The notes under the pieces are model-generated. The model worked only from the letters and a program-made list of their open reading frames with translations. It was not told the DNA's origin and searched no databases. The translations under genes were made by a program, and so were the position numbers. A stretch of DNA of 64,000 nt from Octopus vulgaris (Eukaryota). Numbering within the stretch: position 1 is the first letter of the stretch; each line of letters begins with the position of its first letter. Location: assembly GCA_951406725.2 (NCBI GenBank), contig OX597821.1:88598001-88662000 (forward strand), read 5' to 3'. Of the stretch, positions 1-64,000 are shown piece after piece.

Positions 1-227
1 TTCAATATTTCCTTCCTATTTTAAACTGGAAATACAGGACTTACTTATCAGGAAATCGGTTTTTATTTACATCAAGACGATTACCGATATACTGGGTTCT
101 GCAATGGCTCGTGTATTGCTGATGGAGTTAGTAATTAGGAAACTATGTTCCATTATCTCCTGGACTCCTGAGGATAACGACAAACGAGAACCGACAATGA
201 AGTTCGTGACATTTCATATAACCTTGA

Positions 228-301
<74 letters not shown>
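228..301. repeat. (ATCT)n microsatellite
   Basis: Direct read of perfect ATCT units followed by (AC)n. Confidence 0.97.
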
Positions 302-1154
302 CACACACACATACACACACGTTTGCCTGTGTGTGTATGTGTCTGTCTGTCTCTGTGTATGTGTATATAAGCGTACATAATACAGTAAGGATTTGTATAT
401 CCACTCAACCCCCCCATTTCTGGCACACTTTGAAGTGAATATGTTCATGCATTTGGATTTCGTCTTCATAGAGCAACTTCGCCCATAAATAGACGTACGC
501 TAGGCTAGAGTGCCACTGCATATAAGAAACTCTGAGTAATACGAAGCTGTAATAACATGCTAAGAAACACTTTTAAACACCATAGTATATGTTGCAGAAC
601 TCAAATTCGCAAAAATCCGAAAATTCCAAAAAATGGAAAACTTATGACAGGGTATATGGGTTGCTTAAAGCAGAGTTCTACCTTATTTTCTTTTATTTTG
701 CACACATACTTCTACACAAACATACAAGTGCACGAATATATATATTATACATGTAAATGTGTATTTATGTATAAAACGCTACATTATGGAGTGATACTTG
801 TTTCTCTAAGAAGTGATAGTGTGATTTGATCATTATTTATAGGAAAGCGAACGATCACGTTGAGCTACTTTCGTTGGCTCTATAGTTTAGATGTTAACAT
901 AGTACAAATGGATTCTATACAAATCTATTCAACACATAAAATAGATGTTGTGTAACAGAAAAGTTTATATAAGTCTTTAAAATTGCTGCTTCTTGTTATT
1001 TTCCCTCTTATTCTTAAAACCTAAGTAGCAGGATCCAAAATAGTAGATAAGAAAATGAGATCAAATTATAGATGGATGCTGGCAGCTAATGGAACAAATT
1101 CACGTTATTTACATACATACATACATACATGTATGGATGAATAGATACATACAT

Positions 1155-1189
<35 letters not shown>

Positions 1190-1603
1190 TATAGGTATAT
1201 GTATTTATCAAAGAATTTAGCGTTTCCAAACGATCAATATCATATCTTTTATTTCTATCGTATAGAAAGTGTGTCGAAAGAATACTTAAGCTATGAGCAC
1301 AAGCAGTTTCATTTAATATCGTCTTTTAAGGTAATGTGTGTCTGCAAAAGCTGTTTGACCATCTTTTTGCTTTTCAGAATTTAGTCTCAATCAATTGTAT
1401 ATTATAACATATGATACACCACAACTCATAGAGAAACCATTACTGTATCATATTATTATATTATAAACGTACCATCTCTAATGGTTAAAGAGTGTCTTTC
1501 TCTTTATCCCGTTCTTTTTTATGTGTCTGTATGCAATTGTGCGCAAACACACATGCATATATGTATGTATATATATATATATATATACATGCATATATGT
1601 ATG

Positions 1604-1643
<40 letters not shown>

Positions 1644-2270
1644 TATATACACACATACATACATAGATACATACATACACACATATACATTTATATATAT
1701 ATATGCATATGTGCGTGTGTGTATCTTAGTGTGAGTGTCTATCTATGAAAGAGTGTGCAATTATGTGTATAGGTGTAGGTGTCAAAGAAGATTATTATTT
1801 CGAAGTGACTTTGAGCATAACCACTGATGGAAGCACGCAGTACTGAGATTGAGTTCAACATACTGTACCATGCAAATAAAGAGGCCACTTCAAATCCTAT
1901 CGATTTATCAAGCAGTGAAAGATACGCCCAGAAAAATTGTTTTATTTAAAATATAGCACCATTTATTTAGTTTGATAAGTATAAGCTGCGACGTTTTAGA
2001 TTACCATGAACTCGAGTATATCGCTTAATAATTTCCCCGTTAAATCTAATTCCCTTCTATGCGTAGTGGTTGTTATGCTATTTTGATACAATTCCCATGT
2101 ATCTGAAATTTAGTACAAAGAATATTTGCTGTACATTTAAATAGCCTTACTTTATAGTTACATGTATATTTTTTACTCAGAACATTTTTATCTGTAGTAA
2201 AATATCTAGTTTTCAGTCACTCTTAAGGATATTTATAATTTGATATGAAATATTTATATTTCAGTTGCTA

Positions 2271-2320
<50 letters not shown>

Positions 2321-2437
2321 CAAGCATGTGTATATATATATATATGTGTGTGTGTATATATATATGTATATGTATATATATATCTATATCTATCTATCGA
2401 TCTATCTATCTATATAGATATATAGTCATGTTTGGAT

Positions 2438-2496
<59 letters not shown>

Positions 2497-3260
2497 GTAT
2501 GTATGTGTGTATGTATGAATATTTATCTCAGTAAGTGAAGATGTGTGTTATTTCTGATTTCCAAAGAAGCTAAATTATTGAAACTCGGATGGTTTTAGCC
2601 GCAGTCACTAATACTGCGGAACGTCTTAATGATTTGAGAGGTGTTCACTCTAAAAGTATGTTGTCATTCGAAAACCAAGATAAAATCACCTCCGGAGAAC
2701 ATAATTCAGCATAACGGTGAAACGTATCGTGTTTAAAAGCCAACGAACTGCGGCGGCAAATGTTATCAACCCCGTGTCAACCAAAGCGCTCCAACGTGAG
2801 CTTCCTTAATCTTTGAAAGAATGAGAGCGCTGCAAACTCTCCTGTCCTCTATAAAGACTGAAAAATGGGAAAATACTGTGTAGAAGCAAGTGTTCAGTTG
2901 CTCAATGGAATAATGTCATATTCTCTGACACATCGTCATTCACTTTTTTTTTCATCATTTTGGACACCATTTGTATATCGAATATTTTGCTCACTTGTTT
3001 TTGTCTAACAATACTCTATCATTCCAGTTACCTTACTCCGTCAAAACGTAACTTGTTTTTTATTGATATCCTGGTCCTCAAAATGCTTAATAACATCACT
3101 TTTTTCCCCGATTTCTTTTTAACAGAACACATGATCCAATTGATCACTTCTAATGTGACGTCAGCAAATGGTGTCTAAAAACGTAATTACGCGGTGGTTA
3201 AAGTTGTAGATTCGTATGCCAGAGAAATGCCGTTAATTCCGATTTTAATTTATCATTTTA

Positions 3261-3390
3261 CCGAGGTCGACTTTGCTTTTCATCCTTTCGGGGTCGATAA
3301 ATTAAGTACCAGTTGCGTACTGGGGTCGATTTAATCGACTGGCCCCCTTCTCCCAAAATTTCAGGCCTTGTGCTTAGATTTGAAAAGATT
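3261..3390 (+). mobile_element. 5'-truncated SINE family A (variant tail)
   Basis: ccgaggtcgactttgc(c)tttcatcctttcggggtcgataaattaagtaccag...ggggtcgat matches full copies at 38101, 45675 and 60281; the tail ggccttgtg..tag matches the 45675 copy. Confidence 0.85.
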
Positions 3391-3415
3391 TATCATTTTT
3401 ATTATATCTTACATA

Positions 3416-3822
3416 GGCGCAGTAGTGGCTGTGTGGTAAGTAGCTTGTGAAACAACCACATGGTTCCGGGTTCAGTCCCACTGCGTGGCACCTTGGGCAA
3501 GTGCCTTCTATTATGGCCCCGGGCCGACCAAAGCCTTGTGAGTGGATTTGGGAGACGGAAACTGAGAGAAGCCTGTCGTATATATGTATATATATATATA
3601 TATATATGCGTTTGTGTGTCTGTGTTTGTCCCCTAGCATTGCTTGACAACCGATGCTGGTGTGTTTATGTTCCTGTTACTTAGCAGTTCGGCAAAAGAGA
3701 CCGATAGAATAAGTACTGGGCTTACAAAAGAATAAGTTCCGGGGTCGAGTTGCTCGATTAAAAGGTGGTGCTCCAGCATGGCCGCAGTCAAATGACTGAA
3801 ACAAGTAAAAGAGTAAAAGAGA
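3416..3822 (+). mobile_element. tRNA-derived SINE family B (CORE-like motif, internal microsatellite, LINE-like 3' tail)
   Basis: A-box-like gtggctgtgtggt, B-box-like ggttcagtccc, CORE-like accttgggcaagtg, internal (TA)n and 3' ccagcatggccgcagtc..tgactgaaac followed by (gtaaaaga)n. Related copies at 30618, 31128 and 61688. Confidence 0.88.
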
Positions 3823-3899
3823 GAGCTGAGGTGAATGCATTGTATTTTGTCATTCTACCCTCTCGTTATAAAGCATTACATTTTGCATTCCATTTTTTA

Positions 3900-6410
3900 A
3901 TGAGCAAACCTAATTAAACTGGATTGAATTGACTTGTTCCCAATACTTTGATATAAAATGGAAATACAGTATTCTGGATGTTTGCTTGTTGGAGAAAATA
4001 TACCGATGTTTACTAATGATTATTCCTTGGTAATTCGGTCTCGTATCTGTGGACGGTGGACCACCATTCTCTACCTCAGAGATAATCCAGTTTGTCGTAC
4101 GTAGTTTTCATTGATACATTGCATTTGACAACATAATTTCAATTTCTTGATGCACAAGTGAAATACATTTGTAAACCAAATGTTTGTCCTGATATAAATC
4201 CATATGTTGACTGCTCAATGATTTTGATGCTGGTTCTGAACTTCAGATCGCTACAAATTTGGACTATCGGAATTGAATTTTCCATGGGTAATAGAGCTAC
4301 TATTTTGTAAAACTTACGCTGCGTTTTACTGTAATTCTACTGTGCGTTTTCTGTATCGTTTTCTTTTTAAATTTCTGACTCTTTCATAAAAAAGGGATAT
4401 TTTGATGAATGATGGTGTACGCTTCTGCATTTCGTGAATATTGTGTCTTGCTATGTAAGGTAAAACATTGTGTCTCAAGGATGTTTTTATTATACGTAAT
4501 TCTTGGGTGTCTATCATTTTCGCACGTCCTATTCCAATATTGATTAAACTGACCGAGTAATGCCTTTCACGTAAAATACACTTCAGTTCTTGAAGTCTTT
4601 TCTCCCGGATGCCGGGATTCAATACAACTGTGCAGATTCTTCTTGCCAGGTTAAAATATTGCATATTTTTGGCTGGCAAGTATAAAATAATAAATATTGT
4701 TTTGAGTCTGTTGGTTATAAATATCGGTTTCAATATTTGTGTCCTTTTTTATGATCAAGATGTCCAAAAGAGGTATTTAAAAATTTTTCTGTTGTACATT
4801 ATTATAAAATGGGTACTGTGAATTATGTTATTTACTAGAATTAACCCATAGAATTCATCCATAGTGCGTTCACAGCATAAAACAGTCGTCTATGTAAGAT
4901 TCCAATTGGTGAATAGATAACTATAGAAGTTATTGCTGAGCATTAATTTGGAGTGTTCGTAAATTTGAACTTATAATGTGTCACATCAAGATTACAATAT
5001 GCAGGCATACTCCATGGCCATCGCACTCCCAGATATTTTTCTGAGACATTGTTATTTCCTAGGAAGAACTTTAATCATTCAATCATAAATTTCTCTCAAT
5101 GGGTTCATGTAGGACATTTCGAAAATTTTTCCTGCCATAATATAATTGCTTCTATTCCTTTTAAAAGTCTTAGTCACAAAATATGAAGTTCAGTATATAT
5201 TTGAGAATAGGTATTAGGAGTATATGAATAAAGTAATTTAGTCTATGTATTTCACAGGATGGAACTCTTCTGATTGGTCATAACTTGGGGTTTTGAATGA
5301 GATATATAAATATAAATTGAAGCTGATTCTGTACACGTTTCATGTATCTATTTGCCATAATGGATTTGGGGAATCCTTTGAAATTGCTGGTTTTACATTC
5401 AAATCTCTTTAAATAATGTCTTTCCTTCTTCATTAAAGCCTTTTGGAACTGCTTCAGGAAGGTAGATAGTCTCTATCTTTTTTTAAATTGTTTGAAATTG
5501 TTTATCTTCCATGATAGGCGTTATCAAAAAGTAGAATTAGTGCTGTAGTTTTGTAATATTTCGAGTCCATATTGACTACTGTATTACTTTTATCTGCTTC
5601 CCCAGTAACTATATTCTGATCATTATTAAGATCATTGAATTTCTTTCTTTTTTTTCTTTTTGGCTAATATTTAATTGAAATTTTGGGTGAGTTAATATAT
5701 GGAATTTTTATAAATGTTGGGACTCAAGTTTTGCCAGAGTATGATTAGATTATGTTGATTAGATTCTTTTGTCGAGCAATACTTCTTTTATGCAAAGTTT
5801 CCTATTTAATTCCGAGACATCGTTTTCTATTTAATTCACGTTGGAATTTTGTGGTGTTTGGGTGAATTATAGCACTTTAGAGAACAATGAAATTTGTTAA
5901 ATTCACAGGGTTTTGTAATAGATTTATTACATTCGGAATCTTACAGTTGGTTTGTGCCATAGAATGTTTTGAATTACTGGTCTGAAAAATGATTGCCTGA
6001 ATGTTTGGTTCAAGCCATTAATATTCCTGTTAAATATATTATTGTCATGTCTTCTGTATTAGCTTGGTTTGTCACAGGTTGTTGCTGGCGATAGGTGGAT
6101 CTCTCTAAATTTGACTTTGATGTTATAATTTTCGTGTGTTGTGTTTACTGGTGTCCTCGATTCGGAAAGGAATTGCGCCCAGACCAAAATGAAGTTTTTG
6201 TTTCTTCCAATGTAGCTATGCTTTTCTGTATCTATGATGGGAAAATGAGGGGTGTTTTGTTGTTTAAATTTTCTGTAATTCGTGGTATCACTTCGGTATT
6301 TGTGAGGCTTATACAAGCAAAATTCTGTAACTGGCTTCTGAGTGTGGGATTTGTGAATTATTTTTCCTTAAAGGACAGGTTTTCAGAACCATATTTTCAA
6401 AATTCTATTT
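3900..6410 (-). mobile_element. Degenerate Penelope-like retroelement (RT + GIY-YIG endonuclease), frameshifted
   Basis: Minus-strand translation gives EADKSNTVVNMD (about 5600), ISGSAMAM (about 5030), catalytic YIDD (4885-4896), thumb FNLARRICTVV...RLQELK (ORF 4326-4733) and ENYVRQTG..R*RMVVHRPQIRD (GIY-YIG-like, about 4040-4110). Confidence 0.85.
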
Positions 6411-7374
6411 GATAGTAACTAAACAATGATTACTTCCACTCTGCCTATATATCTCCTATATATCGCTAACGCCGTTGAGTTTCTCGCCATTTCTGTTAGT
6501 ATACACTAATCCACTCTTACCACCTCCATCCATTACAAACAAACTCACATTCCTACCTCAATTTATCCTCCACCCTACCCACAACAATCTCTCCATCGCC
6601 TACTCCCAAATCCTCCGTACACCGGCTCTGCAGTGATTACCATGAGCTAAGATCCAGTCTCAGCTCATGGCTGGCTCGCCAATTCACCCTATGTGGATAT
6701 CCACTCACCCTTATTCACATTGCCCTTACCCGGGCACGATCCGTTGACCGTGCCTCTGCTTTCTCTCCCAGAACCCGTCCCAGCCCTAACCGCATCCTTT
6801 TCCCTCTCACCTACCACACCTCTACATTACCCCTCCAACACACCATTCTCTGCTCCTTCCACCGACTCCAATCCGGCCACTCCACCTTACACATCTTCCA
6901 TAACTCACCCCTTTCCTCCTTCAAACGCGACCATAACCTCCGTGACATTTGGCCCACAGTTTCTACCCTACTCCTGCTTTACAACCAAGCTCCTCCCACT
7001 TTGAGATATCTCCGTTAGCTTTCATCAGTAGGTCTCACTGTTAGCCAAGGGTTAAACGAACGTTAGCTTCGTCATACCTGTCAATATCATTCAAAGACCT
7101 GCGCCAAAAATCTAACGATAATAGATTATACTTAAAAAATAAAGATATTATTATTATCATTAATAAATAATAACAACAATAATATAAGTGGCCATCAGGC
7201 ATTAAAGCCCAAAAAGCAAATTTGTAAATTTATCATTAATTATCAATTATTTTTGAGAGTACACGAAGTACTAGCGTTGTTAGAAATAAGCGATGAAAAA
7301 TACTCAAATAATCTACCATGTCACTGAAAATACAAGAGGCTAACGATAATCATATATATGTATGTATATATATA

Positions 7375-7445
<71 letters not shown>

Positions 7446-8059
7446 TATATATACATTTGTGTGTGTCTATCCGTCAATCCATCTGTTTCTCTGTATGTAT
7501 GTATATATCTGTAAGTGTATAGCGTACGATGTAACAAATAAAAGTTTAGAAGTATTCTTCCACCCAATGGGTAAGGGTTACTTAGGTTTATAAAAAGTTG
7601 GGGCCCTCAGCTAAGTCTTTAGATTCAACCTTCCTGCTAATCAAAATAAATATAAAGTGTGTACAGGTGATTTCTTTCTTACAATATATGGACAACTGCA
7701 TGGAAATCTGATTGTGCACAGCTAATAGTTGTACAAAATGTAAAGAGAAAATCTACGATTTCCTCCTTTGTAGCTCACTTTTCAACAACAGTATCCATAT
7801 TTTCATCTGGAATGTGAAATTTGAGTAACCATATACGAATGCCAGGTGTCATAACCGTATATACTATATATGTATGCTTGCATCTATGTATGTAAATCCT
7901 ATAAACGCCCTTATACATGCATTCGTACATGTATATATGCATATACATATATAAATTCACATATATGTATGCATATGTTATATATTACACCTTTATACGT
8001 ATATACATGCACATACGCACGCGCACAAACACATACGCACCTTCCCCATATATATATAG

Positions 8060-8240
8060 TAAATCCCCCAAAAGTGCACACAAATAAAACAACAACGTGA
8101 GGACGTCGTACATGTAAAGTATTAGCAGACGCTCAGGGAAGGAAAGGAAGATTGGTTATCGTTACGAGCAACGCTCTTCTTCAGAAGTAGAGGAAAGTCC
8201 AATAGAATGGAAGACGGAGGAAAGAAAATCGCCAACGATA
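8060..8240 (-). mobile_element. Short Penelope-type terminal fragment with degenerate hammerhead-like motif
   Basis: Minus strand CTGAAGA-a-GAGC-gtt-GCTC-GtAA-cgat (8155-8184); starts at a (TA) run; stem I is not conserved. Confidence 0.4.
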
Positions 8241-8908
8241 GACAGAGATTGGCAGATAGATAGATTGATAGATAGACAAAGATAGAAAGTTAGAAATATG
8301 AGTGAGTACGTAAAAGAGGTATATGGAAAAATGAATCATAAAATAAGTATAAAGTCTTTAATTAGCTAAATAAATTATTGTTGCTGACCAATTTCTATTA
8401 AGAATTCGTTTGAAATGTAATAGGATCGGGCAGACTCTATTTCAAATTCCTCCTTGTAATTAAACAATCTGATGTGTTCTATGTACCAGACACAAGAGGA
8501 CAATGTTGATCTCATTTAGTGTCACAAACAATATAAAATGGAATTATTCATGTAAAAATCATAAAAATCGAAGGAGCGCACAGGAATATACAAAATATGT
8601 AATGGCAAACGAAACGTGGGAAACTACATGTTGGTCTGGTTGCAGTTTATATATGTTCATCACCCAATCTTTCATCGTTCTGCATCTCGAGTATTTCTAT
8701 GTAACACAGTGGTTGACTGTGTGTTGTGTAAATCCTTATTTACGCGGTATTTCTTTTTGTTTGTTTCTCTCCTGTTTGTTTATTTGCAGACTGTCTTACC
8801 AAGAAAATGCGAAGGGATTTACGATTTCAGACATTGGCCCCTGAAGAATATATGTGCGTGTATGTGCGTGCGCGAGTGTGGCTACATGTGCGCGTATGAG
8901 TAATCGTA

Positions 8909-9671
8909 CACACACTCACACACACACGCACACACACGCACACACACACAAACATACTCACACCCACACATAATACCTACACATATATATGCATGAATGT
9001 ATATGTATATATATGTCTGTGTATATGTGTGTGTTTGTATGTATATATGTCTGTATGTATAAGTGCTTATATATATATACAAATATTTACAAACACACAC
9101 ACGCACACACACACTCACACACACACATAATACCTACATATATATATATATATGTATGAATATATGTGTATATATATGTGTGTGTTTGTATGTATATATG
9201 TCTGTATGTATAAGTGCTTATATATATATACAAATATTTACAAACACACACACGCATACACACACACACTCACACATAATACCTACATATATATATGTAT
9301 GAATATGTGTGTATATATATGCGTCTGTTTGCGTGTATATATGTATGTATGTATATGTGCTTATATATACACACAAATATTTACAAACACACACACACAC
9401 ACACATAATACCTACATATATATATATATATGTATGAATATATGTGTATATATATGTGTGTGTTTGTATGTATATATGTCTGTATGTATAAGTGCTTATA
9501 TATATATATATACAAATATTTACAAACACACACACGCACACACACACACACTCACACTCACACATAATACCTACATATATCTATGTATGAATATGTGTGT
9601 ATATATATGTGTCTGTTTGCGTGTATATATGTATGTATGTATATGTGCTTATATATACACACAAATATTTA

Positions 9672-9720
<49 letters not shown>
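8909..9720. repeat. Compound minisatellite, five ~130-160 bp units built from CA/TA/GT microsatellites
   Basis: Anchors cataatacctaca (about 8969, 9126, 9275, 9404, 9563) and acaaatatttacaaac (about 9079, 9230, 9373, 9512, 9661). Confidence 0.9.
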
Positions 9721-9760
<40 letters not shown>

Positions 9761-10114
9761 TGTTGCGTACATAACAACGTGACGCAAATGGAGAACACTA
9801 TACACACGCATATACCTATAAAAACATACACACACAAACTCCGAAGCCATTATTTCAATTTGTTAAATGATGTTTTCCAATATAGATGTGTAAAGAGTCT
9901 ATCAGTTGTTTTATTCAGTTTCGACAATAACAGTTAAAAAACTGCTCTCCAGAGACCAACTATCGTGATAAACTACAGTGTTATATCTGAATAGAATCTT
10001 TATAAACTTGCTAAATAAATTGATAAATACACATATTTATATCAGCAAAGGGAGATTCAGATACTCATAGATCTATATCATTATATCTATTGAATTGTCT
10101 CTATTTTTACTCTC

Positions 10115-10120
<6 letters not shown>

Positions 10121-10176
<56 letters not shown>
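10121..10176. repeat. (CT)n microsatellite
   Basis: Direct read. Confidence 0.97.
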
Positions 10177-10179
<3 letters not shown>

Positions 10180-10410
10180 TGTTTCTCTTTCTTCTTTTCT
10201 CACTCGCTCGTGTTTATTGTGGTTCCCCCCTCTTTCATTTCACACTCGGCGCCTCATATTTCATTGCACATCTACGCACACAGTTACACATACATACTTC
10301 AGTCCACAATTCACGCGTTTGACACATACATGCGTGCACACACACCCACACGTACAAATGTACACACACGCATATATACATGCATACATACACACTCACA
10401 CAGAGAAACA

Positions 10411-10446
<36 letters not shown>

Positions 10447-11101
10447 TATATATGTATGTATAACTGAAATTGTATAATTATAATCATAAATAATAGTAAT
10501 ATAATATTAATAATAATAATAATGATTATCATTCACCATCAACATCATCATCATCATCATCATCATTATCATCATCATCATCATCAAAACTATTATTATT
10601 AATATATTTTTGTATCGTTATTATTATTATAACAAATTACAGCATAAACTTAGAAGGATACATGCATACACTCACATTCACATATGTATGTATATATTTC
10701 GGTCTGTAAGTTAATATATAAAACTACTTGTTTGTGTGTGATTGTGTGTGTATGTGTGCATGTGAGTGAATGAATATGTGTATGTGTGTGTGTGTGTGTG
10801 TGGTTATATATAGCCAAGCATATACATGCATACCTATATATTTACTGTAAGTGCTGTTTAAATGTGGCTGATTAAAATGTATGAGAATTTCCGAGGTTCG
10901 AGATTCGCATGGTAACTTTGACCATGGGCGGTTACTACACCGACTTTGTGTGTACGATGAGATATTACTGTATTGTCGTGTATATCAATGGTACACACCT
11001 GAGAAACAGAAATCGGGACATATCTGCGCAAAAATTACTGAAGACAAACAAGCTTCTTCCTACAAGGGAAATATAAATAGATATAAGTATACTTACACAC
11101 A

Positions 11102-11360
11102 GTGGAGGCGCGTAGCTTAGTGGTTAGGGTGTTGAACTCCTGATCATAAGATTATTGTTTCGATTCTTGGAGCGGGCGATGGTTGTGTTCATGAGCAAAA
11201 CACTTCATTTCACGTGGCTCCAGTCCACTCAGTTGGCAAACATGAGCAAACCTGCGACTGACCGACGTCCCGTCCACGTGGGGAATTTCTACGCTACTGA
11301 AACTGGGAAACCGGCCCTTATGAGTCTTGCATGGCTTGAGAAGGAACATTTTTTTTTTTT
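11102..11360 (+). mobile_element. tRNA-derived SINE family C
   Basis: Head gtggaggcgcgtagcttagtggttagggt..gtttcgattct (A/B boxes), body gagcaaaacacttcatttcacg..ccagtccactcag and T-rich tail; inverted homolog at 14777-15041. Confidence 0.85.
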
Positions 11361-12139
11361 TCATATTTCCACAAACACACACACGCACACACATACACAA
11401 TTTATGTCTTGAGTGTAAAACTAGTTATTAGACTGATAATGTTGAGTATAAAGCTTCGTGTAGAGTATCATCATCCAGTGTGTTTCAGGTATACAAAGAA
11501 ATAAACTGGAGAAATTATGATAAACTCAAATGATATAAGCTTGTACTTGTCTTAAATTCTGTCTGTCTGTCATACACACATACACACATACACACACACA
11601 CACAACACACATGCACGCACACACACATAAATTTGTGTGTGTGTGTGTTCTATTCCATCTTTCCTTGCAGTATTTCAATCGTTTCAACTTCTTAAACTAG
11701 TCTTCAGAGAAATCATGAATAATTAAATAATTTAAAAGGCTTCATCTTATACTTCTCAAATTGTTCATTCCTGTTCAGGATAATCGTAAGCGCCCTGTTG
11801 AATTTAACATACGTCGGATATTCTTAACCTTTAATCGAATTTTTCTAGAGAATTCTTCAGCAACTACAATATTTCCCACAAATATTATACTAGCATTTCT
11901 AGTGTGCGTAAATTTCATCACATGTATTTTATATTTAAAATATAAAACCTCCGTATTACTTTCGAATCGATTGAATGAGTATTTTCATCAATACTCCAAA
12001 TCTTAGAGTTTTCTGCTGGTTTTATTTGTATCTGCAACTACCTAAAATACAACTTTTCATTTATGACATATACGGACTTTATTCCCAGTTATTGATGTAA
12101 TTGTTTGTTCCGAATAGATTTAAAAATTTTAACAATAAT

Positions 12140-13000
12140 CAAAAACTATATTTCGCTGTGATATTGTTTATCTGTTTTAATGAATATGGGAAGGCTTAAG
12201 TAGGAAGGAATTACAAGATTTCAAGTACTTATCAATAACAATTATGAATTCAACAAAATCACAATTAAATTGAGTAAAAAAGAGCTTCTACTTTTAGAGT
12301 GTTAAGTAGAAATGAGAATGTTAGGTTTGTTTACTTTTGTAAAGAAATGGATACATATATGTACTTAGGTAATTGATATTACTAACCTTCCATACTAAAT
12401 AACGTAACACGTTTAACTTGGAAATCTTCAACTGGGAAAACCTGAGTATTTCACTTCGCAGAGAGAAATATCAGAGTAATGTGACAAATAATCCTAAAGC
12501 CAGAGTAAAAACAATTACGATACGTGGAATAAGAAGAAACATCAATAATGATAAGATAGTTTTTTTCTTCGAAGAGTTAGAACTCTTTTCGCCGAAATAA
12601 CTTGTAGATGCATGTCTTTGCGTTAACCAATTGAATCTGTAGCTAAGAGCCATCACACGATTAAGGTTGTTCTTAAATAATTAAACATATTGGGAAGAAA
12701 AAAACCCCATTAATGTAGTATTCTCTGAAGAAACGTGTCAAGTTTACTCCAGCTATTACAAGTTGATGTGAGAGAATTCAAAAAATTAAGAGAGCATAGT
12801 CTTCGTTAATTTTGAAAACTATAACGTATATTGTAGCTATATAACACGATTTCATAAACTTTAGAGAGAAGAGCCGAGCAATTTTAAATTATGAATAATT
12901 ACACATATATTTGGAAATTTCTTAGCCCAATTTACACTTGCAGGAGAGATGATTGTCAATAACATCCGTATATCAAAAGTATTTCTAACTCTAGGTAAAG
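12140..13000 (+). mobile_element. Highly degenerate Penelope-like RT relic
   Basis: Fragmentary translations IFRCDI...IWEGLSRKELQDF, ITIKLSKKELLLLE and CKEMDT resemble PLE RT motifs (FRYIDDIF.IW, KELPFLD, YKxTDT); many stops. Boundaries approximate. Confidence 0.45.
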
Positions 13001-13271
13001 TTCAGTTACTGTGAGGAATCTATAAAGTACATCCGCCTCAAAATAATGTAATGTGTCGCATTTACTAAATAACGACTGATACCGCCTCCACAGCAGAAGG
13101 GAAGAAAACCTTAATACTCAAGGTTTCTCCAAATCTAATATGCCATTTAGAGAAAAGGACAAGCTAATTGTTTGGAGATATGAGAACCATCATGGGCATG
13201 CATTTCTTTTCTAATAGACATCATCAGCACGACATGTCCTACCTTATCTCCAGTAGTAAGAGGACTTGTAA

Positions 13272-13669
13272 TCTTTATATATAAAAGTCAAGTTGTGTGT
13301 CTGTCTCCTACGATTTAGATTCCTAACTACTCCCACATTTTGCGGTGCAGTTTAACCAAAACCGGGTATCTTATAGTCGTGATTCATATCGAGCTCTTCT
13401 GGCTATTAGCGCGCGTCTACAATGTGTCTACGATTTAAAAAAAAATTACCATCATTTTTTTCCATTTTAATGCATTTTTTTTGCTATTATATAAGGGACG
13501 TAACTCTCTAAAAATGTCTACGATGAGTCAACGATTTAAAAAAAATTTAACATCATTTTTTTTTCCATTTTTAATGCAATTTTTTGCTATTTTTTGGTTA
13601 TAACTCTCTAAAAATGCTTATATAGTTATTTCCCTTACAAACCCGAGAAACGCCGAGCGATACTGCTAG
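13272..13669 (+). mobile_element. Non-autonomous Helitron
   Basis: Begins A|TC (tctttatatataaaag), ends with subterminal hairpin cccgagaaacgccgag and CTAG|T; no TSD; internal ~85 bp duplication; second copy at 16062-16468. Confidence 0.9.
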
Positions 13670-14297
13670 TGTTAAATAAAACTGAACTAAGACAACACAG
13701 AGTTGCTTGTTGCATGTATTTGAATAACACAAACAAATACAGGCAAATCATATCTCATAAACATAATTTTTGTATTTACTAAAATTATCCACGACTGTCC
13801 TCTTATCTCAACGCCACAAGCCACTCCTTGTACCTAATTTCATATCAGTTTTAGAAGCTTCTTGATTCTTTCGATTATCTTCCTTTACAATATGAAGCTG
13901 GACTCTATCGCCATTTGGCAACTCTGACACATTCTCTAGAACTGAAAATAATTTCAATAAACCAAGCGATTTCCACGATTATGTTTCTCTAAGCTGAAGG
14001 AAAGAAGCAGTGGACGCCACTTTATGACACTTTTCATGTGCCAGAGTAATTCAGGTTTCTGTGCAGGGTTTTCTAGGTGGTATCCTCCCTAGTGGGGAGC
14101 ACTTTCGTGGTAACATTTTATAGATAAGAATTTTAAATCTTTATGCTTTTACTCGATGTAAATTCCGTTTGAATGTAATTATTTTCCACCTTTGTATGGT
14201 GGTCATTGCTTTGATCCCAAAAAAGAAATCATCATCATTATCATCATCATCACCACCACCACCACCATCAACATCATCATCATCATCATCATCCTCA

Positions 14298-14776
14298 TTG
14301 AAAAAGGGAGCAGCACATGCCATCAAAGTGACGCTGGTGTACAGATATGCAAAGCCAAATATACGCATGACGAATAACATTCTGTTAAGGCCACGTACAT
14401 CACAAGTATATATACGTGACATGGTCATCTCATAATAAGATAATAAACACACAACCTTGCAGGTGGGGCCCAGTTAGAATTTTCTCGATTAGTCAATCCC
14501 ACTCAAAAGGTTTCTGAATAAAGGTTGTTTGAGGATGATGAACGAAACACCAATGTTTCCGATACGTCTTCACTACTCCTGCTTGTGGTGAGAGAGGCAT
14601 ATAGCGTCACTCACTTAGCGTAATATTCAAGTGGTTAAGGTCAAGCAATAGACGAGCAAATCTGTGGCAATGACAAGAATATTTGATGTAGCCCATCTTT
14701 TACAGGAAAACAAAACATGTACATGTTAACACTTTCAACCAGTTAAACTCAGAAGCCACGAAAGCCATTGACTAGT
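14298..14776 (-). mobile_element. Interspersed repeat family F (diverged copy), adjacent to (ATC)n
   Basis: Colinear with 46637-47191 (catgccat.aaagtgac, cttgcaggtggggcccagttagaatttt, gtagcccatctttt); orientation is arbitrary. Confidence 0.85.
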
Positions 14777-15041
14777 AAAAAAAAAATAAATAAATGCGCC
14801 CTTTTAAAGCCTAGCAGGTTCATGGGCCCGGTTTCCCGGTTTCTATGGCGTATGTGTTCCCCTGCTGGACGGAACCCCAGTCCATCGCAGCGTTACTCAT
14901 TTTTGCCAGCTGAGTGGACTGGAGCAACGTCAAATGAGGTGTTTTGCTCAAGAACACAACGCGTCGCCCGGACTAGGAATCGAAACCACAAACTTACGGT
15001 CGTGATGCTAATACCCTAACCACTAAGCCACGCGCCTCCAC
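14777..15041 (-). mobile_element. tRNA-derived SINE family C, inserted at the end of the family F copy
   Basis: Reverse complement begins gtggaggcgcgtggcttagtggttagggt, homologous to the 11102 copy. Confidence 0.88.
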
Positions 15042-15899
15042 CTGCTGTCTAGTACACTGACAGAATCGAAAAGGCCTTGCGATATTTCTCCTGACTCGTC
15101 AGATTTTGAAGTAGATGCTATCAACCAGCCCATTCTCCGCACAGGTAGTACACTTGTGCCTAAATCATAATCATCATTAACACAGCATTAATATTATTAT
15201 CATAATTGTCAACATTGAAATGTTACTGCTTGTAAGTTAGTGTAATCAGTTTAGTACAGAGATTAAATAAATTAGAATTAAAATATTGCGGCGAGTATCG
15301 AAAGCTAAATAGGAATAATTTTTCTCCACTACATAATTATTTCCAATTATCTTTCTAATACTCTCTGCATTAAATATCTGAACACTAATTAACTTTTGCT
15401 TTTTATGAAATTGTCTCTAAGTTATTTCTACTGGAGCCATTAAATTAAGTACTTTGAATAATTGAGGTATTGATCTACTATACTGTGTTCAGATCTCATG
15501 AAGGTATACATTATTTGCTAACATTTTCCTGGGTAATATACTAGTGTTGCCTCCCATGAAATACACTGAGTTCAATTGAAGTGCTAAGTTGAGAGAATCC
15601 ATAAACATAGGTGACACGATTGGGTGTATGACTAATAGTTTGACCTTCTACAGTATGACCCCTGCTCATATTGATTAAAAACAAATTTCAGTTTTTTCCT
15701 GTCAACAGGGTAAATGAAATAAGTAACAGTAATACACTATTCAATGTACTCTCAATTGAAGGATCATTTTGCTTGTAAAAAGAACTTGTCGGTAGTTAAA
15801 ATGAAAAAGTATTACGTTATTAAAAATTTATCTGCTTTTACTAGGAACAATGCTAATAATTTTGGACAGTGATCAACCGATTAAAATGAAAACGATACA

Positions 15900-16040
15900 G
15901 TATTGGCACGTTATTTCTTTGACCCTAGGCAGTCGTGGACTAAATTTGATCTTGTTGGTATTGAACTCAGAATGCAGATTCGGAAAATATTGCAAGGTAT
16001 TTGTCAGACATTTTAATGATTCTACCAAATTCACCGTCCT
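15900..16040 (-). mobile_element. Old degenerate SINE family A copy
   Basis: ttgaactcagaatg...attctaccaaattcaccgtcct resembles the reverse complement of the family A head. Confidence 0.5.
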
Positions 16041-16061
16041 CTTACAATGTTTTATATAATA

Positions 16062-16468
16062 CTAGCAGTATCGCCCGGCGTTGCTCGGGTTTGTAAGGGA
16101 AATAACTATATAAGCATTTTTGGAGAGTTATAGCCAAAAAGTAGCAAAAAAATGCATTAAAAATGGAAAACAAATCATGGTAATTTTTTTTTTAATCGTT
16201 GACTCATCGTAGACATTTTTAGAGAGTTACTTCGCTTATATAATAGCGAAAAAATGCATTAAAATGGAAAAAAATGATGGTAAATTATTTTTAAATCGTA
16301 GACTCATCGTAGACTCATCGTAGACGCGCGCTAATACCCAGAAGGGTTCGATATGAATCACGACTATAAGATACCCGGTTTTGGTTAAACTGCACCGCAA
16401 AATGTGGGAGTAGTTAGGAATCTAAATCGTAGGAGACAGACACACAACTTCTCTTTTATATATAAAGA
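16062..16468 (-). mobile_element. Non-autonomous Helitron (same family as 13272)
   Basis: Plus strand a|ctagcagtatcgcccggcgttgctcggg ... cttttatatataaaga|t corresponds to minus-strand TC...hairpin...CTAG in an A|T site. Confidence 0.9.
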
Positions 16469-16896
16469 TTTGTTTCATCTCTTCAAAACTTAATTTCACT
16501 TAGGGAATACAATATTACCAGAAATATAAGAGGGAAATATTCAAAGACTCAAACTTTGGTTTCCCGATAAAGATTAAGTTGAATATCCAACCAAGAATAA
16601 CTACAAATACGCACACAGAGCAGACACACACACACACAAAAACTGTGTTAAAATGTAACATAGGTATATTTTCGAAAATGTTACCGGTTTCTGTGAGTAA
16701 CTTTGTGAGTAATGTTTCCCTGTTCTTTTATTATGTATAGATCTTTGCGTCCATCATCCTACCTTAAATATTTGAATATAATTGACAATGTGATAATTGA
16801 TTATTCATTGAAAAATAGGGATTTTATCAGTCTATGTATATGTGTATGTATGTATGTATGTATGTATGTATGTATGTATGTATGTATGTATGTATG

Positions 16897-16934
<38 letters not shown>

Positions 16935-17899
16935 AACCAACACATACACACATACAGAGAAATGTATATAAGCATATTTAATTATTTTCTAAAAGAGAAA
17001 TTGAGGAGAATGCTCCTTAAACTGTGTTTAGCGCCAAACGACTTACTATCATATCGTCTGGCAATACAAAGTTACATGCGCTTCATTTCTGCAAACAAGA
17101 TAACTACAAACAATATCAAGTTGAAATTACGTGAGAAAGTATGAAAGAACATAGTTCTTGGATTTTTCCAAAATTATATACTCATTTGCCGGGGAAAATT
17201 ACAAAATGCAAGTTATCAATATTTTACAGAACCTTTGCATCTTACTCTCTCGCAAAACCCAGAGCTATAAAAAATAATTATTTTTGATTCGTTCTTTTAG
17301 AAACCAAAATTATTTCTAATTAATACCGTTTAAACTATAAGTAAAGAAATAATAGTAACATGTTGGTGGAAATTCTTTCAATTTTATTTTCCTTCTCACA
17401 ATACGTAATATGATAGTACTTCAACCAATTCAAAGGGAATTATTATAATCAAAGATAGAGCAATTTGATGCCAACACGTGAGAGTTTTCATCGCATCAAT
17501 GTGAATAGATGTATTAAGGGTTTAGTGAGCAGGCTGTTAAATGCTTGAGTGCTAGGGCAATAAATTTCGATCAAGATTTTAACATATTCGCTAGCTTTTA
17601 TCGAAAGCACAACTCTACGTATAGTTTATGTTTCATGTATGTGTGAGTATGTGCTGTGAACATGATGTACTTGAATATGTGCTTACATGTGTAAAATTTA
17701 AGTTGTATTCATGCATAGAGTCAGGATGTGTGTGGTATGAGCATATAACATCATGTTTGGTTTTATGTAAAGGGTGCATGCTCTTATGTGTTTTTAAGTG
17801 CGCAGTTATATGGTTTATAGGCTTGGGTTGAGTTCATAAGTATACCCACACATACACACATATATATATGTATATTTGTATGTATGTATGTGTTTATGC

Positions 17900-17961
<62 letters not shown>

Positions 17962-18518
17962 ATATATGTATGTACAGATGTATGAGGGTTTATGTAGTTG
18001 TGTTTAATGTAATGTGTGTGTTAGTGTACGCATATGTGCAATATGATGTGTGCAAAAATGGGTGAAAATCTGAGTTTATCTCACTAAAGACAGTTAGATA
18101 TTAATGGCCGATACAATATTACGTTCCCTCAAGCAGGAGATGTGGAAGTAAGAAAGAGAGAGGAAGAGGGAGAGGGAAAGAGGGAGAGAGAAAGAGAGAG
18201 AGAAAGCGAATAAAAAAGGCAACGAAAGAAACAATGCTAGGATGTGTTACGCGTGTTCATATGGTAATTTAGGAGCTTAGTGAAAACGGAAAAGAGAGTT
18301 GTGTATCGAAATATACGTACATATATACATACATTGAAACAGGCAGACAGACAGACACACACACACACACACACATACACACGCACACACACACACATAC
18401 ACACGCACACACACACATATATATATAGATATATAAACACAAAATATATAATTATATAAATATAATTATATCGAGGGCACTAATGAGTAACGCCTCACTC
18501 CGGTACAAATACATATAC

Positions 18519-18577
<59 letters not shown>

Positions 18578-18578
<1 letters not shown>

Positions 18579-18610
18579 TAGCAGCTAAGCCCGGTTTCAC
18601 CCGGTCTGTT
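18578..18610 (-). mobile_element. Helitron 3' terminus (different family), in (TA)n; 5' extent not determined
   Basis: Minus strand ccgggtgaaaccgggcttagctgCTAG|t: GC hairpin about 8 nt before a terminal CTAG. Confidence 0.6.
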
Positions 18611-19413
18611 TGGATGATGTGGCTGTGATCATTTTCGGTTAGACATAATCTATAACGGCGTTCCTCAACCTTATAGTTTCGGGTCCCCTGTTTCGATTGG
18701 AGCCTCCTTCTGTATGTAAATGTCCTGACTCCACCCACCCTCCTTGTCAGAAAACAGCTTCAGGAGTTTTGAAGAACGAATTTGTACGTAGTCTGTTTCT
18801 GAGAGCTGTTCTATTGAACCTCAGTCTAATCATTAAAACATTGATTTAATTATGAACATAGAAAGAATTTATACATTAATCCCTAATTTTGTAAGCAGCT
18901 GTATCCGTAAACATTTTATTTGCAGAGTGCAAAAATTGAAATAAGATATATGAAATGGATGTGTGTGTGTGTGTGTGTTATGCAAATATGTGAACGAAAA
19001 TTCAGTTCAGACCTTTACATGGTAGCTAGACCTGGTAGGAATGGCAGCCAGATCTCCCTCAAAACACCCCACTGTCTTAATCCGACAATTCTGCGAATGA
19101 AGGACAAGATGCTAAACAGTATAAAGGCCTAGGGCCACACGTAGACAACAATTAATAATGATAATACATATACAACCTAAAGCCTTGGGGCTGGAAGACA
19201 ATACAAAAATTGCGTTTGTCTCCTCTGGCCGATAACTGATGAAGAGTTGGTAATCTATGTTTTCTGCCCGCCTGTGCATTTAGCATATGTTCGTTCGTTT
19301 ATTTACTGCATGTTTTTTTAAAATTATATATAGGCAGGTCACATTTTCCGTTTGTTGCTATTTAATCCTGAAAATACTATCTATATAACGCACGCACCCC
19401 TCGATTTTTTTGC

Positions 19414-19478
<65 letters not shown>

Positions 19479-20539
19479 TGTGTGTGCGTACAGAGATGGA
19501 GAGAGAAAGAGTATCTGAAGCAACAGTGTAATGACAGTGAAACAGAGGGAGAGAGAGTTAAGCGTGAATGTGCACGTGTGTACCTTATTATGTATAAGGC
19601 AATAAAGAGAAGTATACAAATAGATACGTCATGACTAAAATGTGCACATAGACGGAAAGACAAACAGACTACTAGTGAAGTGTTACAGTACAGATAACTC
19701 TACTATTAAATACACTATAGCAGGAAAACCTGCAGCCGCAAAAGGAAAAGGTTTTCATCGTGAATAACTGTGTACTTAGATATATTATGTCAGTGAGAAA
19801 CACCGAGTGAAGTGCTACAATGTAGAGAAATCTGCTTACAGATACTCAATGATAATACATACATAAATACATATATACATACATACATACATACACACAA
19901 TGAACCACACACACATGTAAAGAGAGAGTGATAGAAGGTGACAGTGACTGACAGACTAGCAGTCTTAACATGAATTTCTACAACATAGACAACATTGCTG
20001 ACAGATATATTATGACAGTCACTTGTTATAGAAAGTTTGTGAAATATGTGATGCAACGTAGATGACAGGGTTAGCCATAATTTTCTGCTGATGAATTTAT
20101 CCTGCATTGGAGTCTTTGGAAAGCTACTGCACTGTATTAAATGTTTACGACCGATAAGAATCCACGTTGTGATCTACAAACTTTTTATCAAATCCGCCAA
20201 AATTGCTTAAGAGTGTTTCTCAAGATTCTGTATTCATCGTATTTCTGTTCATTTTTGTTTATATCTGACAATGTACATTTCATCAAACAGCATAATTAAA
20301 ATGCTTGCAGACGACCCTAAGTTCCTAAGAAAACACGAAAGGTCTTTGGAAATGCGCAGAGCTCCAATAAGATCTACACTGTGTGACTCGATGAGCAAAT
20401 AAAAACAACTTGCTGGTAGAGGAAAAATAAATTGAACACATATACACAGAAGTAAATAGACACCCTTATAATGATTAAAATTTATTTAAATCTGAAATTA
20501 TACCTTCAAGTTACTTATTAATTGTTATAGTGGGAAAAT

Positions 20540-21480
20540 TTAATATTTAGTAGACATACACTTTACATTATTCAATGCAAGGACCCTATTAGGCATGTTA
20601 CTAATCAAATGACAAATATTCTCTTGTGCAATTTCTTGCCAAGTTTCATGCAATAGTTGCAAAAGATCTGGCTTTGAAGATGCTTTCTTGTTCTTTTTAT
20701 CAAGTGCCCTGTCCATTATATCACAGAGTAGTTCTATAGGGTTCATATCTGGTAACTGGCTTGGTCATTGAAGCTTTTTAATGCTATTCTCATTGAATAA
20801 ATCTTGGGTCATTTTAGCCATGTGACAAGGAGCCCTATCTTCCATAAATAAAGAGTCAGTTAGTTAGTTAGTTAATTTTTTGGCTCAAAAAGCAAAAAGC
20901 AAGGCCATGTAGGGGGACATGGAGTTATGTACATGGTGGTGTTCATGTAAAGAGTTCAGGCCACTTGTGGTCAAGGGAAACTTTGAACCGAGCGGTCGTC
21001 GGCATCTTCACTATTTCGTCCGGCAGCTTATTCCACGGATCCGCAACCCGGACGGAGAAAGCCCCTCTCCTTCGATTGAGATGGAATCGTCGCAGATAGA
21101 GCTTTTCGGAGTGACCCCGCAGCCGACGCTCTGGAGCAGGAGTGAAGAACAGCTCTTTCGAGAGGTTACACTTTCCGCTTATGATGTTGTGAGCAAGAAT
21201 GAGATCACCATGGCGTCGTTGTTTTTCTAGAGAATACATTTCACTACTGGAGTAGATTGGAGGGAGTCCATTCTGTAGTATGGACACATATTTATCTGAG
21301 TTTATGTTTCCCTCACAATCCACCAGATCTGATCAACCATTGCTCCAAATTGCTCCCCAGACAATCACAGAAAGTGGGATCCCAAGGTTTTCTGCGATTT
21401 TACGCTGTGTCCATCTTCAGAATCACCCACAATACGGCCTCTTTGAAATTCAGACAGTTCTAAGGCTTCTTTAGTACATG
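20540..21480 (-). mobile_element. Tc1-family (DD34E) transposase relic, interrupted by a CR1 insertion
   Basis: FMEDRAPCH...Q*PSQLPDMNPIE with exactly 34 residues between D and E; C-terminal ETWQEI...LISNMPNRV..L...K..STKY; upstream VWGAIW..G..DLVDCEGNINSDKYVSILQ. TIRs not found. Confidence 0.9.
20858..21237 (-). mobile_element. 5'-truncated CR1-clade LINE 3' end
   Basis: Open C-terminal ORF2 YSLEKQRRHGDLI...RRLRGHSEKL...RRGAFSVRVADPWNKLP...FKVSLD; 3'UTR stem-loop ccatgt-ccccct-acatgg (20905-20922) and (AACT)n tail (20858-20874). Confidence 0.92.
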
Positions 21481-22406
21481 GCATAATCAGACAGTCACAT
21501 ATAGAACCGAAACATAAAAATATCAATCAAGAAAGAAATATGAGCTATTACAAGTTAGAATAAACATAAAACGATGTTTTATGGGATGTCTGTTTATTTC
21601 TGTCGTGTCTGTGTACGTTTGAAAAAATAATAGTTTGAACAGCAGTATTTTCTTCTCTGGTGCGAGATTCTTGTGATATCAATAATATTAGAAACTTGCC
21701 GTAAATGTAGACTACAACCGAAGCTGCAGTAAACATATAAAAAATTCTAATATGTCCCGTAGACTTTGTTTTGGCTCCTTAGAACTTAACAGACAATTTT
21801 CGGAGTGCTTGCCTTCTTTCCAAGGAAAAAGTAACTGTAAGTAATTATGTAAATATGCATAGCTTTGAAAATGTTCAAGAAACAAATTTCCTGTGCTGAA
21901 ATGTAAAAATAGGAGGAGAATGCTCAGAAAATTTATGTTTGAAATAAATATATAAATATATATATATGTGTGTGTGTGTGTGTATATATATAGTACAAAG
22001 TAAGATAGGGGTTATGAGGGTAACCCACGATGGAATATCAGTTATCCAATATACTGCTGATTTAGTTCCTCCATTTTCTTATTTGTATTTAGTTCCTCCA
22101 TTTTCTTATTTGTATATATATATATAGTCGATATATAATAGATTAGTATCGTTTATGCTAATCATAAGTAGTTAGTGATAATGTAATAATTTTATACTAT
22201 CATAAGTTTTCATCTCATGTTCGTAGGAGAACACTATTTATAAATATATGCATGTTTTAAGTATGTGATATACTTTACATATGTGCATCATTATGGACGA
22301 TTCGGAAGCGGCATTAACAGTGAGTTGCGCATCTATATTGTAATCACTTCCTGGGTGAATTTGTATCGCTTGGCTCTGGAATATATTGTGTGTTTTAACA
22401 TAATAC

Positions 22407-22449
<43 letters not shown>

Positions 22450-22455
22450 TACATA

Positions 22456-23665
22456 AATGGGATATGTCACAAAGTGTGCGACCTCGGTATCGCTGTTTCA
22501 CTGGGTGACTGGCTGCATGTTTTTCTCAAGGGCAGAAGTCAGGCTGTCACAGCAAGTGGTTCTCTCTCTGAAGTGTTACCAATCCTCAGTGGAGTCCTCC
22601 AGGGAACAGTACTAGGACCACTACTATTTGTGGTTGTCCTCTCGGACATGTCCTCAGCCATAAAGTCAGCCACACTCTCTAGCTACTTTAACGACACAAA
22701 AGTGTCTCTGGTGGTCACGAATCATACTGATATCCTAAGACTGCAGAATGAGTTGAACGCAATATATAAGTGGGCAGATGAGAATAATATGCAGCTGAAT
22801 GCCGCATAATTTCAAGCACTGCGCTATCAGCCCACAGACCAACTACAACTTAAGTACACGGGACCAGCAGGCAATGTAATCCCAGATTTAGTCGGTGCGC
22901 AATCTGGGAATCCACTTGAACAATGATGCAACTTCCCATGTGCATATTGTTTAGGTGGCAACACTATGTAGGCGGGTGGCAGGTTGGATTCTTAGATCCT
23001 TCAGGATCGACAACAGAGGACAAAGGTTCTCTAACACAGACGCATCTCTGTGTTAGAGAACCTTTGTCCTCTGTCGTGCTTAACTGTGCTTAAAACCACA
23101 GAGCATAAAAGTAATTGCGGAACTAGAGGCAATCCAACGCCACTACACAAAGAATATAGACTCAGTAAAACACATGAGCTACTGGGAGACGTTAAAGGAA
23201 CTGGGACTCTATACCCTGGAGAGATGTGAGAGATATGCAGTGCTATATATATGGAAAATAATGGAGGATCTAGCTCCTAATTTCGGAATCGAAATCTACT
23301 ACATTCCCTAAACTGGTCGGCACTGCACAGTACCAACGGTGCCATCTTCTGTATCGAGGATACGAACCCAATATTGTAATATCTTGGGATTAAAGACATC
23401 ACAACATTTTAATGCCATAACACAGAACATCAGGGATCTGCGAGGTGTAGATATGAAAGTCTGCAAAAAACGTTTAGATAGGTTTTTTTTTCTACAATGC
23501 CGGATGAACACACATAGAGGCAGGAAGCACAAAGAAGAGCGGCAAAGTCTAACTCGCTACTTCACGAGAAGCAATACTGGAAGAATCTCCGGATGCAGCC
23601 AAGGCGGTGGACCAGCATGGCCTCAGTCTCTGGCTGAAACCCGTAAAATATAAAAGATAAAAGAT
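22456..23665 (+). mobile_element. CR1/L2-group LINE ORF2 relic (RT domain to 3' tail)
   Basis: SGVLQGTVLGPLLF, YFND (degenerate YADD), LQNELNAIYKWADENNMQLN, AELEAIQRHYTK, YWETLKELGLYTLER..RYAVLYIWKI; tail ccagcatggcctcagtc..ggctgaaac followed by (taaaaga)n; frameshifts and stops. Confidence 0.92.
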
Positions 23666-23679
23666 ACATACATAAGACA

Positions 23680-23716
<37 letters not shown>

Positions 23717-23718
<2 letters not shown>

Positions 23719-23986
23719 AGGCGCAATGGCCCAGTCGTTCGCGGTTTCGATTCTCAGACCGGGTGTTGTGAGTGTTTATTGAGCGAAAACACCCGAAGCT
23801 CCACGAAGCTCCGGCAGGGGGTGGTGGCGATCCCTGCTGTACTCTTTCGCTACAAATTTCTCTCACTCTTTCTTCTGTTGGCCTGCTCAGTTAGCCAGCG
23901 GGGTGGCGTCATTTGAAGGCTAAAACAATGCGGAGCGCATTGTGACCAGCGATGTGTAGCAACATCTGATAGCCTGGTCGGTCACG

Positions 23987-23992
<6 letters not shown>
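23717..23992 (+). mobile_element. tRNA-derived SINE family E (deletion in head), inside (TA)n
   Basis: ggaggcgcaatggcccagt.. head joined to B-box ggtttcgattct; GC-rich body flanked by TA repeats on both sides. Confidence 0.7.
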
Positions 23993-24069
<77 letters not shown>

Positions 24070-24734
24070 CTAGACAGGAAGGGAGAGGAGAGAGACATAC
24101 GTATGTCTACATACACACATGCATTGATATACACGTATGTGTGTATGCATTTCGGACAGATACTCATCAACCTTGGCCAACTTACGAGTGTCACTAAAAA
24201 TAGGTTCAAATTTTCGCCAAGGCTATCATCGCCATTAGCACCGCTACCACCACATCAGTCCTACCACTGTTACATCCAGCACCACTCCTTGCCACAAATA
24301 CATCTCTCTAATCTAACACATCTCTTTGTCAAAAAGCAATAATTATTAATTTGAAACATAGTTTTAATGAATAAATCAAATCAAAGTTAAATGTATCAAT
24401 GATTGACTTTGTATCGATAAGAGTTGTATTTTGTTTTTATTAGAAGTCTGCTACTATAACTAGACTGTTTTGAGGTTATATGCACTTTAATGCACCGAAG
24501 TTCATTCAGTCATCGTCACCCCTACACCCTATAAATATGTATGGGCTTATGTCAACGGCAGAAATAATTTATGAATCATAGCATTAAACATAATTACCAG
24601 CATGTGTTTTTACGTCGTCCAATCTTCGCTACATCAGTGACCTGATATATATATATATATGTATGTATGTGCATGTATGTATATATGTATGTATGTAAGT
24701 AACAATATACAACAACAACAACAACAACATCGAA

Positions 24735-24883
24735 GAAATGAGAAACCAGGTTCGAAATTTCCCCAAGACACCTGAAGAATGCTGGAGGGTATATCAGCCG
24801 CAACCTTGTGTCAACAACAAACAAGATGAGGACAAATATCCGTCGAATGTAAATAATGTAAATAATCTCTCCATCTTCTCACG

Positions 24884-24885
<2 letters not shown>
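24735..24885 (+). mobile_element. Short Penelope-type terminal element with mutated hammerhead motif
   Basis: gacac-CTGAAGA-atgctg..cagcc-GcAA-cctt-gtgtc (24767-24812): stem I is perfect and stem II is present, but GAAA is mutated; followed by (TA)n. Confidence 0.5.
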
Positions 24886-24927
<42 letters not shown>

Positions 24928-24930
<3 letters not shown>

Positions 24931-25130
24931 AAAGTTTACGAAAATAAACAAAAGACGAAGGCAGGTGGTGTACAAACAAACAAATGTATTAGTATAGCGC
25001 TCAGGAATAGAAACAAGTATTTTACGTTTCGAGCCTACGCTCTTCCACAGAAAGATACATAGAAAAAAGAGCAAGGAGAGAAACAAGGAGAGAAAAAATA
25101 TGCGTGTAGTAACTAACGATCTATCATGGC
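24928..25130 (-). mobile_element. Short element embedded in (TA)n with Penelope-like GAGC-gtag-GCTC-GAAACGT motif
   Basis: Flanked on both sides by TA repeats; plus-strand organisation (gtattag...cgctcagg...cgtttcgagc..cgctcttc) parallels 8060-8240. Confidence 0.45.
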
Positions 25131-25149
25131 ATATATATATATATATATA

Positions 25150-25777
25150 TAATCTTTGTTCTTTAATCATTAATCTTCAAAGTGTTTCAGCTTTAAAGCT
25201 GCGGTCATGCTGGGGCAGCACTATTGACTTTGCTATCCTATTAACTGAAACCTCCTCTGATATGCAGCATTTAGTGAATGAGGGAGTTTCATGCCGCTGC
25301 TCTCATCTGTGTTTCCTGCTGTGAGGTAGACTCATCTGGAACTCTTGACATGAGGCGATCCAGTTTTGTTTTGAAGATACGTACATCCACACTGTGTAGG
25401 TTCCCTCAGGAATTTTGGAAGCATATTGAAGAGCTGTGGGCCCTAGAAACCCAAGATGTTGCCGCAGGATCAAGTCCTATATTTTGATTGAAATGAAGAG
25501 ATCTTTGGCATTATTCAGTGGCGCACTGTTCTGGTATTTGTGTAAATTTCAATGCCAATGCTTTGTACAAGGTCTTCTAGGATTTTCCAGACGTATATCA
25601 CTGCATATCTTGCCCGCCTTCATTCTAGGAAGCAGAAGCAGAATTTTGATTTTTTTCCCCGTTTTTCCCAGTAACTGATACGTTGCATTGAAACGATTTT
25701 CTTTGTGTAGCTTCGTTGGATTGCTTCGAGTTCCGCCATTAATTTTATATTGTGTGGTGACAATAGTGGGAGCAGTA
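25150..25777 (-). mobile_element. CR1/L2-group LINE 3' fragment related to the 22456 element
   Basis: LLSPHNIKLMAELEAIQRSYTKKIVSMQRISYWEK; 3' cccagcatgaccgcagc..gctgaaac tail. Confidence 0.85.
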
Positions 25778-26201
25778 CACGCACACACATACACATAAAC
25801 ACACACAAACACACACACACACACATATACACGTATATATACATAGGCATATACATACATATAGACACATACAAAAAGTATATATAATTGCATATATATA
25901 CAGGCCTACACACACCCACACTACACACATATATATATGTATGTATGAATGTATGTATGTATCTATGTATTTACGCGAATGTACAGATGAGGGAAGAGAG
26001 ACAGTGCTAGAAGAGAGAGTGAGAGAGAAGGAGATAGGGAGAGAGAAAGTGACAGAGAGAGCTCAAAAGAAGACTTGCTTATAATCCAAATCTCTGGACC
26101 AATGAATGAACTTTCAAATTAAAGTTATTTCGGTTCGTTTCATATATATAATAATAGATATCCACACCCAAATATGCATGCATGCACATATACACAAACA
26201 A

Positions 26202-26264
<63 letters not shown>

Positions 26265-26379
26265 TATGTCAATATATTTCACTGACTCATTCTGAAACAA
26301 TATGTGGAAATAAATACAAAAACACACATCTGTATACATACGCAGAGGCAACACAGACATATATCGATTGCTGAACGTG

Positions 26380-26477
26380 TATGTATGTATATATATATAT
26401 ATATATCTGTGTGTGTATACATACGTACATACATATATGTACATAAGTACATATATACGTATATATATATATGTGCG

Positions 26478-26572
<95 letters not shown>

Positions 26573-26635
26573 ATACATACGTACATACATATATGTACAT
26601 AAGTACATATATACGTATATATATATATATGTGCG

Positions 26636-26672
<37 letters not shown>

Positions 26673-26708
26673 GTATATATATATATATATATATACATAC
26701 ACACACAC

Positions 26709-26745
<37 letters not shown>
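26380..26745. repeat. Compound (TA)n region with a ~75 bp tandem duplication
   Basis: tgtgtgtatacatacgtacatacatatatgtacataagtacatatatacg occurs at about 26408 and 26563. Confidence 0.85.
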
Positions 26746-26746
<1 letters not shown>

Positions 26747-26813
26747 CAACACAAATGTACACGTATGTGATCGTAATTGTACGCTTATTCTATGAATGTT
26801 TATACATACATAC

Positions 26814-26844
<31 letters not shown>

Positions 26845-27420
26845 CGTATACATACATGTATATTTGTGTGTGTCTGTGTGTTTGCGTGTATATATCTATT
26901 CATTGCTCTGTCTTATACATTTGTATGCAAATGAAGTAATTACGTTTCTTGTATTTTATCTTTAATGTTCATTTGGCTGAAAATTTATGTCGACTTTTCC
27001 GAACTAACTGCTTATTTGTCTTCTGCGTCCTAACACAAAGTTTTGCAGGTATGGCTACAGTCCCTATTAATGAAATAAGGCAAACAGTAGACTAATTGTC
27101 GCTCTAAGATCTAAGTTAATTTTATTTTCCCATGCAACATATCATTAATATGAACATCAATTTCGCATTACCTCCATTTTGCCTGTTAGAAATATCGATA
27201 TGAGTTCTTGTTCTTTATTATTTTTTTGTTTCTCTTTACTTTCTCTGCTTGTTTTGTTTTCCATTTCTTCCTTTTCATTTTGCTTTCCTTTTCAAAGATT
27301 GGTTCTGCTTTGCCAAGTTATTGTAAATTTCTACTTAATGCAATGAGCGTTATATATCGTGGCATAATTGCATATGCATATGCATACATACATGTATATT
27401 TGTCTTTGTGTCTATGTATA

Positions 27421-27454
<34 letters not shown>

Positions 27455-27519
27455 CATGAATAAATAAAAATGTATATGCATATACATAACTATGTGTGCA
27501 CATATATATGCACACATAT

Positions 27520-27560
<41 letters not shown>

Positions 27561-27641
27561 AATATATATATACGTGTGTATATATATATATATACATATA
27601 TATATAAATAAATATCTATGTAAATATAAATATATATATAC

Positions 27642-27773
<132 letters not shown>

Positions 27774-28412
27774 TTGTGTATGCATATGCGTATGTATTTT
27801 TATGTTTTTGTCTTTTAATATTATCTATGGCAGTTCTGAAATTTTCCTCCTGAATGCTATAGACTTTCTCGTTTTTGTTGTTACTTGGAACCACCACTGT
27901 TATTGTTATTACCATTATCCGTACGAATCATTATTTTTGTCAAGTAATTTATCGTGATGATATCATTATTATTCTTCATGTAATGTCAACAAAGAGAAAC
28001 GCATTGAACAATTATTGTGCCATTTATACAAAATTCTCACTTTCTCTCTTTGCATTCATACATTTATTTATAGCCTTATTTATGCGGGCTCGTGTGTATG
28101 TGTACGTGTGTATGTGTATGTGTGTGTGTAATTATTCCGACATATCCATGTGTAAAGTAGGAAAAGCCAGAAGATGAATACATTCAAACACACACACACG
28201 TACATACATATATATATATATATATATACATGTGTACACACACATTCACGCGTGTCAATGTAACCGAAAATGAAAAGTGAGAATGGGTGCACAATACATG
28301 CAGTAGAGTTTATGCGTTTGTATGAAGCCGATTGACTTTTCTCCTTAGCTACACGGTGTTCACGAAATACGTTCTTTTAGAGTGTCTGCAAGTGAAAACT
28401 TCATAACATATA

Positions 28413-28647
28413 TACATTTCTTTACTACCCACAAGGGGCTAAACACTGAGGGGACAAACAAGGACAGACACACGGATTAAGTCGATTACATCGACGCCAG
28501 TGCGTAACTGGTACTTAATTTATCGACCCCGAAATGATGAAAGGCAAAGTCGACCTCGGCGGAATTTGAACTCAGAACGTAACGGCAGACGAAATACGGC
28601 TACGCATTTTGCCCGGCGTGCTAGCGTTTCTGCCAGCTCGCCGCCTT
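28413..28647 (-). mobile_element. Full-length SINE family A with 16-bp TSD
   Basis: Reverse complement of aaggcggcgagctggcagaaacg... ; TSD aacttcataacatata at 28397-28412 and 28648-28663. Confidence 0.95.
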
Positions 28648-29860
28648 AACTTCATAACATATAGACTTGACATATTACTGGTTTCTGATGCTTGCTGGTT
28701 TACAAATGATAGGTATTGTTGAGCATTAGTTTTCTCTTCTGGTGTTGGTGAAAATCACACAGAGCGCTTCGTTAATCAATGTCAGTAGATCAAACTGTCA
28801 AGCTTGTAAAAACGCATTGGAAATTTGTATTTGAAACTGTTTAATAATGGCATATTTTGCGAAAATTCTGGACTGTAATTTAAAACCGCTAAGAGTCAAA
28901 TATCAGGAACAGACCCTGTGTTGTACGTCATTCGGTTTTTAACATTCTCTCCACGCAAAAGGAACTAATATATTGCATAGAACTACAAGTATCTAGGTTA
29001 TGAATAATAAATTTTCTACAAATAATTGTATATTTTCATGCATATACATTAGTATGCAGAAACGAGAAAAAGGGTGCTTAATACACGCAGTAATGTTTAT
29101 TCATTAGTGTATAATTCACTCGATCGTTACACCAAACTTCTCTTTGCATGCGATCATTGTGTGACATACCTCTGACCCGGTGTTTGCATAAAGGCATTAA
29201 TTATCAAGAACAGTGGTGGGTTTCACGAGTGTTTTTGTGTCTGCCATGCATAAACCACAATATTTGTTTCAAAATGTTGGTATTATTTAGCGTCTAACTC
29301 GTATGTCAAATGTTTTTCGTTTAGTTTTCAAGAGTAGTCGCCTGGTAAATTATCGGTACTTGTGGACAATTATTTGGATTTCTGCATATGCGTATATCTA
29401 GAGTATTATATATGGTAGTCAACATTATTATAGTCATCGAGTATGCAAGGCATTTGTAAATGTTTTCAGGTTGTGTCTATTAAAATAGTTTCTATACTTA
29501 CGTTTCGTAGGGAAGTGCTTCTAATTTGCGTTAGAAAATTTCTTGCTATATTAGATTATGAATGCAGGAATATTGGTGTGTAAATCAAATGATTTTATGG
29601 CAAGACACCTTCTTTTGGAAGAAAGTATTGGTGGGAAGTAAATGTGAATAGTTTGTTTTCTCTTTGAATCAGGTAGCAAGTAAAGTGTTGGGATATGGAA
29701 ACAAGCAGTAGAAATATTAAAACCATCTACTGCGAAACAGGTAAACACCATCCAAGTCAGACTGAAAGCACATAATGGAAATTCAAATGTAATTGCTTCA
29801 CTTTAGACGTTTTCATCTTCACTATATTTTACTCTATTTTCGCTTCTGAAATCCCCTCCT

Positions 29861-29894
<34 letters not shown>

Positions 29895-30617
29895 TGTGTC
29901 TATGTGCGTGTATGTGTGTGTGTGTGCGTGCTTGTGTGTGTGTATGAAGGAAGCTTTTCTTTCAAACGTCATGAAAAACATAAGTATGCTCGGGAGTTTC
30001 ATCGCTTATATTTTTTTTCCTATTTTACTGTTATTCCGTTATCAATGTTTCTAAACCTACAAGGTTATATCACCAAGTTGAAGTATTATCCGTGGCGTTT
30101 TTGATTGTCACATTTTGAATGCAATTAAGGATCAGGAACTAAAAGTTCTTGCTACTAATGGCACTGGCGTCAAAATATTTAGCATTTGGCACTTTCACAG
30201 TTAACACCAAGTTAATTTTAAAACGTTAGTCTCTGTTCCTAGTTTATTGTTAGAATGATGTTTGAAACTCAATTTTTGATTTTTATATTACTATCAATAA
30301 AACTTCGGCAGTTTTATTTTCATAATAATAAACCTGAAAAGAAGATAAACCTTTCAAAGTCTACTTGGAGGGGCAAATTTCTATACAAGTTAGAGGCGTT
30401 ATCAGCTAAGGGGTTTTCTATCTAGTTTTGTTCTGCATTCTGTTATGCAATATTTCAATGAAACCTTGTAACTATTCAAATGACAAGAATGTGTTATGCA
30501 TTTATACCTGATGGAAGAGTTTGAATCATGAAACGTATAACTTCCACGTTAGTGAAACCTCTGTTCCTAACACAGCCATTTTATGCCGAATTCTACAAAA
30601 GTTTCATGATGAAGAAT

Positions 30618-31040
30618 GAAGTCATGGTGAAGAAGTTTGTTTCCAAACGCCTGTGGTCTTGGGTTCAGTCCCACTGTGCGGCATCTTGAGCAAATGTCTT
30701 TCATTACAGCACTGGATCGACCAAAACTTTGTGAGTGGCTATGGTGGACGTACACTGAAAGAAGCTTTTCACTCCCACACGCGTGTTTGTGTGTGTGTGT
30801 GTGAATTTATATATGTGTGTAGGTGTGTTTGTGTGTATCTACGTATGTGTATCTTGATAATCGGCATTGATTTGTTTACGATTCACATAACTTAGCGAAT
30901 CAGCAAAGAAGACCGATAGATTTGTTCCAGGTTTAAGAAATAAGCACTGGAGTCTATTCGATCGAAAAAACCTTTCAAAGTGATGCCCCACGATGGCCGC
31001 AGTCCAATGAATGAGGTAGACAAAAATAAAATGAAAGAAA
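30618..31040 (+). mobile_element. SINE family B (diverged)
   Basis: gggttcagtcccactgtgcggcatcttgagcaaatg...gatggccgcagtc, homologous to the 3416 copy. Confidence 0.85.
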
Positions 31041-31127
31041 AAGTAGACCCAGCTATCCAAAAGCCTTTTGCTGTTATCGTTCAACCTCAGACCAAATAAA
31101 TTCACTTTGTGCTACATCTCTCATCTT

Positions 31128-31556
31128 CTATCTCTTATTTGTTTCAGTCACAAGACTGCGGCCATGCTGGAGCACCACCTTGTATTTTTAGTTGAATGAA
31201 TCGACCTCAGTACTTTTTTTTTAAAATAGTGGTACTTATTCTATCGGTCACTTTTGCCGAAACGTTACGGGGACACAAACACACCAACACCGGTTGTCAA
31301 GCGGTGGTGGTGGTGGGACAAATGCAGATACAAAAACATACTCACACACATACACACACACACGCACACACATATATATATACATATATACATACGACGG
31401 GCTTCTTCAGTTTCCGTCTACCAAATCCACTAACAAGGCTTCGGTTGGCCGCTGGTTGTAGTAGAAAACGCCTGCCCAAGATACCACACAATGGCACTGA
31501 ATCCGGAACCGTGTAGTTGGGAAGCAAGCTACTTACCACACAGCCACACCTGCTCT
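31128..31556 (-). mobile_element. SINE family B
   Basis: gtttcagtca..gactgcggccatgctggagcacc ... agctacttaccacacagccac is the reverse complement of the 3416 copy. Confidence 0.9.
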
Positions 31557-32223
31557 TAACAATATTGTAGGTGAAGTATTATCAAGTATAGCAAGTATAA
31601 CATTATCCTGTCCATGCATCAGATATTGCATTATCAAGTACAATGTCGTGATCGTATTGAACATTGAAGCCTGTAGTGGCTACATGCTTCAATGTTTAAT
31701 AAGATCTCCAGGAGAACTGACTGCTAATTCTAGCTGTTCGAGCGAGCATGTAGAAGCTAACTTATTGGTTCCTGGCATAATCTACGACGTTTCTCCTTTT
31801 TTTTTCTCTTAACGTTTAAATACTGGCTTGTATATTATACAGAAACACCATATTGTAGTCCGTTCATACAACAACGTAAATTTCAAGAGATGACGGTAAC
31901 ACCACTGGGCTGGTTGAGAAATCAGTTATATGATATCGGCCTACAACTGTAGAACGATGTTTTATCATCAAAGGACTGGTATGTAAGGTCTTATAGTTCA
32001 CATACTCTTTCACGCCACCGTCATATTGTCCAAGCAAGCAGCAAATAAAGATGGAAATCAGTTTAGATGATGCTTCACGCGTGTTTTCCCACTCATTTAA
32101 AGACAGAAGCTAGTAACAGTGGAGAAGAGTGATTCATGTCAGTACCAGGTTTTAATACTACTTTTGACTGTCAATGAATTTGAAGAATTAATGACCTTGC
32201 ATTGGATGGGTTCTTACACATGC

Positions 32224-32224
32224 T

Positions 32225-32282
<58 letters not shown>

Positions 32283-32619
32283 ATGTTGTTGTTGCTGATG
32301 CTGGTGGTGTTGTTGCAGTTGCTGTTTTGTTCATTTCCTTTTCTGTTGTCTTCTTTTCTATTTCCTTGCTCTCATCATTACCGCCACCACGACCCACCAC
32401 CGCCACCATCACCCACCACCATCACCCACCACCACCACCACCATCATCGTCACCTTTTTCTTCTTCTTCTTCTTCTCCTTCTTCTTCTTCTTCTTCTTCT
32501 TCTTCTTCTTCTTCTTCTTCTTCTACTACTACTACTACTACTACTACTATTACTAATAGTAGTCACTTTCTTTTCTTCTTCTTCTTCTTCTTCTTCTTCT
32601 TCTTCTACTACCACCACCA

Positions 32620-32685
<66 letters not shown>

Positions 32686-33830
32686 TTTCCTTTTTTTCCT
32701 TCTTTTTCCCCCGCATCTGTCAAACTTTCTGCCTGTCCTTATTAGAGGTCTACTACCACAAGCAATAACAACATCAAGAAAAAGCAACGCCATTCCAGTC
32801 CCCAACATCGGCACCACCACCACCACCACCACCACTACCACAACAGCAACAGCAACAACACCAACGTCACAACCACTTCATCTCTAATCCCTACATCGCA
32901 ACCACAATCATCACATCTGTCCCTATCTGCACCAAAATAACCACCACCACCACCACCACCCCTCACCACCACCGCCACCCCCAACACCGCCGCCGCCACC
33001 ACCACAACCACCACCATCACCACCACCACCACCACTATTATCCTTATCTTTGTCTCAACCATTCAGCCTTCACCACCACCACCACCACCAACACCATCGC
33101 AGTAATCATTACATTCTTCATCAAAATAGCCTTGGCCATAACCATTGGCGCAACCATTATTCTCCTCGCCTCTACAATTCGCCATACCTTTCCACAGCCA
33201 CTTACATCTTCGCTAACCACAGCAGCAGCACCAGCAACAACACCACCACCAACACCAACATCTGCAAGAACTACAAAACCGTCACTACCACCACTACTAC
33301 TCTCGCTGGCACTGCTACGATCGCCACCAATGGCAGCACCACCATCACCACATCCACTGACACCACCACCAACACCAACAACAACGACAACGACATCGCC
33401 ACCACCATCACCACTACATCCGCCGCCACTACCACCACCACCACCACCGCCGCCGCCATCACTACCGCCGCCACCATCACTACGATCACTACCACCGCCA
33501 CTGCCACTACCACCACCACCACCACTATCGTCGCCACCATCACTACGAACACATCCACTGCCACCACCACCACCAACAACACCACCACCATCAGCAACAA
33601 CACCACCACCAACAACACCACAACCACCAACCATCACCGCCACCACTACATCCGCCGCCACCACCACCGCAGCCACCATCACGACGACGCCGCCGCTGCC
33701 ACCACTACCGTATCCACTCTCACCGCCGCTGCCGAATCCACCGCCGCCGCCGCAGCCTCCAACATCACCACTACCACCACGACCACCGCCGCCGCCGTTG
33801 CCACCACCACCACCGTCACCACCACTACCG
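32224..33830. repeat. Mosaic trinucleotide / cryptic simple-sequence domain ((GTA)n, (TTC)n, (ACT)n, degenerate (ACC)n)
   Basis: Direct read; long ORFs in several frames and both strands are homopolymeric. Confidence 0.9.
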
Positions 33831-34160
33831 ATCTTGTGTCACAAACCACGTTTACAATTAAACAACGAACATAGCACATCCTACCCAGTCCCCTGACACC
33901 CTTTTCTCAGCAGTCGTCCACACGAGTCGATGATTTTGGCCATTTTTATTGCGGTGGTAGTGGTGGTAGTGGTGGTAGCCAGACTGGTGATGGCGATGGT
34001 GATGGTTATGCTGGTGCTGGTGGCTGGAAAGGGCCATATGATCGGAGTGGACATGGCAGGTGGTAAAAGTTACTGCTGCTCAGACGTTCAGACATCTAAT
34101 GAAATCCCAGATAAAGACACAACGCATTAAAGTGCTCTGCAAACATGGCTGTCTTTTAAA

Positions 34161-34273
34161 TGACCATAACCGGCCACAATTGATAATAACTGACGGTTAG
34201 TGGTGATAACTGATGATAACTTACGATAATTTGCCATAGCTGACCATAGCTGGCCATAACTGACCAAAGCTGA
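34161..34273. repeat. Degenerate 10-bp minisatellite, 11 units, consensus about TGACCATAAC
   Basis: tgaccataac cggccacaat tgataataac tgacggttag tggtgataac tgatgataac ttacgataat ttgccatagc tgaccatagc tggccataac tgaccaaagc. Confidence 0.85.
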
Positions 34274-34339
34274 GATTCCTGGCATTGGTGTCTTCGAATA
34301 CTTTTATACGTCGGATTTGTGACCGAGCATCTGTTTCAT

Positions 34340-35450
34340 ACAACTTAAATTTATTCCAGCTTCCTCCTGTCTCTCTCTCCTTCTCTCTCTCCCCTTCTCT
34401 CTCTCTCTCCCTCTCTCTCTCTGTATCATATTCTCTCTTACTCTATTCTTCAAACATAGTACTTCTCTCTCCCTCTCTCTCTTCCTTCTTCTCTCTCTTT
34501 CTCCCATACTATTCCTTTTTCTATCACTCTTTATACAACCGTCTATCTCGCACCTGCCAGTCACTCTCGCTGGCATTCTTATCCCAATACTTATAAATCT
34601 CATGGCTCTACAATTCCTCTTCAATTCACTCGCTTTCTTTCTTATTCTAGTCGCTCTCTCTCTCTCTCTTTCCTCACACATTACCATTCTCACATGCTAC
34701 CACTTTTTCACATTTCGTTCCCTCTCAGTTTACTATTGCAGGCTGTCTCTCTTCGATCTTGTACATTTTTATCTCCCTTCCAAACTCCTCTCCTAGCCAC
34801 TCAGTCTGTCTGTCTGTCTGTCGGTATCTCTCTCTTTCTCTCTCTCACACACACACAACTTCCAAGTCTAATATCACTTTCCTCTTTCAACCATTGACCA
34901 TCCTCTCTGAAACACTCACTCCTCTGCCTACTACTCTCTCTCTTTTTCGTTTTTTCTCCCTTCTATTTACTCTTACTCACTTTCTCTCCCCCCCTCTCTC
35001 TCTCTCTCTCTTTCTCCTTCATTCATCTACCTCTCCTAATCACATACAATCTCCTCTGTACCACACTCACTACAGTTTCATACCTATAAATCCTCCCTTC
35101 GTCTTCTTGACAAACACTCTCCTTATAATATCCAATTATATGCACACTTACCCTCTTTTTCTTCTCAATTCCCCTTTCACTGCCGCCTTTCCTCTCCCTA
35201 CATCTCTCCTCTACTTCATCACTTACTTCCCACCTTATTCGAGTGCCAAGCATTTCTTACTCTCTCTCTCTCCATCTTCTCTCTGCTCTTTTCAGTTACA
35301 CTTTCTTCGATATCTCGCATTCTATTTCTCACTAAATTTACATCCGTTTCTCTCGTTTTCTCCTTATATGCATTCCTCTCTTTCTTCTTCACTGCTCACT
35401 CTATTTCTTACCGTAGGTTTTATTCAGCATTTGCCTTATTTTCTTCATTC
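34340..35450. repeat. ~1.1 kb polypyrimidine (CT-rich) low-complexity tract
   Basis: Plus strand is dominated by C/T with (CT)n runs and very few G. Confidence 0.85.
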
Positions 35451-35594
35451 CTGATTTTTTAAAAAATTGTATTTCGTCGTCTTCCCACCTTCACCAACAC
35501 GAGCCACGAACATCACCTTCATAACACATTTATTGACATCATCAGCATCATTATCGTCGCCGTCGCCGTCGTTGTCCAGATCCCCATTGTTTTT

Positions 35595-35601
35595 TACTAC
35601 T

Positions 35602-35658
<57 letters not shown>

Positions 35659-35940
35659 GCCACCACCATCACCACCACCACCACCACTACTACTACTACT
35701 ACTACCACCACCACCACCACTACTACTACTATTACTACTACTACTACCACCACCACCACCACCGTCACCACTATTACACCACCACTACCACCACCACCAC
35801 TACCACTACTACTACTACTATTACTACTGCTACAACCACCACCACAACCACCACCACCACCACCAACAACAACAACAAAAACAACAATAACAACACCACC
35901 ATCACAATCCTCATCATCATTACTGTCCCCAACATCATCC
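35595..35940. repeat. (ACT)n/(ACC)n/(ACA)n compound microsatellite
   Basis: Direct read. Confidence 0.95.
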
Positions 35941-36992
35941 TTTTAGCATCTGAACGTTTGCTAGGCTTCCACTACACAGTGCCGACCAGGTTGAAGCTGA
36001 CGGTGAAGGCTAATCCACGCATACAGTATTAGCTTGGTGGACAACAAGTGTGACAATGACAAGGGAACATTAGTCGGCATCTACCATGACGGTGAGAGAC
36101 ATTTCTTCTGGAAGACGTTTAAAAGGGGGATTATGGACAACTTGCAAAACGCCCCTGGCCTTGCTGGGGTACATGTTCGTGATACGATCTGCTGACGAGG
36201 CCATGCTTTCAAACAAAGATATCGTTAATAGTCGACACGCCGATTTATTTCTTCTATACTAAGAAACGGCTGTCTTTACAGGTTCGTGATGCGGTCTGCA
36301 GAGATGGCCGCGTTGGAACCATCAACAATGAGATCTGTCTGAGGTGAATGACAGTCGATGCGTCCGCATTTGCTGGATTTAGAATTCGCGCTGCGATTCA
36401 GTTATCACTTGATGAACTGATCTGGCTTTAAAACGAAGATATCGTAATAATCGACACGACACTTTCTTTCTTTTATACTACTCGCACTGTCTTCCCCTTT
36501 TTGCTGACTTCCCCTTTGTTTTAGACATAGTTAAAAACCTCGAGACAAGGACAGAGTGCTCCCTACAAGGTAAACCTGAATCAGGTTTAAATAATAATTA
36601 AATCCGAATGCGCGTGTACAGGGATAAATAAAGTTTCCTCTTGTAAACTTGATGAAATCTAGGTGAGGATAGTAAAACTGTAATAGGATTTACTCTATAT
36701 TTTGAGGTTGTGGGATAGAAGTCAGAAGTATGAGTGGTAACTTAGATTTGGTGTGACAGATTAATGTCGACCTTTCGAGTCGGATGCCTTTATGTTTATC
36801 CGTCATTTGGTGATCCCTCCTTATTTTGCTTTTCTTTTTTGTTATGGATATTTTTCTGATAATTCATTATTAATAATGGTTTCATATTTCATTTTCATTC
36901 GAAATAAATCCCTTCCTCTTTTTGCGTTTTGTTCTTGTACTGTTCCCAAAGTTTTGGACTCATGCCACTAATAAATTATCATTATTAGTATT

Positions 36993-37024
<32 letters not shown>

Positions 37025-38100
37025 GGTGGTGGTGGTTGTTGCTGTTGTTGTTGCTGTTGCTTGCTTGCTACTGATCTCTTTAATACTGGATTTTAACTAG
37101 TTTCGACTGAGTTGTCTATCCAAAATTTATCCTACCGGAAATAATGCTCTTTGGAAAATTTTTCTAGTTTGAAAACATCACACCAAATCAAAATGGTGGT
37201 ACAGAACTCCAACATAAACAGCGATATTTAAGATGAAAGTAATTCCACCAAAGTGAAACAGAAAATTAATGGAAACGTTTTACAGCAATACAGATGCACT
37301 TGGAAGGAGGAAACATTGATAATTTTTTAGAGATTCATTATATTAGGAATGGTCTTGGCGATTCACTTACCAAATAAATGAACAAATAAATAAATAAAGA
37401 GGGTAAAAACATTACGTACATTAACATATCCAAATATTTTTCAAAATTTTAGTCAAGAGTGACAGCAGAGCCTCCGAGGCTGTGGACAGAGAGAATGCCG
37501 CAAATTTTGATGTCAGGTTTCTTCAAGCTGGGGACCCGTCTCGAGTGTCTGTAACAGAATGAACTCAAATAAAGGTACACTATCTGCCGATGTTTCTTTT
37601 AAAACGGGCGACGAACTAAATCTACAACTCAAGTAGGCCATTGAATTCAGAACGTAAAGGGCCGAAACATATATCACAATATCTATGTTCTACGGTTCTG
37701 CCAGTTTACCGCTCTGGATCAGTACTTTTTATCAAGGCCGGAAAGAATTAAGAAAGAGTTTGTGCCACCGATATTTGAACTCAGAGTGCATGAGTCGGAA
37801 CAAATTTTGCGATACATTTTATCAGAGCTCTAACGACCCTGCCTGTACGCTGCTTAAGGCTTTTTGCGACAGAAACATATGCTTTTCTATCCAAACATGC
37901 CAAACTAGTAAACTGATAAGAGAAATCAAGAAAATAACCCAGCTGAGACTTAGCAATGTTTATAGGCTTTCCTTGTGTTCTCCTGAGAATAATTTGGTGC
38001 ACTTCTCATTAATATATGGTGTAGTACGAAATGGGCGAAGAGACTGGCTACGTGAGTGTGGATAAACCAGTCCATGTACTGCGTCGATGGTATTTAGAAG

Positions 38101-38335
38101 GCGGCGAGCTGGCAGAAACGGTAGCACGCCGGGCGAAATGCGTAGCCGTACTTCGTCTGCCGTTACATTCTGAGCTCAAATTCCGCCGAGGTCGACTTTG
38201 CCTTTCATCCTTTCGGGGTCGATCAAATAAGTACCAGTTACGCACTGGGGTCGATATAATCGATTTAATCCGTTTGTCTGTCCTTATTTGTCTTCTCTGT
38301 GTTTAGCTCCTTGTGGGTAGTAAAGAAATAGGTAT
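38101..38335 (+). mobile_element. Full-length SINE family A with 13-bp TSD
   Basis: gcggcgagctggcagaaacg...gagctcaaattccgccgaggtcgactttgcctttcatcctttcggggtcgat...aaagaaata; TSD ggtatttagaagg at 38089-38101 and 38331-38343. Confidence 0.95.
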
Positions 38336-39675
38336 TTAGAAGGGCGAAACACGAGTATCAGAGTAAATAAATCAAGGATGATGATGATGATCACTAATTA
38401 GATATCACTTCCGGAGAAGGATATGAACAAATGTTCAGCACGGACGAAATTTTTGGCGACATGATTGTGTACAGTCTTCATGACCGCCACCATCTACTGC
38501 AAAATATTGACAGAGGCGTGCACTGGAGTGCATGCTGAGAGAAAGCATTTATAACTGGTCATTCACGACACAGAGAAAAGAAACAGTTGATACATACACA
38601 GAAGTGACAGGCTTTGAGAGTTGTCTGCTCAAGGAACATAGGGATAGAAATAGTAGCAAGTAATACATCTTTGTGTTCTTAGAACACCTACAAATGCAAC
38701 TCTGGAAACATCCTTTTCTCCAAGAAGAGCTGCATAGGAAAACAGCAGATGCTCTCCTTTGGTCACAACCAGTAGCGTTACCTGTAGATTCTTGCCGGTA
38801 AAATGAAGATGGATAGCTAGTAGCAAGAGCAGGCAAGTGAGACAGGTTTGAGGCAAGAAAATGAAAGGAGACTAGCAAAGCATTAAGAAAATATACTGCA
38901 AAAGAAAGGCTAGAAAGTGAATGAGAATAACTACACTACAACCAGCATCACGCTGAGTCGCACAGTTCTTCGAGCCACGAAAGTCTGATGGAAAACTTAT
39001 AGGATTTATTGGACTATTTCGGGATAATCTCACTACAAATTAGCGAGGAGATAGCGAGGAGATATGATCCGAAGAAGTAGAAAACGTGAAGGACATGGCA
39101 TTAATAAAAGCCTTCTAACAATATTACCAGCGACTTTATGTAGGCCAGTGATCATACCACTTCTCTAATACATTTATGGCTTTGTGTCAAGTTTAGACAT
39201 TTTTATTACTATAATAACTTCAGTGGAATGACAAAAACAGTTGATTTCTCATTGAAAACCGTACAGTATATACTATCCTTAACCCTTTCGTTCCTTCGTT
39301 CCACTCTGTGCAAACGTTCGGAATAGGTCTCTGGTTTGATGATAACTCGATAATTTTATGTGCTGTTTCATAACAGCAGAAACCGGATAATTCGTAGTTC
39401 CTCGCTGTTTCTCCACCACACATATTTGAGCAAAAACTGTGGGCATTGACGTCCAGGCAGTGACTAAACCATAAAAACTAAATATTCTGAATTAAAAATC
39501 CTCTAGAGCTTCCTTTATGCTCATATACATGGAGTCAATAAAATTAGTATCTGTTAAGTATTGCTGCGCATTCATTCCCCTGTAAAGTTTTCGTAGAAAT
39601 GGCTGACCTAAGTTACAAGGAAAAATAACGATCATTCTTATCACATCTATACACACACTATCTCTCTTGCCCTAC

Positions 39676-39676
<1 letters not shown>

Positions 39677-39763
<87 letters not shown>

Positions 39764-39920
39764 ATCTATCACAGTCTCTGTCGCCTTCTTCTACCTCTTC
39801 TTCTTTTTCTTCTTCTCCTTCTTCTTCTTCTTCTTCTTCTTCTTCATCATCTTCTAATTCTTCTTCTAACTCTTCTTCTTCTTCTTCTTCTCTTCTTCTC
39901 CTTTTCCTCCTCCTTCTCCT
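39677..39920. repeat. (ATCT)n followed by degenerate (TTC)n
   Basis: Direct read. Confidence 0.95.
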
Positions 39921-40075
39921 CCCCCCCTCTTTTTTTCGTTCTTTTCTCTTTAGTTTATTCTCCTATCTTTAGCACATACTGCCTGCTTGCAATATATACG
40001 TAATAGTCACAGAATTAACGGAAACATGTTGAGAAGAATAATAATGTGCACACATCCAGCTTCTCCTTCCTCCCC

Positions 40076-40112
<37 letters not shown>

Positions 40113-41001
40113 TTAAATACTTACACACATACATATATCCCGAATCATCAATTTCTCTAATGAAAACGTTATACTAAATAGCGTAGACTTTGCTTCTTCA
40201 ACTTAAATTCGGTAAACGAAAACAAGCAATATTAATATATTAGTATTGATTTAATTGACTAACCCCTTTCTTCTTTAAACAGTTTCTTTGTATGTAGAGA
40301 CATCAGAAGAAAAAGGAAAACCAATGAGCTAAAGCAGACAGAAGGGTAACATTATATTCTCTGAAGTTTTCAGTTTAATTTTATTAGTTTCATTTTATTC
40401 TTCTCTTCATCTATGACGTCATTGGCAAATTTTGGATTTCGAATTAAAAGCCAAATGAATTTTTTCAAGCAGAGAGTGCTTGTAATTGTCATGGACATTG
40501 CTCCTTTTCGTCTGTCTAAGTTACAAGAAAATCTTTAGGCTAAAGAGACTAGCATCTACGAAACATGTCCGTCAATTTATCGTGAGGTGTTCTTTCTTTC
40601 CACTCTGCTTGTGTACCAGGCTGGAATCAAACTAATGTCATTTATTCCTAAACTAAGAGGTACAGAGTTCTTAGACATCAAACTATAAGCCAATGCTACA
40701 ATCTAGCGGTTTGCATTGATAATTAGCTCTTTAAGGGGTTTCTTCTAATTACAAATAAATGCATTTAGCCTAAATCCAACCTATACTCATGAATATCATA
40801 TGCAGCATAATCACTGATTACATTTCATATTTATGATTCATTACTATTAAATATATTAACTTCAGCTTTTTTTTTCTTTATCCACGCTGGAGAAACAAAC
40901 GTTGGGCAGATTAGCATTTGAACTCTGTAAGCAATGATGGCGATTGATGTTCAAAGCGATCCCTAGGTAGTGTGTGTGTGTGTATAAGCGAACCCTAGGT
41001 A

Positions 41002-41038
<37 letters not shown>

Positions 41039-41042
<4 letters not shown>

Positions 41043-41532
41043 TGTGAAATAGAAAGATGAATAATCTTGTAGTAAATTAATCAAAAGTTTAACCGATACC
41101 TTAGTAGCAAAAATCACAGCAGTAAACAGCACGGTTGGAGGTACAACCATATGGTGTTGCAACCGTGCGTTGGTGCGGATAATTGAAATTAAAATATTAT
41201 TGGTGAATTGAAGAAATGGAGCTGAACGCAGATTGAACAGAAATCGTTTTATTTCATTCTACACGTGTTTCGAAAGGCACAATTTACCAAAATCCGATTG
41301 AATAATGGGACCATATTGTGTCTTTCTCTTCTGTTGTCTCTGTTCTGTTTTTGTTTTTGTTTTTTCCAACGGATTCCTAATTTTCTTCCTGAAGAGAAAG
41401 ACACAATATGGTCCCATTATTCAATCGGATTTTGGTAAATTGTGCCTTTCGAAACACGTGTAGAATGAAATAAAACGATTTCTGTTCAATCTGCGTTCAG
41501 CTCCATTTCTTCAATTCACCAATAATATTTTA
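41039..41532. mobile_element. Foldback (inverted-arm) Penelope-type non-autonomous element in (TA)n
   Basis: Perfect inverted arms 41190-41331 and 41391-41532 (142 bp) with a 59 bp spacer; TA repeats on both sides; contains a hammerhead motif. Confidence 0.8.
41381..41470 (+). ncRNA. Type I hammerhead ribozyme motif (extended stem II, palindromic stem III)
   Basis: tttcttc-CTGAAGA(41389-95)-gaaagacacaat...attgtgcctttc-GAAA(41451-54)-c-acgt-GTA^-gaa(t)gaaa; predicted cleavage after 41462. Confidence 0.75.
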
Positions 41533-41550
41533 TATATATATATATATATA

Positions 41551-41700
41551 TCTAGAAAGGAGAGTTTGTATGTGACTGTGTGTATACGTATCTTCCTTAT
41601 GCACTTCGAAACCGAATTACCGGTTTTGACGTATGGGGTATCAAAAAGATTCAATACTATTTCGGCTACCAACTAAACTTTATTTTCATTCACATACTTG
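41551..41700 (+). mobile_element. Possible Helitron-type 5' end fragment
   Basis: (TA)n-tctagaaaggagagtttgtatgtg..tccttatgcac..aaaccg..accg.ttttgac resembles the organisation of non-autonomous Helitron 5' ends; no 3' CTAG hairpin seen. Confidence 0.3.
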
Positions 41701-42715
41701 CATTACAAAAATTTAGCATTATAATCTTTTCCATAAGTCAACAATCGTAAGCATTTTATATGACGACGACGACGACGATAATGATACCATCACATTTTCT
41801 ATGTGCGTGTGTACCTTAAAAGACATCCATCATCACGACACACACTTTCCCTCCCTCGCTCTATCTCTCTCTCTCTTGCACACACGCACACGTGCGCATG
41901 CACACACAAACACACATACACACGTCCATTCCGTATACATGTACATACATCTTTCACTTTCTCATCTCCTTCACTTTCTGCTCTCTCTCTCTCCTCTTTT
42001 CGCTTTCTATTTTCTTTCAATTTCTGCTCTCTTCAAAGCATAGAGATGGAAATTTTTAGGAATGAGCGAAAGAAACAGGGAATGAGAAAAGACAGAGAGA
42101 CAAGGGAAAGAAACAGAGTCAGAAAACAAATTTCTATAGGACAAGATGAAAGACAGGGATTGCGGGTGACAGAGAAATGCTGAAGTTTCATACACTATGT
42201 ATATTATATGGTTGAAAGTGAAAGAAAGCCGGCAGAAAGTTGATTCTGTCTGTAAGATTTGTAGGTGAAGGTGTAAGAAAACCGGCACAAAGAAAGTAGG
42301 AAAGCAGGAGAGAAGGAGAAGGAGATGCGGAGAATCCCAGAAACGAGATCGGATCGCACATGTTTCTGGTCATTTTCCCTTTCGTCCTATTTTTCACGCA
42401 TGCGTAGAATTAGACATTATCTCTCTCTTTCAACTTCTCATTATAATGTACGGAAACCTTAAGCTGTCTACATGTTTACAACTTCACTAATTTCATTTCC
42501 TTCTTTAGTAATTAAAAAAGGTATGCAAAGTAACTTCCTTTGGTACACACACGCACACACAGTTAAAGTTCTGTATGAATTATGCTATTTCTGCCTGGGC
42601 GCTAAATTACAATTAAAAATCTTATGGAAATTACCTTTTCCTATTCTCTCATTCCTGTTTGTGATGAGCGCATTTCAAAACTTAGTCTTCTTTTTAAACT
42701 TACAAGGAAGTTATC

Positions 42716-42834
42716 TCCGAAAGGATGAAAAGCAAAGTCGACTTCGATGGAATTTGAACTCCGAACGTAAAGACAGACGACATAACGCTAAGCATTCGCC
42801 CGGCGTTCTAGCGTTTCTGCCAGTTCGCCACCTT
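42716..42834 (-). mobile_element. Partial SINE family A (5' half)
   Basis: aaggatgaaaagcaaagtcgac..gaatttgaactc...gcgtttctgccagttcgccacctt. Confidence 0.85.
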
Positions 42835-44068
42835 CCCTCATTGGTCTCTGTATATGTGGCTTACCAGCTAAAACTTTCCGTATGTATACTGACGCAAAAC
42901 TTATACGTTTAAAATAACATTATATTATATTGCAGCGGAATGCGTCATGGAGGTGATATACACTAGAACCAGACAGGGTGCTTAGTATAGCAGATTAGAC
43001 ATCGAAATATAGTTTGCTGTATTTTTTACTGTTAATAATTGGAAAGAAAGAAAATGAAATTAACAGTTCAGCAAACTCACAAAAACTTGACCTTTTCCGA
43101 AGAATCTGGATGAAGGAAAAAAATAAAAAGAAATGAACACTAATTATCTTTTTTTTTTCTTCTGTAAATTCGTATATTCGTTTCTTTGTGTAGTTTGCTG
43201 CGAATTTGCCGAAATGGAGGCGGAAAATAAGCCGTTGTTAACGGTGTCAACTGATGCAAGTCATATGAACATATTTCAATTTGGCATTCAGAACTCATAT
43301 CTATATTGTAGATATCCACTATTCCTCGAAAATACCAAATCCGGGATGAAACAGCGAATGATTATATCAGTGTTACATGTCGTGTTAGAAATAGTAGCCA
43401 AAGTCTCTTTAAATCGCCAAAAAACTACTGTCTCAAAATTAAAAGAAGTAACTCACTAGACGTCGGCGCACATAGAAATGTAATGTTCACTACCGAAAAT
43501 CTTTCACAATAGATGGTTTTAATAATTAATAACCCGCAGTTAAACAGCAACAATAGCAACATTTAAAAATGAATTCAGAGCAGCCAGTAGTTCACTTTAC
43601 GAAACTATATTCTTTTCTACTCTAGGTACAAGGCCCAAAACTATATTTATATACATATGTGAGATTTGACTCTAGTAGTCAGGCGTAGGGAAGCAAAAGG
43701 AAATCCAAACGGCTTCAGTAAAATACTGCTGTTTTATGGTTACACTCACCCGAAAATAATGAGAAGCAAATTTCACAAAGCTAAGATTTGAACCCGTGTC
43801 ATGAAATACTGCATACCCTGCTCCACATCTAAGCATCAAAAATAGCTTAGTCTGGCACTCATCATTTTCTCTCCTTCGCTCTTATATACATAGGAATAGG
43901 AATGAAGAATACAGGAAAACCACTAAGAGAACCAAATTAATGAAAATATAAACACAAATATAGAAACAAGCAAAAACGCTTAAGGTTTTTGCAACACACG
44001 GAAACAAAAACAGCTATTAAAAGGGCAAAATAGTTAAGTAGGTCAAAATGTCAAAATTTGGCCTTTCC

Positions 44069-44168
44069 NNNNNNNNNNNNNNNNNNNNNNNNNNNNNNNN
44101 NNNNNNNNNNNNNNNNNNNNNNNNNNNNNNNNNNNNNNNNNNNNNNNNNNNNNNNNNNNNNNNNNNNN
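44069..44168. other. Assembly gap (100 N)
   Basis: Run of exactly 100 N, a typical placeholder of unknown true length. Confidence 0.99.
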
Positions 44169-44553
44169 CATGTTATAATGTATATATAAAAATTAAAAAT
44201 TGTATAATACAGCAGCATTTTCGAACTTCATTTTTTACAAATATATATATATATATATATAGGCATGCATTCATATGTATATATATATGTATTATGTGTG
44301 TATGTATGTATAAGCGTACATTTATGCTTGTGTGTGTGTAGGTTGGATATCGAATAATCTCAGTGTATACGTACCTTCAAATGCTCAGGTATTTTTGTTT
44401 TGAAGATACCTCTTTTTCATTATTATTTTCTATTAATTAAAATACATCTTTCTTCTACCGCACATTTTTCTTCTCCCAGTCTTGTACTCTTTCCTATTCT
44501 ACCTGTTATATATTTATAACTTGTTATTCTCATAGTTAGTACCATTATCATTG

Positions 44554-44923
44554 TTAGCTCCGCCTTCGCGAAGGCAGATGTATTGTTTTTCAGTCGTGTT
44601 TGTTTGTTTGTTTATCCGCGGACAGGTATCACAAGAATCGCCGGATGGTTTAGGATGAACTTTCAATGATGTTTGGCCTCGTGACTAGCACAAACTGATC
44701 AGATTTTGAGATCGATTCGGTAGCGGTCAAGGATACGTAATTATTTTTCCTGTTTTTTCTACTTAATTTTTGAGAGCAGTCGGGTTCATTTTTAGTATTC
44801 TCGTTTGTGAGAGCAGTCGAGTTTATTTCTCATATTCTCATTTTAAAAATCGTCTCCGGCTAATCGTTGAGAAGACGTTCGTGTTGCCTCGGCGGAGGCT
44901 TCCGCTATCTGAATGCTCGTGTT
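44554..44923 (+). mobile_element. Helentron-associated non-autonomous element (HINE/DINE-1-like)
   Basis: Subterminal inverted repeats ctccgcc (44558) / ggcggag (44891), 5' palindrome gccttcgcgaaggc, (GTTT)n core and a degenerate 3' stem-loop cgctatctgaatgc; T-rich flanks. Confidence 0.75.
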
Positions 44924-44957
44924 ATCATTACTATTAGTGTTGGTGCTGATATCGCTA

Positions 44958-45191
44958 TTCTTCTTCTTCTTCTTCTTCTTCTTCTTCTTCTTCTTCTTCT
45001 TCTTCTTCTTCTCCTCCTCCTCCTCCTCCTCCTCCTCCTTTTTCTAGCAACAACAAGAAGAACAACAACAACAATAATTGTCAATATAAATATTTGTATT
45101 ATTGTTGAAGATTTGACACAGGCAGAATTTATGTGGTAGAAAGATTTTATTATCATTATCGTTATCATCATTATTATTATTATTATTATTA

Positions 45192-45235
<44 letters not shown>

Positions 45236-45240
45236 TTTTA
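44958..45240. repeat. (TTC)n/(CTC)n and (ATT)n microsatellites
   Basis: Direct read. Confidence 0.95.
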
Positions 45241-45244
45241 ATTT

Positions 45245-45404
45245 TTTATCATCTATCAATTCTGTTTCCATTACTTACCGAGTGTCTTCCTGACACCTAC
45301 CGGAGTCTGTAGTCATCTGTCAAGTCACAACAAGGACCTCAGACACATAATACTTTCCTTAAGCTGTGCGTGTGTCCAATAAGGCTGCATTGTGCAAGAT
45401 CTTG

Positions 45405-45405
<1 letters not shown>
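45245..45405 (-). mobile_element. R4/Dong-like non-LTR retrotransposon extreme 3' end between (TAG)n and (AAT)n
   Basis: Frameshifted minus-strand translation ILHNAALL../HSLRKVLCV* matches the REL-domain C-terminus LQKAALLGT.HILRKVL. Confidence 0.6.
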
Positions 45406-45891
<486 letters not shown>

Positions 45892-46224
45892 TACAGACAA
45901 CAAATAGGAGAGGCGACAGACTGTCTTCTTGAAAGATTTGTTTTTTGATATTTACCTCTCCCGGCTTATCTCCCCAAGCTGTGATGAGTTCAGTTCATTA
46001 CGTTGATTTGTATTAGCTTCAGGATATCTTTTTTTAGCAATATTTCAGGCAATGCTGAATGTTGTAGGTGCTCTACCTTCACACTTGCAACAATCAACTT
46101 TTAGCAATGCTGGTAGCTGAGTGCTGATACTTCCAGGTGCACCATTTACTATTGGTATCACGTCTACTCTTTTCATTGATCAGAACTTGCGAATTTTCCA
46201 CTTCACTTCGTCATAATTGTTTAT

Positions 46225-46422
46225 TTCTTCTTCTTCTTCTTCTTCTTCTTCTTCTTCTTCTTCTTCTTCTTCTTCTTCTTCTTCTTCTTCTTCTTCTTCT
46301 TCTTCTTCTTTCTTCTTCTTCTTTCTTCTTCTTATTCTTCTTCTTCTAAACGTAATCGATTTACTCCCTCCCCCAAAATGGCGGGCCGTGTGCATATATT
46401 TGAAAGGTTCATCATCATCATT

Positions 46423-46466
<44 letters not shown>

Positions 46467-46551
46467 CATCATCATCCTCATCATCATCATCATTTTGTGA
46501 GCAACTTACCCTCATACCGGAAATTTTTGGCCTTGTGTCAAAATCTGAAAC

Positions 46552-46611
<60 letters not shown>

Positions 46612-46636
46612 TATCATTATTATTATTATTATTATT
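46225..46636. repeat. (TTC)n, (ATC)n and (ATT)n tracts interleaved with two short SINE A tail fragments
   Basis: Fragments at about 46350-46408 and 46500-46552 resemble the variant A tail. Confidence 0.8.
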
Positions 46637-47190
46637 GAGTGAGAGAGCAGTTCATGCCATAAAAGTGACACTGGGGTAAAATATACGAAGCCCAATATAC
46701 CCATCATGACTACCCGTCTGATAAAGGTACACCAGGCACATGCATCACAACCATATGTGCGCGACATGGTGATCTCATATCAAGATAAACAGCACATGAC
46801 CTTGCAGGTGGGGCCCAGTTAGAATTTTCTTCAGGTTGAGTAACCCATCCCGCTCAAACGGTCCCTGAATAAGGGTTGTTTAAGGATGTTGAAAGAACCA
46901 CCCATGTTTCCAGAGGTGAACTATTCAAACCCCAAAGAATCCCTCTCAACACATGGCTATGATGCTCCCCCACTACTTCTGCTCGTGATCAGAGATGCAC
47001 ATATCGTCAGCCACTAAGGGACATGCTCAACTGGTTAAGGTCAAACAACTGACAAGCAAATCTGTGGTATTGAGCAGAATATTTGCTGTAGCCCATCTTT
47101 TATACCAAGACAAAACAATGTACATGATAACACTTCCAATCAGTTAAGATCAGAAGCCATGAGAGCCACTGCCTGGTACTGCATCAGGGC

Positions 47191-47191
<1 letters not shown>
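46637..47191 (-). mobile_element. Interspersed repeat family F, apparently full length (555 bp), inserted in (ATT)n
   Basis: (ATT)n on both sides; homologs at 14298 and 57028; no ORF, TIR or obvious tRNA head. Confidence 0.88.
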
Positions 47192-47251
<60 letters not shown>

Positions 47252-47776
47252 GTTTTTGTTGTTATTATTATTATTGATATTGTTGTTATCATGTCGTCTT
47301 TGTGTGACGGGAAGACCTGAGACTGGTGCTGGGCACCGGTGAAGGTATTGGGGGGGGGTGCAAAAACTTATAACATGGACGCTCGATGACATTCCACGAG
47401 TAAACAATATAAATTACGTTACGAAGATACTTGTACTGTATTTGTTGTTTATGGTCTGCATCCCTATTGTTGATGCGACTGCTGTTGTTGTCGATCTGCA
47501 TTTCCTTTACTAAGGAAATGTCCTGGGTAGTGCATGGAACGCAATAGAATAGAACAGAATAGAAAGAAAAAAATCGAAAGCAGCAAAGAATTCTCTATGG
47601 TGTTAATTTATTTTGTTGTTTTGTAGTGGAGGTGTGTCTTATACATTTACCTAACCTAACATTCTCAGACTCACCTCCACCCAGCTCTTAGCACCCGCCA
47701 AGTTGATTTTCACTCGTTGATGATATTAATGCCGTTTCGTCATTCTTTCCTCTATTATTCTTATTGTACATAATTT

Positions 47777-47811
<35 letters not shown>

Positions 47812-48111
47812 TCCTGTCATGGTGTTGAGTTTAGAAATGTTTGGTTTTGTTGTTGTTGCGCTGTAACGCATTTTTTTTGTTTCAATTTGTAATTTGTTTC
47901 TATTTTTTGTTTTATTTAAGTATTCTTTTTCTTTTTTAGATTTTTGCTGTAGATTGTGTTGTTGTTGTTGTCGTACTGCTACTTTTCCTATTCAGTATTC
48001 TTTCCGTGAGATAATGTCAAGATACCTCATACTGGAAGAATGCAGAGATAATAAATACGTAACAAAAAAATAAATAAACGATAAAAAAATATATGCATAA
48101 ATATTCTTTCC

Positions 48112-48156
<45 letters not shown>

Positions 48157-48188
48157 CACACACACGAACACGTACATATATATACATA

Positions 48189-48265
<77 letters not shown>

Positions 48266-48328
48266 ATATATATATCTATATATATATATACGTATATGTT
48301 TATTTATGTATATACATATAAACAAACA

Positions 48329-48424
<96 letters not shown>

Positions 48425-48650
48425 CATGCATGTAACTACAAACATTAATGATTAACGAAAACAAAATATAACTATTTTTACTTTATCTTTTTTAAAACTC
48501 AACAAACAAGGATGCTGAGAAAAAAATCAGCTGAAATAAACACAGTGTAGTTTAACCTTCCAACATCTCTGCCTATACACGTGACTACTCTCCCCCATCC
48601 AAACATATTATGTATTATTTACGTTTTTGTCAGTTTCCTTATAGTATATT

Positions 48651-48685
<35 letters not shown>

Positions 48686-48809
48686 CTGTCAGATGTGATG
48701 CATATTATCACAACTGCATGTATATGGTATGAGAATGACATAAATATGTATGCACAGTTATTTAGATGTTTATATTTCTAACTTTAGAAATATATATACA
48801 TATATATTT

Positions 48810-48853
<44 letters not shown>

Positions 48854-48894
48854 AAATATATATGTATATATACATATATATATATACATAAATA

Positions 48895-48948
<54 letters not shown>

Positions 48949-49188
48949 CATTTAAATATGTAAATATGTACGTTTACATATATATTAATATATACATACA
49001 CGCATACACACAAACGCATATATATTACCCATATTGCTTTTTCCTGTAAAATGTTGGTGTGTATTTGCCTTTGTGTTTCTCAATACATATGCAAGCGTGA
49101 ATGGGAGGGTTTGAGATTTTGTACATCACAGGGATGTAGAAAACCGAAAGTGTACAAAACGGAATGTGTAGGACAAAACGACAAACCA

Positions 49189-49220
<32 letters not shown>

Positions 49221-50019
49221 GTATACTCATGCATATATATATATATATATACACATGCATATATATATATATATATATATATACACATGCATATATATAT
49301 ATATACATGCATCATTACATATATGCAGACACCTATTTCTTTAGGAGGAATGTATAAATTGGATCTTCGTCTGTTTAAGAGATGTATATTCAATAGCTCG
49401 ACCGACTATACATCCATAATAGCAATGTGTGATAATGTTTATGTGCGTGTATGTGAGTATGTGCGTGTCTGTGAGTTTGTGTGTGTGTGTATGTATGTTT
49501 GAGTCTTTGTGTGTATGTGTTTGTATCAGTTAAAATAGTCTTTCGCTGTTCAATAATTTCTAAATTTTTAAATGAATAATTTATAAATTACCATTTATCG
49601 AATAATTACAATGGATGATTTTGTAGCTCTGTATTTTACACATTTATAGCTGTAATACACACATGAACTCTTAGAAATAAAATAACTTGGTCTTCTTTCA
49701 GGTTAAACTTGACTACTCTGAAAAGCGTTATTTGCTAATGCGTTTGTTGTTTAGACAGATCCGATGATTGTAATAATTTTCTTCATAGCCACGTAGTCGT
49801 TTGCTTACATGAAATCAGTGGTGACTCGGCAACAATATTTTTATACCAATATATAAATAAATACATCGTTTTCATCTAAATTACACTCCCTGGACACTAT
49901 AGCCTAATGCACACATACTCCTATCCATCTATATATCTTCATATAATGACACTGGCACTGATACTGAAACACACTGACACGCACACACACATACACGTAC
50001 ATATACACACATGCATGCA

Positions 50020-50058
<39 letters not shown>

Positions 50059-50232
50059 ATAAATATTAGGGAATAAATCCAAATTTACAGGGAAAAATCA
50101 GATTTAGAATTAAATCCAATTTTATAGTAAAATATTATATAATATAATTCGAGACAAAACCACTATTTTGCAAAACAAACAAGGAAAGACTTAATCAATA
50201 CATATAAATTTTTAATATAAAGAAATAAACCG

Positions 50233-50275
50233 CCACTACAATCGTTTCATGTCTTCAATGACATTCGTCAGGTGG
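50233..50275 (-). ncRNA. Minimal type I hammerhead ribozyme motif (inverted copy)
   Basis: Exact reverse complement of 50312-50354. Confidence 0.82.
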
Positions 50276-50311
50276 ATTTTCGATCTCCTAATCTGTTTTA
50301 AAACAGAAAAT

Positions 50312-50354
50312 CCACCTGACGAATGTCATTGAAGACATGAAACGATTGTAGTGG
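50312..50354 (+). ncRNA. Minimal type I hammerhead ribozyme motif
   Basis: ccac-CTGACGA-atgtc(attgaa)gacat-GAAA-c(gatt)GTA^-gtgg: all core nucleotides present, stem I ccac/gtgg, stem II 5 bp, minimal self-complementary stem III; predicted cleavage after 50350. Confidence 0.85.
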
Positions 50355-50439
50355 CGGTTTATTTCTTTATATTAAAATTTTTATGTATTGATTAAGTCTT
50401 TCCTTGTTTGTTTTGCAAAATAGTGGTTTTGTCTCGAAT

Positions 50440-50558
<119 letters not shown>

Positions 50559-50689
50559 CAAAATCAATGCTAATGGTTTTCATTCAAGGGCCGTTAAAAT
50601 GCACTGCAACTCCATTAATTTTCTTCCAACCTAAATATCTTGGTAGACCATAATATATCTCCTATATTCTGTACCCTTTTAATCTGTTA

Positions 50690-51110
50690 GATTATAGTTT
50701 CTGTTAAATTATTGTCAACTAATGCTGCGTCCGTCTTTATCCGTCCACTTAGTCTTGATCGATGTGTTAATATTCTTTTAGACATGTTTTAATCAGGAGA
50801 TATTTTGTACGGGAATTCCTAGATTTATTTGCTATCAGGGATTTTAATTACGGAAACGGTATTTCAGTAGAATATGGCTGACTCGATTTGCTTCCATTCT
50901 GTCTAGTATATTTTCTGTTGTCTGGCATTAGTCCAGCAAACCTGTCTTTGAAGGAGCCTTCTACGCTGATCATTTTCTACTTTTATCTTGCGTGGAGTTT
51001 GTTATCTAAAGTGTCTCTCTTTATGATTACAAGTCATGACATGAGGGAGAATTGGCCTCTTATTCTAGCAATTGCATTAAAAGAGTAGGGGCTCCAACTC
51101 TGCTTATCCT
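50690..51110 (-). mobile_element. Possible very old RTE-clade LINE 3' ORF remnant
   Basis: Fragments DRMEANRVSHILL and KTCLKEY*HIDQD resemble the RTE C-terminal region; many stops. Confidence 0.3.
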
Positions 51111-54100
51111 TCAACAGGTAAATCTAAGAGAGTTGAAATGTTTTCACAAATTTATCGGTGGTATGTCTCTCTTTCCTAGTCTGAAACCGAATTCAAAATG
51201 TCATTTTAGTAACGTCTACACCTAAAATGTATTCTCAGCAATGACTAAAAGAGTCCAAACGTCATCAAGTGTCGAAATATATCGTACTGTGCAACACATA
51301 CAAAATCATAAAATGCCACAAACCCAAGTTCAGTAATACCATTTATCACTTTTGAGCACAAAATATACTCTAAAATAGTGTCCAGATGCTAACGAAGCAA
51401 CACTATTACCCCTTGTCGAACCGAATACCAGACAGCATTTAGAATTTCTGATAATCCAATAGCGTCGTTTCATTCCAATCTTACTGAAGTATACCACAGC
51501 TATTAGAAATGATCCGATATTGTTTAGAAAATTAATTTGTTTGAAATCATTTATCTTATAAAAGCAATAAAAACTAATTTAAACATTGATTTAATTCTAT
51601 AATAATCGAATATTTTATAAGATATCAAAGCCATCTTTATTACTTACAAAAGCTTTATTTTACATAGACACCTGATAATTTCTTCGCCATAATCATATAG
51701 CTTATACTTAGATTAATAAATATAAGGTCGTTTACCAGTTTCCTCCACCTAGTTTGCTCTGCCGTCACTCGATTGCTTTTTGGTTTTAATTTCAAGCTAG
51801 TTACACTTCAGCTTTTATACATCATGAATGATGTTTCATCGAGTGACCGTTATTGGAATACAACGAAGTATAGTTGCGTATATATTCGCGTTCTGTCTTT
51901 AATAATGTTCTTTTTGACAACTGTCTACAACAATATCATTAACACTTGTATTTTTACAAGCATTCTCAGTTGTTTCTGAAGTTTGGCATTTGAAGTTGGT
52001 CCTGTTGTTCATGATGTAGAACTGTTTTGTTTTGGTTGAAGTAGAAACTCCCTTGTCTTTGTTATTTGGTTTTCTAGAGAACAGAAACCCCTTAAATGAT
52101 TTGTGGTTCCATATTTGTAGAAATGATTAAGTTTTACGTTTGCAGGTTTTATCAATAATAATATTAATATTAAAACAATAAATAAGTATTTGCAAACGGT
52201 CTCCCTTCATCGAAAACCGGTGATTGCCGTACGCCGAAGACAGGCAAATACCTAGAAACTGCAGTCCGTGCGTATCACTTAGGTTAACGAGAGAGGGATG
52301 ACCTCCCTTTGCAAATACCATAAGTGCACAGAAAGTGTGCCTAAATCCAGCTGGAGATGATGATCTCCTGGGGCTACGAGCTACAGTAACACCCACGCTT
52401 AGTGGTTAACCATATTGAGATGGCTAGTATACTTTAATATTAATTCGTTGTGACATTAAATTGTCGATTTTCCAAAATCAGAATGATCATCATTACAATC
52501 TATCTTTCCCCTGCCCATGCTAGCGTGGTAGCATGGATGGAACTGTAATACAGTTTTCTTTTAACTATATCGATCACGTGTTATATTTATCCTCTCTTCC
52601 CAAGCTATTGCTTGTATATGGCAAAAAAAATATCTTCTGATGACTGCTCTCAATATTTTTTTCCACAATGCACCGAAAGAGTCTTTTTTGTATCAGCGTA
52701 GTTGTCTCTTCTTGTCAGCTCCATTCTGAAAATAAAAGAGTTGAAAATTTAATACTTTCTTTAAATAAATATGTATTTGATAACATTTATATTCATAAAG
52801 CAGTATTAATTTTGCCATAGATGGTATTAGATCAGATTATAAATCGTAGAAATAATGAATTATTCGGGGTCTGTATTAATATCTTCAATGATAAAGACTA
52901 TTTGGGTAATTATTACTGAGAACCAATAAATTTAAACTTCTGTATTGTATATAAATAGCAAATAAAGAACATTGGTAAAATGTAACATTTCGTTCGAATG
53001 CGCATGGATATACACCAATTAACTATTTCCCCAACTTAGGTAAAACAACAACAACGACAATTCAAATCTACATACTGTACAATGATGTCAAGATTTTCCT
53101 TGGTGACCCTTTCAACCCAATTATTGGCAGAAAAATTTGTGCTCTCTCTACTATCAGCACACGTATTTCAATGACAAACAGTGTGGTTAGTTAATATACT
53201 CCAATAACTACTATCTCACTTATAACATAAACTAACGTGACTTATTATATTTTCTTATTTGTAACATAACAGCCTCCATGATTTGTCGAATGAAAATGGA
53301 AAATTTATTAGACCATAGACATATATATGAAAAAACTATACACACAGGTTAACTGCTAATCGTCTGGCTAAAAGTTTTACGAACAAAATTTTGTTGTTTA
53401 TAGTGACATGCCATTACTGCTCATCTGTGATGATATATTTTTTTTTCAATCTGTGGGACTCATAGTTCAATTTAGTCGATGCTACAGGAGACGTTACAGT
53501 AATAAGTGTAACAATCTGTTGTTTTCCATTCAATAAGAAATAAAGAAATAAACTATTCTGCGGCGATATATAATCTGTTGGATAATGGTAAGGAGGAGCA
53601 AAAAGCAAACCATATAACCTTTCTTGTGGTATTTAGTAATATTCATCTGCGTAATATATTTCTTGTCGTCTTTGTTATGCGTTATTTTCCCGTAGACAGC
53701 AAAAATATAATAGTCGAGTACTGGGACCAGTTTAATCTACTGCTCTACCCTTTACACATCAATAAAAACGTTTCTGCATTGTGTCAAAGGTCAGAAGTCA
53801 ACATTTGTATTTTCTGGATAAAATTGCGTTGTGTCACATAATCACGTATGGTATAATTGGTTCCTGTTATAGGAACATAATTGTAGTTTGAGAAGAATGT
53901 TATATTCGATTATAAAGAACCGATACTTCACAAGTGCATTATTTTGCCTTACACAGAATAGTGAAAAACAGAGTCAGCGCGTTAGGATTTACTATTTTAA
54001 GGTATATAACAGACTGCATCTGTATACATCATTACATTTTATCGTACACTCTGCCAATATTCACTGATAAGGATTCTTTTATTCGAAGTAATCTCCTCTG

Positions 54101-55429
54101 TTGACTTAGCTAGTCCTAACATATGATTGTCTAATTGTGACCACGATGTGAGCAAAGCAGAAACAGAACTATTTCAAAGCATTTAAGTTATAAGTTGATA
54201 AGAACAAGACACACTACAAGAATAAGGCGTAAGGTTAAAAAGAAAGCATAAAATCGATAAGGACAACGCGAGAGGTCAATAAGTACACGAGGAGAAGGTC
54301 GATTCAATTGACTTTACTTCATTGGTTCAAAATTTGGACAAGTGATAATGTGAGAAATCAATATCCTTTACATATGATTTAAAATCATAATTCATAAATC
54401 AGTCTGTTTCAACAGAGTTGATTTTGGTGTATACCACAACTATCAGCAATCTTCGAATACGATTTAAACAATAAACAAAGGAAAGTTTCACGTTAATGAT
54501 CTGTGGAATGACATAGTACGCTGAAAACATTCTTAAAGATTTCCACATCGCCGACCTAAAACAGACAGTATTCAAATTTATTGGATACGAATCCGAATCT
54601 GATGCTCTAAGTAAGTTTTATTACAAATTTAACTATGTACACGGCAGTATTTCAGTATTTTGTCTGTTATTCTGTTTAATATTTTTCTCAAGATATGTAT
54701 CATTTCACAGTTACTTTGCTTATTTTACTTTCTATATGTCAATGTACAAAGAAAAGTCGACGACCTTTAACTGTTATGATCAACTCCCTAATACAAATAA
54801 TTCTCTTACTGAAATAGTTAAGCCTAGGTAGAGACGTTTAGAAAAAATTAGTATGACGTAATACTTTTCACTACCATCACCTTTCTAGTGACAATAACAC
54901 CCTTTATTCATAGTCATTATAAGTTTTCACATTTTCTCGTTAAAGTGACAAATATTACCGATTTTGGTATAATCACCTTCAAAATAACATCACCTCTACC
55001 AGCGCCCTCACAACAGCGAAGTTGATGGCGCTTCAAGCTGCTCTTTTGATTTGCAGAATAGAGAAGCTAAATTCATATAAATTATAAATTTCCCTCTTAA
55101 AAACCGGAGGAGCCTACTGCTTGAAGTAGTCCCAAATCGCAGCTGGACAGAATGAAATTTGGAAGAAGAGGAAAGAAAATATCCTCCGAGATGTAACGAT
55201 GTGAATGCAGCAAAAGTGAATATGATATGAATTGCTGCTATGTTACTTGAAGTGTGAAGCTCTGTGGATGCATACGTTGGATACCAGAATAGGATTAATG
55301 AAAGGGACATTAGGAGATTTATTAGAGCGTCAGGTGGAATGCTTCGCGGAATTTTTCCGATTCTCTACATTTTGAGTTCAATTCGTACCACAATCGACTT
55401 TGAGTTTTATTATACCAGGGTCAGTAATA

Positions 55430-55640
55430 GGATGAGCTGGCAGAATCATTAGCAAGCAATGCAAAATGCTCAGCGGCATTTCTTCCGTCTTTACATTAAG
55501 AGTTCAAAATCCGCCGAGGTCGATTTTGCCTTTCATATTTTACAGGTCGATAAAATTACTAGCAGTTAAACACTGGAGTCGATGTAATCGACTTATCTGT
55601 TTCCCGTATTTGCTGACCTTGTACCAAAACCTGAAATCCT
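55430..55640 (+). mobile_element. Diverged SINE family A (preceded by an older partial copy at about 55320-55425)
   Basis: gagctggcagaatcattagca...gagttcaaaatccgccgaggtcgattttgcctttcat...gtcgataaaatta. Confidence 0.8.
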
Positions 55641-56738
55641 TTTTTCGGGGTCAATGAAATTGTAACACTGTCATGGGTGGTTATTTGTCGGAAATATTAG
55701 AACATTCGTTTGTGGTAGCTTTCTGTCTTTTGCGGTCCCAGATCGGATCCAGCTGTTACCTACTTATTTGATACTCTCACTCAGTCGTATGATTTAACAT
55801 CACTATCCACCTTTAGGGTAGTTTTATAGCAGTTCACTCCCCTGTAATCACACAAAGAAAGTCTTCAGTTTGAGGATAACTTAATCTCAGCAACACACCA
55901 GTCACGTGCTCGTGAACAGTACCAAATAAATGATTTTTAAAAAAAAGTGGGATGCAATCAGCTTAAAGTGCATTAGAAAACATTGCAAAAGTACAGATGG
56001 ATGCAGGATTCGCTACTGATGAAAATTACCATTAACTTATGAAGAAGATGAAACTCATTTCTTCAGATTTAGAGTTCAAATCTGTTCCGACACTGCAGAA
56101 ACTAAAATCGGATGACAGAAGAATTGGAAATGTGTTACAATATGTGCTGCTGTTTATATAAGAATATACATAATTATAAGTCCAATGCTTTCCAGAAGGG
56201 AAATGTAGGGATGTTATAATTATAGTACCTTATGTAGAAAGATACAGGAGATATTAATGATATGTGATTAAATAAGCGTGTATGAGAGGTGGGGTTGTTA
56301 GTATGTGTGTGAGTGTGAGAGTGCATGTATACTTGTGAGTGTGTGTTTAAGCTTGGATATGTATATGCATGTGGGTGTATTGTAACATGTAGTAAAGGCC
56401 AGGTGTCATTTCGATTCAAACTAAATTTCCATCTCTTAGCAAATGGAGCCGCATAATATCTGAAGACTATTCCAGAAATTCTTAATTAACCCTATGATCT
56501 TTTCAGACATTTTCTTTATATAAACATGTAATGCTATTATTGGATTCAAACTTAAAGCTAATTCATCATATTTCTCTGACCTATAAATACATTCACACAT
56601 GTGTAAGTATACTTATGTATGCAGTGTATGCACGTGTAAAAGAACATAAGTACACACGCATATAGAGAAATTTGTATATATATATATATGTATGTATGCA
56701 TGTATGTGTATGTATGTATGTATGCATGTATGTGTGTG

Positions 56739-56771
<33 letters not shown>

Positions 56772-57027
56772 ATGTATATATATATATATAGATGTGTGTG
56801 TGTGTCTGTGTATATATATATCTATATACTTATATATATATAACTATATAAACATATATATTTTTTTAATTTTATCTCGAGCTGTGGCCATGCTGGGGCA
56901 CCGCCATATATATACGTATATATATATAGAAATGCACATGTATATTCCTACACATATGTATGTGTGTATATATATATGTATGTATGTATACACACACACA
57001 CACATATATTTATATATATATATATGG

Positions 57028-57402
57028 GTTAGAATTTCCTTCTGGTCGAGTAACCCATCCTGCTCAAAAGGTCCCTGAATAAGTGTTGTTTAAGGATTTT
57101 GAACGAAACACCCATGTTCCCAGAGGTAAATTATTCAAACCCCAAAGAATTCCTCTCAACACATGGTAATGATGCTCCCCCACTATTTTTGCTCGTGATC
57201 AGAAATGCACATTTTGTCAGCCACTGAAGAACATGCTCAACTGATTAAGGTCAAACAACTAACAAGCAAAACTGTGGTATTGAGCAGAATATTTGCTGTA
57301 GCCCATCTTTTATACCAAGACAAAAACAATGTACATGATAACACTTCGAATCAGTTAAGATCAAAAGCCACGAGAGCCACTGCCTGATACTGCATCAGGG
57401 CA
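57028..57402 (-). mobile_element. Interspersed repeat family F, partial, abutting (ATC)n
   Basis: Colinear with 46818-47191 and ends at the same terminus tgcatcagggca. Confidence 0.9.
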
Positions 57403-57433
57403 TATCATCATCATCATCATCATCCTCATCACC

Positions 57434-57467
<34 letters not shown>

Positions 57468-57537
57468 ACATCATCATCATCATCATCATCACCATCATCA
57501 CCATCACCATTGTCATCATCATCATCATCACCATCAC

Positions 57538-57593
<56 letters not shown>

Positions 57594-57645
57594 CCATCAT
57601 CACCATCACCAGTCATCATCATCATCATCACCATCACCATCATCG

Positions 57646-57687
<42 letters not shown>

Positions 57688-57708
57688 CCATCATCACCAT
57701 CACCATTG

Positions 57709-57765
<57 letters not shown>

Positions 57766-57770
57766 ACATT
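57403..57770. repeat. (ATC)n imperfect microsatellite (~370 bp)
   Basis: Direct read. Confidence 0.97.
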
Positions 57771-57784
57771 ATTATTTATTATTC

Positions 57785-58105
57785 TTTTTATCTCAGGTTG
57801 TGTTATAAATCCTGTGTTGCATGCGCAACGGGCTTGCTGCCTGCTGCGTACGGTAGCATGCTATCTGTTCTTTTCAACTATCTAATACATTCCTGATTAT
57901 TCTGTTACAAAATGCAAACCTTTTGTAACAGTGCTATTGGGCCCTCTATTCTGATTTCCATTATATTCCTCTTGATGCCTTCTGATTCTGTCCCCAAGGA
58001 TCCAGCAATAAGTGGCATCGTCTTCAACCTCTTCGTTTTCCATAGCCGTGCTATTTCGTATTTAAGAGTTTTGCAAATGTCTGTTTCTTCGCCTTCCTTC
58101 TTGAT
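57785..58105 (-). mobile_element. R4/Dong-like retrotransposon REL-domain C-terminus and 3'UTR
   Basis: KKEGEETDICKTLKYEIARLWKTKRLKTMPLIAGSLGT...LLQKVCIL matches KExEKxxKYxxLxxEIxRLW...PxVxGALG...LQKA; 3' end abuts (AAT)/(GAT)n. Confidence 0.75.
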
Positions 58106-58384
58106 TACAACTAGTATTATTTAATGTACCCTTTGATGATGCTTTGTTTTATAGGAGCCGTTCCAACTCTCATTTACTGAGCTCAGGTAACAGTAAGCCA
58201 GACGTTTTAAATTGAGAATTATTGATCATTAGCTGCGACATATTGTAGAGGAAGGGGACCACAATGTGAGAACTAAGATTCCATCAAATTTGTAACATTT
58301 TAGTTTTGAAAGAATTTTCAGAGCAGCAGGTATATTGAAGCTGACAGGTTGACAATGATCTTCGTAGGATACGGGCACCAAGAC

Positions 58385-58424
<40 letters not shown>

Positions 58425-58479
58425 CTAGGTCCGTAATAATTTACACCATGTTACCAATTATGTATGCGAAAAATTCATA

Positions 58480-58800
58480 TAACATTCGAGAGTTCATTAT
58501 AGGATATTTACTTCCGAAATTTTGGATCTCTTGTACGAGATTATAGTGTTCAAGAGTGCCATTTGTTATTTTGTCCAAAGCTCTGCTAATTACAGGGATA
58601 GTTTTTGCTTACAGATGCCCCATTTCTGAGACCTTTATTTCAAGGTTCATGTATTTACTCGACGATTGAAATGTTTGAAAAGATGTGGCGCAGTCTGCTG
58701 CCATCAACATATCCGTGAGCAGACATGCTTAACAAATGTGATTTGCTTACCACCACGTCTGGCATATTGACCTGGATAGCACTATCAGTTTGAATTCGAA
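58480..58800 (-). mobile_element. Second R4/Dong-like REL endonuclease relic
   Basis: NMPDVVV...CLLTDM...SKYMNLEIKVSEMGHL*AKTIPVISRAL matches RPDIVV...CLLIDM...KYKDLEIE..KMW.L..KTIPVVIGALG. Confidence 0.75.
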
Positions 58801-58833
58801 ATCCCTTGAATAGTACGATCAGTTAGAATAATT

Positions 58834-59170
58834 TCTTCTTCTTCTTCTTCTTCTTCTTCTTCTTCTTCTTCTTCTTCTTCTTCTTCTTCTTCACTTTCTT
58901 CTTCTTTTTCTTCTTCTCCTTCTTCACTTTCTTCTTCTTTTTCTTCTTCTTCTTCTTCTTCTTCTTCTTCTTCTTCACTTTCTTCTTCTTCTTCTTCTTC
59001 ACTTTCTTCTTCTTCTTCTTCTTCTTCTTCTTCTTCTTCTTCTTCTTCTTCTTCTACTCCTCCTTCTTCACTTTCTTCTTCTTCATTTTCTTCTTCTTCT
59101 TCTTCTTCTTCTTTTCTTCTTTTTCTTCTTCTTTTCTTCTTTTTCTTCTTCTTTTCTTCTTTTTCTTCTT
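58834..59170. repeat. (TTC)n imperfect microsatellite (~335 bp)
   Basis: Direct read. Confidence 0.97.
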
Positions 59171-59179
59171 CATATAAAT

Positions 59180-59470
59180 AGCAATAGTAGTACTAGCAGC
59201 AATAACACTACTACTACTACTACAACAACTACTACCACCAGCACCAGCACCACCACCACCACTACTACTAGCACTACTACTCTACTAGAGTTGCTGCTGT
59301 TAGTACTACTATTGCTACTTATATCAAGATGAAATAGAAGAAAAAGGAGAAGTAGTAGTAGTAGTAATAGTAGTAGTAGTAGCAGCAGCAGCAGCAGCAA
59401 TAGTAGAAGTAGCAGCAGCAGTAGCAGCAGCAGTAGTAGCAGCAGCAGCAGCAGCTGCTGCAGCAGCAGC

Positions 59471-59537
<67 letters not shown>
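59180..59537. repeat. (ACT)/(ACC) then (GTA)/(GCA) compound microsatellites
   Basis: Direct read. Confidence 0.92.
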
Positions 59538-60276
59538 TGCTTGTAATAATTCACAGAATGTAACATTTTCATCTGCGTGAAACTCCATATTAATATTCGC
59601 GACCTCGTTGTAATATATTTAGTTGTTATAAATACAGAATGCCTATCACATTTATGCATAAAAATCAGCTATTGTCAGCCATCATGCGGTTGAAACGCAT
59701 GCGTCGTCATCTCTATTGCATTTGTAATCTCTTTCCCACGTATGCACTACATTTAAATTGTATCTAATTCGTGATATTATCCTTGCACATAATACTTGGA
59801 TTTCCCTTTCTTTTAAATTAGATATACCTTCTTTTGATTGACTCTCCTATCCACCTTTCTAATTAAGTTTTCAAAATTGATTATATTTCACAGTTTAATG
59901 AAATCTGAGAGAATTTTCTTAGTTTTTGCTCACTCGGAGAAGTTCATCATTGTTTCATGGCGTTTTGTGCATGATATTTTCAAAACTGTTCTGTTCGACT
60001 GCAGTTCAGTGCTCACATCACATTCCTAATTTCCATTTAGATATATTCAAACCCATGTACACACATACTCTCTCTTTCTCTATCTCTCTATCTCTAACAC
60101 ACATACACACACACACTCTCTCTCTCTCTCAGATACACACAAATGCACATACACACATGCGCACAGACACGCTCTCACATTTATGTGTAAGCAAGCACAC
60201 GCACGGAAAATGGAGTAGGCACCATCATGTATTTAGCACATTCGCTTCAGAACAAAGTGGTATAGAATTCAATCTT

Positions 60277-60517
60277 TCAAGGCGGCGAGCTGGCAGAAAT
60301 GTTAGCACGTCGGGCGAAATGCTTAGCGGTATTTCGTCTGCCGTTACGTTGTGAGTTCAAATTCCGCCGAGGTCGACTTTACCTTTCATCCTTTCGGGGT
60401 CGATAAATTAAGTACCAGTTACGCACTAGGGTCGATGTAATCGACTTAATACCCATGTCTGTCCTTGTTTGTCCCTTCTATGTTTAGCCCCTTGTGGGTA
60501 ATAAAAAAAATAGGTAT
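60277..60517 (+). mobile_element. Full-length SINE family A with 18-bp TSD
   Basis: TSD ggtatagaattcaatctt at 60259-60276 and 60513-60530. Confidence 0.95.
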
Positions 60518-61520
60518 AGAATTCAATCTTACTGTGTGGCACTGTACCCAAGATTGTCTTTCGGTTAGTACCTGGATCAACTAGGATTTGAAGGTAAATT
60601 TCTGAGAGGTATTTTGTAGTACTTAAACACATACACACATGCACAAATTCTCGCACCTAATGCATATATGTGTGTGTGTGTATACGTGTATATGTATGTA
60701 TATGTATGTATTCATATTTGTGTGTGTATGTATTTATCTGTAAGCATTTCAGGAATAAGGACTGTGTTCTTAAGAGACATATGATTAGTGAAACGTGCGT
60801 AGCGAGGCACTAAATTGTTATAAATTCCAGTCAAGGATTATTGTTATTATTATCACTATATTTATCCTTCATTTTATCGGTACAGCTCAATGAAACTGCC
60901 AAAAACTGGTTCATTAGTCAGCATTGTAGTGTTCTAATTATCTAAATAATTCAATGATCTCCCTTGCCAAAAAGAAGATAGAGTAAACTCACATTTTTAA
61001 GTTTCTCGAAGTATCTGCGTCATGAGACATGATTGTTGATAATTCAAGAAGCTTATCGCTTCTCTTGGAAGCTTCTAGAATGTCCAGCGTTCCATAAATA
61101 AAAACACCTTGCTAACACAGCTCTTCGCTTCGTAGTCAATTAGACTCAGAACCATTCATATCATTGCAATGTCTGTCTATTTCTCTACGCCACATGATTG
61201 AAAACCACCACTTGGCTATTTTTTCTACATTTTCTATCTCTGAACTCTCTTGCATAGATCGTTACTTCATTCAACTAGATTGTATATTTTGACTCCATGT
61301 ATCATCATCGATAAAAGAAATAAAATACATTTTTAAGTTGAAAATATATAAATCTTGAATTTATTCTTTTATCTATACTTGAAATTCTTGTAAAAACATA
61401 CGTGTAGCCACATCAACACCTTGTACTCACTAGATATTCCCACTACATTATCATTAGACTGTGACCAGCATAACAGAATAGAAGCTTTATATGCATATTC
61501 AAAACGTTTCCAATAAACAA

Positions 61521-62066
<546 letters not shown>

Positions 62067-62844
62067 ACATACATTTGGGTAGAGTGAGTAGGTAAACTAC
62101 ACACACAGAGAATCGATATACAATAACAAAATTTGTTAACATAAATGCACACTCACAAATAAAGCTACATAAACACACACACGGATATATACACATGGTT
62201 ACTGTCATATGTACGCATTAACGTGTGTCCATTTGCTCATAAATTCTCAGGGCATCTCGCTACACCGCTGCAACATCATGTCATGCGGTAAGTCCTCCAT
62301 AAATATAACATTTGCTAAGCATTTTCATTGGCTACTCTAACTAACCAATGGGATTAGAAGGAGGGGAGTAACATTCCTTACAGACTTAACTCATCTGATT
62401 TGGCATTATGAGCGTCGAGCTTTTTCTTTGATCCGTTAATCCATCTTTGACGGAAATCGGCTGTAAAATTGCATGAATAACAAACAGACGGATGTCTGTT
62501 ATATTGCACAGGTGACATTGGTGCATCCAATAAATCGCTTGCTTTAATTTCATGTTTCTTACACACATACACCTGGGAATTACAATTTTCTGACATGTGA
62601 CTATGTTCCCATTATAGGTAAACCCGTCGGTGTTTTAAGAGGAGTGTACAAGAAGCATTTCACCCAATTGCAGAGAATGTCTGGCACATCTGTATTGTAT
62701 ATATATATTTGTGTGTACAAATAATATATATATATAACTGTAAACACACATACACAAGGACACGGGCATATATATATATGCTTATACGTTTACATGCATA
62801 CACATATACACTTACATATATTCATATGTGTGTTTGCGTGTGTA

Positions 62845-63165
62845 GGTGTATGGCTCAGTGGTTCGAGCGTCAGGCTCACAATCAAGAGATAGTGAGTTCG
62901 ATTCCCGAACTGGGCTGCGTATTGTGCTCTTGAACAAGACACATTATTTCACGTTGCTCCAGTTCTCCCAGGTGTAGAAATGAATTGCGACGCCACTGGT
63001 GTCAAGCTATATCGGCCTGTGCCCTTCTCTTGGATAATATCGGTGGCGTGGAGAGGGAAGGTTGGTATACATGGGCGACTCTACTAGTCTTCCATAAAAC
63101 AACCTTGCTCAGGATAACTTTCTAGATGCAATCCCATGGTCATTCATGACCGAAGGAGGAGTCTG
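62845..63165 (+). mobile_element. tRNA-derived SINE family D
   Basis: A box tggctcagtgg, B box agttcgattcc; central cttgaacaagacacattatttcacgttgctccagt shared with family C; different 3' half. Confidence 0.8.
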
Positions 63166-63173
63166 TATACATG

Positions 63174-63236
<63 letters not shown>

Positions 63237-63238
<2 letters not shown>

Positions 63239-63371
63239 TGAAATAAGACATGAAACGATCGTAGTGGTTATTTATAATTGTTAAATTTCTAAATTTATAT
63301 AAATTATTTTATGTATTGGCTTAAGTCTTTCTTTGTTTGATTTGCATAATAGTGGTTTTGTCTCTAATTTA

Positions 63372-63378
<7 letters not shown>
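63237..63378 (+). mobile_element. Single-arm relative of the 50.3 kb hammerhead element in (TA)n
   Basis: gacatGAAAcgatcGTAgtgg...tatgtattggcttaagtctttc.ttgtttg.tttgca.aatagtggttttgtctc aligns with 50334-50440; the 5' half of the core is deleted. Confidence 0.85.
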
Positions 63379-63449
<71 letters not shown>

Positions 63450-63504
63450 TATACATATATATATATACATATAAATACATACATATATATATATACATAT
63501 ATAT

Positions 63505-63940
63505 ATAACTTAGAATAACTTAGAAAGGTTTTGGCCAGTATTGGCCCAGGCCATGTCTAACTTAATAGCACCACCTGGCGAAATCTTTCAATTCAGGATT
63601 TGGGCACCAAGGCCCATTCGAGCAGAGAGTTATTGTTTGCGGAGACATATCCGGGTGTGGGTGGTTTGTCCGAGACTGTTTGAAGGAATTTGTCCAAAGA
63701 CTTCTTGAATTTTGTGTGGTCAGTTTCTTTTTTGACGTGTCCTGGTGTAATGTTGAAGAGAGCGGGTCCAATTGAGGTGAAATAGTTGTGCCGTATTGTC
63801 GTTATGTGATGCGATTTAGATTTTTGTTGTGGACGGATGGCACGTGGTCCAAGCCTTGGATGTATTTTGAAGGTGATGCCAACATCATTCGGACAGTGCT
63901 GATGGAATATTTTCTACATCATACAGATAATGTAGCGTTC
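63505..63940 (-). mobile_element. 5'-truncated CR1/L2-group LINE 3' end
   Basis: ERYIICMM*KIF...PNDVGITFKIHPRLGPRA...NYFTSIGPALFN...FKKSLDKFLQTVSDKPPTPGYVSANNNSLLEW; tandem tail (ttctaagtta)2. Confidence 0.9.
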
Positions 63941-64000
63941 ATACATATATATATATAAACACATATATACATATATATACAAATACATACATATATATAT

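What the first reader, a model, noticed from the sequence alone, without database searches (positions are those of the whole stretch)
41039..41532. Second, sequence-unrelated foldback hammerhead element with the same architecture
Seen: (TA)n, then a ~150 bp unique segment (with its own hairpin gcacggttg..caaccgtgc at 41129-41168), a 142 bp arm, a 59 bp spacer, a perfect inverted arm, then (TA)n. The right arm completes a hammerhead: CUGAAGA, an unusually long stem II (12-bp base gaaagacacaat/attgtgcctttc plus a ~30 nt cap), GAAA, palindromic stem III acacgtgt and a GUA cleavage triplet. The inversion breakpoint falls inside the catalytic core, so the minus-strand copy reads caGAAGA and should be inactive. 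Inference: the same layout in two unrelated sequences 9 kb apart indicates a recurrent insertion mechanism rather than chance. The absence of mismatches between arms implies recent insertion or gene conversion.
Basis: partly seen in the sequence, partly recalled or inferred. Interest (0 to 1): 0.75.

Follow-up and report, generated by a model that had tools for sequence, protein, structure and literature searches.

The report
Twin-copy Penelope retrotransposon leader insertion
This DNA hairpin is two cut-short copies of the same end of a common jumping gene (a Penelope-like retrotransposon) joined head to head in a TA repeat; its many sister copies share two fixed ends and a favoured stopping point, which likely record how the element copies its RNA, while the predicted self-cutting RNA inside has an unusually long arm but is untested.

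Summary
Observation confirmed: perfect 142-bp arms, 59-bp spacer, type I hammerhead motif with a 55-nt stem II. It is a head-to-head pair of 5'-truncated copies of a young Hydra-like Penelope element (3,624-bp unit, 895-aa RT-endonuclease; 1,650 exact 29-mer hits in the genome). The 'unique 150 bp' is the element's tail between two fixed 3' ends (147 of 148 and 106 of 111 ends). 249 of 259 outer ends abut (TA)n. Junctions vary per copy, so this is not a MITE; a break inside the core is an accident (44 of 96 pairs keep both ribozymes). Arms match within loci (0.4% versus 1.8% shuffled), so conversion is not needed. Beyond print as far as my searches reached: 5' ends pile up at an initiator-like CAGTTT (19 of 45 arms in a preset validation), paired 5' ends correlate (27 of 96 versus 7.8), the tail is 4-5 times the usual length, and stem II covaries between families. 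The Hydra CxCX5C linker is missing. No cleavage or RNA-end data. The scan has noted this architecture and long stem II before, on other DNA.

The parts
41003..41038 (.). (TA)18, left part of the target microsatellite
   Evidence: 249 of 259 outer ends of the family abut (TA)>=5
41039..41331 (-). Long-ended 5'-truncated copy (unit positions 3332-3624 of natural full-length copy L031:3135-6758); sense on the minus strand
   Evidence: 100% BLAST identity rounded; one private change
41039..41189 (-). One-sided 'tail', 151 nt: 5'-UTR sequence between the two fixed 3' ends; in full-length copies it runs on into the ORF 45 nt later
41129..41168 (-). Hairpin in the tail, 24-63 nt past the short end; kept in an 80%-identical sister family with one double-sided change
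41190..41331 (-). Left arm; truncated inside the core (no CU, no stem I 5' strand), so no complete ribozyme on this strand
41332..41337 (.). 6-nt filler at the head-to-head junction, matching neither arm
41338..41532 (+). Short-ended 5'-truncated copy (unit positions about 3284-3473), with one slipped TTTTTG repeat
41380..41471 (+). Type I hammerhead motif: stem I 41380-41388/41463-41471, core 41389-41395, stem II 41396-41450, GAAA 41451-41454, palindromic stem III, predicted cut after 41462
   Evidence: covariation; core intact in 155 of 162 arms that span it
41531..41551 (.). (TA)n, right part of the target microsatellite
50057..50450 (.). Sibling insertion of another Hydra-type family: same layout, 75-nt tail, short-stem-II hammerhead (core 50316-50322) complete on both arms
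   Evidence: short end recurs in 17 of 30 loci; RT fragment 50% identical to P0001 in L158

Best explanation
It is a dead-end, head-to-head pair of 5'-truncated copies of a Hydra-like Penelope retrotransposon sitting in a (TA)n tract, likely made when the element's endonuclease cut both strands and its reverse transcriptase primed from both DNA ends, starting at two fixed sites about 153 nt apart in the RNA leader. SHOWN: parent element, two fixed 3' ends, variable 5' ends, head-to-head geometry, TA targeting, within-locus arm identity, correlated 5' ends, pile-up of 5' ends at an initiator-like motif. INFERRED: the two ends are RT start sites (by analogy to the anole element in vitro); both cDNAs come from one RNA or one source locus; many are copies of the first (5') leader of the transcript that run off at the transcription start; the two cDNA ends are joined by short microhomology or filler. 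The hammerhead is cargo of the pLTR: predicted to cut only as a dimer, and in this copy a read-through transcript would bury it in the 142-bp hairpin.
For: Parent: L031 holds pLTR-ORF-pLTR with a 3,624-bp period; RT and EN read in one frame in 15 of 20 spans; 895-aa ORF in L075; 32% identity to a canonical relative over RT and 31% over EN. Ends: 147 of 148 long ends at 3619-3624, 106 of 111 short ends at 3464-3474; 62 of 70 head-to-head loci of the discovery set end long+short, 1 long+long. Geometry: head-to-head in 46 of 66, 31 of 39 (sets overlap in 7 loci) and 46 of 58 loci; tail-to-tail in 1 of 98. Two primers: the short arm reaches >20 nt further 5' in 42 of 96 pairs, the long arm in 27, and in 9 the long arm starts beyond the short end, which one arm copying the other cannot give. 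Same template: 49 mismatches in 11,498 positions within loci versus 1.8% (minimum 1.4%) in 200 shuffled pairings; 46 of 75 loci identical; 5' ends within 20 nt in 27 of 96 versus 7.8 shuffled, p 0.0002. Leader run-off: bin 3226-3254 fixed in note before validation; 19 ends among 45 arms at risk, p 8.5e-9 against neighbouring bins, in both arm classes; pooled 36 of 128 versus 2 of 92 in the next 29 nt upstream; 58 of 96 pairs are leader-only; in the sister family 15 of 29 long arms stop within -19..+13 of the homologous CAGTTT and none between -20 and -78. Literature: tail = distance between two internal RT starts, both strands cut and extended, ribozyme not needed (PMC11167929).
Against: No direct transcription-start, RNA-end or cleavage data. 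Two of three post hoc clusters (3380-3404, 3280-3334) failed validation. Initiator status of CAGTTT rests on a recalled consensus; the same spot also fits a splice acceptor or an RT-stopping structure. 20 of 66 and 8 of 39 loci show one arm only. The tail here is 151-155 nt against 30-40 nt in print, so the analogy to the anole element is stretched. Samples are the best-scoring or first-listed hits, not random draws, and two arms of the 80% sister family were counted by the script (L223, L281). The exact junction of this copy was not among the joints listed from public contigs.
Confidence: 0.72

Rival explanations
1. Self-priming (snap-back) on an antisense RNA or a first cDNA makes the second arm as a copy of the first (Arkhipova 2013).
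For: Arms near-identical and 5' ends correlated; junction overlaps of 1-7 nt in 40 of 72 junctions; proposed in PMC3846280 (passages).
Against: It predicts that one arm always contains the other. In 42 of 96 pairs the short arm has extra 5' sequence while the long arm has the tail, and in 9 the arms do not overlap. It may still account for part of the 27 near-symmetric pairs.
Confidence: 0.12
2. Two priming events as in the best explanation, but the pile-up at 3226-3254 marks a splice acceptor, a structure or a processed RNA end rather than the transcription start.
For: The motif ends in CAG with CTGAT upstream (print-out); PLE 5' UTRs hold introns (PMC2377424 passages; PMC8557442); the pile-up is spread over about 29 nt.
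Against: CAGTTT and the pile-up are kept in a sister family whose upstream letters differ; copies that pass the point continue into unspliced upstream sequence.
Confidence: 0.1
3. A fixed MITE-like or retrozyme unit that spreads as a foldback, or a ribozyme switch selected to have one dead arm.
For: 25 best hits resemble the whole 494 bp at 84-100%; non-autonomous retrozymes derive from pLTRs (bioRxiv 10.64898/2026.07.22.740005, abstract only).
Against: Junctions differ from locus to locus on both arms; outer ends are asymmetric, not terminal inverted repeats; 44 of 96 pairs keep both ribozymes.
Confidence: 0.03
4. Assembly artefact (collapsed or chimeric palindrome).
For: This copy's own junction was not seen in public contigs; the tool skipped repeats at 41335-41370.
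Against: Dozens of loci with private junctions, fillers and flanks; contigs of run X15 hold other left-to-right joints; same layout in two further families.
Confidence: 0.03

Closest known systems
EN+ Penelope-like element insertions with an inverted 5'-truncated copy and one-sided tail (Craig et al. 2021 PMC8557442; Arkhipova et al. 2013 PMC3846280; D. virilis Penelope, PMC2377424)
   Same: Partial tandems, inverted 5'-truncated copy, tail at one end, head-to-head junction, hammerhead in the pLTR; opposite-strand hammerheads 100-700 bp apart were already seen in Schistosoma (PMC4209133).
   Different: Tail 151-155 nt (145 in the sister family, 75 in the sibling) instead of 30-40; 58 of 96 pairs are leader-only; 5' ends pile up at one motif.
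Hydra clade of C-terminal EN+ PLEs, e.g. Hydra-1_Obim (PMC8557442 section 11 and Files S1, S2)
   Same: DKT motif, RW(K>L) motif, divergent RT4, C-terminal EN with CxxC and CxH, no CCHH, (TA)n target, type I hammerhead with self-complementary stem III.
   Different: No CxCX5C linker (a long Ser/Asn-rich stretch instead, as in Adineta N-rich inserts); unit 3.6 kb against <3 kb; stem II 55 nt against 3-7 bp plus a 3-10-nt loop in the 26 Hydra rows of File S2; by eye a different family from Hydra-1_Obim.
Poseidon_Ac of Anolis carolinensis (Frangieh et al. 2024, PMC11167929)
   Same: Two internal RT start sites defining the tail; both strands of AT-rich DNA cut and extended; ribozyme dispensable for insertion.
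   Different: Other clade; starts lie inside the ORF there and upstream of the ORF here; short tail.
Metazoan minimal hammerheads and non-LTR retrozymes (PMC4209133; PMC7229834)
   Same: Palindromic helix III that needs a dimer.
   Different: Long, covarying helix II; here part of an autonomous element, not a tandem non-coding unit. A long stem II is listed once for a PLE in File S2 (PLE-X1_sMoe, spike moss, marked as deviating).

Membership tests
EN+ Penelope-like elements | Single ORF with PLE-type RT and C-terminal GIY-YIG-type endonuclease | tested here: met
   895-aa ORF; 15 of 20 spans in frame; aligns with 8 relatives over RT and EN. Pfam gave no RT or GIY-YIG hit, so the domain names rest on motif match to the Hydra alignments in PMC8557442.
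EN+ Penelope-like elements | Partial tandems forming pLTRs | tested here: met
   L031, L075, L081, L191-L192 with 3,624-bp period
EN+ Penelope-like elements | Inverted 5'-truncated copy and one-sided tail | tested here: met
   tail longer than the published 30-40 bp
EN+ Penelope-like elements | Hammerhead motif in the pLTR, sense strand | tested here: met
   core at unit 3330, same strand as the ORF
EN+ Penelope-like elements | Target-site duplication | tested here: inconclusive
   hidden by (TA)n on both sides
Hydra clade | DKG changed to DKT; RWK motif; no GxKF/Y | tested here: met
   SDKT present; RWL instead of RWK
Hydra clade | EN without CCHH, with CxxC and CxH | tested here: met
   CNLC and CPH aligned with relatives
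Hydra clade | CxCX5C linker between RT and EN | tested here: not met
   Absent in the intact ORF; present in 8 of 8 relatives aligned. Hence 'Hydra-like, derived', not filed as a strict member.
Hydra clade | Insertion into (TA)n | tested here: met
   249 of 259 outer ends
Hydra clade | Placement in the Hydra RT clade on a tree with reference PLEs | not tested
   reference sequences lie in a paper supplement and were compared by eye only
Type I hammerhead ribozyme | CUGANGA, GAAA, NUH, three helices | tested here: met
   stem III only as a dimer (monomer pair probability 0.03; palindrome duplex -10.3 kcal/mol)
Type I hammerhead ribozyme | Covariation in the helices | tested here: met
   4 families: 8 of 24 pairs with double-sided changes, 5 in stem II; 85% paired against 35-55% when slid; 7 of 500 shuffles reach the score; second group 7 of 24. 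Few sequences; none within the family itself.
Type I hammerhead ribozyme | Self-cleavage | not testable with these tools
   5 of 220 arms start at 3403-3405 against 1.9 expected (p 0.045, post hoc): a hint only
MITE / foldback DNA transposon | Fixed unit with symmetric terminal inverted repeats | tested here: not met
   asymmetric ends, variable junctions

The most novel reading that the evidence does not exclude
These foldbacks are the genomic footprint of a paired-priming mechanism: one RNP primes from both ends of a cut (TA)n at two sites about 153 nt apart on the same RNA, and most events copy only the 5' leader and run off at the transcription start, so the junctions map the start site. 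In addition, a lineage of Hydra-like PLEs has evolved a 51-69-nt covarying stem II, often holding a poly(A)-type signal 17-29 nt before the cut, and targets (TA)n without the linker zinc finger thought to direct it.
Probability: 0.45. Interest if true: 0.65.

Novelty: new variant of a known kind. Interest (0 to 1): 0.42.

Why it matters
How Penelope-like elements integrate, and why they leave inverted copies and a tail, is still open (PMC8557442, PMC11167929). A young family with about a thousand insertions, two start sites 150 nt apart and subfamily markers lets the models be told apart from genome sequence alone: it already argues against pure snap-back and for two primers on one template, and it predicts a transcription start that one RACE experiment can test. 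The long stem II would be missed by descriptors limited to short spacers and by Rfam, so such ribozymes may be under-counted. TA targeting without the CxCX5C linker questions the idea that this linker directs it. The single locus itself is an inert by-product.

Tried and rejected
Rfam: no hammerhead family hit. Folding energy of 41370-41490 no better than shuffles. Pfam: no RT or EN family; PDB profile search: nothing relevant. Clusters of 5' ends at 3380-3404 and 3280-3334 seen in the discovery set failed in the validation set (p 0.56 and 0.25) and are dropped. A programmed frameshift or intron between RT and EN, suggested by L031, was rejected: 15 of 20 spans are in frame and public contigs carry the extra base. 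An antisense ribozyme, suggested by L026, was rejected after mapping the inversion. Covariation within the family: none among frequent variants. Expression: no RNA holder listed; four runs guessed to be RNA were contigs only and show no starts, ends, strand or back-splice; contigs of X5 and X7 begin at unit 3235 behind microsatellite letters, most simply other genomic insertions. Presence or absence of this insertion in other animals: no contig bridges the site. No Hydra-type coding sequence in the window itself. Rows dropped before counts: L002-L029 hits chosen by likeness to the whole finding were left out of breakpoint statistics unless re-found by the tail search; L192 (continuation of L191), L225 (query), L283 (duplicate of L208), L314 (query); tandem junctions were not counted as outer ends. 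Host genes of the window were not examined. No tree was built. Paper searches found no description of a 5'-end pile-up at the start site or of 50-70-nt stem II in Hydra-type elements; the library lacks most subscription papers (e.g. Arkhipova 2006 and Lunse 2017, recalled, not read), and only part 2 of 59 plus search hits of the PMC8557442 supplement were seen.

Full report
Observation. The layout is as described: (TA)18, 151 bp, a 142-bp arm, 59 bp, a perfect inverted arm, (TA)n. The plus strand holds a complete type I hammerhead motif (core 41389, 55-nt stem II, GAAA, ACACGUGU palindrome, cut predicted after 41462). Stem II is the stable part (closing pair probability 0.99); stem I (0.08) and monomeric stem III (0.03) are not favoured, and the hammerhead fold is -14.5 against -17.3 kcal/mol for the best fold. 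Rfam does not call it and energy is no better than shuffles. A transcript through the whole insert folds into the 142-bp hairpin.

What it is. The window lies in a 2.8-Gb animal genome; a relative of the protein is named from Argonauta, so a cephalopod host is a guess. The sequence is abundant: 1,834 candidates (40 scored), 1,650 exact hits of a 29-mer of the arm, 771 of a 28-mer of the '150-bp unique' part, both with 0 control hits. Longer copies lead to a 3,624-bp tandem unit (L031:3135-6758) with an RT ORF on the ribozyme's strand. L031's frameshift is private: 15 of 20 spans read from RT through the endonuclease, 4 of 6 full-length copies have no stop in 800 codons, and L075 encodes 895 aa. 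The protein has 474 relatives among 7,995 candidates scored and the marks of the Hydra clade (DKT, RW, CxxC and CxH, no CCHH) but lacks the CxCX5C linker that 8 of 8 aligned relatives have. I therefore call it Hydra-like.

Anatomy across copies. I mapped a discovery set of 98 loci (66 in chromosome order, 39 from the tail search, 7 shared) and a validation set of 58 from two other subfamily tails. Outer ends fall in two classes: 147 of 148 long ends at unit 3619-3624 and 106 of 111 short ends at 3464-3474; 249 of 259 abut (TA)>=5. Head-to-head pairs were found in 70 of 98 and 46 of 58 loci, tail-to-tail in 1 of 98; 62 of the 70 end long+short. The window's copy is long arm 3332-3624 plus short arm about 3284-3473 with a 6-nt filler. 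The 'unique segment' is thus the tail, the stretch of leader between the two ends. Inner ends vary: overlaps of 1-7 nt in 40 of 72 junctions, blunt in 7, inserts in 16, longer overlaps in 9 (BLAST estimates). Of 96 long+short pairs, 44 reach past the ribozyme on both arms, 31 on one, 21 on none; the dead minus-strand copy here is chance.

Mechanism. Published work shows that an anole PLE protein cuts and extends both strands of AT-rich DNA and starts at two internal RNA sites whose distance is the tail, with no need for ribozyme cleavage (PMC11167929, parts 1-2 of 4 read). The genomic pattern fits paired priming. (a) Either arm can reach further 5' (42 short, 27 long, 27 within 20 nt) and 9 pairs do not overlap, against the snap-back model of PMC3846280 (passages) as sole route. 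(b) Arms agree within loci (49 of 11,498 positions; 46 of 75 identical) more than between loci (1.8%), and their 5' ends lie within 20 nt in 27 of 96 against 7.8 (p 0.0002; 20 of 89 against 6.5 without pairs at the pile-up): one template, or at least one source. (c) 5' ends pile up at 3226-3254. Three bins were picked by eye and fixed in a note; only this one held in validation (19 ends, 1.84 per 100 nt against 0.2-0.4 beside it, both arm classes). Pooled: 36 of 128 arms at risk stop there, 8 of 136 in the 29 nt before and 2 of 92 in the 29 nt after. The bin holds CAGTTT, which resembles an initiator (consensus recalled; D. virilis Penelope has an internal Inr/DPE promoter, PMC2377424 passages). 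A sister family (80% identical, 145-nt tail) keeps CAGTTT and 15 of 29 long arms stop within -19..+13 of it; these loci were selected to cover the leader, which does not favour stopping there. The simplest reading is that RT often starts in the first leader of the transcript and runs off its 5' end; 58 of 96 pairs are leader-only. This step is inferred; a splice site or structure remains possible. Only 5 of 220 arms start at the predicted cut (1.9 expected, p 0.045, post hoc), so cleaved RNA is at most a minor template.

The ribozyme. The core is intact in 155 of 162 arms that span it, and frequent variants lie in the cap or top pair of stem II. Between four related families 8 of 24 pairs show double-sided changes, 5 in stem II; a second group of six gives 7 of 24. 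A scan of all loci fetched up to one search found 14 sequence types (my grouping) with stem II of 51-69 nt, at least four of them 273-340 nt upstream of a Hydra-type ORF, against 3-7 bp plus 3-10-nt loops in the 26 Hydra rows of File S2 of PMC8557442; one spike-moss PLE there has a long stem II. Palindromic stem III and dimer dependence are known, as are opposite-strand pairs 100-700 bp apart (PMC4209133, parts 1-2 of 4). PMC7229834 and PMC3088659 (passages) gave no long-stem-II class; the bioRxiv retrozyme paper was seen as abstract and outline only.

The sibling at 50057-50450 is another family: no significant DNA match to this unit, the same two-end rule (short end in 17 of 30 loci, 75-nt tail), a short stem II, and an RT fragment 50% identical to P0001 in L158. 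Two such inserts 9 kb apart are unsurprising given the number of families in this genome.

Limits. No raw RNA reads, no cleavage data, no bridging reads for this locus; samples are not random; no tree. Earlier notes of the scan describe the same architecture, leader-only copying, tail hairpins and long stem II on other DNA; none covers this place or sequence. My leader-stop idea was noted before I read them; they are not evidence.

Verdict. Real, explained, a new variant of a known kind: an inert by-product of a young Hydra-like Penelope family, useful as a quantitative record of PLE integration. Interest 0.42.

Noticed in passing
L288:248-333, L087:2201-2296, L302:1209-1303, L313:868-962, L119:297-390, L303:3267-3358, L291:4575-4662, L032:5571-5657: 8 of 14 long-stem-II hammerhead types carry AATAAA or ATTAAA inside stem II, 17-29 nt before the predicted cut (0.5 expected from shuffles). 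The types are partly related, and the finding's own family lacks it. Could couple the cut to polyadenylation.
   Followed up: partly
L075:5591-8278 (-): Intact 895-aa ORF in which a long Ser/Asn-rich stretch replaces the CxCX5C linker, like the N-rich inserts of Adineta Penelopes, yet the family still lands in (TA)n.
   Followed up: partly
L191-L192 (G000:C1:119.514-119.527 Mb): Tandem array of three full 3,624-bp units plus a truncated fourth, a possible sign of a multimeric or circular template.
   Followed up: no
L238:1364-1649 and L223:488-780: Both arms begin at or within 4 nt of the predicted ribozyme cut, as expected if a cleaved RNA was copied twice.
   Followed up: partly
L032 and L033 (G000:C30, 1.8 Mb apart): Same insertion with the same junction and flanking ORFs twice in opposite orientation: segmental duplication or duplicated haplotype.
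   Followed up: no
L031:2321-2609: A separate 289-bp near-perfect palindrome in the same TA tract, directly beside the full-length element; other large unexplained palindromes in L037:4863-5238, L042:4391-4915, L036:5476-5644.
   Followed up: no
window 3266-3314, 28416-28647, 38098-38329, 45752-45781, 60279-60500: Dispersed SINE-like repeat family in both orientations.
   Followed up: no
window 13290-13647 / 16084-16450: Long imperfect inverted repeat about 2.4-3 kb apart, possibly the ends of a DNA transposon.
   Followed up: no
window 23013-23074: Perfect 28-bp hairpin with a 6-nt loop.
   Followed up: no
L284-L313: At least three further young Hydra-type families with long open frames in this genome, each with its own long-stem-II hammerhead 273-286 nt upstream of the protein match.
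   Followed up: partly
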